Shown: one piece after another, positions 1 to 64,000 of the stretch
Position numbering within the stretch: position 1 is the first letter of the stretch
Layout: each line of letters starts with the position of its first letter
NCBI GenBank assembly: GCA_003971905.1
Contig: RSEE01000077.1
Span: 248,001 to 312,000 of the forward strand
Reading direction: 5' to 3'
From: Moniliella sp. 'wahieum'
Taxonomy: Eukaryota
Length of the DNA: 64,000 nucleotides
Translations under genes and position numbers: made by a program
Notes under the pieces: generated by a model
Told to the model about the DNA's origin: nothing
Seen by the model: the letters and a program-made list of their open reading frames with translations, nothing else
Databases searched by the model: none

Positions 1-34
1 TTGATGGGATACTGACTGACCATTATCGATGTAG

Positions 35-118
35 GTGGCCTACCACACCTCCCTCGCCCTCGAACCCAAGTCGACAGGAGCGGCCCAGACACTTCTGCGC
101 AAAATGCAGGGCTCGTAG
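35..118 (+). CDS. Possible last exon of a gene entering from upstream of the window (VAYHTSLALEPKSTGAAQTLLRKMQGS*)
   Basis: Branch-like ACTGAC at 11-20 and a TAG acceptor at 32-34 precede 27 open codons ending in TAG. A long pyrimidine-rich, 3'UTR-like tract follows. Product not recognised. Confidence 0.35.
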   Translation: MAYHTSLALEPKSTGAAQTLLRKMQGS

Positions 119-1507
119 GCGTACCACCTCGCCCATACCCCTTCCCCCCTTTGTCATCTTTTGCTGCCGATCTGTGCGGTCCATATATCCCCTCTGTCTT
201 CCTCCACCCCTTGCTTCCTTGTGTCTCCTTTCCCCCCCTCCTCCTCCTCCCCTCCTCCCCCCCTTTTTTCCTTCCCATGTCCTCCCTTGGCTTGCCCTTC
301 CCTCCCCTTTTGCTTCTTCTCGCTTTTCTTTGACTTTTTCCTGGCGTTACCTCGCTTTCCCTGGTTTCTCCTGGCTATCCTTGGCTTCCTCGTACCCTTT
401 CTCCTCTCTTTTCCCAGATTGGGGTAGGGAACGGGACCCCCTATGTGTTGGCCCGGGAACCCCAGATCCCACTCCCTCTGGCCACTACTGACTGGATCAT
501 ACCACACGCTCAACATATGTTTTGATGCCGATCCCATTCCCCCTCTTAGTTGGCGTGTGAGACGCAGCCTTTGTGTACGCACCCTCTCGTGAACGCTCCC
601 CCCCCCCCTCCCCGGCCCCACTCCCACTCTCTCTCCCACGTTTTTCCGACCGAACGACCCCCCCCCCATCTCCCCCTTTCCGACGGCTTGAACTGTCGCT
701 CTATCCTGGCCTAGACTGCCTCACCTCACCCCCGCCTCTCTCTCTTGGCGCCCTGGCTGGTTTCACCATCCTTTGTGGTCGCTTCCTTTCATCATTCTGC
801 TATATTCTGTCCCATGGCAGATGGGATGGAGTTGTGGAGTTGCAGTAGCTCGTGTCTGTTGTCTGTCGGTAGGCCTTTTTATGAACCTTCCTCGCCGGGT
901 TGCACTTTTTTTCTTCTTCTTTCTTTCTCTCCCGTTCTTCTCCCCGTCCTCCCCCCACACTTGCCAGTGGTTGGGGGACCACTTTCTCTTCTCTCATGGA
1001 GCTTATTTTGACAAACGCGCGATTCCCTTGTTGGGTACTATTTCTAGTCAGCGTCAATGTGGCCTGGTAGGTTCGGGTGGTCATGTGCGCGCCGGGACTT
1101 GCGCTGGTTACCGCTGGTTACGTGAAGCCCCAGAGAGCACTGGGTAATGATTGCCGGTTACCGGGGTTGCCATTCGTGTTGGGTGGCCAAGTATGGCAAT
1201 TCCTCATGTATGGTGGTGATCCTGCTGCTTCGCCACTAGTGTGCCAGTTATTCAGGGACGCTGCCTCATTTTCCCACTGTTCTTTCTACCTGCTGCCAAC
1301 CGGCGTCGGCGTCGAATACGTCTCTGCACGGGCGGTCCCCCTGGCTACCCCCTGGCTACCGCCCCCCCTCGGTACGTGACGTGCGTCTGCACGGGCGGAA
1401 TGAGATCTGGTTGAATGGGTCCTAGAATGGTGGGGTAGTATTGATGCCGCAATAGTAGCCAAGAGTAAGGAAGAGCAGTCTGACAGGTTAGCGGTTAACC
1501 ATAAGGC

Positions 1508-3029
1508 TTAAACGAGCCTGGTGAGCCTGCTCGCGGTCCCTTGGTCGACTGAGCCGCGTGCCGACCTGCCTGCCCCAGCAGCGGCACCTGCGGCGGCGCC
1601 GCGCGACGAGCGGGAAAAGCTGGGAGAAAAGCTAGCTTCGGCCTGGTGGGAAACCGAGAGGGGTTGTTGGATCCTAGCCAACAAGGCGGATTGGACCATG
1701 GAGTTCTCCAAGGACCAGATGCATACCTTGCCATCTTCCCCTCCCGTCGTCAAGGTGCGCGTGGCTGGGTCCACATCCACACAGCGTACAATGTCCGAAT
1801 GACCTTGCGAGCGGAACGAAGGTGGTCCATTCCCCAAGCCCGACGTCTGCCCTTCGGGAGGAAGCACACCCAACAATGTCCAGCACGGCGTTTCACCTGG
1901 CCGTTCGGGCGAAGGGGCGTGGATGATAGCCGTGCCGCCCGACTGGTCGCCCGTGAAGAGTACCAGACCATCAGACAACCCTTCGATGCCAGTCTGCGAC
2001 ACATCGTACGCATCCACCACATAGTCCGTGTCCCAAGCCGGAGCGGTGCTACTGGGTTGCTTGGCGTCCATCGGCTCGAGCACAGCATCAAACTAAACCC
2101 ATACTCTTTGTCAGCCGCGCCTCTCGCATCCACGAAACAAGGAGGATATGAAGAAGAAATAACGAAACATGAGAAGCAAAAACGTACCCGATCAGCATCC
2201 CAAATGCCAACGGTCTGCATGTCAGAAACGGTCCATGCACCTCCCAAGCCACGCCGGGGCTTGTTCTCCTTTTCCTCCAGGCCTTCCAGTTTATCCTCCT
2301 CTTCCCCCGGTTTGACAAACAATGGCCAATCCCAGGCTTGGCCCCGCCCCACCCGGCCTTGGCCAAACTAGCGCCCGTGTTACCCACCGCGACCACCGCA
2401 TCGTCCTCGTTGGCGCCGATCGACAGATCATACACGGCCGCCAAGCCGTCCGAGGAGCCACTGAGCAAAAGATGTTCCAACCCGGGCTGGGGGTGATGAA
2501 ACGCAAGGGCCGTCACGTCGTCCGAATGGGACTCGGTGTAGGAGAAGAGCGGGGCCTCAGGGTGACGAAGATCAAATATGTCTACCGCTGCCTCACCAGT
2601 CTGCAACTCGGTCCCTGCCGCAACAAGGAACCCGCATGTTTTTGGACAGCAACGCTCAGGTACTCCCCACGGTGCGGACTGGGCAAGGTAGCTGAGGGGG
2701 TCCAGAGCGTACGGGGATCCCAGACGGCCACGACGCCTGCCGAGCCCGAGGTGGCCCAGGCACCATGAGAAAGGTGTCCAGTGCAGTAGCCTTGGTTCCC
2801 TGGGTCCAGGTCGTACGGGAGACAACAGTGGCGGGGCCTTGTCGAGCATCGTCAGGGCACCATCGTCGCTAACGGCAACGACCGAGGTGGTGGTGGGCAG
2901 GGTGCGGCAGTGGGTGACGTAGGGGGCAGAGGGAAACGTGAGGGCGGCAGCGACGGGGCTGGGACGGGACAGCTGGTCAGGGACGCGGAGCTGGGTACGC
3001 GCGACGCTGGCGCGCAGGTCCACATCCAT
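1508..3029 (-). CDS. WD40-repeat protein, WDR89/YNL035C-like; at least one intron (~2085-2195) and frameshifts
   Basis: Motifs DIFDLR..YTESHSDDVTALAFH..LLLSGSSDGLAAVYD and GHSDIVRCVDVD..LTTGGEDGKVCIWS are typical WDR89-family WD repeats. Confidence 0.8.
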
Positions 3030-3195
3030 CGTGGGGACGGGGAGGAGGCGGCAGAATGGCGGGGCTAGACAAGCTGTGCGTCGCGCCCGCCAACCGGCCA
3101 GCTCTTCCCGCCTCGACCTCGACTTGAAGCTTTACGCCCTTTTGCCCCCCACGCACGAGGCGCCACGCGAGGTATTGTGTGAACCCAGTCGGTGT

Positions 3196-3205
3196 CAAAT
3201 TTTTC
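3196..3205 (-). promoter_or_regulatory. RRPE-like element (GAAAAATTTG) upstream of the WD40 gene
   Basis: Near match to the fungal RRPE consensus TGAAAAWTTTT, about 170 bp upstream of the ATG. The motif is short and could occur by chance. Confidence 0.3.
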
Positions 3206-4078
3206 TCGCCCAGTCGCCAATTCCGCCCCTCGACCCGCCGTTTGCATAGCGCGGCGTCAAATTATAAGTCGCTTCTCCAATCGGGTTTTTTGCAAACCCC
3301 ACCTTTCACAGCAGCAGCGCAGTGATTCGCAACACCACGCAGCTGGAGCGAACACGCACCTGCCGCAGATCTCACATCTCACATCCATGCTCTCAACGTT
3401 CTCAACATAATGTGCATGATGTATGATCTGCATGGCCGGTCAGTGACCAGAGGCAGGGGATCCTTTCGCTGCCCTTGCCAGCGAGGGCGGCGCGCATGGC
3501 ATTAGCCGGTTACCACACGCACGATTGTGGTATGTTCGGCATAATACTCTACTAAAAGACTACTCAACAACGCATTTCCCCCCCCGTATCTCGCCTATCT
3601 CTTCTGGAACAAAGGTAAGAGTGCTGAATGATGGGGTGCGTTGAATGGGTTTTTTCTTCTGTGCAACGTATCATCAGGGGGTAGGCCTAAGGACATAGAG
3701 CGCACAGCAAGCACCAAGAAAGAGAGTGAGTTGGGAAAAGTGTGGGTACAAGGAAGGAAGAGTTAATGTGCGCCCACGTATCTCATCATGGAAACCAATG
3801 TCTAAACTTTTGGAGAGGCACATTGAAGAGGGGAATCTTCATGACAGAGCATATTTTAGGGCACGGATCGAAAACGGCCAAGTGAAGAATGAAAGACACA
3901 CACACACAAAAAAAAAAAGGAAAAGCGCAAAGGGGACAGCTTGGCGTTAAAATTCTTATTTAATTGGTACAGAAGAACAGTCATGAATGCAAGAGGAATG
4001 GACCAATTAAAGACAAAGGAGAGAAAGGGTTCCACCACATATTCAACACCTCATTATCTCCTGTATTGCAGAAAGGAT

Positions 4079-6476
4079 TCAAGTCAGAGTGCCGCCACAG
4101 GAGGGGCAATCCGTCGGCCGCCAGTGGGACCCAACGCGAGTCGGATCCCCAGAGCTGAGTAGACCGGAGTCGAATATCAGCTTCCAGACGAGCAGCTCGC
4201 GCTTGCAGGGCGGATCGGGATGGTCGGCACTTGGCTGTTGGGGTGCGGGGAAGCTGCAGCAGATCAGGGACGGGGTTGGGCTTAGGTTTGGTGGGACAGT
4301 CGTGTGCCGTGGGCGATTCGGCTGGGGAGAAGATAAGTTACTCAAACGGGTACTAGGAGGTAACGCAGAGGACGGTAATAGGCTCGAAAAGTCGTCGCTG
4401 GGCTCGGGGGAGGTGGAGAATAAGGTGGGGAGAAAAGACGGCGTGTCAGGAGAGACGCTAGGGCATCAGTCACCGTTTGCACGGTGTCTTGTGAGCAGGT
4501 TGATGGAACGAGATCGATTAGTGGCCGGCGCGGGAAGCCCCTCCAATGGAGGGCTGTGGAGTAGGTGCGGCTGAAGAGGCGTGAAGGCGCTGGAGGCATG
4601 AAAGATGACTGGGACGAGTGGAGTAATGACGCATCCTCTTTCGCCACAGATGGGGGTTCGGTTGGTGCTCCGGCCAGTGGATCAGGGATGAGGTTGGGCG
4701 AGGCGGATGGTTTGCGCGAAGCAAGGTCTGACGCAGTTAAACCCAGAGTATTATTGTACAACAAGGGGGCATCATCAAATGATGCATGGTAACTGCTGGA
4801 ACGTGCCACCTTGTGCCGAGGTAATGGAAGAAGGTTGGGGGAAAGGGAAGTATGATCTCGGTCGCTTATGGGGGGGTCCATTCTAGTGGGGATCTCAGTA
4901 GTAGGGCCATTGGAGCATAGCGTGTAGTTTGACAAAGATTGGGGGAACGCGGAAGGGATGTGGGAGAGGGTTTTCGATTCGGCAAGTGTCTCCGGAGGGG
5001 GGAGGGCCCCAGTGCAGCTCAACAGAAGGTCATTTTTAGGTGATTTGGGAATAAAGGGGGTAGAGGCTGAGGCGGTGAGCGTAGAGAAGAATGGCTTGGC
5101 TTGAAGGGTGCAGTGGAGATCTGCTACTTCGGTCGTGAGGTGAGTGGGGTGTTGTCAGAAGGAAGGGCAGATGCATCCTGCTGTTGACTTTGGTGGCTGG
5201 CCAATGAAGAAGCAGTCAAATGGGGGGTAGGTGGACGTGGCTTGTAGCGTGCAGTATAGCCAACTGCGTACATGGATGGTTCGGAGCTGTCAGATCCGTC
5301 ATTCCGTGTCCGCAAGAAAGAAGGTGGTGGGGGAAAGAGGTCGTTGTCTTGCAAAAGTGTTTTGCTTGTTTTTTTTCGATGAACGATTGGCGCGGCTCAA
5401 AAATGAGAAAAAGAGCGGGATGGGGTCAGTGGACGAGAACCCCAGTTCAGCTTGGTACCCTTTTTGTTCTGTCTTTCTTCCGAAAAGGACGTGACCTTGA
5501 TACAATGTGATCAGTCTTCCCCTTGTCGCTGCATGCATCTATGATTAAAGAAATGCAGAGACAAAGAGCACGCACCGGTGTGGTAGGGATTGCCATGGAG
5601 GGGGCAAATGAGGATTTGGAAGGACTGGTCAAGTTGGCTGTGCTTGCGGCTCTTTGGGATAGAAAAGGTGTATTAGGTACATGCATAGCAAACCCTGTCT
5701 CATCCGATTCCTTTATTGGGTCCTCGGATGAAGAAGCAATCCCGGGAATTGAAGAAACCGGACTGCCTAGGCCACCCGCATGCTGTAGCGGTGTAGCATG
5801 ATGAGGCGTCGGCGCTGGGCTTTGGTACCATGAGGGCCGGCGATGTAGCTTGGAGATGGGAACACGCCGACGCGGAAGAAGCGGGACCTGGCTGGATTCA
5901 TTATCCAGATTGGTGCAGGAAGCGCTGTGAGCCAACTTTGGCTGTTGCCAGGCCGGATCCAAGACGGGGGATAGGGGGTTGAGAGAAGGGGAGGAGAGCA
6001 TGGGAGGCAAGTTGGGGGTACTGCGGCTGGCAGAGTGTGGTGCGGGGGGTTGAGGATGGAGTTTTGGGCATCTTTTGGCTGCTTCACGTTGCATGCGGTG
6101 CCGGGGGGTGGGGTGAGGGAGGTGGGGAGCACATGGGGCAGCGACCGCAAGAACGTTCGGCGTCGAATGGGAGGATGCAAGTAGGAGTCGTAAGGTGACC
6201 GAGTTGAGTCAGACTGCAAGGAAAACGCAGGGCTTGGCTTAGGAGCGGTGGGCGAGGAAGAGATGCGGGGACGCATGGACGGTAGGGGGTGGTGCTGTGG
6301 TGGGGGACGGGAGGCCAGTCGGTGTGGGTGCTGGGGCGGCTTGCCAGGGAGCAGGTGCCATGGCGATGGTGGGGGGTACTGTGTGGGGTGGCGGCTGTTG
6401 GGGGGAGAGGAGGAGGCGACGGGGGCGATGGGACGGGGAGAGGGCGATGAGGACGACACGAGATGCTGCTGCGCAA
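4079..6476 (-). CDS. Hypothetical Ser/Pro-rich, probably disordered protein (fragmented)
   Basis: Overlapping minus-strand ORFs (5447-6094, 5124-5354, 4342-5022, 4079-4345) share S/P-rich composition. No domain recognised and boundaries are uncertain. Confidence 0.45.
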
Positions 6477-7984
6477 CGCGATACGCTACTGTGGGTCTAT
6501 GTTGGTTGGGATGGTGTGCCCAAGACAGCATCGCAGATGCGAAGAGAAGTGGTTGATCAACAGGCGTGGCAAATGTTGATGCCAGTGGGACAGGCTGGGA
6601 GGAGGCGCGTCCCAATGCAATCCCAATGCAGCCGATGCAAATGCAGCCGAGAGCGATATGCATGCACGTTTGAGGCTCGCCCCCCCTTGCGCGCTCTCCT
6701 GCAGCACACCGCCCCGCCTGTGTCCGCGCAGCAGACCAGAGCACATGCAAGGGATGGCGTAGCACAGCCCTGGCCTGCCTTGGGTCAGGCCGGTCGGGTG
6801 GCATGTGGCATGTGAGGGCCGAATAAGACGGCAAGCACTCGCGCTCGGCCTGCCAACCCCCTTCTGCGCCAGTGTCCCACACCCCGCACACAAGCCTACA
6901 TATATTACAGTACATGCACCCCGAGATGTTTGGCCGGCCATCTCACTCCGTCCTTCGCCGCGCATATCGATCGCATCTGCTCCGGGCCCCTGTGCATCAC
7001 CCACGGCATACACCCAACCCCCCACCCTCCTCCCTGCATACCACCAATGCAGTGCACTGCTCCTGGACAAGCACGGTGCCTGTGTGTGCGGACCCAATCA
7101 AAACACCTACTAAATGACCCAGAGGTGTGGATCACCAGGACATTGATGTCTCCTTCATATCTCTTGCGCTTCGATCCCATCGACTGAGAGGCCCGTGGGC
7201 GCAGCGCCGAATATGTGAAGAGGCCGGAGGCCGGAGGACAAGAGCATGCCTTGTCCTGTGGCCCCTTCAATCTCCTTACTGGGCAGAACCAGACAGGAGG
7301 AGATATGCAAAACTCCCCACTGCATCTTCTCGACCAGAATACAAAGGGTCTCCACATCCATTTTTTGACTGTTGACGCATCCCAAAACTATCTCATACCG
7401 CTTTTTATCATTTCTCAAGACGCATCAGTGATGCAGCTGATAAGATCTGAGGCGGGATGGTCCTCGAGGGAGGGTGATGCAATCCCCATAGCGGGGTGGT
7501 GGACTAAGCCATACAGCCACAGCAACGCCTATTAGTACAGAGGAAGAACATCAAGCAGCCAAACACACCGCCACTACTATAACCCCCCATCAAATTCGCC
7601 TCTCGCTCCCTCTCGTAACGCGTAACCTCATACAAATCCAACCGTCAAATACCTCGGGTTGAGCTTCCAATATAACACTCTCCATGGGCAACTTTCGTCT
7701 CATGGCCTCTTCTATATCCTGGCAATCCAAGAACTGAACCGTTTGAAGTGGCATGGGATGTCAGACGGGAGATCTGCGATGCCAACCGATGTTGACACGT
7801 GTCACGTGCTCGAACCAGGGCCAAGATAAAAAATGAAACTTGGACTCGCTGCGGCCACGTGGAAGGGCCGGTGCGATGGATGGGTGGGTGGAAAGCGATG
7901 GGACGCGGCCCTGAGCCTCTGCCGGGCGGGCTTCTCCTCTTGCCACCATCTCCATCTCTTTCTCCATCATCGCTGGCGCCCTCC

Positions 7985-10358
7985 ATGCCACAGGTGCTGG
8001 TCAAGTGCCCGTCACCCGATGCGGTCGGCGGGCAGATTGGCGACACGCTTCTTCAGCTTCCACCCGACGCTGTTATCGCCGACGTCAAGGCCGCTATAGC
8101 CCAATGGCCTGGCCGCCCACAGACGCACCGGATTCGTGTCATTCGGTCGGGCCGATTGTGCCAAGACGACGAGCGAGCGATTGATGGCACGCCCGACCTT
8201 CCTGCTCCCACACTACCTGTTCCTTCTGCAGCCCAGTCCACCCTCCATGTGGCCATTTCCCCCGACGCATGGACCGAGCGTGTCCCAATCCACTCAGCCC
8301 GCCACCCCTCCACCCGGCCCGGCACCCCCGTCCCCCCTGTTGCACCCAGCCATGCTGCGCCATCATTTCATATGGACGTGCACCCAGATGCGCCCGTGCC
8401 TTCTGTGTCGCAGACGAGTACGGCTCAGATGGCCGCGTCGCGCACCTTAATGTCGATGCGGGCAGTCCATGCAGCGCAGCTCATGTGCTCCTTGCACCCC
8501 GCATCCCAGGTGCGCGAGCGGATTGCGGCCAGCCTGTTCCTGTGGCAGCGCCGTGCTGCTGATGTATGGGGAATCATCAACGATCTCGTTCCCCACAATT
8601 TGCCTATGGGCGCTCCTACCCCCCTGACCCCTGCGCGTCTCTCCCCCCGGCCATGGTACTGGCGGCCGGTGGGCTCTGACAGCACCTCCTCCAATGTGCA
8701 GGACCAGTGGTCCAGGCCGAATGATGTTGACTTTCTTCTGGGCCTGCCCGATCGGCCTCGGTTCACACATGATTTTAACCTTGTCTATCGAATGGGCGAA
8801 CACACTCTCCCCCGCCGCGAGACGAGTATCATCTCCAATTGGGTACCCACTTTCTCACCTTGTCTCGTTCCAGCCATCCGAGGCTATGGCCCAAGCTCCA
8901 ACCCCGCCTTGTTTTCCTCGAATGGATGACTACCATGCGACTGACGCCGTTGCAAGTCGCTTGGACTGCCATCTCAGTTCCATCTCCCCACTTGGCACAG
9001 CCTCCCTCCCCCGTGACTTGGACTTGGGATGGAAGTTTTAACATGCGGACGGCTGCCTCGCCTTCGCCATTGGGATACGCATCCACTCCGCCTAGCTGGA
9101 CCCCCATGTACGCCGAAGGATGGCTACGAGTCCCGCATCCTGGGAGGGGGGCAGGTATTGGACAAGATCAAGACGAGCTGCCACACCCTTACGGTTCCAG
9201 ACCTTGGAACATGGCTGGACCTGGGCCAGATGTGCGAACGGCCCGCGAAGTTCGTGACGAGCAAATACAAGAATGGATGGAAACGGTCCGAAGCACCATG
9301 CTGCTGCACGGACCGATCGTTTTCCAAGTGGCATGGCACACCGCATTTCGTGTCTTGAAGATTGGTGTTGCAGTCGTCATGATCAATTTGCTTCCGTCAA
9401 TCCAAAAAGTCATCTGGCCCCCTCCTCGTCGTACCATGTCTCCCCAAGAGAAGTTGGACGAACTGATCGCTCTTTTTGTCTTGATGAGCTCCAGCATCTT
9501 TGTCCTCTTGATGGCCGTGGTTGATTACCGTCGCTTGCTTCGTCGTGCCCGGCCTCCTACCGCAGGGGGCAATGCTGAAGGAAACCCAAACGATGACCGG
9601 GGAAACGGAAACCAAGGCCCGCAGACGCTGCTGCCCATGCAGATGAAGCCATGCGTCCTCCAGCGTTTCCGCTCAGGTCAATGCAGGATGCCATCTCCCC
9701 GATTTGCTGGGCAAGGTGGATAAGCTCGTGGGGTCTGGAAAGCGAACGGGAAAGACTACATCTACCTATCCCGCCGCCGCCATCCCAAGAAGAAGTAGCT
9801 ACATTTCTTACCGCATCTGTCCTGGCGCAGTTGCAATTGGATTCCCCCCAGGCGTCCGACTTGAACCGCACCCTGCCGTCGGCGGACCCACCCTCGGACC
9901 CCGCCTGGACGGCGCAAGCTCTAGCCGCTTCCTTCTTTGCTTCGCTCTGGCCCCTGGCCGCACGGGAGCGCAGGGCTTTTCTGCGGAGCAGGGAAGAGGC
10001 GACGCGCGCTTCGGTTCGTGCGTGGGCAGCGTTTGCGCGAACGGTGCTGCGCGAGGCGAGGGAGGAGCAACGGAATCCGAATCGGCAAGCGACAGCGTCT
10101 GACCCGGTTCCTGCAGAGGGGATTCGCCGCCGTGCTCCCAATGCTGGTGTAGAGAGTGAAGATGTGGTGCTCCCGACAGAGTCGGAGTCGGGACCAGCTT
10201 CGAGCAGCACTGCTTCGCCCTCGTCTGTGTCTTCCCCAGAGCGAGAAGATGAGCATCCGGACTTTGATGGATGGCCTGCCCATTTCCCACTTTCCCTCCC
10301 CTCGGCCCGGCTGGCTTGCACACGGCCTATGTGGCGCGCGTTGCTGGGGACATTTTAG
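7985..10358 (+). CDS. N-terminal ubiquitin-like domain membrane protein (HERP/Usa1-like ERAD factor), frameshifted
   Basis: The N-terminus is Ubl-like (MPQVLVKCPS..IADVKAAIAQWPGRP..IRVIRSGRLCQDDE..TLHVAI). There are two hydrophobic segments (VLKIGVAVVMINLL; LIALFVLMSSSIFVLLMAVV) and a late FFASLWP motif like HERP-family C-termini. Confidence 0.6.
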
Positions 10359-11053
10359 CGCGTCAGACTCGCACCGGCGAGTCGGCAGTTTGATTCCTCG
10401 TTCGCATCGGCCAGCCCACGTTGGATACCTCTGTCCGGGCACGGTTGGCATGGTTGTTTTGATTCGGCTTTCTCACTTGGAGAAGCTGCATGCATTCTTT
10501 TCAATTTACAAGGACTTCTTTCTTTCTCATCACCATCATCCTATCCCCAAATAGCAAGAAGAGAAGATGAGAGCAACTTAACCAAGCAGAAAGAATCAAA
10601 GGGAAGCAGAGGGTGAAGCCTCTTTGACAGGGGAACCGGAGGGGGGGGGATGCTTAACGAAAGCAACGGGGCTTTCGTCCGATTGCACGTCAGAATGAAT
10701 GATTTTGATCTTGAAGCGGCATGTGAATGTTAATGGCTGAGGGGATGTTAACGATGGGTCCCCATGTTGCCAGTGGCGCCATGCTTTCATCTCTCATTCC
10801 TCCATGATTTGGTCTCTCAGTACCTACTGCCCAACCGCTTTCGGATAGCTTTTAGCTACTGATCACTACCGCTGGGTTGTCAGGAAAAAGATTGCATCCC
10901 GTATCTCCGATTCTCCACCTCAGACGGACGGGCTAAGCTTGCCCGGCAGACAAAGTCATGCTGCCCGAACGTACGCCATGGTAGAGTTCAGCGTGAATGA
11001 ACATGGCAGATGAGAACAGGCACCGGGACCACGTTGGTTCCTCCGCTTCCGGA

Positions 11054-12537
11054 TTAAGCGGGACCTTTGCGACGAGTGGGTTCGTTACGCTTAGGTTTCA
11101 TCTTGCCCGCCCGCCCGAAAATACGGGGGGTGCACTCTGCGGTTTCCTGTGGGATGGGACTCTCATCTCTGCGCCTCGCTGGGGGGCCTCGAAGCGCCTG
11201 CGAGGGTACGAGGGGCCATCGATCTGGGGCAGGTGCAGGGCCAAGCGACGGAACATGCTGTGCAGGTTGTATTGCAGTTCGGCATGCGAAGCCTCCATGG
11301 TACGAAGACGGGCAAAAAAAAGATGGCCATGTTGTTGGCAGCAATTTGGGCCATTGCATCCACCACGGCCTGCGCCACCCGGTTTCCAGTAAGCGCTTGC
11401 CTTTGGATTTCGCCAAACACCACGCGTGACGCACCAAACAACCGGCTTGCCGCGCCCCATCGCACCACAGCCAACTTGTGTGTCGTCTTTTTCCCCGCCA
11501 CGACCCCCATTCGCAGCACGCGATTCTCCTCAGCGTTCTGAATGGCATTTTGGGTGTAGACCAGACGATCGAACTCCCGAATGCGGGGGCAGCCTTTCGT
11601 CTCTGGTGGGTTCGCGCCCAACATTTCTCTCCAGGGCAAGGAAGGGTCAGCTAGGGCACCTACCCAATGCCGCCGCATCACATAGGGTTCGACCAGCGCA
11701 GGCGCCCACACTGCCTTGTAGATCGGCCTTCGCACTTGGGCCGCTGCCGCTGTGTCGAGACCCGGACCTTGGGCACAGGAGGGTCGCGCTTGCGCTGCAC
11801 CGTCCAGATCTTGGCATTGAACACGGTCGAATTGAAGCCAGGTAGTTTACCAGGCCCATTGTACTTGCGCGGTTGGAACCAAGTGTAGGGAGCTTGGAAG
11901 GGAACGTGTCGAATCTGATATTGCAAGCCTCCAGTTAGTCCAGTCGTGCGGATAGAAGAAAAAAGGGCGGAGGAAAGAAAAACACATACCTGCAAAGGAA
12001 CGCGTTGGTTCACTGCGGCCCGAATGATGTCCAGCTCCTCCTTCCAACCAGGGTAGACAGGCACAAGCGAGTTGAGATCGGGCGCTGCCCCAGGGGAAGG
12101 AAGCTGGGCCCAGTCTGCGTCGGACTGCAACGTGTCGAGATCGAAAAGGGGGAGAGAGGCGGGGAGAGAGCCCGTGGAATCGGGTGCGGGCCGGGGCTGC
12201 GGGGAGGGGAAAGGGAAGTGGACGTAAATCTCTTCGCGCTGGTTGGTGGGGGAAATGACAGGCTCAGGGAATTTGGCCTGGTCAACCGGGGGGAGATGCG
12301 GGGACTGCGGGCCCTTCTTGTTATTGCCCTTACCCTTGGGGCCGTTTTTGGGACCCTTGGCGTGCTTCTCCTGCCGGGCTTGTGCTGGGCGTGGGGAAGG
12401 CTTGGTGCTGGGAGCGGCGGCGGCGGCACCGGCACGCACCAGGGCCGAGGTGCTGAGACGTGCCCTGGACACACATGGGCCGGGCGGCAGAGCAGCACGA
12501 AGCAGCTGGGGGGTCCGAGGGTGCCGACGGGGCGCAT
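11054..12537 (-). CDS. Putative mitochondrial protein with an RnpA (bacterial RNase P protein)-like C-terminal domain; intron 11915-11989
   Basis: Presequence-like N-terminus (..RARLSTSALVRA) and a GTATGT..GACTAAC..CAG intron. Domain motifs are RMGVVAGKKTTHKLAVVRWGAASRLFGASR and, after fixing an A8 homopolymer at 11314-11321, AIFF(F)ARLRTMEASHAELQYNLHSMFRRL. Confidence 0.6.
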
Positions 12538-13159
12538 GGGCTGGAGCGCGTGCAGACGACGCAGTGGCAGCGCAAACAGAGCAGTTGTCCCACCCGCCAG
12601 AAGGTAGTGGGCGAAGGGCCAAAACGGGTGCAATTTGAAACGCAGCAAACAATCGGTGCAACCCAGACGGTTGCGCCTGTGTTTCCCGCCAGGCAGGGCA
12701 GCGCAGCCTTTGCGGCTAGGAATAGGCCATGGACCGCAAAACCAACAATCAGCGCAAGCACAGCCACCTACTAGCAGTCCCTCTAGCCCGCTAGACGCGA
12801 CAATGCCTGGCTGTCCAAGGAGGATGTCGATGGGCGCTGGCTGAGAGCTAGGATCCTGATATCGATCAGGTTCGGCCGGTCGCCAGGATTATATTATTGC
12901 TAGCAGTAGCAGTTTCGCACCGACGGAGGCCTGCGCGAATGGACGTTGATTGAAGCTCGATCGAAGACCAACGCAATACAAGAGGCTTTACCGATAGCGT
13001 TTATGCTTTAGCAGTGTGGTGCACGATTGGATGCTACAGATAGAACCATACTGATGCTATGCCATCCATTCATACAGAAGCCAACGGCATCGCTCCACAA
13101 CACACAAACTAGCGTTCCGATTGGGGAAGATGGGGCGAATCTCGCCCTTAGTCATCCAC

Positions 13160-15525
<2,366 letters not shown>

Positions 15526-15707
15526 TCATGCATGTCATGCGATCAAGGAGCTCGCTCCCAAGTTTAATCCAGTTCCACCGCGGCTGGCTCGACCGCCAGC
15601 GCGATTATCAAGTCTGTGTGTATATCCGAGACACAATATAGTCGTCTTCCACCCAAGTGAATCGTGAATCCCAGTTTCGTGGTTCCCCGCTTTCCCGTTG
15701 TGATCTT

Positions 15708-15795
15708 GCGACGCTAGTCGCCCCGTGCTTGTTGATATTCTCTGCGTTGCGCTGATAACAAAACCCCGAGCGACGCTAGTCGCCCCATGCCTGTT
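15708..15795. repeat. Two ~26-bp direct repeats, each containing a GCGAC-GCTA-GTCGC hairpin
   Basis: gcgacgctagtcgccccgtgcttgtt (15708-15733) and gcgacgctagtcgccccatgcctgtt (15770-15795), with a 62-bp period. Confidence 0.85.
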
Positions 15796-17267
15796 TAAAC
15801 ATGTTACCTTTCTAGGCTGTCCGTGCGGCAGCCGTCTCCCCTAGTCTCCCCTGTTCGCCGTTCATCCTCTGTTGCCTGGTTTTCTTTCCTTTTAGTCCCT
15901 GTCTGTTAGCAATGGTTCGTGGCTTTCCCCCACGGTCCACTTGGCGTCTCCTCCTACTCCGGTCTCCTCGCCAATTGACCGAATCCCAGTACAGGCAACT
16001 CCTCCTCCCCCAGCCCGCGTTGTCAGCTCTCAGCTGCCCAGCCCAAGTCCAGCCCAGTTCAGCCTCGTGTGATCTTGCCCTCCGCCACGCCACTCCCAGT
16101 CTCAGCCCGTCCTCAGTCCAGCAGCGTAGGTCCTGCGCTGCCCTTTCTCCCCGTCCATGAGCCCGAAGGCTTCAGACACGCTACTGCGGCCCAAGCCGGT
16201 GCTACGCAGCCTTGCCACACTTGCAGCCGCCTCTGCTTGATACGCCGAGAGTCCTTGTCCCTAGCTCCGCTCGGACCACAACCAGCTCAAGCGAGTAACT
16301 GCCGTGAGTAGACCCTAGTAGGACCTCCAAGAGATTGTACCCCTTAAACCCTCCGGGCGGGCTCCCTGGTGGCGCCCGCCCCATGACAACCGCTGGCGAT
16401 GCCGAGTGGTAGGAGGCTGGCTGGGAGTTTTCTTATCATCCAGTGAGTTTTTAGTGTCGAGCGAGCGCTGGGCTAGGCGCCGAGGGCGCTGGGCTGCACA
16501 AGAGCTCAGTAATTCAGCCATGTGAATTTGGACGGGGGCAGGCGCTCTGGAAGGAGGGGCCCAGGAATACTTGCACAAGGTCGAGGGCGTGTCGGCCCCG
16601 CGGGAGGCAAAACTGGAGGGATTGTTAGCCGGCGTTAGTGAATACAATTGCAGCTATTCGCGGAGATTAGGCCTTGTGGCCCAGCGCTTAGCTCCTTTAC
16701 GTCCTGAGCTTGAGCTTAACTAGTTTAACTACGTTGAATGTACATGAAAAATGTTGAACGCATGTTGCAGGGGCATTACCCAGAGGCTGTCGAGGCCCGA
16801 GGGAAGGCGGGGAGGGCGACATGGCGGTCGAGGGGACGGCGTGCTGAGGGCGAGGGCCCAAGTACAGTGTTGAGACTGAACGTACTGATGGCGCTGATGC
16901 GCTGATGTGCTGATGTGCTGATGGGCTCGATGCCGATGAGCGCAGCGATCGATGAGCGTCGGTGCAGTGACTTGGTGACTAGTGATGCATGATGCATGAG
17001 GTGCGAGGGTGCTGGGTGCCGGTGCTGGGTGCTGCTGGGCACTGCATGCTGGGCGCGGGAATGGGTGATTGCGATAAGTGAACGACAAGCAGAAACCATA
17101 TGCCCCATCCCATCCAACCATGCAACCGCACAACGCAGCCATGCGACGGACCAACAATAAGTAACCCCCAGAACTCTGGCCAATTCACCGGCATCGCCCC
17201 CCTGCCTCGCCTCGCCTCTCCTCTCCTGTCCTCCCTTGGCGCCTCCCACCTCCACCACCCACCTCCC

Positions 17268-19716
17268 ATGCCGTCCGCTTAGCTCCTATCCCCGTCCCAG
17301 CCCATCATGCCAGCCGCTTCCCGCCCCCGCCCCCGCCCCCGCTCCCGCCCCCTCCCACTCCCGCTCCAGCGGCCCCGCGCCAGCCGCATACAACCTGTCC
17401 GACTCGATCGCCTCTCTCTCTGCTCGGGCCACCGCCACCCAGGCGGATTTCAGGCTCTCGACTCCTCCACGCCCCTCGGCGTCGACCTCCTCTACCGCTG
17501 GGATGGCCCTGATGCTGCTCACAACAGCGATGAGAGAGTGAGATTGCTCACACAGACCCCTCTACTTGCAAGGCTTCATCTGGCCCGCCCCCATTCCCTC
17601 CCGACCAGGAAACCACAGGGACCAGAGCTGGAGCCCAGATCCCCGTCGATACCCCGCCTGTTTTCCCCGCCGAGGTGGAAGACCATCTCGCTTGGTGTCG
17701 CCATCTGCCTTGGTGGAAGCGGCCGTCGGATGTGATGCTGCGACCGTTTTCTTCTTCCTTGCCGTTGCCACGGGGTTGGCCATCCCGGTCCGAGTCGAGT
17801 TCTTTGACCAACTTGCCTGCGAAAGCCTCTACTCTTCCTCACCTGCTGCGCCCGTCTGCCTGGATCAAACTGGTTCCGCCGCTCCTCCGGTGGTATGATT
17901 GCTCCGCACTTCCTTACGGACCAGATGATCCTGCCCTGTGTCATTCTGCACCGTATTGGCTCACAGTGCCAGCCTGCAAATGCGCATCACGGTTCTCTGT
18001 GGCTTACTGTCGGTATTGACGACTGGTTGGTGGTGCGGCGTTCCGACCGACTGGGACGGCGGGGTGTCATGATCTGGAGCGCACTGGGCATGGTAGTCAA
18101 TTCGGCAGTGTTCGTCATCACGCCATGGTACCTCGAAGTCGCTTGCCGGCGGTCCCAACTTTTTGCTCGTGGGCGCCATATTCGATGGACTGGTTGGTGG
18201 CATGCCGACGGCAATGGCCACGTTTAACGCTTACATCGCGGATGCCACCCCGCCCGGAACTAAAGCGATGGGCTTCAGCATGCTCCTCGGTCTGTTTTAC
18301 ATTGCAATGGCCGTCGGCCCCGTGCTTGGTGGCCGTCTTGTCGCAATGAGCGGGTTGGTCAGTGTGTTTTACGTTGCAACGGTCATCACTGCTTTGTACT
18401 TTGCCTTTGTTGTTCTTCTGCTCCCCGAGTCGTGCTCGCCAGCGGCGTTGGCCAACTCGCAGAACAGCATCTCGCTCGCACAGATTGAACCAAGCCAACC
18501 TGGAGGCCCAACTCGCCTCTGCTCCTACCTGGGCTCACCAGGTCTGGGTCCATTTCACTTTCCATGTTGCGCGTGTGTTCCAGCCCTTGTCGTGTTGGTT
18601 CCATCGAAAGTGGAAGTGGTGACCGAGGTCCCGGCTGCGCCGACTTCGACGTATCGGACGAGGAGACACCTTTGTTGGACCCATCCCGTCGGGCATCAAC
18701 ATACAGTGCTGCCAGTGGCGCCCCGTCGGCAGAGATCAATGCCTCGTACATTTCTGTCTCGCACGTCTCCAAGAATGGAAACGCGATTACAACCTGTTGT
18801 TGGTGGCGCTGGCCATGTGGTTTGAAGTATCGGTGATTGGCGTGATGGGAAGCAAGATGCTCTATGCCCAACAACATTTCCACTGGGGTGCTCCCGAAAT
18901 GGGCGGGTTCATGACAGCGGCCTCCTTGTCCCGGGTGTTGGCTCTGACGCTGATCTTGCCATTGGCCATCAAACTTCTTCACCGGCCTCACCAGATCGCG
19001 CTGCCTCAGGATAACGATGCTCGGCACGATGCGCTAGACCACGAGGGCCGCGTGTCCCGTCGTGCTTCCCGCGCGGGCCTGGCTAGTGACACGCCCTACG
19101 ACGACGAAGGTTCGGACGAGGACTCTGATTCGGACGGAGGGAAGCTCCTCTGACCGAGACAGAGCGGATGATCGAGCATGCGTGGACAATGCGTGCGACT
19201 CATCTTCGTTTGCTCCATGATAGCCGCTTCGACCTGCACGTGGCTCGGGTTAGCATGCTGGTGGCGGTAGCATGCTACCTGGGTACCGCGACGGCCACAT
19301 CGGGGTGGATGTTCGTCTTCTGGACCTGTGCTGCCTGCTTGGGCGCCGGAGCAGGCGCAGCCATCTCATCGCTAGCGGTGGCTCTGTTGAAGGACCCCAA
19401 AGACGCAGGTCGCCTGTTTGGTGCCAACTCGATGCTGGCCGCCATTGGACAGACGGTGATCAGCCCTGTGATCTTCACCCGTGTCTACCAGGCTACCGCT
19501 GACACTTCCTACTCGTGGGCAATCTTCGTGGTTGCGGCAGGTACGTTTGAAGTGACTCATCGGTGCCCTCTTCCCGTCTTCTAACCGTTTTCTCTCTCAG
19601 GTCTCTTTTGCATTTCTTTCCTTCTCTCTGCTTGGTCCGGGTCCGCAAGCCCAAGTCTCTCCCTGCCCTACCTCCCCGTCCAGCGTCACCGGCGAACCAG
19701 CGCATTCACGCTATAA
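17268..19716 (+). CDS. MFS transporter (SLC46/tetracycline-efflux-like), frameshifted; intron ~19541-19601
   Basis: MFS motif A SDRLGRRGV, then GAIFDGLVGG..AYIADATPPG..FSMLLGLFYIAMAVGPVLGG, later DAGRLFGA, with multiple TM segments. Confidence 0.85.
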
Positions 19717-19859
19717 GCTACTCCATCGTCCGTCTCGACTCGGTCTTTCTATATATGAGCCTGCGGTGTATATTTTGATTGGGGGGGCTCTTGTTTTTCT
19801 GTATATTGCTTCTTTCCTCATCACACGCCCTGCATGCCAAACCCACCACGCTTCTCCGT

Positions 19860-22440
19860 TATGGTCTTTTTGGTCATTGAATTGAATGTCCATGTCTTTC
19901 TTCATACATCTCACCGCGCTTCTGCACGGTTTCACAAGACGATCTGGAGGATCATCCACAGACAGCCGGGGAAGCTTGAACTTCTTGCTTTGCCACAATA
20001 TGCTTTTCTCTAACACGCACACAGCGTATGGGACGTTGCCAATCCAGAATGCTTCCCTCGGACCCTGTGCATACCAACCTCGTCGGCAGTACATTGAAGT
20101 TTATGTTTGAGGAGGGGAGGATATGAAATCTGAGAAACCGAGGTGTGGCACATGAGAAGAATGGCGAAAGCACAGGGTTGAAGCTTTCTCGCTCAATGTG
20201 CAGAGGTGAGACAAGATCCGATGGAGCGGTGACATCGGTGACAGAAAGACAACACAACAACGATCAAATGATTGGCGCTGAATAACAGATGTATGGATGT
20301 GCGAAGAAAACGCGAAGGTCGAAGAATGATAGAGCCAATACGGAGATGCTCAAGCCAGTTGGGTCAAGTTGCTCTCAATCTAAGCCAAAAACGCGTTGTC
20401 TCTTCGACTAAGAGTGGTAGACCCATTCTTCTGGGCCGCAGTATGAAGACCACCTCGTCGGACTCGACGGAGCTTTGGAACCATGCGAGGCGACGTGGGG
20501 TCGCGTATTTCTGTCAAAGAAGTCGAACGGGGTGTAGAACGGTCGGCCAATGGGCGGACTTGAGCTTGAGCCTCCTCCGCCTGGATCGAGTTTACACCTG
20601 GGAGTAGGTGTGTATGGTATGTGGGAAGGAGAAATGGGGCCGAACCAACCGCGTACAGGGTGCCTACGAGGTACAGCCTCGTCGGTTCGAGTTGGCGTTA
20701 AAAACGAAAGTGAAGCGTTGAGTGGGACCTCCAATGCCACAGGATGTGTATGATTTTTGTAAGTGGGGTCCAAGAGACCAGTAAAGCCGAACGGTAGCGT
20801 TGGCATGGGCTACCTAGATGACCAGAGCTGTGTCGATGTTTAGGCGTTGGAAGGGGTTTGATAGCCGGAGGAGGGGCATTTTGTAACGGAGCAATGGCGA
20901 AGAGGAACGACAGCAATCACTTTTCCTGGCCGAAGGAATCAGTTTCTTCCTCCATGAGGGCCAAGAGCAAGTTGAGTGATGAAGCCCCCCATTTCGCGGA
21001 TGAACGCAAGCGAGATTTGGTCGCAAGTTGTTGGAGAAGAGGTGCGCCAGAGCCTGATGATCGAGCTCGTTTATACTCGTGACTGCATGAACTGCGAAAC
21101 CAGTTGGGGCTAGTCACGGACTCGATGCTGATTATCCGGGATCCTGTTGTTTGGATAACAACAGGGAATCATCCAGGTCTTGGAGGAGGGGTCGCAGTGG
21201 ATTTTCTTTTGTTGCAACATCCAGTGGGAAAGCGTCAGTTCCTGACTGCCGCCCCTGGGATACCAGAACAGGAGATTCAAGCTCAACCCGTGTTCCCCTC
21301 ACCAGACTGATGTCGGACAAACGTAGATTGCGCAGATACGAGGTCCCAACGTTTCTGCGTCTGGCTGACCATATTGGTGGTAGCCTCTTCCGTTCCAGGA
21401 CAAGATCTTGAGCGGGAACGGGCGCTGCTCATAGCGCATTTGGCCGTCACCGACACCTGCAATTGGCATGTGTTGGGTGTCTGGTCCAAATCCATGGCCG
21501 AAGCAGGTTTTGGTGTGTCATTGGGGCTGACGGAGGTGAATGACCTATAGGGCGGAATGGCAGTTTGCGCATCTGAAGTTGCCGAGGACACACTTGTTGA
21601 CCTGGCTGTCCGCAGAGTAAGATTGGAACATTGCGAAGGGGCGCTCGATGCATTTGACGAGTGGGACCATCTTCGTCGCGCAAAGGGGAGGAAAGTTGGG
21701 TATTTCGAAAGTGGCCTTCGTGAGTAGACCAGCTGACTGGACAGTACGACCCCGATAGGTTTTTTGGTTGATGCAGTAGTAACACTGAAGTTTTCATGCC
21801 TGGCGGAACCAACATCAACGCATTTGAAAGAATGATCGTGCGCCTGAGGAGCTGGATCCTCAAGGGCCAGCTTGGCAAAACATCCCTGAAGAAACAAGAA
21901 CAAATGGTCAGGATATCCATTTTGCTTAAAACGAAGAGGGCCTGATGAAGACGAGAATGGTTGTGCTACTTACTAGGCTTGGAAAAGAAAGGTCCTGGGA
22001 AACGTCCTCCAGCGTGACTAAGGGGGCTTGTGGGTGGGTAATATGGGTCTGATGGGTACGTCGGGGGTAGAGAACAAGCGAGTGACTACAGGCACCTGTA
22101 CCTCGGATGGCTGATGTTGGGTTGGGTCGAGCGGGTGCAAGCCGTAGTTTTGCTGCATCAAGAAGCGTTTAGAAGCAGACATGCGACGCTCTGCCCGTTG
22201 CATGTTTGGTGTCTTGAGCGCTGGATGCGCTTTGGGGCTGGATAGCGTGCTGCTGGAGTTGCTGGACGGAAACATGGCACTGATGGTCTCGAGATCGGTA
22301 GGGACGGCAGTCCAGTGCTTCCCACGGTATTCGCTATCCAGTGACGACCCAATGATGTGGTAGCGGTTCATCAAGCAGGTCGTACAAGTTGAAGGCGGCC
22401 GCCGGGGGAAACGGGGAAAAGAAGGGAGGAAATAGACCAA
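19860..22440 (-). CDS. Hypothetical protein (fragmented, product unknown)
   Basis: A chain of minus-strand ORF fragments with protein-like composition (22018-22440, 21283-21903, 20917-21117, 20408-20806, 19711-20094). No recognised motif. Confidence 0.4.
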
Positions 22441-22542
22441 AATGGGAAAAGGAGTATGATGGTCGAGCGTGGTGTGTTGGTGGGAAAAGGATGACTGTGT
22501 GAGACCAATACAAAGAACTACTCTTTAGCTCTTGTACATAAA

Positions 22543-22685
22543 GGTACCGCGTTAAACGTTAAACGTTAACCGTTAACCGTTGATGCATGCATGATGCATG
22601 ACGGCTGTGGAAGGTGGATGAGTACTCAACTGAGTACACTGAGTTACCAAGTACTCACAGTACGAAGTCCATGAGGTTCGAAGTG
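22543..22685. repeat. Cluster of short palindromic words (GTTAAC/AACGTT, ATGCAT, GAGTACTC)
   Basis: gttaaacgttaaacgttaaccgttaaccgttgatgcatgcatgatgcatg..gagtactcaactgagtacactgagttaccaagtactcacagtacg. Confidence 0.7.
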
Positions 22686-23714
22686 TTGTGGGAAGAGGGG
22701 TTTACATACTGAGGAGTATTATAGTTGCAAAACTTGTGCAGGGTACCCCAGTGGGGATGGTCACCGGCCGTCAGCAGCGATCATCGACCGGTGTAGTACC
22801 CCATGCACCACCATGCGCCAGTACACCTGTGCTCATTAATACGTACTGGTGCCTCTGGTGTCAATGTCACCGGCACCGAGCCCCACTGCGCAACACCAGA
22901 ATGTCGCCGTCATCGAGACGTGGGCACAGTGACGATCTTGCTTCCCTCCCAGCCACATGCCAATTCAAAGCCACTGGGCCACATGCAGAGATTTCTGTGA
23001 ACGTTGTGAACCCTACTGAGTACTTAACCCCACCATCGTATAACAACACAAGTAATTGCCATGAGCATGCCATTCCCAACTTTGGCCACTGAAAAACATT
23101 TGCCCCAAGAGGAGATGGAGATGTCGTTCCAAGAGAGATAGGGGGGAGTCGGATAGACAACGTCGGACATAATACGTGATCAGTTACATGCGTGATGGCG
23201 CTGACACGCCCCTCCCCGATCGGTTGTGGCCACCGCCAAAAATACCCTGTCATCTATCATTCTATCTCTCAAGCTTCAAGCTTCAAGCTTCATGGTCCAC
23301 AGGTGTGATCACACCACGCTGCATCATAACCGCGTGTGGCAAATCAATCCCTATAATATCCCTACTTTTTCAATGCCCCTCGCTGCATAGCAGCCACGCT
23401 CTGGCAACCCAGAGTGGCCGCAATGGAGGACGGAGCGTAGGACAGCGAGCTGTGTGTGATACACTGAGTGTTGGCGTGTAGTTGATAGACGTGAGCGAAG
23501 GAAGAAAGGAAAAGATCGGCGTGCAGACCTCGCTCTGCAGAGTCTAAACCTCAGCCTCACATGGGCCTCACATGGGCCTCATAGGTGTTCTCAAAGCTCA
23601 CGACAAAAACTATCAAGACGATGATGAATGGGTAAACAAGCGTTGCCAGGTGTAAAAATGTTAGGAAACGATGGGATGCAAATGCAACCGTGTAAACTCT
23701 CCGGCCTTCTCCCG

Positions 23715-24849
23715 CTAAAGACGAGTACCGGGGGTGCCGAGGAAGGCGGATACCGATGCCGCCGTCTTGGACGACGTTTCTTTCTAGTACCTCATACGGG
23801 TTAGCACATCGCCAAACAGCAAAAGGTGAAACGCACAATGAGGTTGGACACTGCTTTGAAGTCTGGATGCTTAGCATCGGCCAGCAGTTGGAATAGCAGA
23901 CTTTCTGAGGTAGTGATGACTGCGCCCGCGTTGCGCATGAGCTACACCAGCAGGGAAAGAAAGCAAACGAAGTGTCAGTACTATGGCTATTGGCCAAAGG
24001 GTAATGGCGAAAGAAATTTGCGTACCCCAAGAGCAGGCCCAATTTCACCTGGGTTGGAGCTGCTGACTCCATCGGTCAGGACGAAGACGTTGTACCCCTT
24101 TTCCCTCAAGTCAAGAACCGTCTGCAGGACACAAACGTGCGATTCTGACCATTCCCAAGCCCAAGCAGGCCTACAGGTCAGCACACCATTTGCAAACCGC
24201 AATCCAGGAAGGACAACGCACCAATCCCAAGATAATCACGTCCCGCACGCATCCGGTTGGGCGTTGGCCAAGAAATTCTCGGCGGGGGGATGAGCATGCT
24301 GAACTTGGTTTTTGCCTCAACGTTCACCTTCCCAGCCGGGAACTTGTCCAGGATCGTCGTCAGCTCGTTAACGGTCGGGCCCAGTCCTGTGTATGTAAAC
24401 CAATCAAAGTCAGTCAGCATTGCCGCCATACACAAGTGTTTCAACCAGTATTACCCCGAGATATTGTTCGGTGACAAACACGGGCAGCTGCAAATGTGAG
24501 CTGCACTCAGCGTCTTTGCTGCCGTGTTGTGAGTTCAGGGTAGCGCCACATGACGGGACTGGTACACAACGTGAGGGGCTCGATCAGTATTCAGGAATCG
24601 AAGTTCGTAGGGTTTTGTACTCACCGGAACTGCATGGCACGACGAGGAAGATAAGCAAGGAAAGAGACAAACCACACACCGTGCAACGTTGACAAGCATC
24701 ATAGGCGATGGGGAGGTCAGTATGTGTCGATATCGCGACGAAAACCAGAGGGGTTTCCGTACCTTCTCTTGGATATCACAGAGGAAGACGGCGCTGCGCT
24801 CTCGCAGGATACGGGGCATAACATGGGAAGCAGTCGAGGTGATGGACAT
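23715..24849 (-). CDS. Isochorismatase domain-containing protein (ISOC1/2-like), multi-exon, including a 5-nt microexon
   Basis: The spliced reading is [21 protein letters not shown]..|[36 protein letters not shown]..|[41 protein letters not shown]. Introns are GT-AG with CTRAC branch sites. Confidence 0.9.
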
Positions 24850-25095
24850 GGTGGGGTTGAAGGTGGTTGGGTGGAAGTAGAAGGTGGTCTGGGGGAAGCT
24901 GGAAGCTGGGATGGGTTGAATGATAGGCCGCGGTCATATGCGCTCTTGTCGGATCCGCATGCGGCGCTGCAGGGCGCTGCTTGGCTGCGGCCGCGCACGG
25001 GCCTTGGTTGGGGCGATGTGGGGATTCCCACGATTATCGATTACCGATTACCGGTTACCGCGCCGGTTACTGGGCTCCGGTTTTCGGTTCACGCG

Positions 25096-25378
25096 TCACG
25101 TGGTCACATTCACAGGTGACCCGGTGACGGCCACCAGCCGATCATCGATCAGCCTGATCGCTGAGGCTCAGGGACCGGTGACTGCTGTCCACCCAATTAA
25201 GTAGGGTTGCTCAGCATGCTGAGGCTCAGCCAGGCTCAGCCCCGGAGCCTACAGCCTTACAAAGACCGCGGCAGTAGCGAGAACAAAGTTTCATTTTTGG
25301 TATTGGGTAGAGGAAACGGGAAACCAGTTCAACCCTAGTGCACACCCGTGCTGCGGCACATTTTCCGTCGCTAGGGTT
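25096..25378. promoter_or_regulatory. RPL43/isochorismatase divergent promoter with a TCACGTG (Cbf1-like) site and telobox/Tbf1-like AACCCTA sites
   Basis: TCACGTG at 25096-25102, TAGGGTT at 25202-25208, and an inverted pair AACCCTAG (25331-25338) / CTAGGGTT (25371-25378). Confidence 0.5.
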
Positions 25379-25455
25379 CGTGTGTGCCAGTACCCGCCTG
25401 TGTCCCATGCACCCTACCTCTACACCACCTGGACCGCTTCAGTACACCTAGCACA

Positions 25456-25900
25456 ATGGTAAGTTACCGCTTGGCTCCTGAGTGGGTGCCGGTTGTGAGG
25501 AGACCATGGCGCTGTGATGCTCTGGTCTCAACGTTCGACCTGCCGGTGCACGCAACTACGGGGCCTTTGCTTGCCCCCCCCCCCAGCCACAAGATCTTGC
25601 CTACTAACATTTCTTTCTCGTCCAGTCCAAGCGCACGACGAAAGTCGGGATCACCGGCAAGTACGGTACCCGTTACGGTTCCACCCTCCGTCGCCAGGTG
25701 AAGAAGATTGAGATCTCGCAGCACGCCCGGTACACGTGTGCCTTCTGTGGCAAGGACGCTGTTAAGCGCCGTGCTGTTGGCATCTGGGACTGCCGCGCCT
25801 GCAAGAAGCAGGTTGCCGGGGCGCATGGGCCCTGTCCACCACGGCCGCTGCCACGGTCCGCAGCACCATCCGCCGTCTGCGTGAGCTCTCGGATGCCTAA
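25456..25900 (+). CDS. RPL43: 60S ribosomal protein eL43 (L37a); ATG-only first exon, intron 25459-25625
   Basis: [66 protein letters not shown](G)[13 protein letters not shown], with the C4 zinc ribbon intact. One homopolymer frameshift at ~25817. Intron GTAAGT..TACTAAC..CAG. Confidence 0.97.
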
Positions 25901-26858
25901 GGGACGCATCCTTATGTCCTGGTCATAATCTCTAGTCTGTGACTCCAACACAGCCTTTCTCACCTCATTCCCACCCCACTACCCTGTCGCCCTTTTCCCC
26001 ATTATGCACTCATGGGACTGGCCGGGTGGACAAGTCACTGACTGGCCCGCCGGCCTCCAGCACTACCTTTGGGCGTACTCTCACCCGAGGGGCGTGTTCT
26101 CCTACCCGCCCTTTTGGAGGGGGGGGTCCGGGCGTCTGTGGTTCATGCCGTTGAACAGCCTGCAAAAGCCCACCATGCATGCCATCTATGCATCCGCACT
26201 CACTGCTGTATAGATAAGACCGTGTCAGGAGTTGGGATGTATAGGATGCGATCGATGGTCGATGGATGAACGTGTGTATTTATGCCCCTAGCGGCTATGC
26301 GGGTTTCCTGTTTAACCACCAGCACTGCTACCGAAATGCAGATGTGAGGAGGCCTGGGCTCAGCTGGATGAGGTTAACAATGTATGTTGCCCAAGCGGGA
26401 GTAGCGCGAGGGGGCGAGACCTGTGAAATGTGGGAAAGGAGAGGTTGACGGAGGCACTGAGGCTGAGGGGATGTGATGCGGAGCAAGGAGTTCGTGGAGC
26501 AACGCGCCGCACTTAAATTTGAAAGCTGTGGAGTGGCTCATAGTGGCTCTGGCCCACCGGCAACCGGCACACCCCACACTGCGCCCCACTGCGCCCCACT
26601 GCGCCCCACTCCCCCCCGCTGATCCTTGCATTGAAACTCTAAGCTAGATCGTACGTTGCACTCTACCGCGACTATTATAATCCAGCTGTCGCCGCACATC
26701 CGCGTCGATCAGCGGCCGCTCAGCACCCGACGCGTGATCGGCATTCCCTCCCCCCCGCTTTCTATTCGCAGCCCCACATGCTGATGCCCGGCTAAGACGA
26801 GCGTACCAGCACTTCCTTCCTCCTCCGCTCCATCACCACACTCTCTCAGCTGTCGCCA

Positions 26859-28410
26859 ATGGCACGCGCCCTCGTTCTGCCAGCCTGCTCCTTGCCCTCC
26901 TGGTCCCAGCCCCGGGCATTCAGGCTCGCACAGTACACACTTCCAGCGGCACTTACACCTCGGTAGCCAGCCGCGTGTCGGGCGTCAGCGAGTTCCGCAA
27001 CATTCCCTACGCCCTGCCCCCCACCGGTGCGCCGCTTCCATCCGCCCCACCCCATCAATGGCTCCCCCTCAGCCTCGGCCCAACAAGCGAATGACTACCC
27101 CCCTTCCTGCCCCCAGTGGGTCACAGCGCCCAGCGAGTACAAGTCTGTTTGGAGCGAATACTTTTGGTACACCTCCCTCGGGGGAGTCAACCAGACCGAG
27201 ACGGGCATGAGCCCTAGGAGCCAGGAAGACTGTCTCCGCCTCGCGATCTGGACCCCCTCCAAGGCAAAGAAGGGGGACAACCTTCCTGTCGCCCTTCTTT
27301 CCTGGGGGTGGATTTGTTTCGGGAGGCGTCGACGTTCCAGTTCAAGTTCCTGCCCAGTGGGTGGGCCGTTCGCAGGAACATATCGTCGTTACCGCCAACT
27401 ACCGCCTCGGCATTTTTGGCTTTAGCAACGCCCGGGGCGTCACTCGCAAGAATGCAGGAATTCTGGATCAGCGGGCAGCACTCAAGTGGGTTGCCGACAA
27501 CATCGCCGCCTTTGGGGGCGATCCAAGTCGATTACAATCTGGGGGCAGTCCGCGGGTGCGCAGTCGGTTGACTTTCATGCGTTTGCCTGGCCGGACAACT
27601 TGATTGCCAATGGCATTTTTGCCCAATCAGGCGTGGCGGTCAAGCCACAACCATTTAATGACGTGGAGGGGACCAACTTTACGTCGGTTGCTCATGGATT
27701 GGGATGCAACACCGCAACTGCTGAGTCTGAACTACAGTGCATGCAAAAGGTGTCGGCCTCTGACATACTTGCCTGGGTCGCCCATCATGGAAACAACGTG
27801 AAATTTGGGCCAACTCCAGATGGAAAAGTTATCTTTGACGACTATGCCGCTCGTATGGCCGAAGGTCGCTTCGCTCAGGCTCCCATTATCATCTCGAATG
27901 CTGCAAATGAGGAGGCGAGCTTGGTTGACTTCCCTTCGAATGTGAACGTGGGACCTGATCCGAGCACGACGAACGCTGAGACGATGCGCCGATTCATTGC
28001 CCTTCGTCCAACAGCTCGGCCTTGCGGCATAAGACGGGACGCATCACGTATCGTTATCAATTTGCGGGGCAGTTAGCCAGTTTCAGAACCAACTTCCTCA
28101 TGCATGGCTTGCCTCGGCCCACTCATCGGATCTGAGCCCTTTCTTTGGCACATACGACCTCACTGCGACAGATGCGCCCACGGGACAAGTGAGCAGGATC
28201 GAGCGAGAGACGGCCCATAGGATGCAAGACTATCTCTTGGCTTTCCTCAAAGACCCCTATTCGGGTCCGGCTTCTGCGGGGTGGCACCCGTATGCTTACC
28301 CTGGCTCCATTCTTCGCTTTGGGGCCGACGGCCAAAGTGTGCAGAGCGTGTCGGGTTCCGAAATTGACGGACCGTGCCGGGGGGTAGGCACTTACAATCC
28401 CCATCCGTGA
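26859..28410 (+). CDS. Type-B carboxylesterase/lipase (alpha/beta hydrolase), probably secreted; frameshifted
   Basis: [61 protein letters not shown], catalytic GQSAG and an HSSDL His motif. The N-terminus is hydrophobic. Confidence 0.9.
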
Positions 28411-29929
28411 TCGAGGATGTTTCTTCTTTTTCCGCCCTGTCACATCATTTGTTGCTTTGTTGGTTCTTGGTCGAGAGTCTCTGCGGCGTGGGCGCAGCAC
28501 CTTCCACTATCACCATCATAATGGTCACACAGGAGATGTTACCATGTTTCTGGTTACCTTTGCTAAAACGATCTCCTCCACACTTCTTTTCTCGCAGTAA
28601 AGCGAAGCACTGTACGAATTCATTATTACCTCCGTGTTTTTCCTACCTCTCCTTCCATTTACGCTTGTTGAGACCTTGTGCTCTAGAACGAATCCTCTGG
28701 TACCCTTTCCCAGTCTAGTCACTGTAGTAAGGCTTGAAGACGTTGGTTTCCCTTCTAGTTTTCACTTTTTTCCGCAGAGATTGATCCTTCTTACGAGCCA
28801 CATACAAACCCATAGTATATCACGGAGTGCCTCCGTAGCCAGTTAGAAATTGATGGGGGGGGGCAGTGAGCGAACTCATTAATCATTCCCCCAGTGGCGA
28901 TACGACTGGGGAAACCACTACATCAACCGTTCGTTGTTATCGATCGATCAGACCTTAACTTGGCATGGATATGTGTTCTGGCCTGCATATCCTCTTCCAC
29001 AACATGGCCGTTGCTCCCGGTGACGCCGAGAAGGGCGTTGTCTTTTCAAAGAGCTGTGCCTGTGCCACACCACAGAGGCTAACATCTCTCCTAAAGGTCG
29101 GACCCACCAATATGACCGTGTGTTCGGTCGCCACTCGGGCCACGCTGAGGGCTACAGCTACACTAGTAAGGCCAACAACAAAAGGCGGTTGTGTTGCCGG
29201 ATGAAAACGCCATGTTTGACTAATTCCCTCAACCCCAACAAGTACATTGACATACTTGGCACCAGCACGGCCTAATCGTCCTGGTGCCCTCTTAGTCTCG
29301 CCCCACCGCACTCCTAGTATCTGTCCCTCTCTTTCCCCTATGGACGACTATCAATATTAACACCTGCTCTCTACCCCTTAGAGATGTTATGTGGTCTCAA
29401 GAAGAAAAGCACCGCAGTGATCTCATTACCTACCTCAAGAGGCGGCCGGTTGAACTTGGTGTGCCAACTAGAGGCTTTTTGGTTGCATCGCACCAAGGGG
29501 AGGTAATCACTTTTTCCCATATCCCTGTCCAGGCACCCCATCCCCTCTTGGGGAGTTATCGATTATCACCCTGAAAGGCTGCAGACTCCAATTAGGTAGA
29601 TCCCTCGCTCTCGACCGCTCGCGGCGACAATGGTGGTCGAGAGAGGGAGTGGCTATGAACCAGGGCGATGCCGTCGTCCTTGGCAGCTACTAGCCAGCCA
29701 CACACTTACATCATTGAGTGCAAAAAATGATTATATATCTGAGGGATTGGTGCTAAAACATTTGGGTTTGGGTGGGTTAAGGGCAACCCCACCTGGTTGT
29801 GGAAAACTGGGTGTCGTCGCCATGAGCATAATGGCGTAGTATGCTACATGGCGCGGGCTGACGGTCAGCCTTGAAGTTCTGGCCACTGTGCTCCCTGGCT
29901 AAGTGATAATATGACCTAGGGAGCGGTTA

Positions 29930-30594
29930 GGTTTCTTTCCCTTTCTTGAGGCCAGAGGGGGCATTAAGCACTAGGCGGTGCTTGGTCCCGTTCAAGTCAT
30001 GGATCTTGCCCGAAGGAAGGTCGTAATCCAGCCATGGATGGTGACCTTTGGAGTGACTTTGCCAGTGATGGGAGATGCAATACCCTTCCATTGTCCTGCA
30101 CCACGGGCGACGCTACAACATTGGCCACCTGTTCAGCGACCGAAGCCTCAGTAACCAATTGAGCCCAATTGCTCGTCGGCGTCCGCTGCTCCTTGCGAAT
30201 CTTGCTGGCCAAGCGAGAGCGGGGAGGTAACCGCCCAAAGGCGTTTTGCGGCTCAGTCGTATCGGACGATTCCTGAGACGCTGCCACACAGGCTGCGTTC
30301 ACGCCTCCGCACGAGGTGGGCCCACAATCACGATATGTTTCCACCCCTCCAGGCCTTGGATGGCGTAGGTCAAGGCAGCCAACGTGGTGTCGTCCACCGG
30401 AGAAACCTGAGCGGCAATGTTGCGTACGACAAGCAGTCCCCGGCTGGGAGCCCGTCCACTGCCTTCTGGAACACGCGAGTCGGAACCGCCAATCCAGAAG
30501 ACCTTGGGCGATTGGCCCTTGCTCAGAGTGGCCAGCAGCTCGGCGGAGCAGTTGAAGCCCACGTAGCGTTACCTTGAAGGAGTGTAGTGGCCAT
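29930..30594 (-). CDS. Beta-class carbonic anhydrase (NCE103-like), divergent or damaged at Zn ligands; 3' end approximate
   Basis: LLQGN..LSKGQSPKVFWIGGSDSRVPE..VRNIAAQ..HIVIVG(H)TSCGGV..VTIHGWI.DL.SGKIHDL. Confidence 0.85.
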
Positions 30595-33500
30595 GATGAT
30601 GTTGATCAAAACGTAACAGTTACCGATGGATGGGAGGAATGGCGATAGGGCGAGAAAATGATAGACTACCACAACAATAGAGGTGCTTCAGGATTCCTAG
30701 TCCACGAGGGATTCAGTTAACGCAGGCACTCGCACCGCTCGAGGGAGAGATTCGAGAAGTAGGAAGTCGAGGTAGATGTGGTGGTGAACCCGGATCTGGT
30801 GTGGGGTGTCAGAGCCATAGCCTCTCTGACGAGAGTGAGATATATAGTTTTCGGGTCCAGAATCATTATGCGTTACGCGTTACTCGTTACGCGATAGGCC
30901 TCCTCTCGCTACATCAGTGACCACCCTCTGATGTTAAAGCTTGCGGTGTGTGGACACTCAGCCTGCGCTCAGCGGCTCAGCTCGCTCAGCCAACTCAACG
31001 GCTCAGAGCGATCACTGTGGTGGATTGGCGTTCAGGTACACCATGATACACCGCCCACCTGCTGAATGGTGTGCTGATCGCGCAGGACAGCGTACCCCCA
31101 CGCTACCGGAGGAGCAATAGAGATAGCCCCTGCGGAGGTAAGATGTATGACAAGATTACAAAAGCTTTTGAATATCTCATCTCCCGCAACAGGCAGCGAC
31201 TAAGCATTACCGGCAAAAACGCATAACCCTAGTAGCATGTAAGACCCCTGCGCCACACTCAGCGCCCACTCAGTACTCAGCCGTCTCGGCTGCGCCGAAG
31301 GAGAGGCAGAGGTACGTGTCAATGTGTAATACAGGCATCTGCAAGCCTCTGCGGAACGCCAGAACAAGGGCGCTGGATCGATTGTTCGAGCAGACGGATT
31401 GCGCGCAGAAATGGAAGTACCAGGGTGTACCCGTGCCCCTCCCTATCATGCACATCATTGCTTACCATATGGTTCATCAAATCGATGGCCGCTCTCACAT
31501 AAGGGCCCAGCACTGCCCACATCCGTGTCCACACGTATTACACTACGCACGCCACATCTGCTTTTTTGAAGAACGAATCAATTAGCCTCAGGAGCGGGAA
31601 GTGGCTGGTATATAGGGTAGCGGATGAGGATAGAGGTACGTGTAGTGGTAACCGGTGAGGCCCGGTGAGGCCAGGTGTGGCGGTATTTAAGGGAACCAGG
31701 GAGGGGGGTACCCATATATGCAGCAAAAGAGAAAGCGATGTTTTGCGGACAGATATTGGTACAGACCGGGTGCAAGTGATGCATGTCCCCGGCCACGTCA
31801 GATACGAAACGCCTTTTGCCTCACATATGTCACAGGTCTGCGCACTCGTAGTAATAGCTCTTTGGACGCAGAGGGACGCATAGCACGGGGGAAGTGTTCT
31901 GTGCACTCTGCTCTTGCAGGGGTGAAAGCACACTGCCTCTCTGCGGTGTGGGCACTAAGGGCGGAAGCTTAAAATAACACAGTACAACGACTTAGAAAGC
32001 GCTTTTTGGTATTGCCAACACACAATCGATAGCACCTACTAATCTGCCATTTTGTTTTGTGACTGGCTCAGTGCTGGCCACAGGAGTGATACTTACCGTG
32101 ACGCCCAGAGCAAACTGTATAGCGCTGCCAGCAGCATTGTCAGTAAAAGCACCCATCTTCTCGCCTCTCCATCGACTCCATCTCCCTGCGCACACACGCC
32201 CACACCATCGCATGACTTACACCATTTATCCCTTCCATCCTCACCCATACCCTACTGCAGTGTTATGGGTGAGCCCGCGGTGAGCACCAGCTGCAGTAGT
32301 ATGCCCATCTCACCCGATCCCGCAGCTTCATTCCCATGTACTAGTCCCTCAAGAAGAGCTTTCAATTTGACTGTGTGCCAACAGCCCGTAATAATGACCA
32401 CCAAAATAACGGAATTAAGGAGAGGGCGGGAGCGATCAAGAATATGGCTCTGAGAACAGTATAACAGCTTTCCCAGCATTCAAGAAGAGAGGAGCGTACC
32501 GAGCAATGACTTTCTTTCCGATGGATGGAGGGGAGAGGTATGTGCATTGGCGACCGCATGCTCAGACACCCGTCCTGGAGCCGATGGAGGCTGCCTTTGC
32601 ATATGCGTACTAACGGAACCGCCTTATATTAGGAGGAGAGCGTGATAATGAACGAAGTCGGGCGGGCGAAGATCGAACAAGCAGTTCCAAGTCTATTATA
32701 CATTCTTGTCTGTGTTGTGCCTGAGATGCAACCTATTAATGCTGCCCCTTCTTCTGTGCCCACACATTTAACACATGACCGTCTTCTGTTGTTGTGCGTG
32801 CCCACCTACCTCTCTCCCGTGACCGCTTGCCTATACAGTAGTGACCACAGGCAACACTTCATCTCTCCACTTCCATATGTCAGTAGGGTCTCTTCCGCCA
32901 ATCAGGGTGCGTAGCCCATATGCCTCGGTAAGCCCCTACTATCGTTCACTGGAAGATCTAAGCTCGAGGCGCTGGCAGAAGCAGCCGCCATAACAGTATG
33001 GTGCCCAACTCGTCCCTATTTTGTTCGCATGGTGAACTGTGAACAGGCAACACCTAATATGATGATCATAAGATCAATACTACCGTTCCGTTGAAGAGCG
33101 ACCGTCGCGACTGTCTAGTAATACTGAAGGGCAATCTTTGCGAATAGAAAATGGAAGAAGAGAAGATCCGCTTTCTGATAATGCAAAGGAGTACTGGCCG
33201 TCGACGAACAGAAGTACTTGGCGTGCCCCACCATTCAAGGGGCTAGTTTTAGGAAGCAATGCCATACGCTCTGTGTTCCTAGAAGATCCCCTCCACGGCC
33301 GCAGGAATTCGCCGCGCTCGGACAGGTGCAGGGAGTCGGGGGAGATACAGTAGACAGTAGATTAGGTTGAAGGGCGGATAAGGGCAGCATTACAGGCATT
33401 TTGCAGACATTCTCTGTTGTTCCGCACAGAGAGTGCGAGGTGGTGGCGACAACAGCAGTGGCCGACACAATTTTGCGTTAAGTAGACCTCTTTTGTCGAT

Positions 33501-35499
33501 CGATGGTACCGATCGCGTGAGGGGTTGTGAGGCATCGTTTGGATGAGATAGTGGTGCTTGATGGCAAATACAAACCAAAAGTCTCGGCAGTCGCTCTCTA
33601 CTAATAGTTAAAGCCGAATCGTCCATACTAACACGGCCGCGATTTCGCCGTCCTAGTGTGGGTCTTCTACCGTCTCCACAGAGGGGGAAGGCACGTGAGG
33701 TCAGTCAAACACCCTTGCGTCTAACTTTACCGACACAGACTTCATCACCAGCAGCTACTATGTCGGCTGTACTGTGCAAATATTAGACCTATTTTGCAGT
33801 TGAAAAAGGTCGATGACCCAATGAAAAACGGGGTCTTCGTTACATTGGTGGGTGTTGCTTTCCTTCTGAGCATCGACGATTATAGGCGTCCGCGTCAAAG
33901 GGGGGTGCTCAGAACATGCAGACCACAGGCCACAAGACAAAATAATACGGCAAAATCGAAGGTCCATCGCAGGTTGCTTGGCGACTACGCTCACAGCGCT
34001 TATCTGATTGTTGGAGGGATTTGCCCAGCAACGGGAAACGTTGTCCAGACATACATGATTATGTGACCTCGACTTGTCGATCCTTGTGGCCTGTGCTCGT
34101 CGATCAGGCCCTCGCGCCTCTCTGTCATCTTCGCGTTCGCGCTGGCGGCCGGCTGACATACCATGATGCATCATACATCCTGCAACATCAACATCATCGT
34201 GGCTAGTAATCACGCGCACTAGCAACTACTACGCATCGATCAATGACCATCTAGCGCTGCGCCCAATGTAGCACTCGAGTACTTAGTACTTATTACTACT
34301 ACGGCCACCCATGCGCTATATATACTAGCCGGGAGGCGGCGTGCACTACACAGGTGTGTATGCTGCGTGCCAATTGCGCTGTTTGGTGCCTGCAGCATGC
34401 GACCCAACACTGCCTCCATGCCTGTGGTCGTCTGTCTCCGGCGCATGTGCATGCTGCACCTGATGCAGTGCTGCTGCACACGCTGCAGAGGAGCAGGGGC
34501 GTTGGAGGACACGCTAGGAGGGCACTACAGCCCTCTCACGCTCTCCAGCCTTCAGATCTTCCGAGCTTCAGCTCGGCTTACACTTTGCCTGGTCTGCCTT
34601 GGAGCTTGATTGGTCCACCTTGCACGACGTGCATGACGCGGTGCAGGTGCAGGCTGTCACATCTCACATGCACATCTCATGCGTCATGCATGCATCATGC
34701 ATGACTTGCACGCCCACCCGGAACAACCCCTGGGCCACCTGAGGCCGGCCTGAGGCCTGAGGCCTGCAAGCGCGAAATCGCCGTGCACCCGCTTGGGCTC
34801 AAGCATAGTGCGCCTGCGCCTGCAGGCCAGGCACCACGCCTTAAGGCGGGCGGCATGCCAGAGAAGTAGAGCGTCGTCGAGCCCGCCCGGCAGCTCGGCA
34901 GGTGCGAGCCCAGCGGCACTTCCCGCTCGTCAGCGGACCGTGGCCGCGCAGGACCAGTGTGGCTTCTGGTGCGAGGCGGCTGCGATCCGGCTGCGATCGG
35001 CAGCGCGGCGGCAGGCCGCAGGCGCAGGCCGCAGGCGGCAGGCCGCGTGTGTGCGCCGGCGCTGAGCGGCCGCCGCACAGGGACAGTGTCACGGCGCTGC
35101 GACGTGCTCGCGGGCGGGTGCGTGGCCACACGCCACACTGCCGGGCTGCCGGGCTGCCGGCCGCTCTTTCTTGGGCCGGTTGCAGCGCCCAAACCTGGCG
35201 AAACCCAGCAGATCGAGGCAGCGGTGGAGACGCGTCGTGTGTGACTGGGACGGGCGGCACCTGCTGTCGTGTGCCGTGTGCTCGCGCCCACCCGGCCGCA
35301 CCTGGCCAGCGGCCGCCTGAGGCCGCAGTGCCTGAGCTGAGGACGCAGGCCGGGCGGCAGAACCGGTGACCTCGCCTCCCTGCTACGCCCCCTCCTGCCC
35401 ACTTATAACTCCGTCGGCACCGCCGCCGCCGCCCCTTTCTCCCTCCGCCCCCCCAGCCCCTTGTTCCCTCGGCTGCCTGTCCCTTCCCACGCCGTCCTC

Positions 35500-37006
35500 A
35501 TGCGCTCCATTTCTGCCGCCGCTGTCGCCGGCCTGCTCGCTGTCGCCGTCGCCCCCGAGCTCGTCTCGGCCCATGTTGGTGCCGGCTTCCCCGGCCGCAT
35601 GCCCTCCGACATGAAGGCCCGCGCCGCCAAGCGCGGTCTCCAGCGCCGCCAGGTCTCGTACAACGACCAGACCTGGCAGTCCGTCACCGTGCCCAGCCAG
35701 GAGTGCACCGCCTACAACTACCCACCCGCCTCGTCCTGGACGCATGCCTTCCCCACGGCGTGGGAGATTGCCGACATTGTCCCGGGCGACCAGGAGGCCC
35801 AGATCTTTACAACTCCATTTCGCCTGGCATCCCTAAAATTGCGCCCAAGGGCCAGCCCACCGGCTCGGAACAAGGCACCACCTACAACAATCAACAGGAC
35901 CCCGACTGCTGGTGGACCGAGACCACTGCACCCACCCCAAGCTCCCTGGCCTCAAGCCCGACATCACCAACTGCCCAGGCTCGCACTTGGGGTCTGACTT
36001 TGACGATGGGCCCAACTGCACCCACAATGCTTTCTACGACTTCCTCAAGAGCAACAAGCAGACGGCCACCATGTTCTACATTGGCTCCAACGTGCTCGAC
36101 TGGCCGCTGCAAGCCCGCGAGGTCTGACCGATGGACACCAACTCGCCTGCCACACCTGGTCCCACCGGTACACCACGGCCCTGACCAACACCCAAGTCTT
36201 TGCTGAGTTTTACTACACTATCAAGGTGATCAAGTGGACCACGGGTGTGACCGTCACTTCCTGGCGCCCGCCCTACGGCGATGTGGATGACCGTGTACGC
36301 TACATTGCTTCTTCGCTTGGTCTTGAGACGGTCGTCTGGGCTGCCGACACCAATGACTGGTCCGTTCAACCGTATGTATCTTCTTGGCTTTGTTTCTGTT
36401 GCGTTGTTCGTTTTGAGTGCATGTGCTGACCCGGCCCGTCCAAAGCGAGGGCACTGCTCCGTCGTCCGAGATTCTCAACAACTATGCCTCCATCATCTCG
36501 GCTGGCGCCAGCGCAACCAATGGCGTTATTGTCCTTACCCACGAAATTGATGCCTCGACGATGCACTTGATGATGGAGGAGTACGGCCACATCAAGCAAG
36601 AATTCGCCCACATCGTGCCCGTCCAAACCTGCCTCAACAACACCACCCCCTACAAGGAAGACATTGTCTACCCGAACTTTGCTGAGTACGTTGCCGGCAC
36701 CATTTTGCCCTCGGCCATCCCCTCGGCACAAGACATTGTGGGGAGCTCGGTGGCCTCACTGGCTGTGGGCACGGCCAAGGCGAGCTACTCGGTCACCGAC
36801 CTGAGCACCTCTGCCTCTTCGACTTCCACTCCCAGTGTGGCAGCCAGCAGCGCTCCTGCTAGCAATATGGCCTCGGCGGCCGCACATGCGACCACGAGCG
36901 CTGCGGCGGACGCTAAGAAGGGCGGTGCTGCTCAGGTTCACGCTGCAGCCGGTGTGGCCGGTGCGGCTCTGGCGCCGTGGGGGGTGCGGCGGCGCTGTTC
37001 GTATAA
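35500..37006 (+). CDS. Chitin deacetylase (CE4, MP98/Cda-like) with signal peptide, S/T-rich stalk and GPI-type C-terminus; intron ~36372-36445
   Basis: Signal peptide MRSISAAAVAGLLAVAVA. CE4 motifs TFDDGPNC, ATMFYIGSN, HTWSH, WRPPYGDVDDRVR and GVIVLTHE. Hydrophobic C-terminus ..GGAAALFV*. Confidence 0.92.
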
Positions 37007-37636
37007 GTCGACCAGAAGGCCGCCCAAGCCGAAAAAGTGTTTCCCCATCTCTCGCATGTGGGTGATCAATGATCCTGGTGATCCCCCGGTCCCCATTCAT
37101 CGCTCCGTTTCCCCGCCCCCCACACACCAGTCTCTTCCGTCGGGCCGTCCTCATGAGTCATGCTCTCATTGCCCATGCCGAGGGCACCGCATTTCGACAG
37201 TCGATTGTTGCAATGACTGGTTAATGATTTGACCCGTGTCGTTTGTGTCCTGCCTAGTATTCTCTCTCCCGACACCGCCCACTCTTTCCATTCCTTCTGG
37301 TTGGCCACCTCACTTTGGGGGGGCAATTTGTTCTAGCTACTACGCTTTTGCGACCTCTCATCATCCAATCTTTGTTCCTGTGCCATCCGTGGGATGCACC
37401 CCCACACATCTAGTATCCCGCAATAAGATGGATCTTTGTGTGTGCGGTTTGCGGCTTGCGATGTCTGCGTGCAAAACCCAACCGGAGAACGGAAGCTACA
37501 AAAGGATCCAAAGGGAATGCCTCGTATTGGTTGGCTTGTATAGGATCCATAGCCCAGTAGATAAACAACGATGAAACGAGGCACGCCAGCAGGTCACTGC
37601 ATTCCGAAGCAGCCGGGGTCATTATGCACATGCAAT

Positions 37637-39386
37637 TCATGCCCCGGAATGCGGAGCCGCACTGCCAGCCAACTGGCCAGGCACAATCAAGTTGAGAACC
37701 TGTTCGACCATCCGCGCGGCTTGTCTCCGACTAAGCGGCCCTTGGTCCAGCGCGTACCGTAGTCCTGCCAAGACGGCAGCACAGGCCGGACTGTAGCACG
37801 CGACATAGACCTCGTCCTGTTTGTCGTAGCCACGGCCGAGAAGCTGGTGATGAACGAGCTTGCGAACAATGTTCTTGTTCGTGGTGGCAGCTCCGACGAA
37901 GAGAATGTATGCGGTTCCGAGATCAATGCCTGGGACTCTTCCATGGCCGAGGCCGAGTCGGTAGCTGGGTCCGAGACGAGGCGCGAAGCCGGGCGGGCGA
38001 GGAGCCCAGACTTCGAGGCGCCAAGGGCGACACTAACGTTTTGGTCAACCCCATCCAATCGTTCTCAAGTGGTGGTAAGTCTTCTCCCCCGCTCGGTCCC
38101 GCTCGACGAGGCAGACTCTCCTTCCCTCTTTCCCGCACTGGCATCTCAATCACATCGGCCCTCTTCTTGTCGACCCGCGCCGCTTGGCGGAGCTAGGAGA
38201 AGTAGGCAGATCCAACCGCTGTGGTCGTTTTTCGCCGCGTCGACCGGGAGTGATGCCACCTCGAAGGGACGGGTGTCGTGCCGCACTGGTTCTTTGTGTT
38301 CCAACAACGGAGCCGAGTGGGTCTTGGTTAACGACCGGGCAACGTCTCCCTTGCCCGGACCCATCTCCTTGGACGACCATGCGGACCGAGCTTGGAGTTG
38401 GGTGACGCTAGAGCGAGGTAAAGGGTCGTCGGGCCGGGGAGGAAAGCGCTCGAGACTCGCTTGGGTGGGGGAGGTGGCATGGTGGAGGTGGTGGGGAATT
38501 TACGGGGTTTGGTCTTGGCACCACTTTTCGCCCCAACACCATTTCCAGGCCTTTTGTCAGCGGCGCTGTCCGCCCTGTTCCACCAGGCTCGCCAAGCTAG
38601 ACACTTGCGATGGGACAGCAAATATCGCCAGCTCTTGCGCCGAGGACGAAACTGAAGTAGTATCGGTTGGGGAAAAGCTGGTGCTGGCTTGGAAGGCGTG
38701 GTCAAAGCTTGGGATGGTTCGAGAGAGATGGACAATGTTGGTGGCATGTTTTCCGCCCGGCGCTAACTGGCACAGGCGAGATCAGCAAGCAAGAACAGGA
38801 GCGTCTAAGCAGTAGAAAGACGTACCGACGCGTCAAGGCAGAACTTGCGCTGGAAAAAGTCAATGGTGCGGTGGGCAGTGGGATCGATGAACATGCGCAT
38901 TGAGCGCGAATGTTGCCAGTGGACCGTGGCGCCTTGGACCTTTTCGCTTCTGGACCTTGATCCTGCTCGACCGCAAGTACCCTCAGTGGTCGGTGGCGCA
39001 CCATCTCCAATGCAAGGCAAAATCGGCCTCGACAGAGGGATCCTGGATGATGTCCGACTCGAGTTCGTCGTCGTCATCGTCGCCGTACAGGGCCGGGGGC
39101 TCGTCGTCGAGCAGACGCGCCGAGGGGGGACGCGATCCACTTTTTCTTTGTTTGCTGGGTGTGCGTCCCGCAGCAAGGGGGGACGCAAGAGGCATGCTGG
39201 TCGACACCAACGACACGCCTGGCAACTGCGAGCCATCCTGGAGGATGAGGTGGCCTCGCCACAGCAGGCGCGCTCGGGCGCGTGAGGCGGTCGACAGAGC
39301 GCGCGACCCATTGGATGCCCGTGTCTCGCCCGTTCCCGCAGCGCCGCATCACGGAGCGGGGTGGCATGGGCTGTGACGTGGGCCAT
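37637..39386 (-). CDS. Sld7 C-terminal domain-like protein (possible Sld7/MTBP-type replication factor), frameshifted
   Basis: A C-terminal frame absent from the ORF track reads TNKNIVRKLVHHQLLGRGYDKQDEVYVACYSPACAAVLAGLRYALDQGPLSRRQAARMVEQVLNL, which resembles Sld7_C from memory. An MCB site lies upstream. Confidence 0.55.
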
Positions 39387-39496
39387 GGCTCACGGGGGGG
39401 GGAGAGAAACAAGTCAGCGGTGGTGGTGGACGTCTCCCGCCCCACCTAGACCCAAATTGGATGGACTAACTGCTTACGTTTCAATCATCAATCGTG

Positions 39497-39502
39497 ACGC
39501 GT
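39497..39502. promoter_or_regulatory. MCB element (ACGCGT)
   Basis: Perfect MluI box ~110 bp upstream of the putative start of the Sld7_C-like gene. Short motif, and other ACGCGT copies occur in the window. Confidence 0.4.
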
Positions 39503-39712
39503 AAACGAACCAGCCCGACTCGCTCGGTGGGACGTGCTACTTAGACGATGATGGCCGCCAGATTTGGCTGGGGCGCCTGGGCTAGCACGGATCAGACTAA
39601 GACCAAGGCCCAAGGCCTAAAGCTATACAGGATTGTCCTATGATCTCCCAGCCGACAACGTATGATATGAGTACAATGTAGAGCAACGCAAAGGGCGCGA
39701 TGAGGGACCACA

Positions 39713-42700
39713 TCAAGCGCGGCGCCCGTAGCCATTCGGCGTGCGGTTCTTTTTGGAGCTGGACGAGGTCTTCTTGCCCGCCTTCTGGTCCCGCCGCTTC
39801 TGGGCACGCAGCTCCTTCTTGCCGCGCGAGTCGACCATGCGATACCGGCCCTTGACTCCCTTGGGCCGCCCCTGCAGTCCGCGGTTGGATCCGCGAGCCA
39901 CAATCGTCTTGATCTCACGGTCAGGCATCTTCTTGGACGCCTTGCCAAGAATCTTGGCGACCGAACCCGCCTTCTCACGCTCGTTGAGTTCTCCATTGGC
40001 CGCAGAATCCTCCGCGACAACCTTCGGCGCGTTTCCGCGCCTTCTCCAGCCTCCGCACGGCGCGCATCTTTTTGCGAGCCTTAGCCTCCGCCACCTTTTT
40101 GATGGGGCGGGCATCGAGCGCGCGCTGCTTGGCACGGATTGCCTCAACGGCTCCTTAGTGATAGGAATATTGGCCTTGTAATGCACGCCCTCGTCTTCCA
40201 GAACCAAGAAGGGAGGCCATCCTTATCAGCAAACGCACGCTTGTTGAAGCCCTCGTCAACCAAGTCTGTCTTGGTCTTCTCCTTGTTGACCAATTGTCGT
40301 GCCAATTGGACCGCCTCGGCAGTGGTAAGACCACGTTGTTGGATCAACCGTTGCTTTGCCTCATCCTCATCCGAGTCCTCGAATGCCCACTCGCCTGCCG
40401 AGGGCTGGAAGTCGGGAGCACGAGGAACCACTTCAAAGTCATCTTCCTCCTCCTCCGAAGCAGGGTAGAGCCATCCTCCTCCTCACCATCCTCCTCTTCC
40501 TCCTCTTCGACGTCCGAGAGCTCCTCCTCCTCCTCCTCCTCGTCAGACTCTTCCGTGTCAGCCTCGTCATCATCCTGTGCGTCGAACTTGGCTAGATCCT
40601 TGAACAAGGGGTTGTCGAACCATAGGTTGGCTTCCCGCGACAAGTCGGCCTTTTTCTTCTTGCCTTGCAGTCCGTGACCAACGTAGCTGACGTGATCGCA
40701 TCTTCCGCCTCGGCCTTGGAACGCTTGCGTTTCTCCTCGGCCTCGCCTTAATCTGAGCCTGACGCATGGCCTCCACGCGCGCCGCCAGTTCGTCTTCCTC
40801 GTCCTCGCATCGTCCGAATCGTACGTCTCCTCCAGTTCTTTGCGAGACATGTGACCAGCGTAGCCACCTTCATTCATCCTTCTCGTCGTCATTCTCCTCA
40901 TCATCATCCTCGGCCCAGACTCTTTGTCTGATCCCGACTTGATTCCGTACCATTCCTCATCCTCATTGGCACGGTTCTTGTCCTTCTTCTTGGCCTCAGC
41001 AGCACGGAACTTGCATCCCGCTCCGCCCTGCGCTGCTTCCACGCCTCGAACCCACCATCGGCTTCATTCTCGAGACGAGCAAGTTTACGCTCCCGCTCTT
41101 CATCCGAGTCGAGGGCAACGTCCTCTTCCTCAGATTCTGACTCTGACGACTCGGCTTCGGACGACAAGAGTGCATCCATGTCAGCCCATCCCGCGTTTCT
41201 TCTTCCTTCTTTGGTCCGTTGAATGCGCTCCTCCTCATCCAGCTGGAACATCGCCCGATCGGTCTTTGCCGGCCAGCGCCTCATCGTTAATGTCATCGGC
41301 CAGATCCATCGGCGTGCCCATCTTGAGTTGCAAACGCAACGTTTCGCGCGGGCCTTGGTCTCATTCTTGTGCTTGCGAGCCCTGCGCAAGGCAACAAGGC
41401 GCTCCTCATGCAAACGCTTCATCTCCTCGTCAAGGACTTGGTCCTCGTTCATGTTGGCCAACCGAAGCTTCTCCGCCTCTTCTTCGGCACGGGCCTTGGC
41501 CTCGGTCATGGCAACCTTCTGCTCAGGGGTCAATTCCAATCCAATTTCTTGGCGCACAAGCGAACGCCACTTGAGCAGGAAGCGTCATCGCCCTTGCCCA
41601 GCACGCGTAGATCCTCCGCCATGCTGCGCGCACATCACCCGTGGTGGCCTCACTGGCAGCAATGACCCCATCCAACGCACTGGTGTCAGAAATATCGAAC
41701 TTGGCTTGCCGGGGGTAGGTCGGCCTTAGCAGCTAGATCCGGCGCAGCGGACGCTGCCGAGGCGGGGGGGGTGAGGGCGTTGTAGGTCCCAGGATGCCGA
41801 CGGGTCAGAAGAAATGATGAACTCGCGCGAAGAAACCGACTTGTGCAGAGGATGGCACCATCTTCGTACCCTTCACGCTTGCGCTTGCGCGTTTCAGGTC
41901 AACACATTGGCATGTGCGTTGTGAGCGAGGCGGGCAGTGGATGCAAGGTCTTGGAAGTCGTCACAGCGGGCTCGTTGGAATCTTGTCACCTGCGTGACTG
42001 ACAACGGTCTTGTCATCCCCAGTAATAGAGGCGTTGACATCCAACTCCTTGAAGACGTACTTGGGGTTGAGGAACTTCGGGTCGATCCGGCGGGGCGCCT
42101 TGAAGCCACGGCAGACGACGAACGTCTCAGCGGATACGTACGGGAAGAAGGGGGCTTGGTCACCTCAACCTTGTCGAAGAGTTGGCTGAAGACCCAGATC
42201 AAGGCATTGTAGTCACGCGAGCGGAAAACCTTGGTAACAAAAACACCATTAGGAACCAGAAACTCGACGGCAGTTGAGGGCTTGGAGGGTAAGTTCATTC
42301 TGCGTGTACGCGTCTTGAACCCAAGCAGCACCAACATTAGGAGCACCATGTGAAGCACACTGTATTATCGCATTGTGGTCAGTGGTTAGGAAGGCATCAA
42401 ATGAGATTTGGTTAACGCACCAGTCCGCTTTCCAGTCTTTGAGCTCGTTCTTGATCAGCTCGCGGCAGCGGTAGGAGTTTGATGTCCTCGGCGAACGTAA
42501 CGCAAACGAGGAATAGGCTTAATGGGGACAAGATCAACGCCGACAATGAGGGATCCAGGCGGCATCTGAACGGCTGGCAACCTGGAGCCAACCGCCGGGG
42601 GCAGCACAAAGATCGATAGTGCAGCGGGCCTTCTCGAGAAACGCAAAACGCTTGTTAAGATGAACCAGCTTGAAGGCAGCACGAGAGCGGTAACCTGGCT

Positions 42701-42765
42701 CCTTGGCCATCCAGTAAAGCGGTCCAACGGCCCTTGGCCGACTTTTTCTCAGCCTTGCGTGCCAT
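39713..42765 (-). CDS. SPB1: AdoMet-dependent 25S rRNA 2'-O-methyltransferase Spb1 (FtsJ family); intron ~42361-42415
   Basis: [51 protein letters not shown]-frame region upstream of [41 protein letters not shown], and C-terminal [23 protein letters not shown]. Confidence 0.95.
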
Positions 42766-45219
42766 GGGGGGAAGTGGCGCCGACAAGGTGTTGGTTTTGA
42801 GAAGGTGAGGGCTGCCCAACCCACCCTCACAGAGCCACATCCGCGCTCCTTTTTTCGGCCACGCAAAAATTGGGGGCGAACAGCTGCAGCGGAATTGGGC
42901 TCAGCACCGTCCGATCGAATGCACCGGTCTGGGGAGCCTTGTCACCGGTGGCCGAGGGCCGGTGACAACCCTAAGGTGAGGCGGCCCATGCACATATTCC
43001 CACACGCCCGTAGCAAGCACTGGCCCACTTCGGCCTGCAGCGGACGGTGAGGAAAAGGCTCAAGCACACAAGGCCACAGCCAGTACTCAATATACGTCGA
43101 CTCCGGGTGTTGTATATAGTTAACCATAACCAATGGTAACAGCGATAATCGATCTAATCATTGACAACGTAACTGAGTATCGCTCCCAGAACTAGAACTT
43201 CCATAACAACGGTGTAAGCGGAGATAGTGTTGTTAAAACGATATGAAGAGATGTATAAAGACGGGGAGCACACTGTGTTGATATTATGATGTCGATCCAT
43301 CAGGCTTAGTATTAGAGTACTATAATACTGTGGTAGCGCATCCACGATAACGCGATAACGCGCGGAAGAGGAGAGCGACATGGTTGTTCTGGGGCGATTC
43401 AGTTGGTTCCGGGGAAGTATAGACAGCCCCCACATCGTAGATCTCTAATCGAAACACACGTCAGGTCCCGTTAGACCAGCAAAGTCGCCATCAACGGCAA
43501 AATGACCTTAATGGTCCATGATCCACGCGGCAGATCTCCTCCGCAGCCGGCGATCCATGCCCACACACACAGGCCCAATGTGATGCTACGATGCTCCCTA
43601 CCCACTGCGTCTAATTTGGGGCGAAACCCTTCATCTGTGCTGCGCACCGACGGGACAGTGTCTATTAGAAGCTCTGGAAAACACCGCTCTGCCTTCAATA
43701 TTCAATAGGCCTTATGTTGATCCCCTCTACTGGAACCAGCTCTAAAATGGTATCTCAGTAGTCTACTTCTGTTATATCACTGTGCAGCGTCAGGCCCTCA
43801 TGTGTGCGGTGCTGAAGGCTGAAGGGCACTGTGTGAGGACTACTGAGCGCGGACCGGATCTCAACAGATAAGATCGATGATCGATGGTCGATGATCTCAG
43901 AAAAGATAAGCCAAAAACGCATCCTGCCCACGTCGGAGTGGCAACCACCGGACGCTGTTATACCTCCGACGCACAGTCTTCTTTTCGTGTCGCACCCTTC
44001 GCATTGTTTGAGAGCAACAAAAATGTACAAAAATGTACTTTTTTGTTGTGTAAGTTCATGCATGAACATGTAATTAAGGATGCTTTTTGAGAGCCGCTCC
44101 TCCCGAGCCCATGCAGCTCTTGGTCAGTTCAGAGGCGGCTGAGCTCTCTCGGCGCTCAGCGTTTTCTTCCTTCGAGCACGCAACCGCAACAAATATACAT
44201 TAGAGCCTTATTCCCACAGCAAAATGAATACGTGATTATCTAGAGCTCTCTCTTCTCCCTATACAAAAACCCTGCCGAAGGCCGTAAACGCGTGTATCCC
44301 GAAACCGCGGGGAACCGGGGGTAACTTGTATACCCCTCCCCGGTAACTGTATCATCCTCTTACTCCGTCCGTATCGGTCGCGGCTTGTAAATCAGAGACT
44401 CGCTCAGCGCTGAGGCTCAGCGCTCAATGCTCATCTCGATCTCATCTATCTCACCTCTCAGATCTCATCCCTCATCCGGGGTGTGACGATTGCTCGTACC
44501 GACGTACAATAGTTCGAAGGAGGCCAGTGGGGCCTCCAGCTCAGGACGCTCTGCCCCGCTCGTTCCGCTTTTCCAAATAGGATGTAGCGCGGTGCGTGTG
44601 AACCATAACAATGAGAGCGTGGTGTGCATGTGTGAGAAGCGCTGGGCCCGATGTGGATAAACCAAAACTCCACAAAAAGTGGGACTCCTCACAGTGTGAA
44701 GGGTTGTTTCCAATGCTCAAAAAAGCATTTGTCGGCCGCGTCTTGATGTTATATAGTACCCACGTGTGTTATGTGGCCACAAGCCTTGTCGCATCCGCTT
44801 CTGCTCCCAACAGGGTCGAATTAGAAGCAACTCCTCCCGGGGTTCCACAGGCATTTTGTCTGGTTTCTTCGTGTATATTATGCACCTTCCGGGGGGGGAC
44901 GCAAAACCGTACTAGCCTATTTAGTGCCCGAACTAAGATCACCATAGTCCTCAAGGCCTTAAAAGCCTCTCAAAACCCACTATGCCTCTCACTCGTCTCG
45001 CTCCACAGGGTCATTTTCTACTAATCTGTGACAGAGATGCTGTGGCCTGTTGGGTGGCCGGTGGTGGCCGGTGGCCCTAGGACGCCGCCCGGCAAACGCT
45101 GTTCATGTGATCCGCTTGGGTGATCATCGAGATCATTGGTTGATTAATGATTGCCAGCTTCCTCCTACCTCCTCTTGAAGCTGGGAGGGAGACAGGTATC
45201 GAATATCGGGATGTGGCCC

Positions 45220-45610
45220 TGCATGTGACATGTGCATGTGACGTGTGACGGGTGATGCTCACGAGGAAGGGTTGCCAGTTTAGGTAACAGGTAACCGAAA
45301 TAACCGGGTACCGGTTACCGATTATCGATTACTCAGTACTCACGGGTAACATGGTAACATGGCAACACCACAGTAACACAGTAAGTAGGTACACTCCAAA
45401 ATGCGTGATGTATGTTCCCTGCTCCAGTTACCGGCTACCAAAATACAATCGATCTCAACTGCCACAGACCTTCGAGGCTCTCTCAAGCGCTCAGCTGAGC
45501 CTCAAGCACTCAGCTTGAGCCAGCTTGAGCGCGCCTTGAGCGCTTAAGCTCAGCGCGCTGAGCCGGCCTTTCCCCATCAACAGTAGTTTGCATGTGCATG
45601 ATGCATGACA
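45220..45610. repeat. Cluster of short palindromic words (GGTNACC, ATCGAT, GCTNAGC, ATGCAT)
   Basis: ggtaacaggtaaccgaaataaccgggtaccggttaccgattatcgattactcagtactcacgggtaacatggtaac; aagcgctcagctgagcctcaagcactcagcttgagccagcttgagcgcgccttgagcgcttaagctcagcgcgctgagcc. Confidence 0.75.
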
Positions 45611-47094
45611 AGATCTAAGAGACTATAGAGGCGGCAGTTTACAAAATTGAGGACTGTGTGGACCTAGCGGCCCAAGTCCGGCGGCCGGTGGTGGCGCGGT
45701 GAAGACGGTCTAAAACGTTACACGTCAAACGTTTTATACCGCACACTCACAACAGCACACCCAGTTCTACTCAGTGCTCCCGTGTGCTCAGTACACTCTT
45801 CGGGTACTCAGGTGGTGCACTGAACATGTCACACGCGTGACGTGTGACAGAGGGTATTGCCTGGTACGGCAGGTCTGGACACTGCCGGGGCCTTGTGCCG
45901 TCCCTTCTCGGCAATGTGTGGTGCCGGGCTTGGGAGGCTTGGGTCCATGCACGATACGGAACGCTGATCTCAGCGATGATCGGTGATCGATCATCCACCC
46001 TTCCAACGAACACTTGCCTGAAGCAGAAAGGATCGGATCCAATGTCTCGAAAATCTGTTGGTGGAGGGGCACAGCAAACCTAGGCCCTAATTGTGACTAC
46101 TATGTACCGCCGCCTTTTTTCGTCTTCAGGGATCGAAGCGATCCTAGTGATCTTCCCTGGGATCCGAGGACTGACTCTGGCCGCTGTGACTATAGGACTG
46201 GCGGTCTATGTAGGACTCGTGACTGTGATCACAAATAGTACTGTAACATGTATAACACACAGAAGACGGGATATAGTGTGTGACCGGTGACCTCTTGGCT
46301 GCATGTGGGATACTCGATACGCTACCATCCTGCGTCTTACAGCGCTCAACGACAGTATAGGTCCGACCCCCCCTCCCCTTCCAGGTATCCCTTAAACGGA
46401 AATCTTAAACGTCCATCTCCTGCCGGCCGGCACCAGGCTCCCGACGGCACACCCTCTCTGTTACAATCCCAGGTCCCATTTATTATTTTGGCGTTGGATG
46501 AGATTGAGAGACAATGTCAGGAGTGAGAAGATGATCGATGACATGCAAAAGATCGGGTGGTGTGGTCGCACTTACGTGTCGTAATTTCTCGGCTGGACCT
46601 AACGCCCCGCCCGTTGAACTCATTTTGCCGTCTGTGTCCCTCCGACCCCTCTTGTCCGTGCTGCTGTGGTGGCTTTCGGTGGCTACAGATGTTTTCATCC
46701 ACCCTCCCCCTTGGGTTGCCGGTGACGTGGTGGGTAGGTGTGTATCGAGTATCGATATCTGGCGTTTAGTGCTACCTTCACACGCCATCATGCATCAGAT
46801 CTGTCCGATCTCTCAGATCTCAGGAACAGTCAATAGTCAATGAGTAATGAAGGCACTGCGAGTGTGCATGTGAGAAGACCCAGTCGGGAACACAACGACC
46901 GACGAAGATGTTGTCGGCGTGACAAAATACGTGGGAAGGGGGATGTATATATAGTAGCCGTTTCGGTTTCCACGCGCGCGAAACATATTCGCGAGTGGTA
47001 TCCTCACCATCACCTTCTCTCTCGCTTTCCTTTTGGCTGTCGGTCGGCTCTGCAATTATTCCCCTCCGGTTACTCCAACCGCTTTTCTGTCGTC

Positions 47095-49439
47095 ATGCCT
47101 CCCTCTTGGCCGCTGGCTCCGCCCCCTTCAGCTTTGGATCTCATGCGCTCCAACACGCCCAGTCCGTTGCCTACACCCAACGGGGGATCGACCCGCTCAT
47201 CAACATCGCATGAGAATATGTTGATGCTATTGATCCTTCGCCCTCGTCACCGAAAAAGCTCGTTCGCCAGTCCTGGCGACTACCTCTCGCCCACGAGGTC
47301 ATGGTCTCGGGCCAAGTCGATCGTTCCTTCTTCCTCCTAGGCCCCAGCACTGCTTGGGACGTCGTCTGCGGCTTTGAGTGTCTCAAGCAGCTGGACAAAC
47401 TCCCAATGGACTCCTGCTGTGTCTGCGGAATTCCTCACCAAGGCATCTCAAGCGTCAGGTTACTCCTCTTCTGGATTGGACTTGCCTACACTCCCGCTCC
47501 ACCCGGGATCCCGCCCGCAACATGCTCCCCGTTCTGATTCAAGCGCAAGTAAAGAGTCCAAGTTCTCCCAGATCCAAAAGAAAGACTTGAGCCAGGAGAC
47601 GGTGCTAGATGGTTCTGCATGTCCCACCAGAGCAAAGCGCCCTTGGTGGCTCAGATCCCTCTCCACTCCGGTGCGGGAACAACCTATTCGGGCCAAGAAG
47701 CTGTACACCGAATTGGAGAAGGTTCAATCGTCTCGGGTTGCGCTGCGCCGCCGTCGCTGGGTAGTGATTGCGGCCATTGCTCTTGCAATCGTCGTCTTCA
47801 TTACGGCTTTGGGCGTTGGCTTGGGGGGGGGTTGAAGAAGAAGCATCATCCGCACAATCAACCTGCCCTACCTTCCCTCAGTACTGCCGACAACTTAGTG
47901 GACGACAGCCAGGCTGGCCTGTTGCAAAACGGTGCCTACCATACGTCATACACTAATGTGAGCAGTGCCCTGCAGTTTAACGCAGCTGCAACGTTTACGT
48001 TTGCCTCAGCTCCACCAGCGGGTGGAGCGGACGTGGTGTTACAGCAAGGTACGGGGACGGACATGCATGGATTCGGGGCATCCATGACAGACGCTTCGGC
48101 CATAGTCCTCACCCAACTAAAAGTTGCCAACTTGCGGACCTACCAAGCGACGCTGAAAGCATTGTTTAATCGTCGTTCAGGCATGAGCGTCCTTCGAATT
48201 CCAATTGGAGCCACTGACTTTTCCACTCACACCTATACTTGGGCCGACAGTCAAGCAGGGGGGGTAAACGCCACCCCTTCTGCCGCCTTGGCCAACTTGA
48301 ATGCCCAGCCCGCCATTGAAACCATCTTTCCTGTTCTCCGAGATATTTTGGAGGTCAACCCAGATATCAAGTTCATGATCCTTCCTTGGAGTCCACCGGC
48401 GTGGATGAAAAAGTGGGGAACACTTGAGGGCGGGCCATTGGCGGCAAATGCGACCAACTATGTGGTGGAATACCTGGCCCAGTCGGCCAAGGCGTTTACT
48501 CAGGCGGTTGGAGTACAACCGTGGGCGTTGAGTGTACAGAATGAACCTACCAACCCGACCTCTATCCCTCTGCACTCATCTCTCCTGACCAAGAGCTAAC
48601 TCTCCTCGCTATGCTGCGTGGGCGCATGGCTGAGTTGGGTATGGGCAACACCAAATTGGTGGGATTGGAGGATGATACGGTATACTACACAACGGCTCTT
48701 CACCTGCTCAATAACAATGCGTCAGCTGTCGATGCTATCAGCTGGCATTGTTACAACGGTGGCTACATATGATCGATACCGTATGTGCATTCACCTTTTG
48801 CTTTTTTGACCACGGTACTGAGTACTCTCATGATTTTGTCTCTTTTCTGGCCAAACACAGTTCACTTCGGATGCCAAGGATCTGATGAATGGAAAAGAGC
48901 TGTTCTTTACTGAATGTTCAGGACTTGCTGAAAACTCCCCCTACGAACAGGAGTGGGTGAGCAGCGCTCAATGGTGGATGACCCAACTGCTGCTCCCCAT
49001 CATGGAACGCAACTTCACTGTTGCACTAGCCTGGAACATTGCTTTGGACAACAATTTTGGACCCCGGTTGCCCGGCGCGTACTGTGACAATTGCTTTGGG
49101 GCGATCCAAGTTGAAGGGAAAGAGGCGTACACTGCATCGCCTCAGCAGGCTTTATTGGCCCACTTGGCCTTGGCCAGTGCCAACCTGACACGCTTCGGGG
49201 GTGGGGCAGCACACCATACACCCGTTTATTTGTCTTCTTCTCAAGCGCAAGACTGCTTGCTGGCCAGCGCCTTTACGGCTCCTTGGGGGCGCGCAGCCAA
49301 TGTCACCAACCGGTATGGTCTCGTGATGCATAACACGTGCAGCAACCTTACCGAGATTAGCGTTGCGATGGAGACCACAGGCCAAGCCGAAACGCTCCAA
49401 GTGCCGTACGGTGTATCTACGTTTGTATGGTCATCTTGA
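47095..49439 (+). CDS. Glycoside hydrolase family 30 (beta-1,6-glucanase/glucosylceramidase-like) with an N-terminal membrane anchor; intron ~48781-48860
   Basis: GFGASMTDASA, LRIPIGATDFS, PWSPPAWMK, acid/base VQNEP, nucleophile FTECSG and WNIALD..GP. A TM segment RRRRWVVIAAIALAIVVFITALGVGLG precedes the catalytic domain. Confidence 0.9.
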
Positions 49440-50604
49440 TGATTCTGGCTTTGTCCCTCCTCGTGGAAGAATCACCATCCTCTACGCCGTGCAATCGTCA
49501 CCAATCCGTTCGTAACTCGCCACATCCGTGCTCACTATGCACTATGTTCATCTCGTGATTCTTCCCCGCCATCGGCCATCGCACACTGCACCCCGATCAA
49601 CTACTTTTTTGTTCATCAGTCCCCTGTACACCTTCCTCCTCTATACACGGACGATCCATCGCCTTACCAGTCATCGACCTCTCTGCCACAGTATAATCAT
49701 CGCTCCACGTTCATGTTCCGTCGCTGTCGTACTCTCTCATCCTTTTTCATATCATGCTGACATTTTGTGTATCAATACACGGTTTCTCGAGACATATATC
49801 AGTCGGGACGGGGGTCATTGGCCTGCTATGGTATAGTGAGAAACTAGTTTGTACAAGCGCGGCTTTTTCTGTTGCTGAGCTAGTAGTTGCGTCCCTCAGC
49901 TATGTCCAGCACATATATATCAAGTTCTCTTGTTCTCTAAGAGCGGTCGCGTGCCGCAGTATGATCCTCCCCGCACACCGCACAGCGCCCAACTTCTTTG
50001 GTGCCTCCCTCTCTCCGCCGCGGTTTTCTTCCAGCCAAGTATCCCCTTCCCCATAGGTCATTCATTCTATGTACTCTTCGTGCCTCGTCATTAATTTCGT
50101 CGTCATTTCGACTCCCAATTCCAGCTCTCATGATCTAATCACTCTCAATAGATAAACCCCAGCCTGGTCTTCCCCCCAGTTTGCCTGCTACTTCCTGTGG
50201 TCCCGATTATTTATCTGCTGTGGCTTGGGCAAGCGCTCACGCGATCATATGTGTTCTGCCGTTTTCGACACAGGTTCGAAGTATTCACGAGAGACGATTG
50301 GCGGGCAATGGTAATGGTAGCGAGCATCGAGGGCAACGTCGCGCGTCATAGTCACGTGCCGGCGATCACGTGCTGTCGGCTGATTCCGGGTAGGAGATCG
50401 GACCAGCAGCCGCAGCGCTCGGCCGCTGTGCTCAGCCACGGCGCCCAGCGGCAGGTAGCTTACAAATGGCACGGCAGCAGAGGTCAAGGCGGTAGCACGG
50501 GGGCAGTGTCAGCCGCACGTTTGTTCCGGGCCTACTTGGTCATGGTCTGCTCCACGGCTGCTTCCGCACCACCACACCCTCCCCACCCCGCCCGGCCTGT
50601 GATA

Positions 50605-51158
50605 ATGTCCCTCACCAGCTTTGGCGAGCCAGAGACGAGCACCGGCATGTTCGGTGCCGTCACGAGCTTTGTGTCCTCCTTCCTCCCCACTGTTCACGCC
50701 GAAGAGGAGGAGGAGGAGAGCGAGGAGGAAGAGGAGGAGGACGACGAGCCCGTCGACCCCCGCGAGGAGATCTTCGCTGCATGTGAAGAGAAGGACTGCA
50801 GTTCGGCCAAGCACCACTTTGAGGAATGCCAAACCCGCGTTGAGGGTGGCAAGCTTCTCTTCGAGGGCGAGGACTGCATCGAGGAGTTGTATGTGTCGTC
50901 GCCGGATCTTGTGCTCACTCTGGAAGCATCTTTCATGCGGACAACTCTCTCAGGCTCTGATACGCTGACACTTTGTTACACTACTCTTTTTTTACTACTC
51001 TGCTCTTTGTTTGGCCCATTTTTTTTCATCAAGCTGTACGTCCCCCTCGCTCTACGCTCTACATGCATCAATAACTGACCAGGTTTTGCATCCCAGTCCA
51101 CCTTACCCACTGCGCAGCCGAGTGCACCGCGCCCAAGCTGTTTGCCAAGCTGGCTTAA
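50605..51158 (+). CDS. QCR6: Cytochrome bc1 complex hinge protein; exons 50605-50888, 51034-51035, 51097-51158
   Basis: VHAEEEE..EPVDPREEIFAACEEKDCSSAKHHFEECQTRV..EDCIEEFFHLTHCAAECTAPKLFAKLA*. Confidence 0.95.
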
Positions 51159-51766
51159 GCACGCAACAAACCCGGTCCCGGTCAAGTTGATGCCCCATTG
51201 TCACTTTACCAGCTCGGGTTGGTGCAAAATACATGCAGATCTACTTCACGTGTCCTGTTATTCCCGATGAAGGCTTTTGCTGGGAAGACGAACACGTTGT
51301 GTCCTTCCCTTCACAAACGCTCCTGGTCCTTTGGTACGGTAAAGAGAGGTGTACACGGCTACGCATCCAAGTGATATGGCCTGAACGCTGTGGGCACCTA
51401 GCGTTAGATTCAAAAGGACGAGGCGTATATAGGACGAGTGACGGGGGGGGACAGAACAGAAGGCCATGGAGCCGAGGGAATGGGAGGGAAAGGAACGAAA
51501 CAAAAATGAGGAACAGTGCAAAGCAGGGGTGGCACTTCAGCACCCCTTCTGTGGCCATGATCCATCTTAGTAAAAGTGCTTAGGTCACAGAGGACAAAAT
51601 CCAGAACCGATCGGGATCCAAGCAAGCGAAAGTTCATGGAGGTGCCGAGAACATCGAGCGAAGGGCAGATGCGGCCATTGGACAGTCTCAGGGAGTAGAA
51701 AAGGGGATAATATGGAGGGTGAACGGGAGCGAGTTAGACAGAAGAAAAAGAGAAGAGAGAAGAATG

Positions 51767-52440
51767 TCAACAGTTGCAAGAGTCTTCCGTCTCGGCTCCT
51801 CCCCTTAGGTCCACCCCGCCGCGGTTGGGATTTGCCCGGGCAGCAGGAGAGGAAGCACTGGTGCGCGGAAGCTTCTCGGCAATCAGACGGAACAATTCAG
51901 TCACGTTGTTGCCTGACTTGGCCGACGTTTCAATAAAGAGGAGCCCTTCTTGGGCGCGTATGCCTCAGCCTCCTCTGTCGGCACGGCCCTCGTTTCCGAG
52001 GCCAAGTCAGCTTTATTGCCAGCGAGAGCAATGATAATGTTGGCATCTGCTTGGCGGTGTAGCTCGGAAATCCATTCCTTGGCTTTAGCTAAAGACGTCT
52101 AAGGACGCGGCGGGGGGAGGGGGTTAGCGAAACCAACACAGATAGAGTCACAACGTACTGGCTGAGTCACGTCGTACACCACCACCGCGCAGTTGGCGTT
52201 GCGGTAGTACATGGGCGCCAGTGACTTGTACCGCTCCTGGCCGGCCGTATCCCAGATCTCAAATTTGACAATGGTGTTGTCATCGAGGCGGATGGACTGG
52301 GTGAGGAAAGCGGCCCCAATCGTCGACTCGCGGTAGTCGTCAAACTGGTCCTTGACGAAGCGCATGACGAGCGAACTCTTCCCCACGGCCGACTCGCCGA
52401 GCAGGACCAGCTTGTACTGGAATGTCTGTGGTGCGGACAT
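51767..52440 (-). CDS. Rab5-family GTPase (Ypt5/Ypt52/Vps21-like); intron ~52098-52157
   Basis: [54 protein letters not shown] and the C-terminal CNC* prenylation motif. Confidence 0.95.
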
Positions 52441-53145
52441 GGGGGCAGGGGGAGGCAGACAGACAGCTGGTGGGGGTGGTGGCGGTGGCTGAGTACTGCG
52501 ACGGCCAAGGAGACCGGCAGCGTGGTGGTCTGCCTGGCTGGCTGGGTCGTCGTGACATGTGACATGCGACAACGGCCGCGACTGCGCGGGTGACGCGGCA
52601 CAGGCGCCATGCGGGCACGGCTACGTCACCATCAGATTAGGTAATAGTCAGTTACCTGCCTAGCTGAGGCGCTGACGTTGGACTTTACATTTTGTGGGAA
52701 AAGTGTCGCGTATCTCTTTTTCCACAATACACCCCACATTTATATCAGCCGTCGTCGTGGTATCGATCCGCGGCCCTGCGCATCCAAGCACCAAGCACTG
52801 GAACAAACTAACGCATTGCTGTGCCAGTGGTAACTTCTCTCTAAAGCATCCGTGCATGGTGTCAATTGTGGAAAAAGACGGGCCTAAAGGTTTGAGTGTT
52901 TATATCACAGGAGAGGAAAAGGGAGTAATGTTGATGATGAAGAAATCTCGAACATATAGAAGCATGGGGAGAGGGTGTAGAGAGAGAAGTATCTGTGCAC
53001 GCCATGGTCATGAAACGCGCCCCAAACCTCTGAATTTCCACAATGGAGACGGTGAGAGATGTGATGAGAGGAACAGGGCGGTCTGATTTTGTACGCGCGC
53101 CATAACCTCAGCAATGCTGTTGCGACTCTGAAGAAAAAGGAGCCA

Positions 53146-55223
53146 TTATATGGTGCCGGGAAAGAGGACGTCGTCCAGAGAAAGGAGATAAACGAGCAGG
53201 GAGCGAGATAAAGTCAGGTTGGGGTAAACAGTATTGATATGGTGATCACAGGAAATCGAAAGAGTGGCCATCAGGTGCTGCCCTCCCCATGAGAAGGGCA
53301 TCAAAAGGAGATCTCCTACATGAGAAAATGGTAGTGGAGATGCATGTTTTGAGAGTAAACCCAACGACGTAGGACTTGGTTTCCTCTCCTGTTTCAGCGT
53401 ACTGGCCACCGTCGAGTTCTTGCTTCGCTCCATTTGCTGTGGACCACACAAGTCGAATGTCCTCGAGTAGGATCCACCTGTGTGGAATAATGGCGGAGAC
53501 ACTCTTAAGGAAAGGCCAAGGAGGATGGCCTGTTGTGTGAGGACTCAACTGGGATTATTTCCATGTGAGTCAGAAGATGGGAAAGCAGCCTCGTCAAACG
53601 GGATGGTTTCATAGTTGGAAAGACGAGTCGAGGTATGGGAGACAGACTGCACGCAATCATTGAGAATGGGTGGGGGAAAAGGAATGGAAGGAGGAGAAGG
53701 TGTCGGGGTGGAAATGCTCCTCTCCTCTGAGTGTCGGCCACTGTTGTTCTGTATTCAGCATTCTCATTGTGCACCACATATTACCCAACAGTATGCCTCC
53801 CGCTCGCCAGAGATCCCCCCAAGAAGGCTTGGCGAATAGAAAGGATAGTACGGGGCACGACAGCGAGGAGGAAGAAGGATTGGATGGGGAACTGGGCCAT
53901 CCCCCACCGCCCCATCCATCCTTCGGTGATCAAGGCAATGGTTAACACGGACGCCAAATGCGTCAGGGTGGAAACGATGACAAAACGGATCATGTCCACT
54001 AAGAATTGGCGGCGTGCGGCCGAGATTGGCAGCTCTCCAGGTCGCAAGCCTTGCAGACGGATCACATCCCACGGCCGTACGGTTGCAGTGCCATTCCCTC
54101 GATTCGCCAGCTCGACATCCATGCCGCCAGCCCCATGATGACCACCGTCACATACTGGATAAGGTAAACTGCAATGAGCGTAGGCAGGTGCAGGCGAAAG
54201 TGGTGACATTTGAACCCCATTTTGAGGGCAGGCACCGGAGTGGAAAACCTGAGTACAAACCGCAAAGAAAACAACACCACAGAATTAGTTGCCAACCTAC
54301 ATATACGCGGAGGAAAGGGTTGCAGTACTCACAACTCAGCTGACGCCACAGTCGCTTGTCCGATCCAAATGCCAGCGATGACGAAGATGACGAGAGACAG
54401 GGTAGGCGTAAGCCAAACCACACGGGGACTGAATATGAGAAGGGCGACATGGGCGCGAAGGAGGACAATGATGTCAACAAGGACGCAGGCCATACCATGA
54501 AGCACCACAAGCCCGCGGAAAGTTCCATTGCAGTGCTGGGTGCGATACAACACCACAAACAAAGTGCCACATAAGGGACCACGATGATCCGCAAGAGGAA
54601 AAAGCAGGCACTGAGCAAGAGCGCGCGAGACTGGGGAGAGAAGAGACCCCATTGGCTGGGCCAGGACATGAATTTCTCTGCCTTCTTCAGCCATGTCGCC
54701 TTGGAGGAATGAGAAGACACCCAACGTGATTGTTGCTTATCATTGGAACTTGGCGGGCCGCGTAGTGGAATATTATGAAGGATGCCATGCTGGTCCAACG
54801 AGGAAGAAACTGTGCCATTTGCCCCCGAAGGGATGGTAAGCGATTTCCGTAGGCCGCCGAGGGTTCCTGACGAAAAGCGGAGACGCGGGCGAGGCCGTCT
54901 CCTTTTCGTCCCAGACCGAGGCAGGAGCCTGGGGAGGTTGGAGGGACTGAGCAGACGTAAATGTGGCTCTAGCGGAGGAGAAGTAGGAGCGAAAAATAGG
55001 GAGATGGTACAGTTGAATCTCGGACGGAAAACTGGTGAGTACCTCCCAGAGAAGAATGCCACCGAAAACAGGCCAGCCAGAGCAACACCGCACGATCGTA
55101 TGCCCAATCGTTCATATGCGCAAAGGTATAGTTCCCTTCCATAGTGGACACCCATAGCGGTAGTACGCCGGGGACCGTCGATGGTGTTGCTGAAATTGGA
55201 ATGGAATCAGTGAGGATGGGCAT
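53146..55223 (-). CDS. Multi-pass membrane protein, DUF6533/basidiomycete GPCR-like; frameshifted, 3' end uncertain
   Basis: The first TM is followed by WEVLTSFPSEIQLY (compare the DUF6533 pattern YDYLLTFPxEVxLIW). Later segments include DIIVLLRAHV, QFLVDMIRF and VPRTILSIRQA, with about 6-7 hydrophobic stretches in total. Confidence 0.6.
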
Positions 55224-56996
55224 AGCGATGCTGGGTCACTATTGTCACCACAAAGAAGAGGATGGAGGGCGGGGAGAGACAAATGACAGAGAAAAGGATG
55301 TGGGGAAGATGAGATGAAGCTGATGAAGAGGGGGGGAAGGAAGAAGGCTGAATGTCAGGAAAAATATGGAGATGACTACTATGAGAGTGGATGGACTGGA
55401 GAATGAAATAGATGAAGAGCTGTGGTTTCTTAGTGGCGGGGGGGTGGGGGAGGATTCTTCGATCGAGAAGGTTAAGCTATAGTGTGGGGAGATTCATCAC
55501 GTTCATCGTACTGAGCTATTACTATGAAGCGTGGAGGATGTATAGAGCAAGTATAGAGCAGAGATAGATAAGGGGTTTGCGCGTGCGCCACACAGAGTGG
55601 ACGATTCATGATGAGGCCATGAGGGCGCGTTAGCTGTAGCATCACTCCCAGCACAACACTTAATGGAGAACCGAATGACTTGCTGAGAGGTGAATGACAG
55701 AGGGAGAACAAAGTATAACACACAGTCAGAGGCTGCGGTTGTATAACTTTTTTCTTCGTGCGAAAGTGCGAAAAGTCCGGTACCATTGCCGTGCCGAGCC
55801 AGCCTCACGTCAGAGTTGGAGATCTACGAACCCTTGCCGCGCCTATACCTGTGAAACACGAAGGGGCTGTGGGAGAGATGTCTATTTTGCGCACGACTGA
55901 GTACTGATGGTCGCACGTTTGTAATGGAGCGAAGCATATATCGAGGAGTGGTATTAATAGCGCTGCAGCTAGTCCGTGGCGACCGATCTGCGCTCAGGCT
56001 CTGAGCTCACCAAAAAGAGTATGGTGTGTGAGAGCCACATGCGAATCATATGAACGTACACAGGAACACAGAGCAAGTCCCAAGCGCAGCCGGACAGTAG
56101 GCTACAGCAAAAAAATCGCGCCCACACCGCACCACCAAGCTCCAAGGGGCCACAGTGTCTATCACCATAGTACTCCAGACAAGATCCCTTTTTACACGGG
56201 TGTTTTGGCGCAGCGAAATGCCTGGAAGACGACATTTTAGCTTGACTCGGGCCGCCTCAGGCTGCGATACTTTGATCAGAACTGAGTGTGCTGAGGTGCT
56301 AAGTGCTCGCTCATTAAGTTCATTCAGCCCATATTGAGATCTGAGACCTGGCCTGCTCCTTTTCCCAGTCCAGATAAAGTTCACACGAAACGCTTGAACC
56401 AGGTTTTCAAGTGCCCCGCCCCCTCTCCCAAGCAAAAAAAAGGTTCTCCTGAACGCCTGATCGCTCGACCCTTCGTACCGCCGTTGCTGCGCCCACCACT
56501 CCCTAGCACTATTAGGCTCGCACAATGCATATTGGATCCACACATCTCCTGCTGTTGTGTTCGCGGTGACGATCCTGTCCACCCCTGGCCTCATGATCTG
56601 CATGATCGATGGTCATACATGCGTCAACAATCTCGCCGCCTGGTTCTAAGTACCTTTCCCCTCTGCAACTGATGAACTCTGGCCCGGTTGCTACGGAATC
56701 TAAGTGTGAGCCTGAGCGACGGGACGTCCCCCAAGTCCCTAGTTCTCTTCGTCAAGGTAGTCAGGTAGTCAAAAGGTGGCCAAAAGATGGTCCAAGCCGT
56801 AGTAACGGTAGTCGCTTTAGTCACTAGTCACTAGTCACTCGTCACGGGGAAATGCAGGGAAGGGGAAGGGGAAGAACGAAGACGGGGGGCAGAAAGAGTA
56901 TAAAAGAGAGGCATTGAAGCTACAAACTGAATGATTACGCTGCCGTCGGACGCAGTGTGCGCGTCCGCCCAGGCCCAGTAGACCGACGCGTCCCAC

Positions 56997-59900
56997 TTAG
57001 TCCGGGGGACGGGCTGGGCCCTTGACACCGACCACGGTACCGGCACCGGCAGCGATACTACCCCCGCCCGCGCCCGCACCCGCACCGGCACCTGCTACAG
57101 CAGAAGCAGAAGCCGAGGCTGAGGCGGAAGACGCAATGGTCGTTGTGACCAACGCTTGCCTCCGTCCGGCCACGATCCAAGGATGGCGCATGGCCTGTTC
57201 GGGCTTCATCCGCCGGTCCGGGTCCCAAATCAAGCAGCGCGAAACAAAGTCGATGAACAAATCTTCTTGGGCCTGAGCTGCGGCAGCGCCACCGGTCGTG
57301 CCCGAGGAAGAGGATACGGTACTGCGCCTGCTGGTTTGCCGCGCCCACCGCCCCGTAAGAGTTGGGTGAGCGTCTTGCTGCCTGGCCGACGACGACGGTT
57401 CTTGCTGTTCTTGACGGGGCGTGGGTGGCCCGTGGCGTCAAAGAAGAATTTCCGTCGGGCGGAACGTTCGATGAGGTACTTGTCAGGTACCCCTATCACC
57501 TCCATGATGCACGCCAGCTGTTCCTGTTCGTTCTCTCCTGGAAACAGAGGGTAGCCCGTGTAGAGTTCGGCGGCAATACAGCCCACGCTCCACATGTCGA
57601 TCGCAGTGTGGTACGCTAGGCCGAGAATGACCTCGGGGGAGCGGTAGAAGCGGGATTGAATGTATGTGTACACCCGTTCCGTCTCAAAACACGACGAACC
57701 AAAGTCGATGACCTTGATGGCCGACTTGGCGGGGTGGCAAAGAAGGATGTTTTCCGGCTTGAGGTCGCAGTGGACAACGTGGCTTGCGCAACAGACAGAG
57801 CGACGACAAGACTTGCACCGTCATCCGTCTGACCAGACGTAAACTTAGCCCTACATACCCGTTCGCCTTGATCAGCTCGTAGAGGTTGATGTTGAGCAGT
57901 TCGGTGGCAATGCACAAGTGCTCACGGAAGCAGAAGGATTGGGTCATGGTGATCACATGATGCTTTTCCTCAGCGTCCCATTGGGTTAAGTGCCGCAAAA
58001 TGTCCACCTCGGTGAGCGCCTGGTGTTGGAACCGGCGCTTGTTGCGAATCATCTTGATCGCGACCCACTTGCCCGTCTTGTGGTCCTTGCAGCGCAGCAC
58101 CTGCCCAAACGAGCCTCGGCCCAGCAAATCCATCACCTCGTACCGATACGCCAGATGGTCCCGTGATACCGCCTTGTAATCCCCACGGTCATCGTCGTAG
58201 CCATAGTTGTTCTCGGGCTGGTCGAGCGAGGGGGAAAACTTGGTGGCGTGTTGGCCACAATAGTAAAACGTCTCATACTCTGCCATCTCACGCTCAAACG
58301 CAGTGAGGTGCGGGCCATACATCACCTCTGCTTGACGACGCGACAGCGCACGAGCCGGCGGCACCGACGCTGGCGGTTCCAACATGGCCTCAATTTCTTC
58401 CTGTGACGCACCTGCTTTGCGCTTCTTGGCTTCCGCTCGACGCGCAAACCCAGCCATCTCTTCATCTCCAGCCCGCTCATCGTCCCATGTCTGCGGGTGC
58501 GGAGAGGTGGCGGAACTACGCACCGCGGTACGGCTGCTGTTCCCGCCCCTTGAGGTGCCGCGCACGGCGAGCGAGGGCCCAGACTGTCCTAGCGTCGATA
58601 CTGGTGGTGCACGCTCGTGCGAGACGAGACCGGATGATGTGGAAGGGCCAGGAGGTAGGTTGAGCGTCAAGGTGGCCCTCTTGCCTCCCGCGCCAGGCGC
58701 AGTAAATGTGGTTCCTGTTGCCGGCTTGCTTGCGTCTGCACCCTTCTTTTTGGGTTTGCTCTCTGGCAGCAAGGAGCGCAACAAGTCCATCTCAGAAGAA
58801 GACAAGTCCGATGACTGAAGCGCAGCGCGGGCGCGGCGCAGAGCCTCCTCCACCTCCGGTTCCGTCTGGGCGGCCGTGTAGGCTGAGATGATGTCCAATA
58901 CGGGTGGCGGACTGGCGGCGCGATGGGCCGCTGGCACCGACTCCGACTCCGGCACTGGCTCGTCCAATTCCCTCTGTTCTGCTACACGCGCAAGACGTGG
59001 CAGGTTGACTTCTTTCTCAGGGAGGGAAGAGGAACTCCCTTTTTTCGAAACATTGTGCAACGCATCGGCCGGTACGCCCGCAGCACGGAGGGCAGCAATG
59101 GCGCGTGGAATGCGCGAGGGCGCTGTATCCGTCGGATTGGGATTGGTCTCTGCTGGAGTAGGTTGAGGGTTGTTAAATCTAAATAATCTGGAGGGGGATA
59201 GACGTCCCGGCTTGGGATTGGACAGGGCCGCATCCTTCAACTTGGCCCCTAGACTCGAACCCGAATTGGTATGGCGCAACGTCCGGCGTATCTCGTCCTT
59301 GCCCGTGGGCGACTTGGAGGGAGTGCAAGGTGCCGGCGGCGGATCTAGTGGCGGGACGTTGATGGGCGGAAGCAGGGGAGTAGCCATAGGCTTTCCGGCC
59401 GACATGCCTGGCATAGTCTACAGCAAAGTGTGAGTAAGTAGAGAGAACACCAAAAGCAACCAGAGGCAGACATACCGTTGTCCGTCTTCTTGGTTGGTCT
59501 GCCCGCTTCACCGTCCTGGGGGCGATGTCTGTCTTCTCACCCTTGGATACCTGGGCCTGAGCGGCTTGGGGTGCCTGAGCAGAACGGCGGATACCCGCTT
59601 GCGCCTTCCCCTCCCGTTGGGCTGACTGATCTCCTGAGATCTGCCTCTGGAACGAGGGAAGCATCTCGCCAAAACCCGTCTGTAGACGGCGCCGCGTCGC
59701 GGCCGTCTGAGCGCTGGCAGAGATTTCCCCAGGCAAGGTTGATCGTGTTGCGCGGCCGTTGATGAAGGGCGCCCCCCCCCCTGGGCGCCGGAGGGGGAGG
59801 AGGAGGAGGTTCATCCTGTGCTGCTTCCGGCACCACGTCCGGACTGGGATCCCCGCGAACCTTCTTTTCCTCCTGTGCCTCCTCAGCGCTATATTGGGCG

Positions 59901-61747
59901 CTACTGTAGCAGTTTGGGGAGATGGGGGTGGCGAAGGGGAGGACTGGGAGGAGATTCGCCCGTCGGTTTGGGGAAGGCTGTGATTCCCATGAGCTTCAGG
60001 GATGGAACCCACCAGTCCAGGGAAGCCTGAGGCCGTAGCGCTAAAGCGAGAGGTGGCAGGGATCCTGCGAGCAGGTAACACGCGAGCCGCGCATGTTGGG
60101 TGGAGGGGAAAATGCACGCCCAGTATGGAAACCCTTGGCTTCATGATTGGTTGTATGCCCGGGAAGACGGGATGCGGGAGCTGCGGCGGCGAGGGCGCGT
60201 CGCGGTCGAACAGCCGAATCGGAAGGTGCGGCAAGTTGTTGTGAGATCAAGGACGAGGCGGGCTCTGCTACACCAGTAGATGCCACCCTGCTCACCCCAT
60301 TGGTCACAGGAGCTGAGACGTGGCGCGCAGTCGAGAGACGGGGGCGAACCTTGTCCATCGGGGCGGCAGAGGGTTTATCTCGCGCCATCATTGTTGATAC
60401 TGTACGACGGGCTCGAGGTGTTGAAAGTGTCGAGTTGGCCCCAGTTCCGGGCCCTGTCCCCTGTCCTAGACCAGTCTCGCTCGTGCTTGTCGTGCTAGCA
60501 GCTCGGGCAGAGGCACGAGTCGAAGCGGCGTACCGAGCGACGGGTGCCTTACTCCTTGTTCTGAGCGGACGAGAGGCAGAGCTTTCCTCTTGCACCGCTG
60601 AGCTGGAAGCGAACGAATGACCGGGGTGGCGGATTGGCGGTGCAGACTCGGTTGAGCTGTTTGCATCGTCTACCTGCAATGGATTGGGGGGAGCAACACA
60701 CTTGAGACGAGCTTGGCTTTTCCCTTGCCCTTGTCCTTGTTGGCCGGGTTGATGAGAGGTGGGCAAACGGGGAACGACTCGTCGCCGAGGAAACTCATGT
60801 CAGATGTGAGGGGGTCGGTTTCGAAGGATTCACCTGCGGGCTCTTCCGGAGGGAGGGGTACCCGCTCTTGCTTGGCCATTTCTGCATTGCGTACCTTTAC
60901 ACCGGGTACCTGCATGTCTCTTGCTCTTTAGCTCTTGCTCTTCACATGAGGAGCTGCGTTGCTCCAGCACCTTGAGCCCCTCATCTGAGTTCGAATAGGC
61001 CTCCTCTTCCTCGTCCTCTTCCTCGTCCTCTTCTTCCTCCTTCTTCCTCCTCTTCTTCCTCATCCTGCTCCTCCTCATCCTGCTCCCCATCCTGCTCCTC
61101 CTCACGCTCCTGCTCCTGCTGCTCATCTTCCTCTGCCTCGTCATCGGAGCAGGTATGGGAGGAGTAGAGGTGCTGGTGAGGCGGGAAGGAGACTTGGTGG
61201 GATCGTCCTCGCTGGAGGCATCGGATCCGGCTTCGCTCAGGGCAGGGAAAGCGGGACGGAGTGCGTCGTGGCTTGTGCCGTGGTGGGCATCGCAGAGCAG
61301 GGGGAAGCGGTTGGACAGGTGGCTGGGTGTGTCGCGGGGCACGGGGAGCGTGGCGGCGGCGGAAATGGAGCGGTCAAGGTGGTTGAGGGAGACGGAGAGG
61401 AGCGTGTCGTCGGGTCGCGCCTCCTCCTCCTCCTCCTCCTGCTCTGCACCGGGGTGTGCGCTGGCGTGGTTGTGCATGGGTGAGGAGGAGGAGGAGGAGG
61501 AGGAGGCGAGGCCGAGGGGGAGCGGGAGAGGGCGGGCGGGGGGGGGGCGCTGGAGGAGCGGCGGCCAAGGGCGGGCGGGAGAGGCGGGTCGGCAGGCGGA
61601 GAGGAGGCGGTGGGGACGGCGGCGGGGAGGGCGGAGGAGGAGTGGGGGCGGATGGGGGCGGGCATGCTGGCGCGTGTGCTGCGGCGCATGGGGGGTGGGG
61701 GGGAGGCCTGCGGGCGGCGCAGCAGGCGGGCGGCTGAGGGACGACAC
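56997..61747 (-). CDS. DYRK-family (class 2, Pom1/DYRK2-like) protein kinase with a long low-complexity N-terminus; intron ~59419-59475; start uncertain
   Basis: DH box [56 protein letters not shown] and activation loop [17 protein letters not shown]. Confidence 0.92.
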
Positions 61748-62333
61748 GTGCCGAGATGCGCGAGCGCGGTGAGAGGGGGTGTGCAGTGCCGAATGCGCGG
61801 GGATCAGCGTCGAGGGAGGCGCGGTCGGTTGGGTCGGCGGGGGCCGGCAGGCGTTGCTAGTTACAGCTACTACAGCTACTAGTACGCGCTACTCGCAGCA
61901 GTCGGAGCAGGCATGCAGGGGCGTACGGACGGGTGCTGAGTAGAGTGCCGACGCGTGACGCGCTGACGCACCAATCCGGCTGAGAGCGGCGATCGCGGAT
62001 CAACGCTCCACTTGAACGTTCAACTGCCCAGCGCCAGCCCTGTCTTTGCCGGCGCATTCCACAGCACGCTGGCCCAGTGCCCCGCCAACCCTGCTGCAGA
62101 CGCCAGCGATCGAGCGCCGATGCTCGATGCCCCGATTCGATATCATCGTCACACACCCGCCCTCCATCCGCCCGCACCGCGCCAGCCTTGCCGCCCCCTC
62201 TCCATCGTCGACGCCCACACCCAGTATAACCTCGCACATTCCATACCACAGCATCGCATAGCATCGCATTTCCGCCATTCAGTAGCACCAGTACCATTAG
62301 GACACACCAAACAGGAGCCCGCAGCAGCGTCCC

Positions 62334-63602
62334 TCACCGTCCCAGCCCCCCCCTCATTCCGTCGAGTTGCGCAGCGGGCTGGGCGCATGCGTCGCGTGCA
62401 GCGGCGGCGTCACCTCTCTCCGCGTCCTTGGCGCTGCCGTGCTGGGAGCGGCAGCCGAATTGGAATGACTCGACGGGGTGCTGGCACTGCTTTTGGCTGC
62501 CTCGCCCCGCCAGTTCCAGCTTGCGCAACTTGGCTTCCAGCCCCGGCATCTTGCCCGCCTCGTCGTACGTCTCCTGGGAGCGGTACGGTTGCGACGCATT
62601 GTACGGCACCTCGGTAAACAACACCGACACCGACTCGCCATAATGCGACGCCGAATCGTCTCGGCCAGCACGTGCGAAATATCAATCTCCTCCAACTTGG
62701 CACACGCCAGCATGTTGCGCGTCTGCGGCAGCGTGTTGGTCACAATCAGTTTTTCCAACGACGAGTTGCTGATCCGTTCCAGCGCCGGGGCCGAAAGGAT
62801 GCCATGGTGACCAACGCCAGCACCCGCTTCGCGCCATTCTCCGTCAACTTGCGCGCGGCCAGGTCGAGCGTGCCACATGTATCCGCCATATCGTCCACCA
62901 GCACCGCCACCTTGCCCCGCACATCCCCCACCAGCACCATGCGCGACACCTCGTTGGCCCGCTTGCGCTCCTTGTGGAACAGGGCAAAATCTACATTCAG
63001 CCGGTCGGCAATCGACGTTGCCCGCTTCGCGCCTCCGGCATCCGGCGAGACAATCACCACCTCGTCCAAATCCTCCATCTCGCGAATGTACTGCAGCGTA
63101 GCGGGCTCGGCGTACAGATTGTCAACCGGCACATCAAAGAAGCCTTGGATTTGCGATGCGTGCAGGTCCATCGTGATCACATGATCGCATCCTGCTTTTT
63201 CTAGCATGTTGGCAACCAGTTTGGCCGTGATGGGCGCACGCGACTTGTCCTTCTTGTCTTGACGCGCATAGTAAAAGTGTGGGATGACCGCCGTCACGCG
63301 CTTGGCCGAAGCCACCTTGCACGCATGAATCAGAATCAGCGTCTCCATCAACGACGTGTTGGGCGACGTGAACGGCTTGCCCACCGTCGTTGGCGATGCG
63401 GTGGGGGTGACACAGGACGTGTTGATGATGTACACATCGTACTCCCGCACACTTTCCATGACACGGATCACCGACTCGCCAGCTCATTGCGACCAACCAG
63501 CGCCTTGCCCAACGGAAGACCCAGCCGACGGGCAATCTGCGAGGCCAGCTCGGGGTGAGAGGTGCCGGCAAAGATTTTGATGCCACCCGGCGTGTTCTCC
63601 AT
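62334..63602 (-). CDS. Ribose-phosphate pyrophosphokinase (PRPP synthetase), frameshifted
   Basis: [93 protein letters not shown] and LAETIRR. The paralogue (PRS2/3/4-type) is not resolvable. Confidence 0.95.
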
Positions 63603-64000
63603 CGTGAATGAGGATCAGAAACAACGGGGACCAAAAGGGGAAAAGGGCGGACTAGGTCCAATTGCCTGGTGTAGGGTGTTGGGGGCGTGGCGATGACGGC
63701 GCGAGGTGTGGCGTTTGCTGCGACTGCGGCTGCGGCTGCTGCTGCTGCAAGCAGGCGCGGTGGATGTGGGGGTGAAGAGCGGTCGAACAGGCGGCCCTTT
63801 TCCGAAAAAAAGTGGTGGCTGCTGCCGGTCCCGGCCGGTCCCGGCGGGTTCAGGGTTGCATGTTGCACCGATGGAAATCAAATTGGGAGGAAGCGTGCTG
63901 GTTGCAATTTCAACCCCGCTGGGGTTGGGCGCCACCAGTTGTCGCCTCGTGGTATTGCCATGATGCTGCGTTTGGAAGACTTTTTCCTCCACCACCTGGG

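Follow-up and report, generated by a model that had tools for sequence, protein, structure and literature searches.

The minus strand at about 11098–12537 of the window (the whole 64,000-nt stretch of DNA that was analysed) carries a genuine fungal nuclear gene, which is broken in the assembly only by sequencing errors, and the C-terminal module of its product bears a weak but specific likeness to the bacterial RNase P protein RnpA, to which it is slightly more likely than not homologous. The gene contains one intron of 75 nt and is read in three frames in the assembly. It is a candidate for the protein partner of basidiomycete mitochondrial RNase P, and an actual role in that enzyme is doubtful.

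The encoded protein would comprise about 450–480 amino acids in four parts, namely a leader that is rich in Arg and devoid of acidic residues, a linker of basic and proline-rich sequence, an N-domain which is conserved (PFQAPYxWFQPRKY...VEPxxMxxHW) and a C-terminal module of about 120 residues. The latter would most likely represent a very diverged bacterial-type RnpA domain.

Gene structure

The features of the locus and the data on which they are placed are as follows.

12535–12537, minus strand: candidate start codon ATG, in a frame different from that of exon 1 (three-frame translation)
12508–12513, minus strand: C6 homopolymer, presumably the likeliest site of a third assembly indel (homopolymer list and frames)
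11990–12507, minus strand: exon 1, an open frame with a coding-like codon-position GC pattern from about 12400 to 11990
11915–11989, minus strand: putative spliceosomal intron, 75 nt (GTATGT, branch CTAAC and 3' CAG in the sequence)
11766–11914, minus strand: exon 2, first frame, with the conserved N-domain motif PFQAPYTWFQPRKYNGPGKLPGFNSTVFNAKIW (alignment with P0001)
11763–11772, minus strand: one-base assembly gap, approximate site, marked by a frame change (bridged in the orthologues by ..P-x-[VL]-PGLD..)
11316–11756, minus strand: exon 2, second frame, 147 aa, DTAAAA...MAIFF (70% identity to P0001, 54% to P0002)
11314–11321, minus strand: A8 on the plus strand (T8 on the coding strand), one base short (X1 contig; P0001 in frame)
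11098–11319, minus strand: exon 2, third frame, FFARLRTMEASHAELQYNLHSMFRRLALHLPQI..., with a basic, poorly conserved tail (translation and orthologue alignment)
11230–11588, minus strand: candidate RnpA-like module, about 120 aa, spanning the T8 frame break (hhalign)
11424–11513, minus strand: RMGVVAGKKTTHKLAVVRWGAASRLFGASR, strand-loop-helix matching the RnpA RxGxxVxKK...AVxRNR core, with the RNR part degenerate (hhalign)

From its 5' end, exon 1 runs through an R/A/S-rich acid-free stretch (..RARLSTSALVRAG..), a K/G/N-rich basic stretch and a P-rich region to ..VPVYPGWKEELDIIRAAVNQRVPLQ. The initial annotation had placed an intron at 11915–11989, and the signals GTATGT...CTAAC...CAG are indeed found at exactly 11989–11915, 75 nt in length. 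Judging from these signals the intron is presumably spliced; it does not contain an in-frame stop, and exon 2 opens with IRHVPFQAPYTWFQPRKY... in the same frame as exon 1. The intron and a neighbouring gene of the basidiomycete SPE3-LYS9 type bear out the earlier assignment to a fungal nucleus. Bacterial contamination was considered and rejected in view of the intron and of the fungal genes nearby.

The neighbour itself lies at 13160–15525 (minus strand) and encodes spermidine synthase and saccharopine dehydrogenase, apparently in one chimeric SPE3-LYS9 reading that is split over at least five frames. We take this chimera to be of the kind found in basidiomycetes. Over the window, positions 1–64000, no Rfam family reaches its gathering score and a tRNA scan finds no tRNA gene.

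Frame breaks and quality of the assembly

Exon 2 is interrupted by two frame breaks, across both of which the orthologues P0001 and P0002 (see below) read in one frame. At the break near 11763–11772 both orthologues read ..VPGLD... At the second break a 210-nt contig of the public run X1 is available, which matches 11149–11357 with one base inserted behind 11316 and no other differences over 209 nt; the X1 data (Logan contigs) cover only this part, 11149–11357, of the gene. The extra base lies inside the A8 run and restores AIFFFARLRTMEASHAELQ, giving F-F-F-A-R-L in frame, and exactly AIFFFARLRTMEASHAELQ is present in P0001. Both the independent X1 contig and P0001 thus yield the sequence that the initial annotation had obtained by correcting a single A-homopolymer. 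From the T8 run 11321–11314 onwards the third frame reads FFARLRTMEASHAELQ... and ends with the stop TGA at 11098–11100. Since the module straddles the T8 break, the domain is split across frames, as had been claimed.

The same kind of defect is seen elsewhere in the window. Compared with the window, a contig of run X1 that lies over the neighbouring gene carries four insertions (14969, 15012, 15042 and 15056), and the Sacchrp_dh_C domain of this gene is distributed over three frames which cover the abutting profile positions 1–41, 37–98 and 90–265. The frame breaks therefore look like artefacts of a deletion-prone assembly. It follows that ORF-based annotation anywhere in the window would miss or truncate genes.

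These observations bear directly on the reading of the locus as a decaying pseudogene whose frameshifts are true mutations. Two frame breaks, and probably a third, have to be corrected within 1.4 kb, as would be expected of such a pseudogene, but one of them does not occur in the independent X1 contig, which shows no other difference, essential neighbouring genes are broken in the same manner at abutting Pfam profile positions, and the orthologues are intact at 54–70% identity. Because the assembly drops bases, as seen from the X1 insertions and the split neighbouring gene, decay of the gene is very improbable.

N-terminal leader and start codon

The minus-strand frame that carries exon 1 contains RARLSTSALVRA, with which the presequence-like N-terminus had been supported in the initial annotation. 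That stretch is present in the frame of exon 1; the frame lacks any ATG upstream of the intron, and the additional correction needed on this account had gone unstated. The ATG at 12537–12535 joins the frame of RARLSTSALVRA only after one base is added or dropped, so that a start codon would require a third frame correction, most simply in the C6 run 12508–12513. Between about 12400 and 11990 the GC content by codon position follows the pattern of coding DNA, and this pattern is lost upstream of 12537, which fits a start nearby.

The leader of 47 residues (PQLLRAAL...AQARQ) harbors 6 Arg and 1 Lys and neither Asp nor Glu, with the ATG out of frame. It may be a cleavable presequence of a mitochondrial matrix protein, for which an amphipathic leader of this composition would have to follow the start codon directly. 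The orthologue proteins are ORF calls that start inside exon 2 and are silent on exon 1, and a search with the exon 1 frame piece returned no relatives among 3161 candidates.

Behind the Arg-rich leader, at about 12310–12375 (minus strand), a K/G/N-rich basic stretch, KHAKGPKNGPKGKGNNKKGP, is found. This element may just as well serve as a signal for the nucleus or nucleolus and not be part of a mitochondrial protein.

Relatives and conserved residues

Comparison of the 147-aa middle piece with 1.84 billion representatives yielded two genuine relatives, P0001 (298 aa, 70% identity, E 1.4e-60) and P0002 (265 aa, 54% identity, E 2e-43). The 1536-aa repeat protein P0003, which matches in 10 stretches, was set aside as a compositional match. 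Searches with P0001 and with the A1 profile recovered only P0001 and P0002, and a cluster look-up added solely P0004, which is 99% identical to P0001. These three proteins, all located on short Logan contigs, are the only relatives found; two scans of metagenome contigs gave 265 and 47 pattern matches, none of which was confirmed as a relative. By these searches the gene family is restricted to a lineage that is very narrow.

An alignment of four rows contains 63 invariant columns, mostly located within the N-domain and the module, and the tail is variable. The first frame of exon 2 shares 30 invariant columns with P0001 over 49 residues. The conserved blocks are PFQAPYxWFQPRKYxGPGxLPG, VEPxxMxxHWxGxLxD, QNAEExRVxRxGVxxGKK, LAVxRW..ASR and MAIFxFxRLxTxEAS. 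Judged from this alignment, the pattern is that of a constrained protein.

In the strand-loop-helix segment all family members have the residues R, G, V, G, K, K, A, V and R in common. At the position of the RNR motif the family reads LAV[VT]RW[GD][AV]ASR[LV].G[AM][SA]R, in which the first Arg and two later Arg are kept and the Asn and the K/R pair of the motif are absent. The RNR motif had been described as degenerate on the strength of the single sequence, and the same Asn and K/R pair are gone, with the three Arg kept, across the orthologues.

The N-domain motif PFQAPYxWFQPRKYxGPGxLPG...VFNAxxW at 11800–11905 (minus strand) is almost unchanged from the window to P0001, and Pfam gives no match to it. 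A fusion of ribosomal protein L34 with RnpA, following the idea of the rpmH-rnpA operon, was considered because of the FQP...GF of the N-domain and was rejected: hhalign against 30 L34 sequences gave P 0.17 and a probability of 0.3%, and Pfam L34 has no match in the window pieces or the orthologues.

Profile similarity to bacterial RnpA

RnpA has an alpha-beta sandwich fold with a left-handed beta-alpha-beta crossover, and its RNR motif, A-x-x-R-N-x-x-[KR]-R-x-x-[RK], forms a basic helix which is the P RNA-binding signature of the protein. The initial annotation had claimed an RnpA-like motif at about 11415–11520; RMGVVAGKKTTHKLAVVRWGAASRLFGASR is found at 11424–11513, and hhalign sets it on the RxGxxVxKK...AVxRNR segment of RnpA.

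For profile comparisons, 30 loci of 61 proteobacterial genomes together with E. coli provided 32 RnpA ORFs, 28 of which were aligned after four near-identical to E. coli had been left out. In hhalign the family matches these 28 RnpA sequences with a probability of 48.5%, P 1.8e-4 and a score of 31.8 over 88 collinear columns, the aligned span being residues 111–228 of P0001 on RnpA positions 27–117 of 119. This P value would lose its significance if corrected for the roughly 20,000 families of a library, and the RnpA hypothesis came from the very motifs that drive the hhalign score. As a profile the family is thin, with an Neff of 1.4. Among 150 column shuffles (mean 12.4, sd 2.4, max 24.0) none reaches 31.8, and the reversed alignment scores 9.5. 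As single sequences P0002 and P0001 score 28.3 and 21.4, and the window pieces 18.8 and 16.5 on RnpA 7–84 and 67–116, respectively. The best of 153 decoy ORFs of at least 130 aa from the same window scores 22.2, and none of the 153 reaches the family score. With orthologues added the score grows from 28.3 to 31.8.

An HMM of the 28 RnpA sequences ranks P0002, P0004 and P0001 first, above all 1049 ORFs of the window, among which the window pieces occupy ranks 3 and 7. In the opposite direction, when 678 ORFs of the 30 bacterial loci are ranked by an HMM of the family module, the first eight are RnpA (Mann-Whitney P 1.3e-12), seven of them flagged as such by phmmer and the eighth, from locus L114, located at the known place of rnpA; since RnpA ORFs are mutually related, this ranking amounts to one family-level observation. 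As far as these comparisons go, the profiles show a likeness to RnpA that is both specific and reciprocal. It beats chance for a single comparison, not at library-wide significance.

In Pfam, PF00825 is the sole family of 24,736 that P0002 matches at E ≤ 10 (E 0.21, residues 85–121 on profile positions 27–60). Its score of 12.1 bits falls 10 bits short of the curated cut-off of 22.3, and neither P0001 nor any of the three window pieces matches PF00825 at E ≤ 10. Seven sequences compared with NCBIfam gave no RnpA-related family and one unrelated match at E 0.96, and neither the family profile nor P0002 retrieved an RnpA chain from the PDB sequences at E ≤ 10. In a whole-genome scan of the 61 proteobacterial genomes the family profile had 20 matches at E ≤ 10, distributed over 16 genomes, and none of these lies at a known rnpA place. 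The specific, reciprocal profile likeness supports the earlier assignment to an RnpA-like domain; membership in the RnpA family is tentative, with a score below the Pfam cut-off and with NCBIfam, PDB and 61-genome scans that recovered no RnpA.

In the ESM Atlas, residues 100–240 of P0001 retrieve at rank 10, with a score of 0.85, a 286-aa cluster which is 100% eukaryotic and mostly from Basidiomycota. PF00825 is carried by 18% of its 98 members, and the score counts as a lead only. A second Atlas query with the whole of P0002, covering named clusters only, gave unrelated clusters and none with PF00825.

AlphaFold2 modelling of P0001 and P0002, for which the initial annotation had foreseen a comparison with RnpA structures, was based on 5-row alignments and gave unusable models (mean pLDDT 39.1 and 36.1), in which confidence was too low for a comparison with the S5-domain-2-like fold. 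The secondary structure of the module in these low-confidence models is all-helical, with a pLDDT too low for a fold search.

Comparison with known RNase P proteins

Compared to the bacterial RnpA or C5 protein (PF00825), the fungal module shows a collinear profile match over RnpA 27–117 and shares the R-x-G-x-x-x-[GS]-K-K strand and loop, the A-V-x-R start of the helix, a hydrophobic strand ending in A-R and an amphipathic C-terminal helix. The Arg of the RxG in the module is, we assume, equivalent to the E. coli RnpA residue mutated in the classic ts allele. Differences are observed as well. The module remains 10 bits under the Pfam cut-off or has no match at all, it reads RWGAASRLxGxSR where the Asn and most basic residues of RNR are replaced, and about 20 residues are inserted after the RNR helix. 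Furthermore, bacterial RnpA is a free-standing protein of 13 kDa, whereas the fungal module forms the C-terminal third of an approximately 450-aa protein, encoded by a eukaryotic, nuclear and intron-bearing gene.

A nuclear RnpA-type gene serving an organelle-encoded P RNA, which is similar in concept, is described in the sections drawn on here for Ostreococcus tauri and other prasinophytes (PMC4919922) and for Andalucia godoyi (PMC7050145). Those proteins are recognised by standard domain models (COG0594, in the same part of PMC7050145) and keep most of the conserved residues, whereas the fungal family is not so recognised. In its proposed role the protein resembles yeast Rpm2p, the nuclear-encoded partner of a reduced mitochondrial P RNA. 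The two differ in that their sequences are unrelated, and Rpm2, of 105 kDa, occurs only in close budding-yeast relatives, according to the relevant excerpts of PMC3790967 and PMC4919922.

Possible origin and function

The module would retain the RxGxxxGKK strand and loop and the AVxR start of the RNA-binding helix, together with the hydrophobic strand and the amphipathic last helix (MAIFFFAR...L..MFRRL), and would have lost most of the basic residues of RNR and acquired about 20 extra residues between the RNR helix and the last strand. We infer that a protein of this design may act as an organellar RNA-binding cofactor, either as the protein that pairs with a reduced P RNA in mitochondrial RNase P or as an RnpA fold put to use on another RNA. 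Homology of the module to RnpA is favoured since the similarity is collinear over most of the domain, includes shared conserved residues, is reciprocal and increases in score with the orthologues. Taken as a whole, an intact nuclear gene with a C-terminal diverged RnpA domain that would fold as RnpA and serve as an organellar RNA-binding cofactor is the best explanation, with about an even chance of being correct in all its parts.

A serious competitor, to which we attach a somewhat smaller probability, is a lineage-restricted and fast-evolving protein of unrelated, possibly all-helical fold, in which two short basic and hydrophobic motifs resemble RnpA by chance. All single-sequence and profile-to-sequence searches being empty or below significance would agree with this, as would the thin profile (Neff 1.4) built from three relatives only, the helical low-confidence models, the negative second Atlas query and the same-window decoys, which with 22.2 exceed P0001 alone at 21.4. 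A chance resemblance would, however, have to be collinear across some 90 of the 119 positions of RnpA and to include the best-conserved residues of that protein, which are invariant in the family; it would also have to be reciprocal and to rise from 28.3 to 31.8 as orthologues join. The listing of PF00825 alone of 24,736 families for P0002 and the presence of a PF00825-carrying Basidiomycota cluster among the Atlas neighbours likewise argue against coincidence.

If the domain is truly derived from RnpA, it may nevertheless have left RNase P and been taken into use for RNA binding in general, whether in mitochondria, in the nucleus or in the nucleolus. On its own this is rather unlikely, yet with the RNR motif degenerate such reuse is at least as likely as a role in mitochondrial RNase P. 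The roughly 20 aa inserted behind the helix, the large extra N-domain, the K/G/N-rich basic stretch and the occurrence of the family in a very narrow lineage point in the same direction. For a diverged RnpA domain still working in RNase P, a more specific history can be envisaged, in which basidiomycetes retained a vertically inherited alphaproteobacterial RnpA, transferred to the nucleus, as a subunit of mitochondrial RNase P, and in which, in the present lineage, a drastically reduced P RNA, loss of RNR and gain of a compensating N-terminal domain came together. This history is improbable as it stands.

Significance for fungal mitochondrial RNase P

According to PMC3790967, Eukarya were held to lack any homologue of the bacterial P protein, Rpm2 occurs only among budding yeasts, and little is known of the proteins in the mitochondrial RNase P of other fungi. 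The protein-only enzyme PRORP is absent from fungi according to an excerpt of PMC10941002. A nuclear-encoded RnpA is reported from Ostreococcus in part of PMC4919922, and the RnpA of Andalucia is characterised in a portion of PMC7050145 as diverged, mitochondrion-targeted and nuclear-encoded. The background given in the initial annotation largely agrees with PMC3790967 and is to be updated as to the RNA: some basidiomycetes are meanwhile reported to carry rnpB in their mtDNA, namely Microbotryum, Schizophyllum, Ustilago maydis and Hannaella (PMC11277600 and PMC8193148). Within the parts of the literature searched, outside of which lies the key survey of Lechner et al. 2015 (Mol Biol Evol), there is no report of a fungal RnpA homologue.

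Should the likeness to RnpA be due to chance, the gene would merely encode another lineage-restricted fungal protein. If the history outlined above holds, fungi would have in this module their first RNase P protein of bacterial type, and the protein component of their mitochondrial RNase P outside the budding yeasts would be identified. A true RnpA likeness would widen the patchy eukaryotic distribution of RnpA, which comprises prasinophytes and Andalucia, to fungi, and the gene would provide a concrete candidate for the missing protein of that enzyme.
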